A stretch of DNA of 17,248 nt from the IMG/VR virus record IMGVR_UViG_2778261313_000007; one strand, 5' to 3'. The notes beneath the pieces were generated by a model. That model saw only the letters and a list, made by a program, of their open reading frames with translations. It had not been told where the DNA came from and did not search any database. The stretch's first letter is position 1, and every line of letters begins with the position of its first letter. The position numbers and the translations under genes were made by a program. This DNA is from a virus. Its lineage: Duplodnaviria > Heunggongvirae > Uroviricota > Caudoviricetes. Below are positions 1-17,248 of this stretch, piece by piece.

Positions 1-36
1 CCACGGGAATATCTGCGGCAGCGGGCTTGTAATGGG

Positions 37-1446
37 TTAAGTGATAACAGATGTCTGGAAATATAGGGGCAAATCCAAGAATGGAGCACGGTCACGAGTT
101 ACATCAGAGATATCGGAATAACCTAAACCATTTTTGTTAGCAACAACAACACGACGGTTAAAGGTAATGCCGCCAGATGTGTGACGAACAACATTAACGT
201 TATTAGCGTAGGTATCAAGGACACCATCACCGTTTTGTTTAAATCCAGTATCACTATCGCCTAAAACAATAGAATTTCCACCCAATCCGTTAGCAACACC
301 AACACCAAAACCGCTATTAAACTTAGGAATGGTTGCATCCTGACTAATAGACAGTTGGGGAGCGTTAATTTTACCGTTTACGCTAAACTCGATTGCGGTA
401 GTACCAGGACCGCCAGCACGCTGTGTGTAGAAATGCCAGCCGCTTTCATCTGCGCATTCTAATACTTGTTTACGAGTATCATTACCCCATGCACGAATAT
501 TGAAGCTAGATTGTCCGGTATTCTTACCCCATCTCATTTGACCAGCAACTTCAAGATCACCTAAGAAATATGCCTTTAGTCCACCTGTAGCCATATTACG
601 TTCGGTGCTGAAATGGCGACCTTTGCTGTCTTCGAGGTATAAAACGTTATCACGGGCGTTGTTGCTATCGCCCCAATGATTAAATCGAATATAATCACGC
701 GATCCAGAACGCCCAGCGTCGAAAGTCAAAAAACCTTTCTTAATGTAAACGTCATTACTAAAACGAGCGGCACGGCTTGCACGTTCTAACGTTAATGCAT
801 CTTCGTTACCATCACCGCCTAATTGAACGTTACCGGAAGTCAGATCATAAATGAATGGTCGATAAGTATTCCAACCACCAAACTTATCGTTTTCAGCCGT
901 TGACAGAAGATAAACTTTTGCGGAGTCATTGCGCCAAAATGCACCATAATTGCCGTAAATCATACGGAATGCATTTGAGTTAGCAGCTACATACTCGCCG
1001 TTTGTATATACAATTTTAGTTGCACCAGTGGTAATAGAGCATTGACCGTTAGCTTCTAGCTGAAATGAGTTTTTCCCCTGATCGCTATACCATTGGAAGT
1101 TATTTGTTTCAGCACTACCAAAACCAATCCAACCTTGACGAGCATTAGCACCATTGCGGCGGTCTTGCCATTCAATATAGTTTGATTGATTACTAGGACG
1201 CTCTAATCTAAGAACGTTTTGTCCGGCATCAAATACACCTTTACCAGTAAACATGGTGCGACCAGTGATTCGTAGAACTTCGCTAGAATCGGTAGTACCA
1301 GTCGCTAAACGATAAACGTTACCTTGAACAGTTTCATGCCAGATTGTTTCTGCGGCTTTACTACGGAATTTACGAAGATATTTTTTACCAGTACCTGAAT
1401 CGTTATTCAAACTGACAATATCATATGTACCCTGTCCGTTTATCAA
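37..1446 (-). CDS. tail fibre / receptor-binding protein (distal fibre)
   Basis: 468-codon ORF ending at TAA 37-39. G/N/S/T/D-rich composition typical of fibre tips. Overlaps the upstream fibre gene by 26 nt. The only start near the 5' end is TTG at 1444-1446 (no in-frame ATG for about 60 codons) and there is no clear SD, so the start is uncertain and may be translationally coupled. Confidence 0.6.
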   Translation of the reverse strand: MINGQGTYDIVSLNNDSGTGKKYLRKFRSKAAETIWHETVQGNVYRLATGTTDSSEVLRITGRTMFTGKGVFDAGQNVLRLERPSNQSNYIEWQDRRNGANARQGWIGFGSAETNNFQWYSDQGKNSFQLEANGQCSITTGATKIVYTNGEYVAANSNAFRMIYGNYGAFWRNDSAKVYLLSTAENDKFGGWNTYRPFIYDLTSGNVQLGGDGNEDALTLERASRAARFSNDVYIKKGFLTFDAGRSGSRDYIRFNHWGDSNNARDNVLYLEDSKGRHFSTERNMATGGLKAYFLGDLEVAGQMRWGKNTGQSSFNIRAWGNDTRKQVLECADESGWHFYTQRAGGPGTTAIEFSVNGKINAPQLSISQDATIPKFNSGFGVGVANGLGGNSIVLGDSDTGFKQNGDGVLDTYANNVNVVRHTSGGITFNRRVVVANKNGLGYSDISDVTRDRAPFLDLPLYFQTSVIT

Positions 1447-3082
1447 ACATCAACGTTCCGGCCTTGTTTTCGGTGTTGAACATTGTAATAACACGTCCAT
1501 CTGTAACACCAGTAGACGGCTTAACGTTAGTCATAGCTGGGGTGTCATGAACAGTCAGTGAAACACCGCTAGTCTTACCATATTCGACAATAACGTTATC
1601 AGTATAACGACCGTAGTTAACGTAAATGTCGTAGTTATCACCGGAAGTATTAACCGCAAATACTTGATGAACGTTCAAAGAGTTTCGACGATAAGCAGCA
1701 ATACTAACGCCTTTCGGGTTATTGTTACCGGAACGGATAACAATTTCAAGGAAATCAACCTGATCATAGGAGTTAACGTTATAACCATTACCACCGAAGA
1801 TACGAAGCATTACCATACGACCATTTTGTGGGATCGTAGCCGTAGCAATCTTGAAATAAGCACGGGATTCACTACCAGAAGGAACAGACATTGTGACATT
1901 TTTAATAAACATCTTATCAATTTCGCCTTTGGTATATGCGCCAATTTCAGCAGGAGTCGGTTTATCCCCTTCGTGATACATTTTATAGCTAAACGCTTTT
2001 TGTCCCTGAGCATCAAAACCATAGGTTTCAACACGAGATCCGCCAGACGCATAACGGAAAGTAAATCCTCGACCATGCGCTTTACCGGAAGAGTGAGGAA
2101 CGTTAAGGGTTAGATCCATGAGTCCATCTTGACCATTGGTACGGAATGCACCGAAGTAATTAAGATCTCTCGCGGTTGAATCTTCCAGATAGTTACCAGT
2201 CTTGCTATACAAATACGCGCCGTGATAGGTCTTTGTGTTCTTCTTGATATATGCTGCGTTAGCACTACCTTCAATACCATCAATTCGCTTGTTGGCGGCT
2301 GTAATTGCGGCATCGGTCGATGATTTGTTCTGGTCTACCTTGTTGTTAATAGCGGTATGGTTACTATTCACAGTGCCAGTAAGGTTACTGATTTTAGTAT
2401 CAGCATCTTTCTTGTTGTCGGAAACGACCTTTTCAATCGCTGTTTTGTTAGCTGCAACCGTGCTAGTTAAGCTAGAAATTTTGTTATCTGCATCGGTTTT
2501 ATTTGCAGTAACAGTTTTAGTTAAGTTGCTAACGTTGGTGTTAGTGGTATTAACCTTGTTGTTAATCGCGGTGTTATTGTCAGTGACCGTTTTCGTTAAA
2601 GCTGCATGTTTGCTATCTGCATCAGATTTGTTTGCGGCAACGGTTCTTTCAATTGCGATCTTATTCGCAGATACGGTCCCCGTAAGGTTATTGATCTTAG
2701 TGTCGGCATCGGTTTTATTTGCCGTAACTGTCTGGGTTAAGTTACTAACAGTGGTGTTGGTAGCATCAATGCGCTTATTGGTTGCGGTGTCTTTAGCGGT
2801 AATAGTCTGATTCAGTTCAGCTTTAACACTAGCCAGATTATTAGCGGCCTCTTGTTTGTTGGAAGCAATAACACGGTCAGTGCTAGTTTTATTCTGGTCT
2901 ACTTTCGTGTTAAGTTCAGCGTGTTTTTCTGGAGAAACAGAGATTTGAACTACTGCGTTATTTTTATCTTTGGTATACAGAACGTGATCAGCAAGGTTAA
3001 TAGCCAATTCACCCTGTGATAATTGTTCCGGCGTTGGTTTTTTACCAGCCGTTTGTGTGCGTTTAAATTGGATTGATTGCAT
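1421..3082 (-). CDS. tail fibre protein with T/N-rich repeat shaft
   Basis: ATG at 3080-3082 preceded by GAGGTGA SD, stop TGA 1421-1423. N-terminal motif KKPTPEQLSQGELAINLADHVLY. Central repeats of about 14 aa (TVTANKTDADTKINNLTGTV and variants), visible as DNA-level repeats across roughly 2300-2900. C-terminal globular domain. Confidence 0.7.
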   Translation of the reverse strand: MQSIQFKRTQTAGKKPTPEQLSQGELAINLADHVLYTKDKNNAVVQISVSPEKHAELNTKVDQNKTSTDRVIASNKQEAANNLASVKAELNQTITAKDTATNKRIDATNTTVSNLTQTVTANKTDADTKINNLTGTVSANKIAIERTVAANKSDADSKHAALTKTVTDNNTAINNKVNTTNTNVSNLTKTVTANKTDADNKISSLTSTVAANKTAIEKVVSDNKKDADTKISNLTGTVNSNHTAINNKVDQNKSSTDAAITAANKRIDGIEGSANAAYIKKNTKTYHGAYLYSKTGNYLEDSTARDLNYFGAFRTNGQDGLMDLTLNVPHSSGKAHGRGFTFRYASGGSRVETYGFDAQGQKAFSYKMYHEGDKPTPAEIGAYTKGEIDKMFIKNVTMSVPSGSESRAYFKIATATIPQNGRMVMLRIFGGNGYNVNSYDQVDFLEIVIRSGNNNPKGVSIAAYRRNSLNVHQVFAVNTSGDNYDIYVNYGRYTDNVIVEYGKTSGVSLTVHDTPAMTNVKPSTGVTDGRVITMFNTENKAGTLMFDKRTGYI

Positions 3083-3100
3083 CTAGAATCACCTCACTAT

Positions 3101-3131
3101 AAAACAGGAATAAGGGAGGCGTTAACCTCCC
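3101..3131 (-). terminator. hairpin plus U-tract between the 277-aa gene and the fibre genes (attenuator candidate)
   Basis: GGGAGG-CGTTAA-CCTCCC inverted repeat at 3114-3131. On the minus strand it is followed by UUAUUCCUGUUUU. Confidence 0.4.
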
Positions 3132-3162
3132 CGCGTCATGTTTTATTTAGGTAGGAGAATCC

Positions 3163-3996
3163 TTAGTATTCGCCGAAATCGATCCGGTCAGTCTTAGCCA
3201 CTGCGCCAATTTCGCTAGGTGTCGGTTTCTCGTTTGTAGAATAGACTTTAATCCATTCAGATTTACCGTTTTCCTGAATATTTCGGACGCGTAAACGCGG
3301 TGCGCCAGAAGTATTACAGGTTAATTGCCATGCGCCATGCTCATTAGCTTGAAGATGAATTAACGATGTATCAGCACCATAAGGGTTAGTGCTAGCAGTT
3401 CCCTTGTAAGTTACGAAACGGTTTCCTGTCAGAGATTCACTATCAATAGGACCACTGAAAGGATTTACACCAGCACCGATACCAAAATCACCCTGACGTA
3501 AGATCCGGCCTTCGGTAGCAATACCCCTTGCCAAAATCCCGCCATCTGGTTCAAGTTTAAATTCCAGTGTTACAGCTTTGTTATCTGCGCCACGGGTTTT
3601 GTGACTAGTGACATAAGCGTCATAGATGACATAGTAACCAGTGTTAGCAGCACTATAGCCAGAGTTCACAACATAGAACATACGGAAGCGTAAAGGTGTT
3701 TTATCCTCTACCGCTTTCATCAACATTGCTTGATGTTCATCGTCAAGAACACGGTTTAATGTGAGTGTTGTCGGTTCCAGTCTACGATAACCAGCAAGTT
3801 TCCCCGTAGCGTCCTGATCGTACTCTTCCAGAGTTTCTATCTCTGTGGATTCGGTTAGCGTAGGGAATGCTGCGATGTTCTCCATAGAACTAAAGCTAGG
3901 ATCGAAAAAGTCGACCTGATTGTCTATCTGGTTAGAGATCGACACTTCAACATGTGATCCAGTGAAAATATCTAAGTTATCTTGTGTAATATTCAT
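3163..3996 (-). CDS. virion structural protein, probably tail- or fibre-associated (function unassigned)
   Basis: ATG 3994-3996 with AAGGGG SD, stop TAA 3163-3165. Lies between head-completion-sized genes and the fibre genes. C-terminus carries EKPTPSEIGAV, the same short motif found in the adjacent fibre protein. Confidence 0.45.
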   Translation of the reverse strand: MNITQDNLDIFTGSHVEVSISNQIDNQVDFFDPSFSSMENIAAFPTLTESTEIETLEEYDQDATGKLAGYRRLEPTTLTLNRVLDDEHQAMLMKAVEDKTPLRFRMFYVVNSGYSAANTGYYVIYDAYVTSHKTRGADNKAVTLEFKLEPDGGILARGIATEGRILRQGDFGIGAGVNPFSGPIDSESLTGNRFVTYKGTASTNPYGADTSLIHLQANEHGAWQLTCNTSGAPRLRVRNIQENGKSEWIKVYSTNEKPTPSEIGAVAKTDRIDFGEY

Positions 3997-4005
3997 TATT
4001 ACCCC

Positions 4006-4428
4006 TTAAAAACGCGCTAGATAAGAAAATTTAAGGCTAAGTGTCCCAACGATACCCCCATCACTAGAATCATCGTCATAATCGGTATTAGAGGCTACTG
4101 GAGTGATATCTGAAATAGAGAAGCCCAAATCTTTAAAACGTGGGTTATCCGGCTGAATCTGGATTATCTGGCAAATACCCTCATGGATTTTTGTTTCATG
4201 AATCTGAGAATATAATTGCATTTCGATAACGCATTCAGCTTGCATTGCATTACCACCACGGACCCTAGTGTAAGTCTCATTCATGCCAGTAATCCAACAA
4301 ACCACGTCATCACTAAAACCTTGCTGAGTTTGTTCTACGTTTAAAGCCAGACCTAAATCTTGTTCGATAATATCTTGCAAGGCGCGTTTGATTTTCAGTC
4401 TAGGCATATTATTAACGGTAGCGAGCAT
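4006..4428 (-). CDS. hypothetical small virion protein (head completion / head-tail connector candidate)
   Basis: ORF-track ORF 4006..4476 trimmed to the ATG at 4426-4428 (MLATVNN...), which has a GGGGG SD 5 nt upstream. Overlaps the stop of the upstream gene, suggesting translational coupling. Role inferred from position after the capsid gene only. Confidence 0.45.
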   Translation of the reverse strand: MLATVNNMPRLKIKRALQDIIEQDLGLALNVEQTQQGFSDDVVCWITGMNETYTRVRGGNAMQAECVIEMQLYSQIHETKIHEGICQIIQIQPDNPRFKDLGFSISDITPVASNTDYDDDSSDGGIVGTLSLKFSYLARF

Positions 4429-4702
4429 GTGTACCCCCTGCCAGAGTAATAAAGCAATCAGTGGTATTATCACCATTGCGCTTAACGTATTGAACTTTGA
4501 AACGCTGGTTTTCTACAATGACAATATCACCCTGATTTAAGTCTCCCTCACGACAGAATAGAAATTCGGTTTCTGTCATTACCCCCGATTCGTCGGTAGT
4601 AGTAATTTCATGATAAGCACGAATTGATTTACCACCTTCCACCGAAAATACAGGAGCACTCTTAAACATTCTTGATAATTGTGATTCTGATAATTTGAAC
4701 AT
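4412..4702 (-). CDS. hypothetical small virion protein (head completion / adaptor candidate)
   Basis: ORF-track ORF 4412..4747 trimmed to the ATG at 4700-4702 (MFKLSE...), preceded by AAGGGGG SD. Sits just downstream of the capsid terminator. Role inferred from position only. Confidence 0.45.
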   Translation of the reverse strand: MFKLSESQLSRMFKSAPVFSVEGGKSIRAYHEITTTDESGVMTETEFLFCREGDLNQGDIVIVENQRFKVQYVKRNGDNTTDCFITLAGGTHARYR

Positions 4703-4731
4703 AGTTACCCCCTTTATGGAGTATTTACATA

Positions 4732-4758
4732 CAAAAAAGCCCCGCACTAGGCAGGGCT
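4732..4758 (-). terminator. rho-independent terminator downstream of the capsid gene
   Basis: Minus-strand RNA AGCCCUGCCUAGUGCGGGGCU (7-bp GC-rich stem including one G-U) followed by UUUUUU (plus-strand A-run 4732-4737). Confidence 0.65.
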
Positions 4759-4892
4759 AATTATCATTCTTTAGGCTTGCGGCCTCGTTTTGCTGTGGCT
4801 TTCGCCGTAACCGTCTGGGATTCTTCTTCCGGTTTAGGAATCAGATTTTCTTCCCCCGAATCGGGGGAAGGTTCAGAAGGTTCTACAGGAGT

Positions 4893-6947
4893 TCAGTCAA
4901 CTTTTTTCTGAACTACGGTCAGTGCGCTATGGTCCATAACAGCCCAATCCAGATCAGCCCATACACGGAAGTACAGGTTGCCAGCCGCGCGACCTGTGGT
5001 ATCGTCGCAATCCAGTTCCAGCGATCCGAAGTCTGCAACAACAAGGGAGCTAAAGTCACCAAACAGCATGGTATCCTGAGCAACTACACCAGAGCCATAG
5101 ATCGGACGGTTAACCAGTTTATCGCCTTCTACCAGGAAGCCCGGAACATTAGCTGCTTTGAGTTGCGCTGCCAGTTCAGCTTTAACAACACCACGGGTAG
5201 CAAATGCCAGATCCGCTTCGTTATAACCTTTGTCGGTCAGTTCAGCTACCAGTTTCAGGAACTCGGCATAGGTCCAATCAATCTGTTTAACTTTGCCAGC
5301 GTCGGTCAGGATCTTAGTCAGACCATCACGAGCGTTAGTGTTAGCAGCATTGGACAGAATCGCTTTTTCCAGAGCGATAGCACTGTGTTTCAGCATGTGC
5401 TCACCAACGATAGCGCCAATATTGGGCAGTGTGATTGCAGCCTGACGCGTTACAGGAACAATTCCGTTAAAAGTCTTGAGAGTCATCGGCTGCGCTGCAA
5501 ACTTAATAGTACCTTCACCAGCGGATTGACCTTCTGCAACAAAACCGAAGTTTTCCAGATTGCTGGAAGTCAGAGACGGCAGAGAAACAGGACCAGTTGC
5601 GTTAATGGTACGCACACCCAATTTACCCAGAATAGAACGTTCCATGATCATATCAACGAAGCAATCATGGCGGATTTCTTCACCAACTACTGGTTTCAGA
5701 GATTCCATGTTCTGGCTAGCACGCAGAGCGGACGCCGGAATGAATACGGAGTTAGAACGCTGCGCACGACCACGCGCTGCGGCTTTACGTGCTTCTTCCT
5801 GAGAATATTCAGCTTCTGCGCCAGTCAGGGCTTTACCCTCTGCGATTGCACGTACAGCTTTATTAAGATCGAAACGGGATTCCAGAGTTTTAATGGTATC
5901 GGTCATGGTAATTTTTCCTTTAACAAAAGTTTTAGATTCGGTAGTATTTAGTGCGCGTGCTTTTTCTTTAAAATTTTCAATAGTCACGGCACTATCTTTA
6001 ATTGCAGCTTCAATCACGTCTTCGGAGATATTTAGATGTTTTCCGATAGCACGAATTTCGGCGGTATCTTCGCGAGAACGTTCAAACGGTTTTTCTTCGT
6101 CTTCAATCTTTTCTTCTTCGACTGGTTCGGATGTATTTTCCGTTTCGTCGTTCTCGTCTGTATCTTTATTTAGTTCTTCTGTTTCTTCCGGTTCATCTTC
6201 GGAACGTTCTTCTTTTTCTTCTGGCGTTACTTCTTGCGGTTCTTCCACATCTTCGCCACTGTCAGCACTATTTCCAGAATCGGAATCAATTTCTTCATTT
6301 TCTTGTTCCTCTTTCTCTTCTTCGGAACGTTTTTCTTCATCTTCCGGTTTAATTTCTTCGACCGGAGTATCTTTAATTTCGTCTTCCACTTGTTCACCCT
6401 CCAAAACAATCATTTCGTTGTCTGTATTTAGAGAGCGTCCAACACCCGCATTAAATGGATCTGCGGCACACGTTACAAGACTGCATTCGAAAGGTTGCCA
6501 GCGTGTAACATAATAGATCCCTTTGTTAAAATCGGCTTTGCCATCAAGAACGTTATAACCGACGCTAACTTGTGAAAGTGTTCCCTCTTTTACCTTCTCA
6601 AAGCATTCATTAGCCAGTTGGCCTACTTTGGAGAATTGGACAAGGCAACGACCTACACGGTCTTCGTCAATACGAGCGGAGCCAGGAACAATCTTGCCGA
6701 TATGAAGATCCAGATTGTGATTAAACAGAAGACTTGCGTTAGTCTCGTTTAAAACGGATAGATCAACCGCTGATTCATCGTGTACGAGAATCTCTTTTAA
6801 TTCGACTTGCTCGCCGTCCTGATTCATGTAATAACGTGTATAAGGAGCCTCGCTTGAGAAAGCCAATTCAATAATTCGTTCGTCTTTTTCTTCGATAAAA
6901 TCAGGGGTATCTACCGCAACACTACGACGGAATTGTTTTGTTGTCAT
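4893..6947 (-). CDS. prohead protease / acidic scaffold-like linker / HK97-fold major capsid protein fusion
   Basis: ATG 6945-6947 with AAGGTGA SD, stop TGA 4893-4895. N-terminal roughly 180 aa resemble a caudoviral prohead protease. A middle stretch of about 100 aa is extremely E/D-rich (DNA roughly 6077-6392). The C-terminal roughly 330 aa have an HK97-type capsid pattern. Sits immediately after the portal gene. Domain assignment is from recollection of family patterns, not a search. Confidence 0.75.
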   Translation of the reverse strand: MTTKQFRRSVAVDTPDFIEEKDERIIELAFSSEAPYTRYYMNQDGEQVELKEILVHDESAVDLSVLNETNASLLFNHNLDLHIGKIVPGSARIDEDRVGRCLVQFSKVGQLANECFEKVKEGTLSQVSVGYNVLDGKADFNKGIYYVTRWQPFECSLVTCAADPFNAGVGRSLNTDNEMIVLEGEQVEDEIKDTPVEEIKPEDEEKRSEEEKEEQENEEIDSDSGNSADSGEDVEEPQEVTPEEKEERSEDEPEETEELNKDTDENDETENTSEPVEEEKIEDEEKPFERSREDTAEIRAIGKHLNISEDVIEAAIKDSAVTIENFKEKARALNTTESKTFVKGKITMTDTIKTLESRFDLNKAVRAIAEGKALTGAEAEYSQEEARKAAARGRAQRSNSVFIPASALRASQNMESLKPVVGEEIRHDCFVDMIMERSILGKLGVRTINATGPVSLPSLTSSNLENFGFVAEGQSAGEGTIKFAAQPMTLKTFNGIVPVTRQAAITLPNIGAIVGEHMLKHSAIALEKAILSNAANTNARDGLTKILTDAGKVKQIDWTYAEFLKLVAELTDKGYNEADLAFATRGVVKAELAAQLKAANVPGFLVEGDKLVNRPIYGSGVVAQDTMLFGDFSSLVVADFGSLELDCDDTTGRAAGNLYFRVWADLDWAVMDHSALTVVQKKVD

Positions 6948-6968
6948 AGATCACCTTGAAAATTATTG

Positions 6969-6983
6969 GGGGCATTGCGCCCC
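6969..6983 (-). other. GC-only hairpin between portal stop and capsid RBS
   Basis: GGGGC-ATTGC-GCCCC inverted repeat inside the 42-nt portal-capsid spacer. Confidence 0.3.
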
Positions 6984-6989
6984 GTTGGG

Positions 6990-8513
6990 TTATTCATTTT
7001 GAGTATCAGGAGATTTTTCTTTTTCAGTCTCACCCTCACTCACGACGCATGTATTTAGCATGTGTTTTTCTGCCTCAATTTCTTTAAAGACCTGAGACGG
7101 ATCTTGACCCATTTCCATAATGACCTGAGCTTTAGACTTCAATCCGCTTTCTATTAACAGAACTTCACTCTGAATATCTTTGATCGGTTCAATAGACGTA
7201 ACGCGAGGTCTAATAATTGTCGTTGCATCCAAAATAGAATCGATCTGCGTCATGCGAACATTGATTTTTGAGTTAATTACCGCGTGACGTAAAAACGCCT
7301 CAAATAATGGAAGAATAACAGTATCAACTAAGCGATCTTGATGCGTCTTGAAGCGAGCGGATTCAATATTATGACCGAATTTTGCTGATGAGTAGTTAAT
7401 AGAACTTGTATCTCCTGTAAGAGCTTGTTTAAAGCTAGACAGACCCATAGAAATAGAAGTCAGCATTGCTTCATTGAATTTTTCGAAATCATCGCCGCCT
7501 TGAGTTGATTGTACCGTTTTAACGTCTTGCCCCGGTTCCAGTATATTGATAGTACCCGGTTCGAAGTCAGTGATCATTGTTGGCGGTTGATAGTTTTCCG
7601 TGTCATCTTCACCAACATCAAATGAATCTTGATTTTCTTTATCGCTTGTGATAAAGGCCATGCTGCTTGCGTGCACGCGCTTACCGATTATTACAGTCTC
7701 GCGGAACGCTTCAAGATGAGCTATATCTTTGATTATTGGCAAGAAATCAGTAATACCACGTAATGCGTCGGCTGTACCAGGGATAAAGTAATGCAGCACT
7801 CTTTCCGCCGGGATTCGTACACGTTCGCCAGTAAAGGACTGAGTAAACAGGTCACGACGCCTAAACCAATATGCAACGGGCTTTTCATCTTCATATTCGA
7901 TGCCAGCGTAAACGACATTACCGTTATCTAAGGTGCGCTGATCTGACCAATCAACACAATCCGCACCATAAATGGATACTTGCAGATCCTTACCATCTTC
8001 ATGGAGTACCAGAAACGCATCACCACCCATCACGCGCTCTTTTTCCATCAACTTTAAGCATTCAAGGAAGTTAATCTTTCCGATGCGCGAGAATCGTTTC
8101 TGAGAGCTAGCCCAACGCCAAAAAGCATTCTCAATAGCGGTGTTAGTGGTTGCGTCCAGCTTTTCCCCTTTCATAACGAAGGTTCGAGGCTGTAAGCCAG
8201 TACCTACCACGGAATCAATAACGTGTTGGCAATAACGGGAGCCAATAGAAGTGTTTAACGCAAGATAACGGCCTTGATTGTATAGACGTGATGCGGACCC
8301 CTTAATCGCGCTGTTAATGCTGCCAGTGATGACATTACGCGCCATACTTCCTTCAATGCGGTCGCTTTCAACCAATCCCAAAGAGCGTTTATGTAAGTCT
8401 TTGGTAAATTCTTCAATCTTGCGATCTACAAATAATTTGCGGTGTTGGCGAATACCGATTTTCTTAACCGGATTCACGGGCATATCTTTTTTGCGTTTGA
8501 AAAAATTAAACAT
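6990..8513 (-). CDS. portal protein (lambda gpB-like family)
   Basis: ATG 8511-8513 with AAGGA SD overlapping the stop of the upstream gene, stop TAA 6990-6992. 507 aa, located between terminase and capsid. The stretch ISMGLSSFKQALTGDTSSINYSSAKFG resembles the lambda-family portal core as I recall it. Confidence 0.7.
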   Translation of the reverse strand: MFNFFKRKKDMPVNPVKKIGIRQHRKLFVDRKIEEFTKDLHKRSLGLVESDRIEGSMARNVITGSINSAIKGSASRLYNQGRYLALNTSIGSRYCQHVIDSVVGTGLQPRTFVMKGEKLDATTNTAIENAFWRWASSQKRFSRIGKINFLECLKLMEKERVMGGDAFLVLHEDGKDLQVSIYGADCVDWSDQRTLDNGNVVYAGIEYEDEKPVAYWFRRRDLFTQSFTGERVRIPAERVLHYFIPGTADALRGITDFLPIIKDIAHLEAFRETVIIGKRVHASSMAFITSDKENQDSFDVGEDDTENYQPPTMITDFEPGTINILEPGQDVKTVQSTQGGDDFEKFNEAMLTSISMGLSSFKQALTGDTSSINYSSAKFGHNIESARFKTHQDRLVDTVILPLFEAFLRHAVINSKINVRMTQIDSILDATTIIRPRVTSIEPIKDIQSEVLLIESGLKSKAQVIMEMGQDPSQVFKEIEAEKHMLNTCVVSEGETEKEKSPDTQNE

Positions 8514-8522
8514 GTTAAATCC

Positions 8523-9020
8523 TTATCGAGTTAAGCGTACTTTAATCGGTGTAATTGGTGAGTAATTGCCAGCCTTGCGCCGTTCTTGCTGAATGAGTTT
8601 TACGAGTTGTTTTTCGTAATCCCTTTTCAGTTGTTGTAAAACCGCAATTGACTCGTAGGTAAACGAATTACCCTTTATCGTCATTGCAGATAACGCACTT
8701 TCATCATTGGCTAGGCGCGCATAGATGGTATTTTCGATTAAAGCAATCGTTTCGCGCAGATATTCTTTTTTGGATTGTTTGGCGAATACTGGCAATACAG
8801 TTAATTCCTGCATTGATACCAGTTCTTCTTCCAAAGTGGTTACGATGGTATATTTACCCTCGGCAAAATCTAAGGTTTTAATCTCGTGATTAGCCGGAGT
8901 ATCATCAACCTGATAAATGATACCTTTACTATTTCCTACCTGAATTGTTACACCCTCTTCATTCGCCAGCGTGATTTTTTCACCTTTACGAATTACTAAG
9001 GGAATTAGTTCTAAACTCAT
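8523..9020 (-). CDS. hypothetical protein between terminase and portal
   Basis: ATG 9018-9020 with AAGGGG SD, stop TAA 8523-8525. 165 aa, no motif recognised. Tightly packed with and probably coupled to the portal gene. Confidence 0.5.
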   Translation of the reverse strand: MSLELIPLVIRKGEKITLANEEGVTIQVGNSKGIIYQVDDTPANHEIKTLDFAEGKYTIVTTLEEELVSMQELTVLPVFAKQSKKEYLRETIALIENTIYARLANDESALSAMTIKGNSFTYESIAVLQQLKRDYEKQLVKLIQQERRKAGNYSPITPIKVRLTR

Positions 9021-9066
9021 AATTACCCCTTATTTAATTGTTATTGGATTAACAATATTTAGGAGT

Positions 9067-9087
9067 AAGCCGCCCCGAAGGACGGCG
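9067..9087 (-). other. UUCG-loop hairpin downstream of terL (processing/stability or weak terminator)
   Basis: Minus-strand RNA GCCGUCC-UUCG-GGGCGGC directly after the terL stop, with no strong U-tract. Confidence 0.35.
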
Positions 9088-9092
9088 AGTTA

Positions 9093-10997
9093 TTAGAACG
9101 ATGTTACCCAGCTACGGCCTCTATTTGGGCGTCTGGCGATGTTTTGACGTTGTGGTCGTGTGATTGGCTTAGTTTCTTCGATTTGCTCGTCAGATTGCGT
9201 TTCAGGAGCTTTTACGGGTTCTTCTGGTTCACGGTTCAAACTATCTTTGATGGCTTCGAGTTTTTCCCATGACATTTTATTGAGTACATGGCGAGAAGCA
9301 GCATAGGAATAAGCCAGGCAGTCGAGAGCCTCGTTTCGTTGCTGACCAACTTTTACCCAACGTGTGGTATTACCCTGCCGTTTCAACTGTTCAGAAAGCA
9401 ATTGCTCGCAATAGTCATCAGGAACGTCACCAATCTGGAAGACAGTATGAGGATCGCCATCTCTCAAGTTCCGGTTAATCATTTCACGGATCATCGTCTT
9501 AAGGTTGTTTACGCCCAGAATTTTGAGAGTAAAACCGCCCGTTCTTGTGTCCTTAGCCGGAAGGATTGGAGCATCAGCATTACTTGCGCCTTTAATGGCG
9601 CATAGGTTTTGCCACCTAGTGCAAAAACGGTAGATCACGTTTGTAGCTCGTCCGTTCGATGAGTCCACGAAAGCAGATAGCATCGGGATTCGTTCACCGG
9701 ATCGGGTATAGAATTTCGCTTTCAGGAAGTTATAAAGCTGGTCATATGCTGGTGATTCGTGGCGTTCGCAGTTCACATCATAGAATGATCGGTGATCAAC
9801 TACGCATATCCCCTTACGAGAGATACCCAGCAAGGTAGATTCCAGACGGTCTTTTTGCTGGTCAACTCCACCTACCAGAGCCAGTACATCATCAGGAATA
9901 TTGTCTAGGCTAATATCAGTTTTCAGCGTTTCCAGTTCGTCGGCTGTGCGATCTTCGTTAAGATCATCGAAGGTTTCACCGAGGACTGTATTGTAGAACG
10001 TTGCTAGTGACATATTCGCGTAGCTATCAGCAAAGTCCACCACACACGCACGGATAGAACTAAACGGAGACATAAGGCGGTTAGCATGAAAACCGATTAC
10101 TTCCGCATTTGGTTCCGTAGCAATCCATTCACCTTGAGCAACAGCACGTAGGCGATCCCCTTCTGTCCAATCAGTTTCACATGACGGGCAACGATAAACG
10201 GCAGTATCTGGATTCGGCAGTGATTTACAGTTAATCGTATGCCAATCAAAGAAAACTCTACTCCATTCCATTACGTGCTTGTGTCCGCAATGCTGGCAAA
10301 CGACATGATATTTTCTCTTATCCGAGAGTTCCCATTGTTGGTTAATCGCCCCATCACGAGCGGTTGGAGTGGAAGCAATTACGATCCTTGCATCTTCCCC
10401 GAAAGTGGTTGCGCGTTGTTCCGCTAGCTGGATCGGGTTCCCTTCGTCTGACTCATCAGCCGCATCAACTTCATCAAGAATAATCAAAGGGAGTGTTTTA
10501 CCGCGAAGATGTGACGGACTATTCAACGACATGAAATACATAAACGATCCGTTACGAAGCTGAATAATCGATGAGTTGTTAACGGCATTGCGATCTGATT
10601 TGTCGGTGATCATCGCCTTTAATTCTGGTGTTGCCTCTAATACTGGCTTCACCTTACCAGCGATCCAGCTATTCAACTCGCGGACATTCGATTGCAACAC
10701 CCCGATATTAGTAGGGTTACTCGCGATCCGATGGAAGATAATTCCGTTAAGAATCATGGTCTTACCCAACTGCGCCGAACATTTAAACACAATTTTTCTA
10801 CGGTCTTCGGTGATCGCGTCCATCATTCCACGTTGGAAGGGATGCAATTTAATTAGCGATCCGGCTTTAACACCATCGGTCGCAACTACATTAGCCTCTA
10901 CCCATTCGCTAGGTTTCATGGTTTTAGGTGGACGAATTGCAGCAGAGATATTTTTGAGAATCTTTTTTAATTTTGCCTTATTAGAAATCAGTTTCAT
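9093..10997 (-). CDS. terL: terminase large subunit (GpA-like)
   Basis: ATG 10995-10997 with GAGGGT SD, stop TAA 9093-9095. 634 aa. Deviant Walker A KCSAQLGKT, Walker B LPLIILDEVDA, Cys pair motifs CQHCGH...CPSC (zinc-ribbon-like), and a C-terminal acidic nuclease-like region. First gene of the structural operon. Confidence 0.85.
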   Translation of the reverse strand: MKLISNKAKLKKILKNISAAIRPPKTMKPSEWVEANVVATDGVKAGSLIKLHPFQRGMMDAITEDRRKIVFKCSAQLGKTMILNGIIFHRIASNPTNIGVLQSNVRELNSWIAGKVKPVLEATPELKAMITDKSDRNAVNNSSIIQLRNGSFMYFMSLNSPSHLRGKTLPLIILDEVDAADESDEGNPIQLAEQRATTFGEDARIVIASTPTARDGAINQQWELSDKRKYHVVCQHCGHKHVMEWSRVFFDWHTINCKSLPNPDTAVYRCPSCETDWTEGDRLRAVAQGEWIATEPNAEVIGFHANRLMSPFSSIRACVVDFADSYANMSLATFYNTVLGETFDDLNEDRTADELETLKTDISLDNIPDDVLALVGGVDQQKDRLESTLLGISRKGICVVDHRSFYDVNCERHESPAYDQLYNFLKAKFYTRSGERIPMLSAFVDSSNGRATNVIYRFCTRWQNLCAIKGASNADAPILPAKDTRTGGFTLKILGVNNLKTMIREMINRNLRDGDPHTVFQIGDVPDDYCEQLLSEQLKRQGNTTRWVKVGQQRNEALDCLAYSYAASRHVLNKMSWEKLEAIKDSLNREPEEPVKAPETQSDEQIEETKPITRPQRQNIARRPNRGRSWVTSF

Positions 10998-11040
10998 GTA
11001 ATTACCCTCATTACGAAATATGAAGGTATTTATTAAATTG

Positions 11041-11070
11041 TTGATATTTTGATAAATACGGTATTAAGAT
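11041..11070 (+). promoter_or_regulatory. candidate sigma70 promoter for the 11084 operon
   Basis: TTGATA at 11041-11046 followed by TTAAGA/TAAGAT-like -10 candidates at 17-18 bp. Weak -10, so low confidence. Confidence 0.3.
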
Positions 11071-11083
11071 TTAAGGAGGGTGT

Positions 11084-11680
11084 ATGCTAATTAATCAGCA
11101 AGAAAGAGATGAATTAGCCTTGTCTTGTACCGATCATGAATATCGTTTGCCAGTAAAACATAAGCACTTAAAGACCGATTACACTACATCCGGTTTTAGT
11201 CGCGAAGAAGCGAAAGAGATTTTAATCGAGTTGTATCGCGATCATGGGTATACCGATATTCACAACTTCTTTAAGAAGCATAGAACATCACATACAGAGT
11301 TTCGGAGAGTCCGAGATTGGTTTGATTTTGATATCAAGCGTTATTATCGCATTGATGACGGTCCTATCTATCGGTTGCAGTGGAAGCCGATCCGAGAAGT
11401 GTTGAAACAGAAGAGATTGAATCACGCTATTACACGCTATCGTAACGAGGCTTTCAAGAAAGGCTATGGTGATACAAGGGAACTATTCGTTGAACTCGCT
11501 AACGTGAAGTACAGCCACTATTACAACGATCCTAAATCCTTCTTTGAAGTGCTTCGCAAGGTTGATATAAGTCGGGGTACATACTATTCACGGTTGAAGA
11601 AGTACGGGATTAAGGCAGAGTTCTTTATGTCGGTTGACGATGGAGAACTTTTTCCGATAAAATGTAAGTCCTCTAAATAA
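11084..11680 (+). CDS. DNA-binding protein with C-terminal helix-turn-helix (resolvase/IS-type HTH-like); regulator or possible small terminase
   Basis: ATG 11084 preceded by AAGGAGGG SD. 198 aa. C-terminal DISRGTYYSRLKKYGIK matches the HTH-like motif shared with the two small proteins at 11715 and 14977. Divergent from terL. Confidence 0.55.
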   Translation: MLINQQERDELALSCTDHEYRLPVKHKHLKTDYTTSGFSREEAKEILIELYRDHGYTDIHNFFKKHRTSHTEFRRVRDWFDFDIKRYYRIDDGPIYRLQWKPIREVLKQKRLNHAITRYRNEAFKKGYGDTRELFVELANVKYSHYYNDPKSFFEVLRKVDISRGTYYSRLKKYGIKAEFFMSVDDGELFPIKCKSSK

Positions 11681-11714
11681 AAGTGAACATTCACTTTAAT
11701 TTGGAGAAATGACT

Positions 11715-11942
11715 ATGACTACTAAAACTACTCGCGGTCGTCCTGCCCGTTTTAACGCTGAACAAATGGCTGATATTGCCTACGCTTATTATACAGCGGA
11801 TCGTGGTAAGGAAGCGAAAGAACAGATTCTTAGTGAACATGGGATTTCAATTGCCCAATTCTATAAGAATATGAAGAAGTTAGACATTAAATTCTATGTT
11901 CAGATCGGTGATGGTCAGATCGTAGAAGCAACAGGTTTTTGA
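11715..11942 (+). CDS. small DNA-binding protein (AT-hook-like RGRP N-terminus plus HTH-like C-terminus)
   Basis: ORF-track ORF starts at 11709, but the GGAG SD at 11703-11706 is better spaced for the second ATG at 11715 (MTTKTTRGRPAR...). Motif GISIAQFYKNMKKLDIK is paralogous to 14977..15159. Followed by a strong terminator. Confidence 0.45.
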   Translation: MTTKTTRGRPARFNAEQMADIAYAYYTADRGKEAKEQILSEHGISIAQFYKNMKKLDIKFYVQIGDGQIVEATGF

Positions 11943-11957
11943 GTTTTGATTCTCTTT

Positions 11958-11981
11958 GCCACTCTTCGGAGTGGCTTTTTT
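11958..11981 (+). terminator. rho-independent terminator ending the 11084-11942 operon
   Basis: GCCACUC-UUCG-GAGUGGC followed by UUUUUU. Confidence 0.7.
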
Positions 11982-12056
11982 GTATCTATAGGGTTGTCCA
12001 AAACGCCATCGGCGAGTTGGTGGAAGATGGCGCGAAAAGTCGCGTGATGTAGGTAT

Positions 12057-12082
12057 GAAAAAGCCCCGCACGAGGCGAGGCT
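12057..12082 (-). terminator. rho-independent terminator downstream of rha
   Basis: Minus-strand RNA AGCCUCGCCUCGUGCGGGGCU followed by UUUUU. Near-duplicate of the capsid terminator sequence at 4732-4758. Confidence 0.6.
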
Positions 12083-12090
12083 AAAAATTA

Positions 12091-12906
12091 TTACAGTCCG
12101 AAGACTTCCAGTGATCCAACATTCTGGCGGAGACGTTCAGCCGCTTTATTTTGAATCAGAATAGTGTTGTTCGGCTTAGGAAGATTCAGAGTTGCTTTTT
12201 GTTCTTCTTCCAGAACACCCAATTCAACCAGCACCGGAAGCACATCAACAGTAAACTCAAGCTGGTAGTGAGCATTCATGCGGCAGAAAGACAGAGAAGA
12301 GTCATTAGCAACATACCCACACGGCTTGTTATTTTCATCATAGACGCGCTCAATGTATCCAGCAGTACGTAAGGCCGTCAGTGCTTCTTTAACCTTCGTA
12401 GCGCCCTTTTTAGCGCCTAACAGACGTGTCATTGAATGGCTGTCTACAGACTTACGAACATGAAGTTCAATCAGCTTTTTATTTTCACGAGTTTTCTTTA
12501 ACGCCAGTTCGATCCAGTCGGTTTCTTCAAAGTCTGCATACGGGTTAACGGCTAAACGTTCCTGACGCAGTTTTTCATTTTCTTCTTTCAGTCGTTTCCA
12601 TTCCTGAATAACGATCATTCGACGCTTAACATCGTAACCAGTGACAAGAGTCAGCGTCATTTCTTCGTCAAGGTGATATTCGGTTTGTTCACGTCCACAC
12701 TGATCAAGATAGGTGCGCTCAAAACTGAGCACATCTAATTCCAGAGCATCGAGCATGGATTTAATATCACGTTTAACGTTTTTATGCTCTTTTCCGGTAA
12801 ATTCAGCGATCTGACGAGAAGACATGGTCAGCGGTTTGGTGTTATCAACAACCAGAGACACGGAAGCAGGTTTAATAGCAGTATTCATAGTAGTAACAGT
12901 ATTCAT
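12091..12906 (-). CDS. rha: Rha-family phage regulatory protein (antirepressor-like)
   Basis: ATG 12904-12906 with AAGGGG SD, stop TAA 12091-12093. N-terminal MSSRQIAEFTGKEHKNVKRDIKSML matches the Rha (pRha) N-terminal domain signature. Followed by a minus-strand terminator. Confidence 0.75.
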   Translation of the reverse strand: MNTVTTMNTAIKPASVSLVVDNTKPLTMSSRQIAEFTGKEHKNVKRDIKSMLDALELDVLSFERTYLDQCGREQTEYHLDEEMTLTLVTGYDVKRRMIVIQEWKRLKEENEKLRQERLAVNPYADFEETDWIELALKKTRENKKLIELHVRKSVDSHSMTRLLGAKKGATKVKEALTALRTAGYIERVYDENNKPCGYVANDSSLSFCRMNAHYQLEFTVDVLPVLVELGVLEEEQKATLNLPKPNNTILIQNKAAERLRQNVGSLEVFGL

Positions 12907-12997
12907 AGTAAAAATTCCCCTTAAACGGTTTAGTGATTTGGTCCTCCTAGTTCCGGCAGCATCACCGGAACAATTTTATTTATAAGAAGTTTTTATC

Positions 12998-13144
12998 TCA
13001 TTTAGATTCAGCAATCGCGCGATCAATTTCTTCTTGAATGCGACGCTGGCGTTCATGGAAGTCAACCATTGAGAAATTCAGGTTTGGGGTCCACGGTTTG
13101 CGGTTCGGGGTTTTACGTCCATCAATTTTCTTAGTAGTGTTCAT
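12998..13144 (-). CDS. small basic protein (48 aa), first gene of the rha operon
   Basis: Below the ORF-track size cutoff. ATG 13142-13144 preceded by AAAGAGGA SD. Protein MNTTKKIDGRKTPNRKPWTPNLNFSMVDFHERQRRIQEEIDRAIAESK. Sits directly downstream of a TTGACA-17-TATGAT promoter with palindromic operator. Confidence 0.35.
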   Translation of the reverse strand: MNTTKKIDGRKTPNRKPWTPNLNFSMVDFHERQRRIQEEIDRAIAESK

Positions 13145-13202
13145 AATTAACATCCTCTTTACAAATCTAGGTCAAATAGGATCAAAGTTGTCAAGTGCGA
13201 TA

Positions 13203-13231
13203 ATCATAAAAAAGTCAGAAATTTTTGTCAA
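13203..13231 (-). promoter_or_regulatory. sigma70-like promoter for small ORF plus rha
   Basis: On the minus strand, TTGACA (complement of 13226-13231), a 17-nt spacer, then TATGAT (complement of 13203-13208). Embedded in the TTGTCAA/TTGACAA operator-like palindromes. Confidence 0.5.
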
Positions 13232-13266
13232 TGCCCCTTGACAAGACGCCAAGGGGTTGACCTAAC

Positions 13267-13734
13267 TTACAGCATATCTAAGCCTTCGTCGTAACCGTAG
13301 AAGCCATTCTGAGAAGAAAAACAGATTGGTGCGTAGTCGTCGTCATCTTCGTCTTGTTCATCTTCTTCTGGGGCTTCCTGAGCGGTTTCTTTGCCGTAGT
13401 TAAACATTGCTTCATCCAGTTCATAGACAGTAACGAAGCTACCCAGGTCAATGTCACCGGAACGGACTTCAAACGGAAGATCATCACGAACAATAATTGC
13501 TGGTAGATCCTGGTACTTTAAGCGTTCTTCATCGGTGAAGACGTTAACAACAATGGTCGGCTTCTTATTACGGTAAAACGCATACCATGCACTAGAGAAA
13601 TGGGATTCATCAGAGTTGAAAAGGATGTTATAACCACGTTCACGGAACATCTTCATTAACTTGTCATTGTGGAAGCTATCAGAATCCAGACCCAGAAGGA
13701 TAAAAGGAGTAGTGGTAGTCATCTTGTGGTTCAT
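13267..13734 (-). CDS. hypothetical protein with strongly acidic C-terminal tail
   Basis: ATG 13732-13734 with AGAGGA SD. 155 aa. C-terminal EAPEEDEQDEDDDDYAPICF... resembles the acidic tails of SSB-like or DNA-mimic proteins. First gene leftward of the large control region. Confidence 0.55.
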   Translation of the reverse strand: MNHKMTTTTPFILLGLDSDSFHNDKLMKMFRERGYNILFNSDESHFSSAWYAFYRNKKPTIVVNVFTDEERLKYQDLPAIIVRDDLPFEVRSGDIDLGSFVTVYELDEAMFNYGKETAQEAPEEDEQDEDDDDYAPICFSSQNGFYGYDEGLDML

Positions 13735-13934
13735 AGTGGAAATCCTCTAAAAGAAAGTGAATCAATCTAATATTATTTATAAAGAGAAAATTCTTGTTAT
13801 TATGAAAGGTGATTGTATTCAGTCGGGCAAAGCCCTCCTTCATAGATTTTGAATAAATCATCATCAAAACGAAGAAGTATCTTTAGAATATAAGAATCTT
13901 TCTTTTGGAGAAATAATAATCAGGAAGCAATTTG

Positions 13935-13963
13935 GCAACCGAAGGTTGCAATCCCGAAGGGAT
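13935..13963 (-). other. tandem UUCG-type hairpins
   Basis: Two adjacent inverted repeats: GCAACC-GAA-GGTTGC (13935-13949) and ATCCC-GAA-GGGAT (13951-13963). On the minus strand both read as C(UUCG)G tetraloop hairpins. Confidence 0.4.
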
Positions 13964-14089
13964 AACCAATACCTTTCTAGAAAGTGATTGTTACTCACTT
14001 CGTTCGTTTACTAGAATCAGTTAGTAACTAGTATTAAATCCCTTTCTGAGAAAATCCTTTCAAAAGCGAGTGAACGCCGTAGGTGTGAA

Positions 14090-14169
14090 CGTGAGCGAAG
14101 CGAACTATCCAATCCCTTTCGAATCCTGCTTGCAGGTCTTAGAAGGTGTTGATGGGCGCTTCGCGCACG
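14090..14169. repeat. extended imperfect dyad symmetry centred on a CCTGC-TT-GCAGG palindrome
   Basis: Arms CGTGAGCGAAGCG (14090-14102) and CGCTTCGCGCACG (14157-14169) are reverse complements with one mismatch. The midpoint coincides with the palindrome at 14125-14136. Partial symmetry extends out to about 14073-14180. Confidence 0.6.
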
Positions 14170-14310
14170 GCTACGCCGTATTCTTTTTGCGAGATCTTTC
14201 TTGAACGTAGTGAGAGAAAACGAGCAAAAAGGAGAACGTTAGTTCGAATTTTATATTCTATGGTCTGTGTGGTGAAATGTCTTTCAAGATCATACACTTA
14301 TGAGATTGAA

Positions 14311-14407
14311 GTGTAGGGTTAGTGTAGGTGTGTAGGTGTTATAGTGTAGGTTTACTGGCTAGTGTAGTGTAGGCCAATCCCTTTAAAGCGTAGGTTTGTA
14401 GTGTAGG
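14311..14407. repeat. cluster of seven direct GTGTAGG(T) repeats (iteron-like)
   Basis: Six exact GTGTAGG copies starting at 14311, 14322, 14330, 14344, 14367 and 14401, plus the variant GCGTAGG at 14388. All in the same orientation, 8-23 bp apart, immediately left of an AT-rich tract. Confidence 0.7.
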
Positions 14408-14413
14408 TTTTTC

Positions 14414-14430
14414 ATCAAAAATTTTGATAG
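14414..14430. repeat. 15-bp palindrome ATCAAAAATTTTGAT (operator-like), copy 1
   Basis: Perfect palindrome at 14414-14428. The 15-mer CAAAAATTTTGATAG (14416-14430) recurs exactly at 14565-14579. Confidence 0.6.
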
Positions 14431-14515
14431 AAAATTCTTGTATATTATTTAACCAGAAAATCACCAAAAACCGCTGTAAATGCATGATTTAAAAAGAATT
14501 ATCAAAAGGTCGTCG

Positions 14516-14524
14516 TGCTATAAT
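14516..14524 (+). promoter_or_regulatory. extended -10 promoter candidate
   Basis: TGcTATAAT (TG at 14516-14517, TATAAT at 14519-14524). The -35 is weak. Confidence 0.4.
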
Positions 14525-14564
14525 AGGTTATAAAGGTTGATAATCGTTATCCGCCATTTTCACA

Positions 14565-14579
14565 CAAAAATTTTGATAG
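14565..14579. repeat. copy 2 of the CAAAAATTTTGATAG element
   Basis: Exact 15-nt direct repeat of 14416-14430, lying about 25 bp upstream of the -35 of the strong plus-strand promoter. Confidence 0.6.
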
Positions 14580-14604
14580 TCATTTCTCGCTTAGATCAAG
14601 TGTA

Positions 14605-14633
14605 TTGACAACTATCAAGGATTATTTTATACT
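14605..14633 (+). promoter_or_regulatory. near-consensus sigma70 promoter
   Basis: TTGACA (14605-14610), a 17-nt spacer, then TATACT (14628-14633), directed toward the 14977-16529 genes. Confidence 0.6.
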
Positions 14634-14921
14634 TTTTCTCGTTGGTAGGGGTTGAAATTTTCGAAACAATCCCCATATTGATGATACGCAAGATTTTTTC
14701 GTGTATAAATACATGCATGAAAATGATTGTTCACTTCTGAAAATCCCCTGATTCACTGTTAATTCATACAGCACTGGCTAAACATACAGTACTTATTCGA
14801 TTGAATAATGTACGAATTGATTAATTATTAATCTTCTCTTTAGCAATTCGTGCTCCCACTGATCGGATATACAGTGGTTTTACAGGGTTTTTCGAAAAAC
14901 ATTTTATAAATAGAATTGTTC

Positions 14922-14941
14922 AGAGCAAAAAGCTCTTTTTT
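14922..14941 (+). terminator. weak hairpin plus T-run just upstream of the 14977 RBS (attenuator or leader terminator candidate)
   Basis: AGAGC-AAAAA-GCTCT followed by five to six T residues. Short AU-rich stem, so low confidence. Confidence 0.3.
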
Positions 14942-14976
14942 AAGAAATCATTATTCCAGATTTAGGAGGATATAAG

Positions 14977-15159
14977 ATGGCACGACCTGTTAAGTTCACT
15001 CGTGAAATCGTTTTAGAAATGGCAAAGCGTTATTTTGAACTGACACCTGATGTAGTGATGGGTGAATGGTTTAAAGGTGAAGGTATTGATCAATCAACCT
15101 TCCACAAACTCTTAAAGAAGTATGACATTAAAGTAAAGATTACCGCCGAGGTCTGGTAA
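14977..15159 (+). CDS. small DNA-binding protein (HTH-like), paralog of 11715..11942
   Basis: ATG 14977 preceded by AGGAGGA SD. 60 aa. N-terminal ARPVKF and C-terminal GIDQSTFHKLLKKYDIK align with the other two HTH-like proteins. Confidence 0.5.
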   Translation: MARPVKFTREIVLEMAKRYFELTPDVVMGEWFKGEGIDQSTFHKLLKKYDIKVKITAEVW

Positions 15160-15203
15160 TAACCTTTCACTGAGAATTATATGATGGCTTTAAAAATAAA
15201 AAA

Positions 15204-15231
15204 GCCTCCCTGTTGGCGCAAGGAGGCTTTT
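15204..15231 (+). terminator. terminator-like hairpin between 14977..15159 and the acidic-protein gene
   Basis: GCCTCC (15204-15209), a 12-nt loop, GGAGGC (15222-15227), then TTTT. Confidence 0.45.
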
Positions 15232-15275
15232 GATATGAACAATTAAACTAACACAGAGCATTCAGGAGTATTTAT

Positions 15276-16271
15276 ATGAAAAATTCTAAGCGCATTACCT
15301 TCAACATGTTTATTAAATCCAACGGCAAACTGAACATCACTGTCATGGAAGGTAAAGCAAGCAAACAAGACAAATCCTTTGAAGTAGTATCAGGTAAGAC
15401 TCTGACCGAAATGCGTCAGAATGCTGGCATCAAAGACGGTGCTGAATGGCAGATCACCAACCGTTTCGACAAACGTCACGTTAAACCTACACTGGTAGAA
15501 GGTGAATCCGTTTATTGCTTCGCTCGTGCTGTTAAAGCTGATGAAACTTACTATCTGGCTGTTGTTAAAACTGCTTCCGGCTTCCGTGCTGTAATGCATC
15601 ACAAGAGCAAACGTAACGAATACGGCGTAGAGACCCAGGAAGTCGCAAAACGCTTCCGTACTGTTGCTACCGAATCCACTGTAAAGGATGTTTCTGGTAC
15701 TGTTAACACCGCTAAAGGCGGTTCCTTCTACAACCACGCATTACAGGTTACTTCCTCCTTCTTCTGCAAAAAAGAAGCACAGAAAGAAGTTTCTCCGGTA
15801 GTAGTTGAAGAAGTTAAAGAAGAAGTTGCAGTGGTTGAATATTCCGAAGTTGAAGCACTGAAAGCACGCATCGCTGAACTGGAAGCTGAAAACGCATCTC
15901 TGAAAGCTGAACTGGCAGCACAGGAAACCACTTTCGAAGTAGCAGCGGTTGAAGTTGAAGCAGTTGAAGAAAAATCCATTGATGAAGAACTGGAAGAACT
16001 CCTTAACTATCGCTGGGGTGTTGTTGCAGAAGTAGAACAAGAAGTTGCTCCGGTAGTTGTTCCGGTTGAAGTTGAAGAAGAATCCGCACCTGTTACTAAC
16101 TTTGAATCCCTGCGCAATAACTTTATGGCTAAATTCAAAACCACTTGGGAAGATACCGAAGAAGAACAAGAAGAGATTGAAGTAAACGAAGACGAGATCC
16201 GCGAAGCACAGATGGCACTGCATGACGCTATCTACGACACCAACTACAGCGCCTACGCATACGCAGCTTAA
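15276..16271 (+). CDS. two-domain protein: basic N-terminal domain plus acidic coiled-coil C-terminal half; high-expression codon usage
   Basis: ATG 15276 with AGGAG SD. 331 aa. The C-terminal half is dominated by E/V/A with heptad-like EALKARIAELEAENASLKAELAAQE. Codons are strongly biased to CTG/CGT/GGT/GCT/TTC/AAC, unlike the rest of the window. Confidence 0.65.
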   Translation: MKNSKRITFNMFIKSNGKLNITVMEGKASKQDKSFEVVSGKTLTEMRQNAGIKDGAEWQITNRFDKRHVKPTLVEGESVYCFARAVKADETYYLAVVKTASGFRAVMHHKSKRNEYGVETQEVAKRFRTVATESTVKDVSGTVNTAKGGSFYNHALQVTSSFFCKKEAQKEVSPVVVEEVKEEVAVVEYSEVEALKARIAELEAENASLKAELAAQETTFEVAAVEVEAVEEKSIDEELEELLNYRWGVVAEVEQEVAPVVVPVEVEEESAPVTNFESLRNNFMAKFKTTWEDTEEEQEEIEVNEDEIREAQMALHDAIYDTNYSAYAYAA

Positions 16272-16286
16272 TAGAGAGGTGAATTT

Positions 16287-16529
16287 ATGATGAATCAAAA
16301 CAAAGAATTTCTGGGTAATCTGATGTTAGAAATTACCAAAATGAAAGAAAGAATGGTAGCGATGGAATCAGAGATTAAAACACTTAAAGCTGATAATAAG
16401 GCGTTGAGAAAGTCCTTAAAGCTGATTGATGAGACTAATGCGGTTATGATGGATCATGTATTCCCTGAGTGGCGAAATGAAACTAAACCTACACAACATA
16501 AGAAACTTACACTTCGAATTGTTGCATAA
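16287..16529 (+). CDS. small coiled-coil protein
   Basis: ATG 16287 (tandem ATG ATG) preceded by GAGAGGTGA. 80 aa, helical and charged (KERMVAMESEIKTLKADNKALRKSLK). Stop TAA 16527-16529 directly followed by a hairpin. Confidence 0.45.
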   Translation: MMNQNKEFLGNLMLEITKMKERMVAMESEIKTLKADNKALRKSLKLIDETNAVMMDHVFPEWRNETKPTQHKKLTLRIVA

Positions 16530-16552
16530 AAAAAGGGACTCCGAAGAGTCCC
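16528..16552 (-). terminator. rho-independent terminator (minus strand; may also act on plus-strand transcripts)
   Basis: Minus-strand RNA GGGACUC-UUCG-GAGUCCC followed by U7 (plus-strand A-run 16528-16534). Lies directly after the stop of the plus-strand gene 16287..16529. Confidence 0.65.
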
Positions 16553-16630
16553 TAGTAAGTTTAGGTTAGGTTTGCACAACAAAGATGAGGTTATAATGAA
16601 CATAATGCCACATTATTCTTTAAAGCCAGA

Positions 16631-16653
16631 AAAATAACCGCCCCGAAGGGCGG
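16631..16653 (-). terminator. second minus-strand terminator
   Basis: Minus-strand RNA CCGCCC-UUCG-GGGCGG followed by UUAUUUUUC. Confidence 0.5.
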
Positions 16654-16799
16654 GAGGATTAACACTCAATCTATACTTGTTATGTTTTTATGTTGTATGA
16701 TCACTGACTATGAAAACACTGTTTTAATGGCTTTTAATCGGGAATCCTCAAAGAAGATCCCCTGTTAATAACCATAAGGAGAAAAGGCAGATTACACTA

Positions 16800-16973
16800 T
16801 TATTTAGTATCCTTTTTACAGCAACTAAAAAGAATAAACAAAAAGAAGCATACCCAGCCGTAAGGCGTACCGATTAGAAATTTGAAAAACACCACCAGCG
16901 ATATAAAAATCAATTTAATGCCAGCGACGATAGTCAAAAACAGCAGAGTAGCAAAGTAGACAAAAAGATCCAT
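16800..16973 (-). CDS. small hydrophobic membrane peptide (57 aa)
   Basis: Below the ORF-track cutoff. ATG 16971-16973 with AGAGGA SD 7 nt upstream. MDLFVYFATLLFLTIVAGIKLIFISLVVFFKFLIGTPYGWVCFFLFILFSCCKKDTK, predicted two transmembrane helices with a charged C-terminus. Confidence 0.3.
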   Translation of the reverse strand: MDLFVYFATLLFLTIVAGIKLIFISLVVFFKFLIGTPYGWVCFFLFILFSCCKKDTK

Positions 16974-17026
16974 AGATAATCCTCTTTGAAAACGACCATC
17001 ATCTATAGTTCAATTCATCGATTTAA

Positions 17027-17128
17027 TTAATGATACTTGAAAGCGTTACACAAAGTAGAAATGCCAATATGTGCCAGTGAATATACGATAGTTAATCCTA
17101 CAGCCAGATAAATCAAAAATTCAACCAT
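17027..17128 (-). CDS. small hydrophobic membrane peptide (33 aa)
   Basis: Below the ORF-track cutoff. ATG 17126-17128 with GAGGAT SD 6 nt upstream. MVEFLIYLAVGLTIVYSLAHIGISTLCNAFKYH, a single predicted transmembrane helix. Confidence 0.25.
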   Translation of the reverse strand: MVEFLIYLAVGLTIVYSLAHIGISTLCNAFKYH

Positions 17129-17140
17129 AGGTAAATCCTC

Positions 17141-17186
17141 AAATAAGAAAAAGGTTAGCGGGGGATGTTCTCCCATAAGCGCTAAC
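17141..17186 (-). terminator. hairpin plus U-rich tract upstream of the 33-aa peptide gene
   Basis: GTTAGCG ... CGCTAAC 7-bp stem (17154-17186) enclosing a GGGA/TCCC inner stem. On the minus strand it is followed by CUUUUUCUUAUUU. Confidence 0.35.
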
Positions 17187-17248
17187 TTAAGGGTTGTGGT
17201 ATTACGCCTGATATGATTTAACGTGCCGATGAATTACTCTCACGATAA

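Follow-up and report, generated by a model that had tools for sequence, protein, structure and literature searches.

The window that we analyzed, a stretch of 17,248 nucleotides from a ~35-kb temperate Escherichia coli prophage with a serine recombinase, very likely holds two genuine phage genes on its minus strand, ORF1 and ORF2, which encode 33 and 57 aa. As the best explanation of the whole, we tentatively propose that these are real genes that belong to the unit of a gene resembling that of the terminase small subunit (terS), occupy an exchangeable slot, and act as a lysis-timing pair; among the possible functions, a holin-like membrane role in the lytic cycle is weakly favored over superinfection exclusion. 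In the intact phage, ORF1 and ORF2 would close a short transcription unit as its final cistrons, in the order terS-like gene, G5-N7-C5 hairpin, ORF1, ORF2, 3′ hairpin, and two terminators. Their products may accumulate in the cytoplasmic membrane in late growth and control its permeability, as a holin/antiholin-like pair that would time lysis by the phage's cytoplasmic M15 endolysin. Such a pair is a fairly ordinary kind of phage gene and would not greatly surprise phage biologists.

ORF1 (17128..17027, minus strand) encodes a peptide of 33 aa, MVEFLIYLAVGLTIVYSLAHIGISTLCNAFKYH, with one predicted transmembrane helix and the C-terminal tail NAFKYH. ORF2 (16973..16800, minus strand) encodes 57 aa in a helix-break-helix arrangement, with two membrane segments, the turn GTPYG, and the C-terminal tail KKDTK. 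Both start codons are preceded by a Shine–Dalgarno (SD) sequence that is invariant across the aligned copies, namely GAGGA at 17140-17136 (minus strand), 7 nt before the ATG of ORF1, and AGAGGA at 16985-16980 (minus strand), 6 nt before the ATG of ORF2. Thus, the two minus-strand frames given in a preliminary description of this DNA were present at the coordinates reported there, and the well-spaced SD sequences and transmembrane-type composition ascribed to them were confirmed as well. Both peptides were strongly hydrophobic (GRAVY 1.21 for ORF1 and 1.56 for ORF2), hydropathy profiles gave one segment for ORF1 and two for ORF2, and an AlphaFold2 (AF2) model of ORF2 consisted of a helix at residues 2-35, a break at Pro37, and a helix at residues 37-55 (pLDDT 80). 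On the basis of hydropathy and this model, both are predicted to be inner-membrane peptides, with basic tails of only 5-6 residues. A 49-aa extension of ORF1, starting at an ATG at 17176, was rejected as an insertion artefact, since this start lies within the end of an insertion sequence (IS).

The window contains 110 frames of 25-70 aa that start with ATG, and a 5-mer SD at the correct distance precedes just four of them, namely ORF1, ORF2, and two small genes that are annotated in relatives. The motif GAGGA-N4-9-ATG occurred eight times in a related prophage, i.e., at five annotated starts, at ORF1 and ORF2, and once elsewhere, so that seven of the eight are gene starts, provided that ORF1 and ORF2 are included. 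We also analyzed conservation in relatives, on which the preliminary description had staked its claim, and found that the frames were kept: all 23 copies read had an intact ORF2, with no stop codon or frameshift, and 22 had an intact ORF1, the single frameshifted copy being that of L011. The exact sequence of ORF1 was present on 422 public contigs and that of ORF2 on at least 1000, the same 183-185-aa gene stood upstream of ORF2 in all eight public contexts shown, and ORF2 was intact even in a heavily decayed prophage remnant (L045). Between the copies compared, which are ≥95% identical and therefore hold little divergence and give selection tests limited power, ORF1 had 8 synonymous and 3 non-synonymous variable sites (p = 0.002) and ORF2 had 12 and 10 (p = 0.007). 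This synonymous enrichment was limited to the frames of ORF1 and ORF2, with one exception, an antisense frame that shares their wobble positions. In addition, an indel upstream of the SD of ORF1 (GCTTAACC versus GCTAACC) shifts the upstream frame and leaves the 33-aa ORF unaffected. Conserved frames and a ribosome-binding dialect that is the phage's own (see below) support, at the level of sequence, the initial reading of these ORFs as tiny translated peptides of transmembrane type.

We then considered the transcription unit to which the pair would belong. The 184-aa gene upstream matched PHROG 57, terminase small subunit (E = 1.5e-11), and sequence searches of its product against Pfam, NCBIfam, and PDB returned nothing, the terS identity being that of one PHROG match. 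A simple consensus scan of the minus strand, from upstream of the terS-like gene through ORF2, detected no sigma-70-like site. Since the pair thus shows no promoter of its own, it would be made along with the terS-like gene, i.e., in lytic growth, and we infer cotranscription with that gene from this arrangement. The terS-like gene shares with ORF1, ORF2, and two genes of 155 and 60 aa the ribosome-binding dialect GAGGAT, which is that of early and accessory genes; structural and lysis genes use GGGGT.

The upstream side of the pair has been altered by an insertion. The left end of an IS421/IS186-type element (IS4 family), with its terminal inverted repeat, occupies ~17175..17248 on the plus strand; the window ends inside the element, whose boundary can be placed only to within 1-2 G residues. 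The segment 17175-17248 matched IS421 ends in 916 plasmid records and at thousands of places in E. coli, and in the relative L001, in which both insertion junctions were read, an annotated IS421 transposase comes next on the plus strand. The target was a native G5-N7-C5 intercistronic hairpin, the remaining half of which is found at 17153..17174 (minus strand), partly duplicated, as GGGAGAACATCCCCCGCTAACC. In IS-free relatives the site is uninterrupted, GGGGGAGAACATCCCCC, and is followed by GCTTAACC and only then by a T run, the sequence at the hairpin being GGGGGAGAACATCCCCCGC(T)TAACC. The empty site, with duplication of its core, conforms to the published IS186 target, GGGG(N6/N7)CCCC (PMC5009759). 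Three GGGG-N6/7-CCCC hairpins were found in the prophage, compared to 0.31 expected, and all three lie between minus-strand cistrons, i.e., tail fibre/tail tube, portal/capsid (6969-6983 in the window), and terS/ORF1. Judged by its sequence, the hairpin upstream of ORF1 resembles the intercistronic hairpins of the late operon.

These findings bear on the earlier view that the two ORFs are bracketed by terminators. The upstream hairpin terminator claimed at 17141-17186 did not hold: its stem pairs GTTAGCG of the IS with CGCTAAC of the phage and is thus a chimera created by the insertion. In the native hairpin, stem and T run are 8 nt apart, and no terminator is called there by the scan. With an IS junction superimposed on an intercistronic hairpin on their upstream side, the ORFs do not resemble a self-contained unit but rather the distal cistrons of the unit to which the terS-like gene belongs. 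In the window, the IS sits in this hairpin about 45 nt upstream of the ORF1 start codon and parts the pair from the terS-like gene, so that the pair is here probably silent or reliant on transcription leaving the IS. A literature search for an outward promoter in IS186 found nothing relevant. The presence of an IS186 hot spot just upstream may toggle the pair off and on between strains.

On the downstream side, in contrast, both claimed terminators (16631-16653 and 16528-16552) were called by the scan, each with a GC-rich stem and a U tract. The first (16629..16653, minus strand; stem 16653-16638 plus T run) reads CCGCCC-TTCG-GGGCGG and then TTATTTTTC, and relatives show a compensatory C-G to U-A change and the tetraloops UUCG, GAAG, and GAAA. 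The second (16526..16553, minus strand; stem 16553-16534 plus T run) reads AGGGACTC-TTCG-GAGTCCCT and then T7, abuts the stop codon of a convergent plus-strand gene (16287..16529), and has in relatives the variant stem GGGAGTC/GACTCCC, as read by eye. A further conserved hairpin, of 10 bp and with no U tract, lies in the 3′ untranslated region at 16740..16762 (minus strand), where 100% of cells were paired in 16 sequences, two pairs were changed on both sides (C-G to U-A and U-A to C-G), and an alternative allele had a GAAA tetraloop. The three hairpins are held by a non-coding module of ~270 nt (16530..16799, minus strand), conserved in all relatives whatever genes flank it: 63 E. coli genomes matched the module, ~35 of these matched only that part, and the flanks varied on either side.

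Between its conserved flanks, the slot holds one of two cassette classes, the ORF pair being present in some relatives and replaced in others. In sister prophages (~35 genomes and several IMG/VR contigs, both flanks shared), it is filled by a single three-helix protein of 92-94 aa, and the clusters of this protein (P0007, P0008, P0011, P0017, and P0021) share with the pair exactly this slot, the hairpin upstream of it, and the module downstream. Thus, the sister E. coli/Shigella cassette is one gene and that of this prophage is two, with 90 aa and one plus two helices compared to 92-94 aa and three helices, and both end in ...K-x-TK. In all relatives read, the slot was filled by ~90 aa with three helices in total. 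The hypothesis that ORF1 and ORF2 arose by fission of the three-helix gene was rejected, as it failed in BLASTP (E = 9.7), in shuffle tests (p = 0.02-0.97), with two family HMMs, and in hhalign (probability 0.8%, with an alignment confined to the final 10 residues, in the shared flank). Collinear motifs had once suggested such a fission (MVEFLIYL versus MATFLTYL and FVYFATL versus FVAFASL). We keep the relation between the pair and the three-helix protein as a positional and topological analogy only. Since the pair fills the slot that the three-helix protein holds elsewhere, it is probably a two-chain functional equivalent, in which ORF1 and ORF2 would work together. A slot with either one three-helix protein or a one- plus a two-helix protein is a natural experiment on assembly.

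Homologue searches placed neither cassette in a known family. ORF1, ORF2, and the three-helix proteins had no usable match in Pfam, PHROGs, NCBIfam, or PADLOC; in PHROGs, ORF2 had none and ORF1 had chance-level matches only, in PADLOC neither ORF had any, and the holin family models of Pfam, PHROGs, and NCBIfam did not match either ORF at E values up to 10. Among 1.84 billion representatives, no homologue of ORF2 was found apart from one low-complexity match, its search returning solely clusters at ≥95% identity, and a fold search of AF2 models against BFVD was uninformative. Both cassette types are orphans confined to E. coli/Shigella.

What, then, favors a lysis role? The endolysin, which matches PHROG 894 (E = 1.7e-45), lacks a signal sequence, and no membrane segment is present in either of the proteins encoded directly beside it. 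Besides the slot, the only small proteins of the prophage noted for a hydrophobic stretch were one of 92 aa, one of 56 aa with weak hydrophobicity, and the product of an unannotated 40-aa ORF. Holins are diverse and are exchanged as cassettes, with class I represented by lambda S and P2 Y, class II by S21, and two-component systems by Ms6 Gp4/Gp5. In phage T7, the small terminase gene 18 lies between the holin (17.5) and spanin (18.5/18.7) genes, at a great distance from lysin gene 3.5. Like holins, the pair would consist of small phage inner-membrane proteins with one to three helices, a basic C terminus, and presumably late expression. In contrast to them, it does not lie by the endolysin, its tails are very short and ORF2 extremely hydrophobic, a dual-start motif is missing, and no described holin family matches. 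On L032, the endolysin is at 9437-9790 and the ORFs are at 38495-38823, in a different transcription unit, the distance being ~29 kb on the prophage map, or ~5.5 kb if the map is circularized through the attachment site. Also counted against a lysis role were the hydrophilic tails of 5-6 residues, below the typical charged tail of a holin, and the use by the ORFs of GAGGAT and not of the GGGGT of lysis genes. The GRAVY of ORF2 also looks unusually high for a holin. Moreover, the 56-aa and 92-aa proteins, whose late-operon genes precede that of the endolysin by ~1-1.6 kb, are rival holin candidates, and the single PHROG match behind the terS identity and the one frameshifted ORF1 weigh on the same side.

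Holin/antiholin and superinfection-exclusion functions had both been suggested in the preliminary description; no family match backs either, and for the former the endolysin turned out not to be adjacent, yet to have no membrane protein beside it. On this balance, a holin-like role is possible, and we favor it with reserve. A stronger version, which we regard as unlikely, holds that the slot is the missing holin of this lineage in two interchangeable forms, either a single three-helix chain or a one-helix and a two-helix chain that assemble in the membrane. If true, both holin forms would be encoded with a packaging-like gene rather than with the endolysin, and the pair would be a natural "split holin" with two-component timing.

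The main competitor, somewhat doubtful in our view, is that the pair and its replacements are moron-like proteins for superinfection exclusion or defense, which would reside in the lysogen's inner membrane, where they would bar incoming phage DNA or have some other protective or modifying effect on the host; an arms race would then explain why the slot varies between phages. This would account for non-homologous, orphan cassettes between conserved flanks, both restricted to E. coli/Shigella, and for a position near the prophage end, adjoining an LprI-family secreted protein with its own promoter-like site. The somewhat lower GC content of the slot region (0.36 versus about 0.42), the strong terminators downstream, the GAGGAT dialect of early and accessory genes, and the survival of ORF2 in the remnant L045 fit as well. 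Like T4 Imm, P22 SieA/SieB, and HK97 gp15, the pair would be small, orphan-like inner-membrane proteins at a variable accessory position. However, the slot shows the terminators of a moron and, in the simple consensus scan, no promoter, so that expression in the lysogen has no minus-strand promoter-like site to start from, and the upstream hairpin is of the late-operon intercistronic kind, pointing to lytic-phase expression. The pair also differs from exclusion proteins in its link to a packaging-like gene and matches none of them in sequence, in PADLOC, or among the PHROG exclusion families. Finally, a slot filled with ~90 aa and three helices in every relative read is more in keeping with a required function than with a dispensable one.

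Less likely still is another small-membrane-protein role, either modulation of a host transporter, sensor, or envelope in the manner of MgrB, AcrZ, and MgtS, or assistance to phage assembly or to the movement of DNA at the membrane. Small regulatory membrane proteins of bacteria typically have such a size and such one- and two-helix architectures, purifying selection goes together with the lack of a family match, and the link with the terS-like gene is constant. Nothing specific indicates a partner or target, however, and the exchange of the pair for an unrelated three-helix protein speaks for a membrane activity of a generic kind more than for dependence on one particular protein partner.

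That the ORFs are nonfunctional, either as chance frames in a spacer or as decaying, untranslated remnants, e.g., of a broken three-helix gene, we consider improbable. It is true that PGAP (NCBI) annotates nothing in this region in any of the RefSeq genomes inspected, that several strains tolerate IS insertions directly upstream, and that the frameshift in one ORF1 copy and the weakness of selection tests at such small divergence would suit decay. Chance or decay would, however, leave unexplained the two strong, correctly spaced SDs in the phage's own dialect, the synonymous bias specific to these two frames, and the 23 uninterrupted copies of ORF2, and beyond the last codons, in the shared flank, no sequence relation to the three-helix family is detectable.

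Very improbable, lastly, is the suggestion that these are type I toxins, which would kill or arrest the cell unless restrained by an antisense or nearby small RNA and so stabilize the prophage: the sizes (33 and 57 aa) and hydrophobicity fit those of Hok/Gef, Ldr, TisB, Ibs, ShoB, ZorO, and DinQ of E. coli (19-60 aa, often prophage-borne), and a structured ~270-nt module lies directly downstream, but the pair, two peptides in tandem behind a terS-like gene, has no promoter-like site of its own, no long 5′ untranslated region or evident SD-hiding leader (only ~35 nt separate the upstream hairpin from the ORF1 ATG), no plus-strand terminator, and no cognate RNA acting in antisense or in trans. 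Hok/Gef, Ldr, TisB, Ibs, ShoB, and other toxin families of this kind gave no match, and an Rfam search over 13700-17248 gave no antitoxin RNA and a chance U2 match only. A search for an antisense promoter, as had been advised, yielded weak opposite-strand sites at 16659-16686 and 16882-16910; two sites are no more than chance (3.8 expected in shuffled sequence), and one of them is missing in the relative L002. Since the module accompanies unrelated cassettes, it cannot be antisense-specific to ORF1 and ORF2.

As to the phage itself, tblastn of the terS-like protein against isolated phages gave no match, and nothing among those phages exceeded 43% identity to the large terminase, so that no annotated relative was usable; a literature search for this prophage (hicB integration) found nothing relevant. 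This lineage, which has no close isolated relative and no recognizable holin beside its endolysin, is found on more than 1000 public E. coli contigs, pathogenic serotypes included. If translated, ORF1 and ORF2, both skipped by standard RefSeq annotation, would add two members to the large class of very small phage membrane proteins, which is still poorly charted.

Two tiny hydrophobic peptides with well-spaced Shine-Dalgarno (SD) sequences had been described near the window end, and the coordinates, SD statistics and hydrophobicity of both ORFs bore this out. ORF1 (17128-17027, minus strand; 33 aa, MVEFLIYLAVGLTIVYSLAHIGISTLCNAFKYH) has GAGGA 7 nt from its ATG, ORF2 (16973-16800, minus strand; 57 aa, MDLFVYFATLLFLTIVAGIKLIFISLVVFFKFLIGTPYGWVCFFLFILFSCCKKDTK) has AGAGGA at 6 nt, and both peptides are strongly hydrophobic. 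Since a 5-mer SD at the right distance occurs in only 4 of the window's 110 ATG-initiated frames of 25-70 aa, and the two besides ORF1 and ORF2 (small genes at 14977-15159 and 12998-13144) are both annotated in relatives, this start pattern is not due to chance. The eight GAGGA-N4-9-ATG motifs in a complete copy of this prophage comprise five at annotated starts, those of ORF1 and ORF2, and one elsewhere. An AlphaFold2 model of ORF2 (mean pLDDT 80) contains helices at residues 2-35 and 37-55 with a break at Pro37. The gene at 12998-13144 (minus strand; 48 aa, strong SD) falls under the 60-aa ORF cutoff and is a hypothetical protein in relatives (4995-5141 of the related prophage locus L002).

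Frame conservation was assessed in E. coli genomes and IMG/VR contigs, 23 copies in all, and it held: ORF2 was intact in 23/23 copies and ORF1 in 22/23, the exception being a 1-nt deletion in strain EC42405. When each variable site was counted once, both ORFs showed a synonymous bias, with 8 synonymous and 3 non-synonymous sites in ORF1 (expected synonymous fraction 0.27; p=0.002) and 12 and 10 in ORF2 (p=0.007), in tests of modest power given the low divergence among copies (≥95% identity). Other frames had no such bias, save one antisense ORF2 frame whose wobble positions coincide with those of ORF2. Because an indel 5' of the ORF1 SD shifts the upstream reading frame between strains and spares the 33-aa frame, the ORF1 start was placed at 17128; a longer, 49-aa ORF1 was rejected as an insertion artefact, its ATG lying within an IS end. 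The exact ORF1 sequence is present in 422 public contigs and that of ORF2 in at least 1000, and in each of the eight public contexts listed ORF2 has the same 183-185-aa gene upstream of it. Depositors on some contigs named the products 'Uncharacterised protein' or 'putative membrane protein'; PGAP called no gene at this region in any RefSeq genome inspected. ORF1 and ORF2 are probably genuine genes, and it is very likely that they specify real, translated membrane peptides. In EC42405 (CP043414), the only strain with the ORF1 frameshift, ORF2 also carries several non-synonymous changes (L26M, V41G, T56A), and this copy may be decaying or may reflect sequencing error.

The preliminary description had the ORFs bracketed by hairpin terminators, which proved correct downstream, where both terminators were confirmed, and incorrect upstream, where the supposed terminator is an artefact of mobile-element insertion. 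The observation was largely right, and the ORFs themselves are probably real. A 10-bp hairpin (16740-16762, without a U tract) and the terminator at 16638-16653 keep standard pairs in 99.6% of cells across 16 relatives, with three pairs changing on both sides, and pairing drops to 43%-72% when partners are slid by 1-3 columns. These hairpins belong to a ~270-nt non-coding module (16530-16799) that all relatives retain and that is found in 63 of the 5,426 complete E. coli genomes, irrespective of the genes that flank it on either side. Between the two terminators, a nearly invariant stretch of ~80 nt (about 16554-16628), ending in the second terminator (16526-16553, minus strand), could be a small RNA; no promoter was found for it.

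The upstream hairpin and downstream module recur in several IMG/VR contigs and some 35 additional E. coli genomes with another cassette in between, one gene whose 92-94-aa product has three predicted helices and exists in at least three subtypes. Collinear motifs were suggestive of ORF1+ORF2 being a split three-helix gene, yet the similarity was not significant by BLASTP (E=9.7), shuffle tests (p=0.02-0.6) or two family HMMs (p=0.04-0.97), and hhalign (probability 0.8%) aligned only the last ten residues, which are part of the common flank. Because none of these comparisons gave significant similarity, the two cassette types are positional and topological analogues rather than demonstrable homologues. 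Both are restricted to E. coli/Shigella, and in every relative read the slot holds roughly 90 aa with a total of three helices.

Matches to the IS421 end cover the final ~95 bases of the window and come from hundreds of plasmids and from thousands of chromosomal sites. The transposase carries the PGAP name 'IS4-like element IS421 family', and the spelling IS186/IS421 is used in at least one paper (PMC12844343). IS-free relatives read GGGGGAGAACATCCCCC at the insertion point, which conforms to the published IS186 target GGGG(N6/N7)CCCC (PMC5009759). The stem GTTAGCG...CGCTAAC, taken earlier for a terminator, exists solely through the insertion (17153-17248), since one arm is IS and the other phage; the IS end (GTTAGCGCTTATGG) resembles the displaced phage sequence (GGTCAACGTCTACGG) by coincidence. 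IS421 lies upstream of the ORFs in other strains too, and in the related locus L001 (9200-10560), where both junctions were read, it interrupts this hairpin in another allelic form. As the alleles differ, at least two insertions were independent, and this hairpin, struck in several strains and in two alleles, is a recurrent IS186 hot spot.

The gene immediately upstream of ORF1, on the same strand, encodes a 184-aa protein with a hit to PHROG 57, terminase small subunit (E=1.5e-11); since Pfam, NCBIfam and PDB sequence searches added nothing, we call it only terS-like. In the window, IS421 cuts the ORFs off from this gene and its presumed promoter, and the pair may be silent there or be transcribed out of the IS end; no relevant report of an outward promoter in IS186 emerged from the literature. 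The native hairpin between them was not scored as a terminator in our scan, its T run beginning 8 nt past the stem. GGGG-N6/7-CCCC hairpins number three in the prophage against 0.31 expected (21297-21311, 28688-28702 and 38857-38871 in L032, the strain H2 prophage), each separating two cistrons of a minus-strand unit: tail fibre and tail tube, portal and capsid (window 6969-6983), and terS-like gene and ORF1. Because portal and capsid are presumably co-transcribed, the class reads as intercistronic and non-terminating. Scanning the minus strand from a point ahead of the terS-like gene through to ORF2 turned up no sigma-70-like site, and the simplest reading is that terS-like gene, hairpin, ORF1 and ORF2 would form one unit. 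Each GGGG-N7-CCCC hairpin is a perfect IS186 target, giving the phage lineage several landing sites.

Searches for family, defence-system, toxin, RNA-family or fold matches to ORF1 and ORF2 returned none, so function was judged from context alone, and computation did not settle the earlier functional shortlist. We tentatively and weakly favour a lytic-cycle, lysis-timing (holin-type) role over exclusion. It is suggested by the putative co-expression with the terS-like gene, by an endolysin (PHROG 894) that has neither a signal sequence nor a membrane protein among its immediate neighbours, and by the ~90 aa and three helices that occupy the slot in each relative read. In T7, holin and spanins lie on either side of the small terminase gene and well away from the lysin, which also speaks for this role. 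Against it, the ORF pair does not adjoin the endolysin, ORF2 is extremely hydrophobic, both peptides have very short hydrophilic tails, and the late operon encodes rival holin candidates of 56 and 92 aa at 1-1.6 kb upstream of the endolysin. Across the starts of all 37 annotated genes in L032, two ribosome-binding dialects are in use, (A)AGGGG(G)T at most structural and lysis genes and GAGGA(T) at the terS-like gene, ORF1/ORF2 and some early-region and accessory genes; that the ORFs use the latter also counts against a holin. The endolysin is a 117-aa M15-type peptidase, the 92-aa protein 5' of it has an N-terminal helix and a coiled coil, and no holin or spanin family was recognised around it (L032 9247-11338).

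That the peptides are exclusion or defence-type accessory proteins is possible though doubtful: the ORFs are orphans in a variable slot close to one end of the prophage and have terminators after them, all of which fits, but a promoter for lysogenic expression is missing. Other membrane roles are unlikely, and a lack of any function is more improbable still. A type I toxin, the weakest option, is very improbable, with no promoter of its own, a leader of just ~35 nt, antisense promoter-like sites no commoner than chance in the search proposed earlier, no plus-strand terminator, no family matches, and a downstream module also found with unrelated cassettes. ORF1 and ORF2 are of a type well known among phage genes and add a new, unclassified example, of modest interest.

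Against the isolated-phage collection the window matched in a tail-fibre segment only; otherwise it matches prophages of E. coli chromosomes. The strain H2 element (~35 kb, in hicB) runs from a large serine recombinase at one end through lysis region, tail, head, portal and gpA-type large terminase to a small, early-looking region containing a Rha-family regulator and 1.2 kb devoid of ORFs. Three plus-strand genes come next, followed by the two small ORFs, the 184-aa gene and, at the opposite end, an LprI-family gene. Some 6 kb of early/regulatory genes in mixed directions separate the terS-like gene from the large terminase (window 9093-10997 vs L002 9273-9827), which is unusual for a lambda-type packaging system. 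The stretch at 13735-14976 (1.2 kb without an ORF of ≥60 aa, unannotated in relatives) holds clustered GTAGGTGT / GTGTAGGTTT repeats (14079-14093, 14324-14410) and two CAAAAATTTTGATAG copies, and may be an origin or operator array. Part of the tail-fibre gene (372-2203) is 74-85% identical in DNA to gene gp37 of virulent T4-like phages (RB49, Phi1, JSE and others), where it encodes the distal long tail fibre, which suggests that a receptor-binding module was exchanged between the temperate prophage and T-even-type phages.
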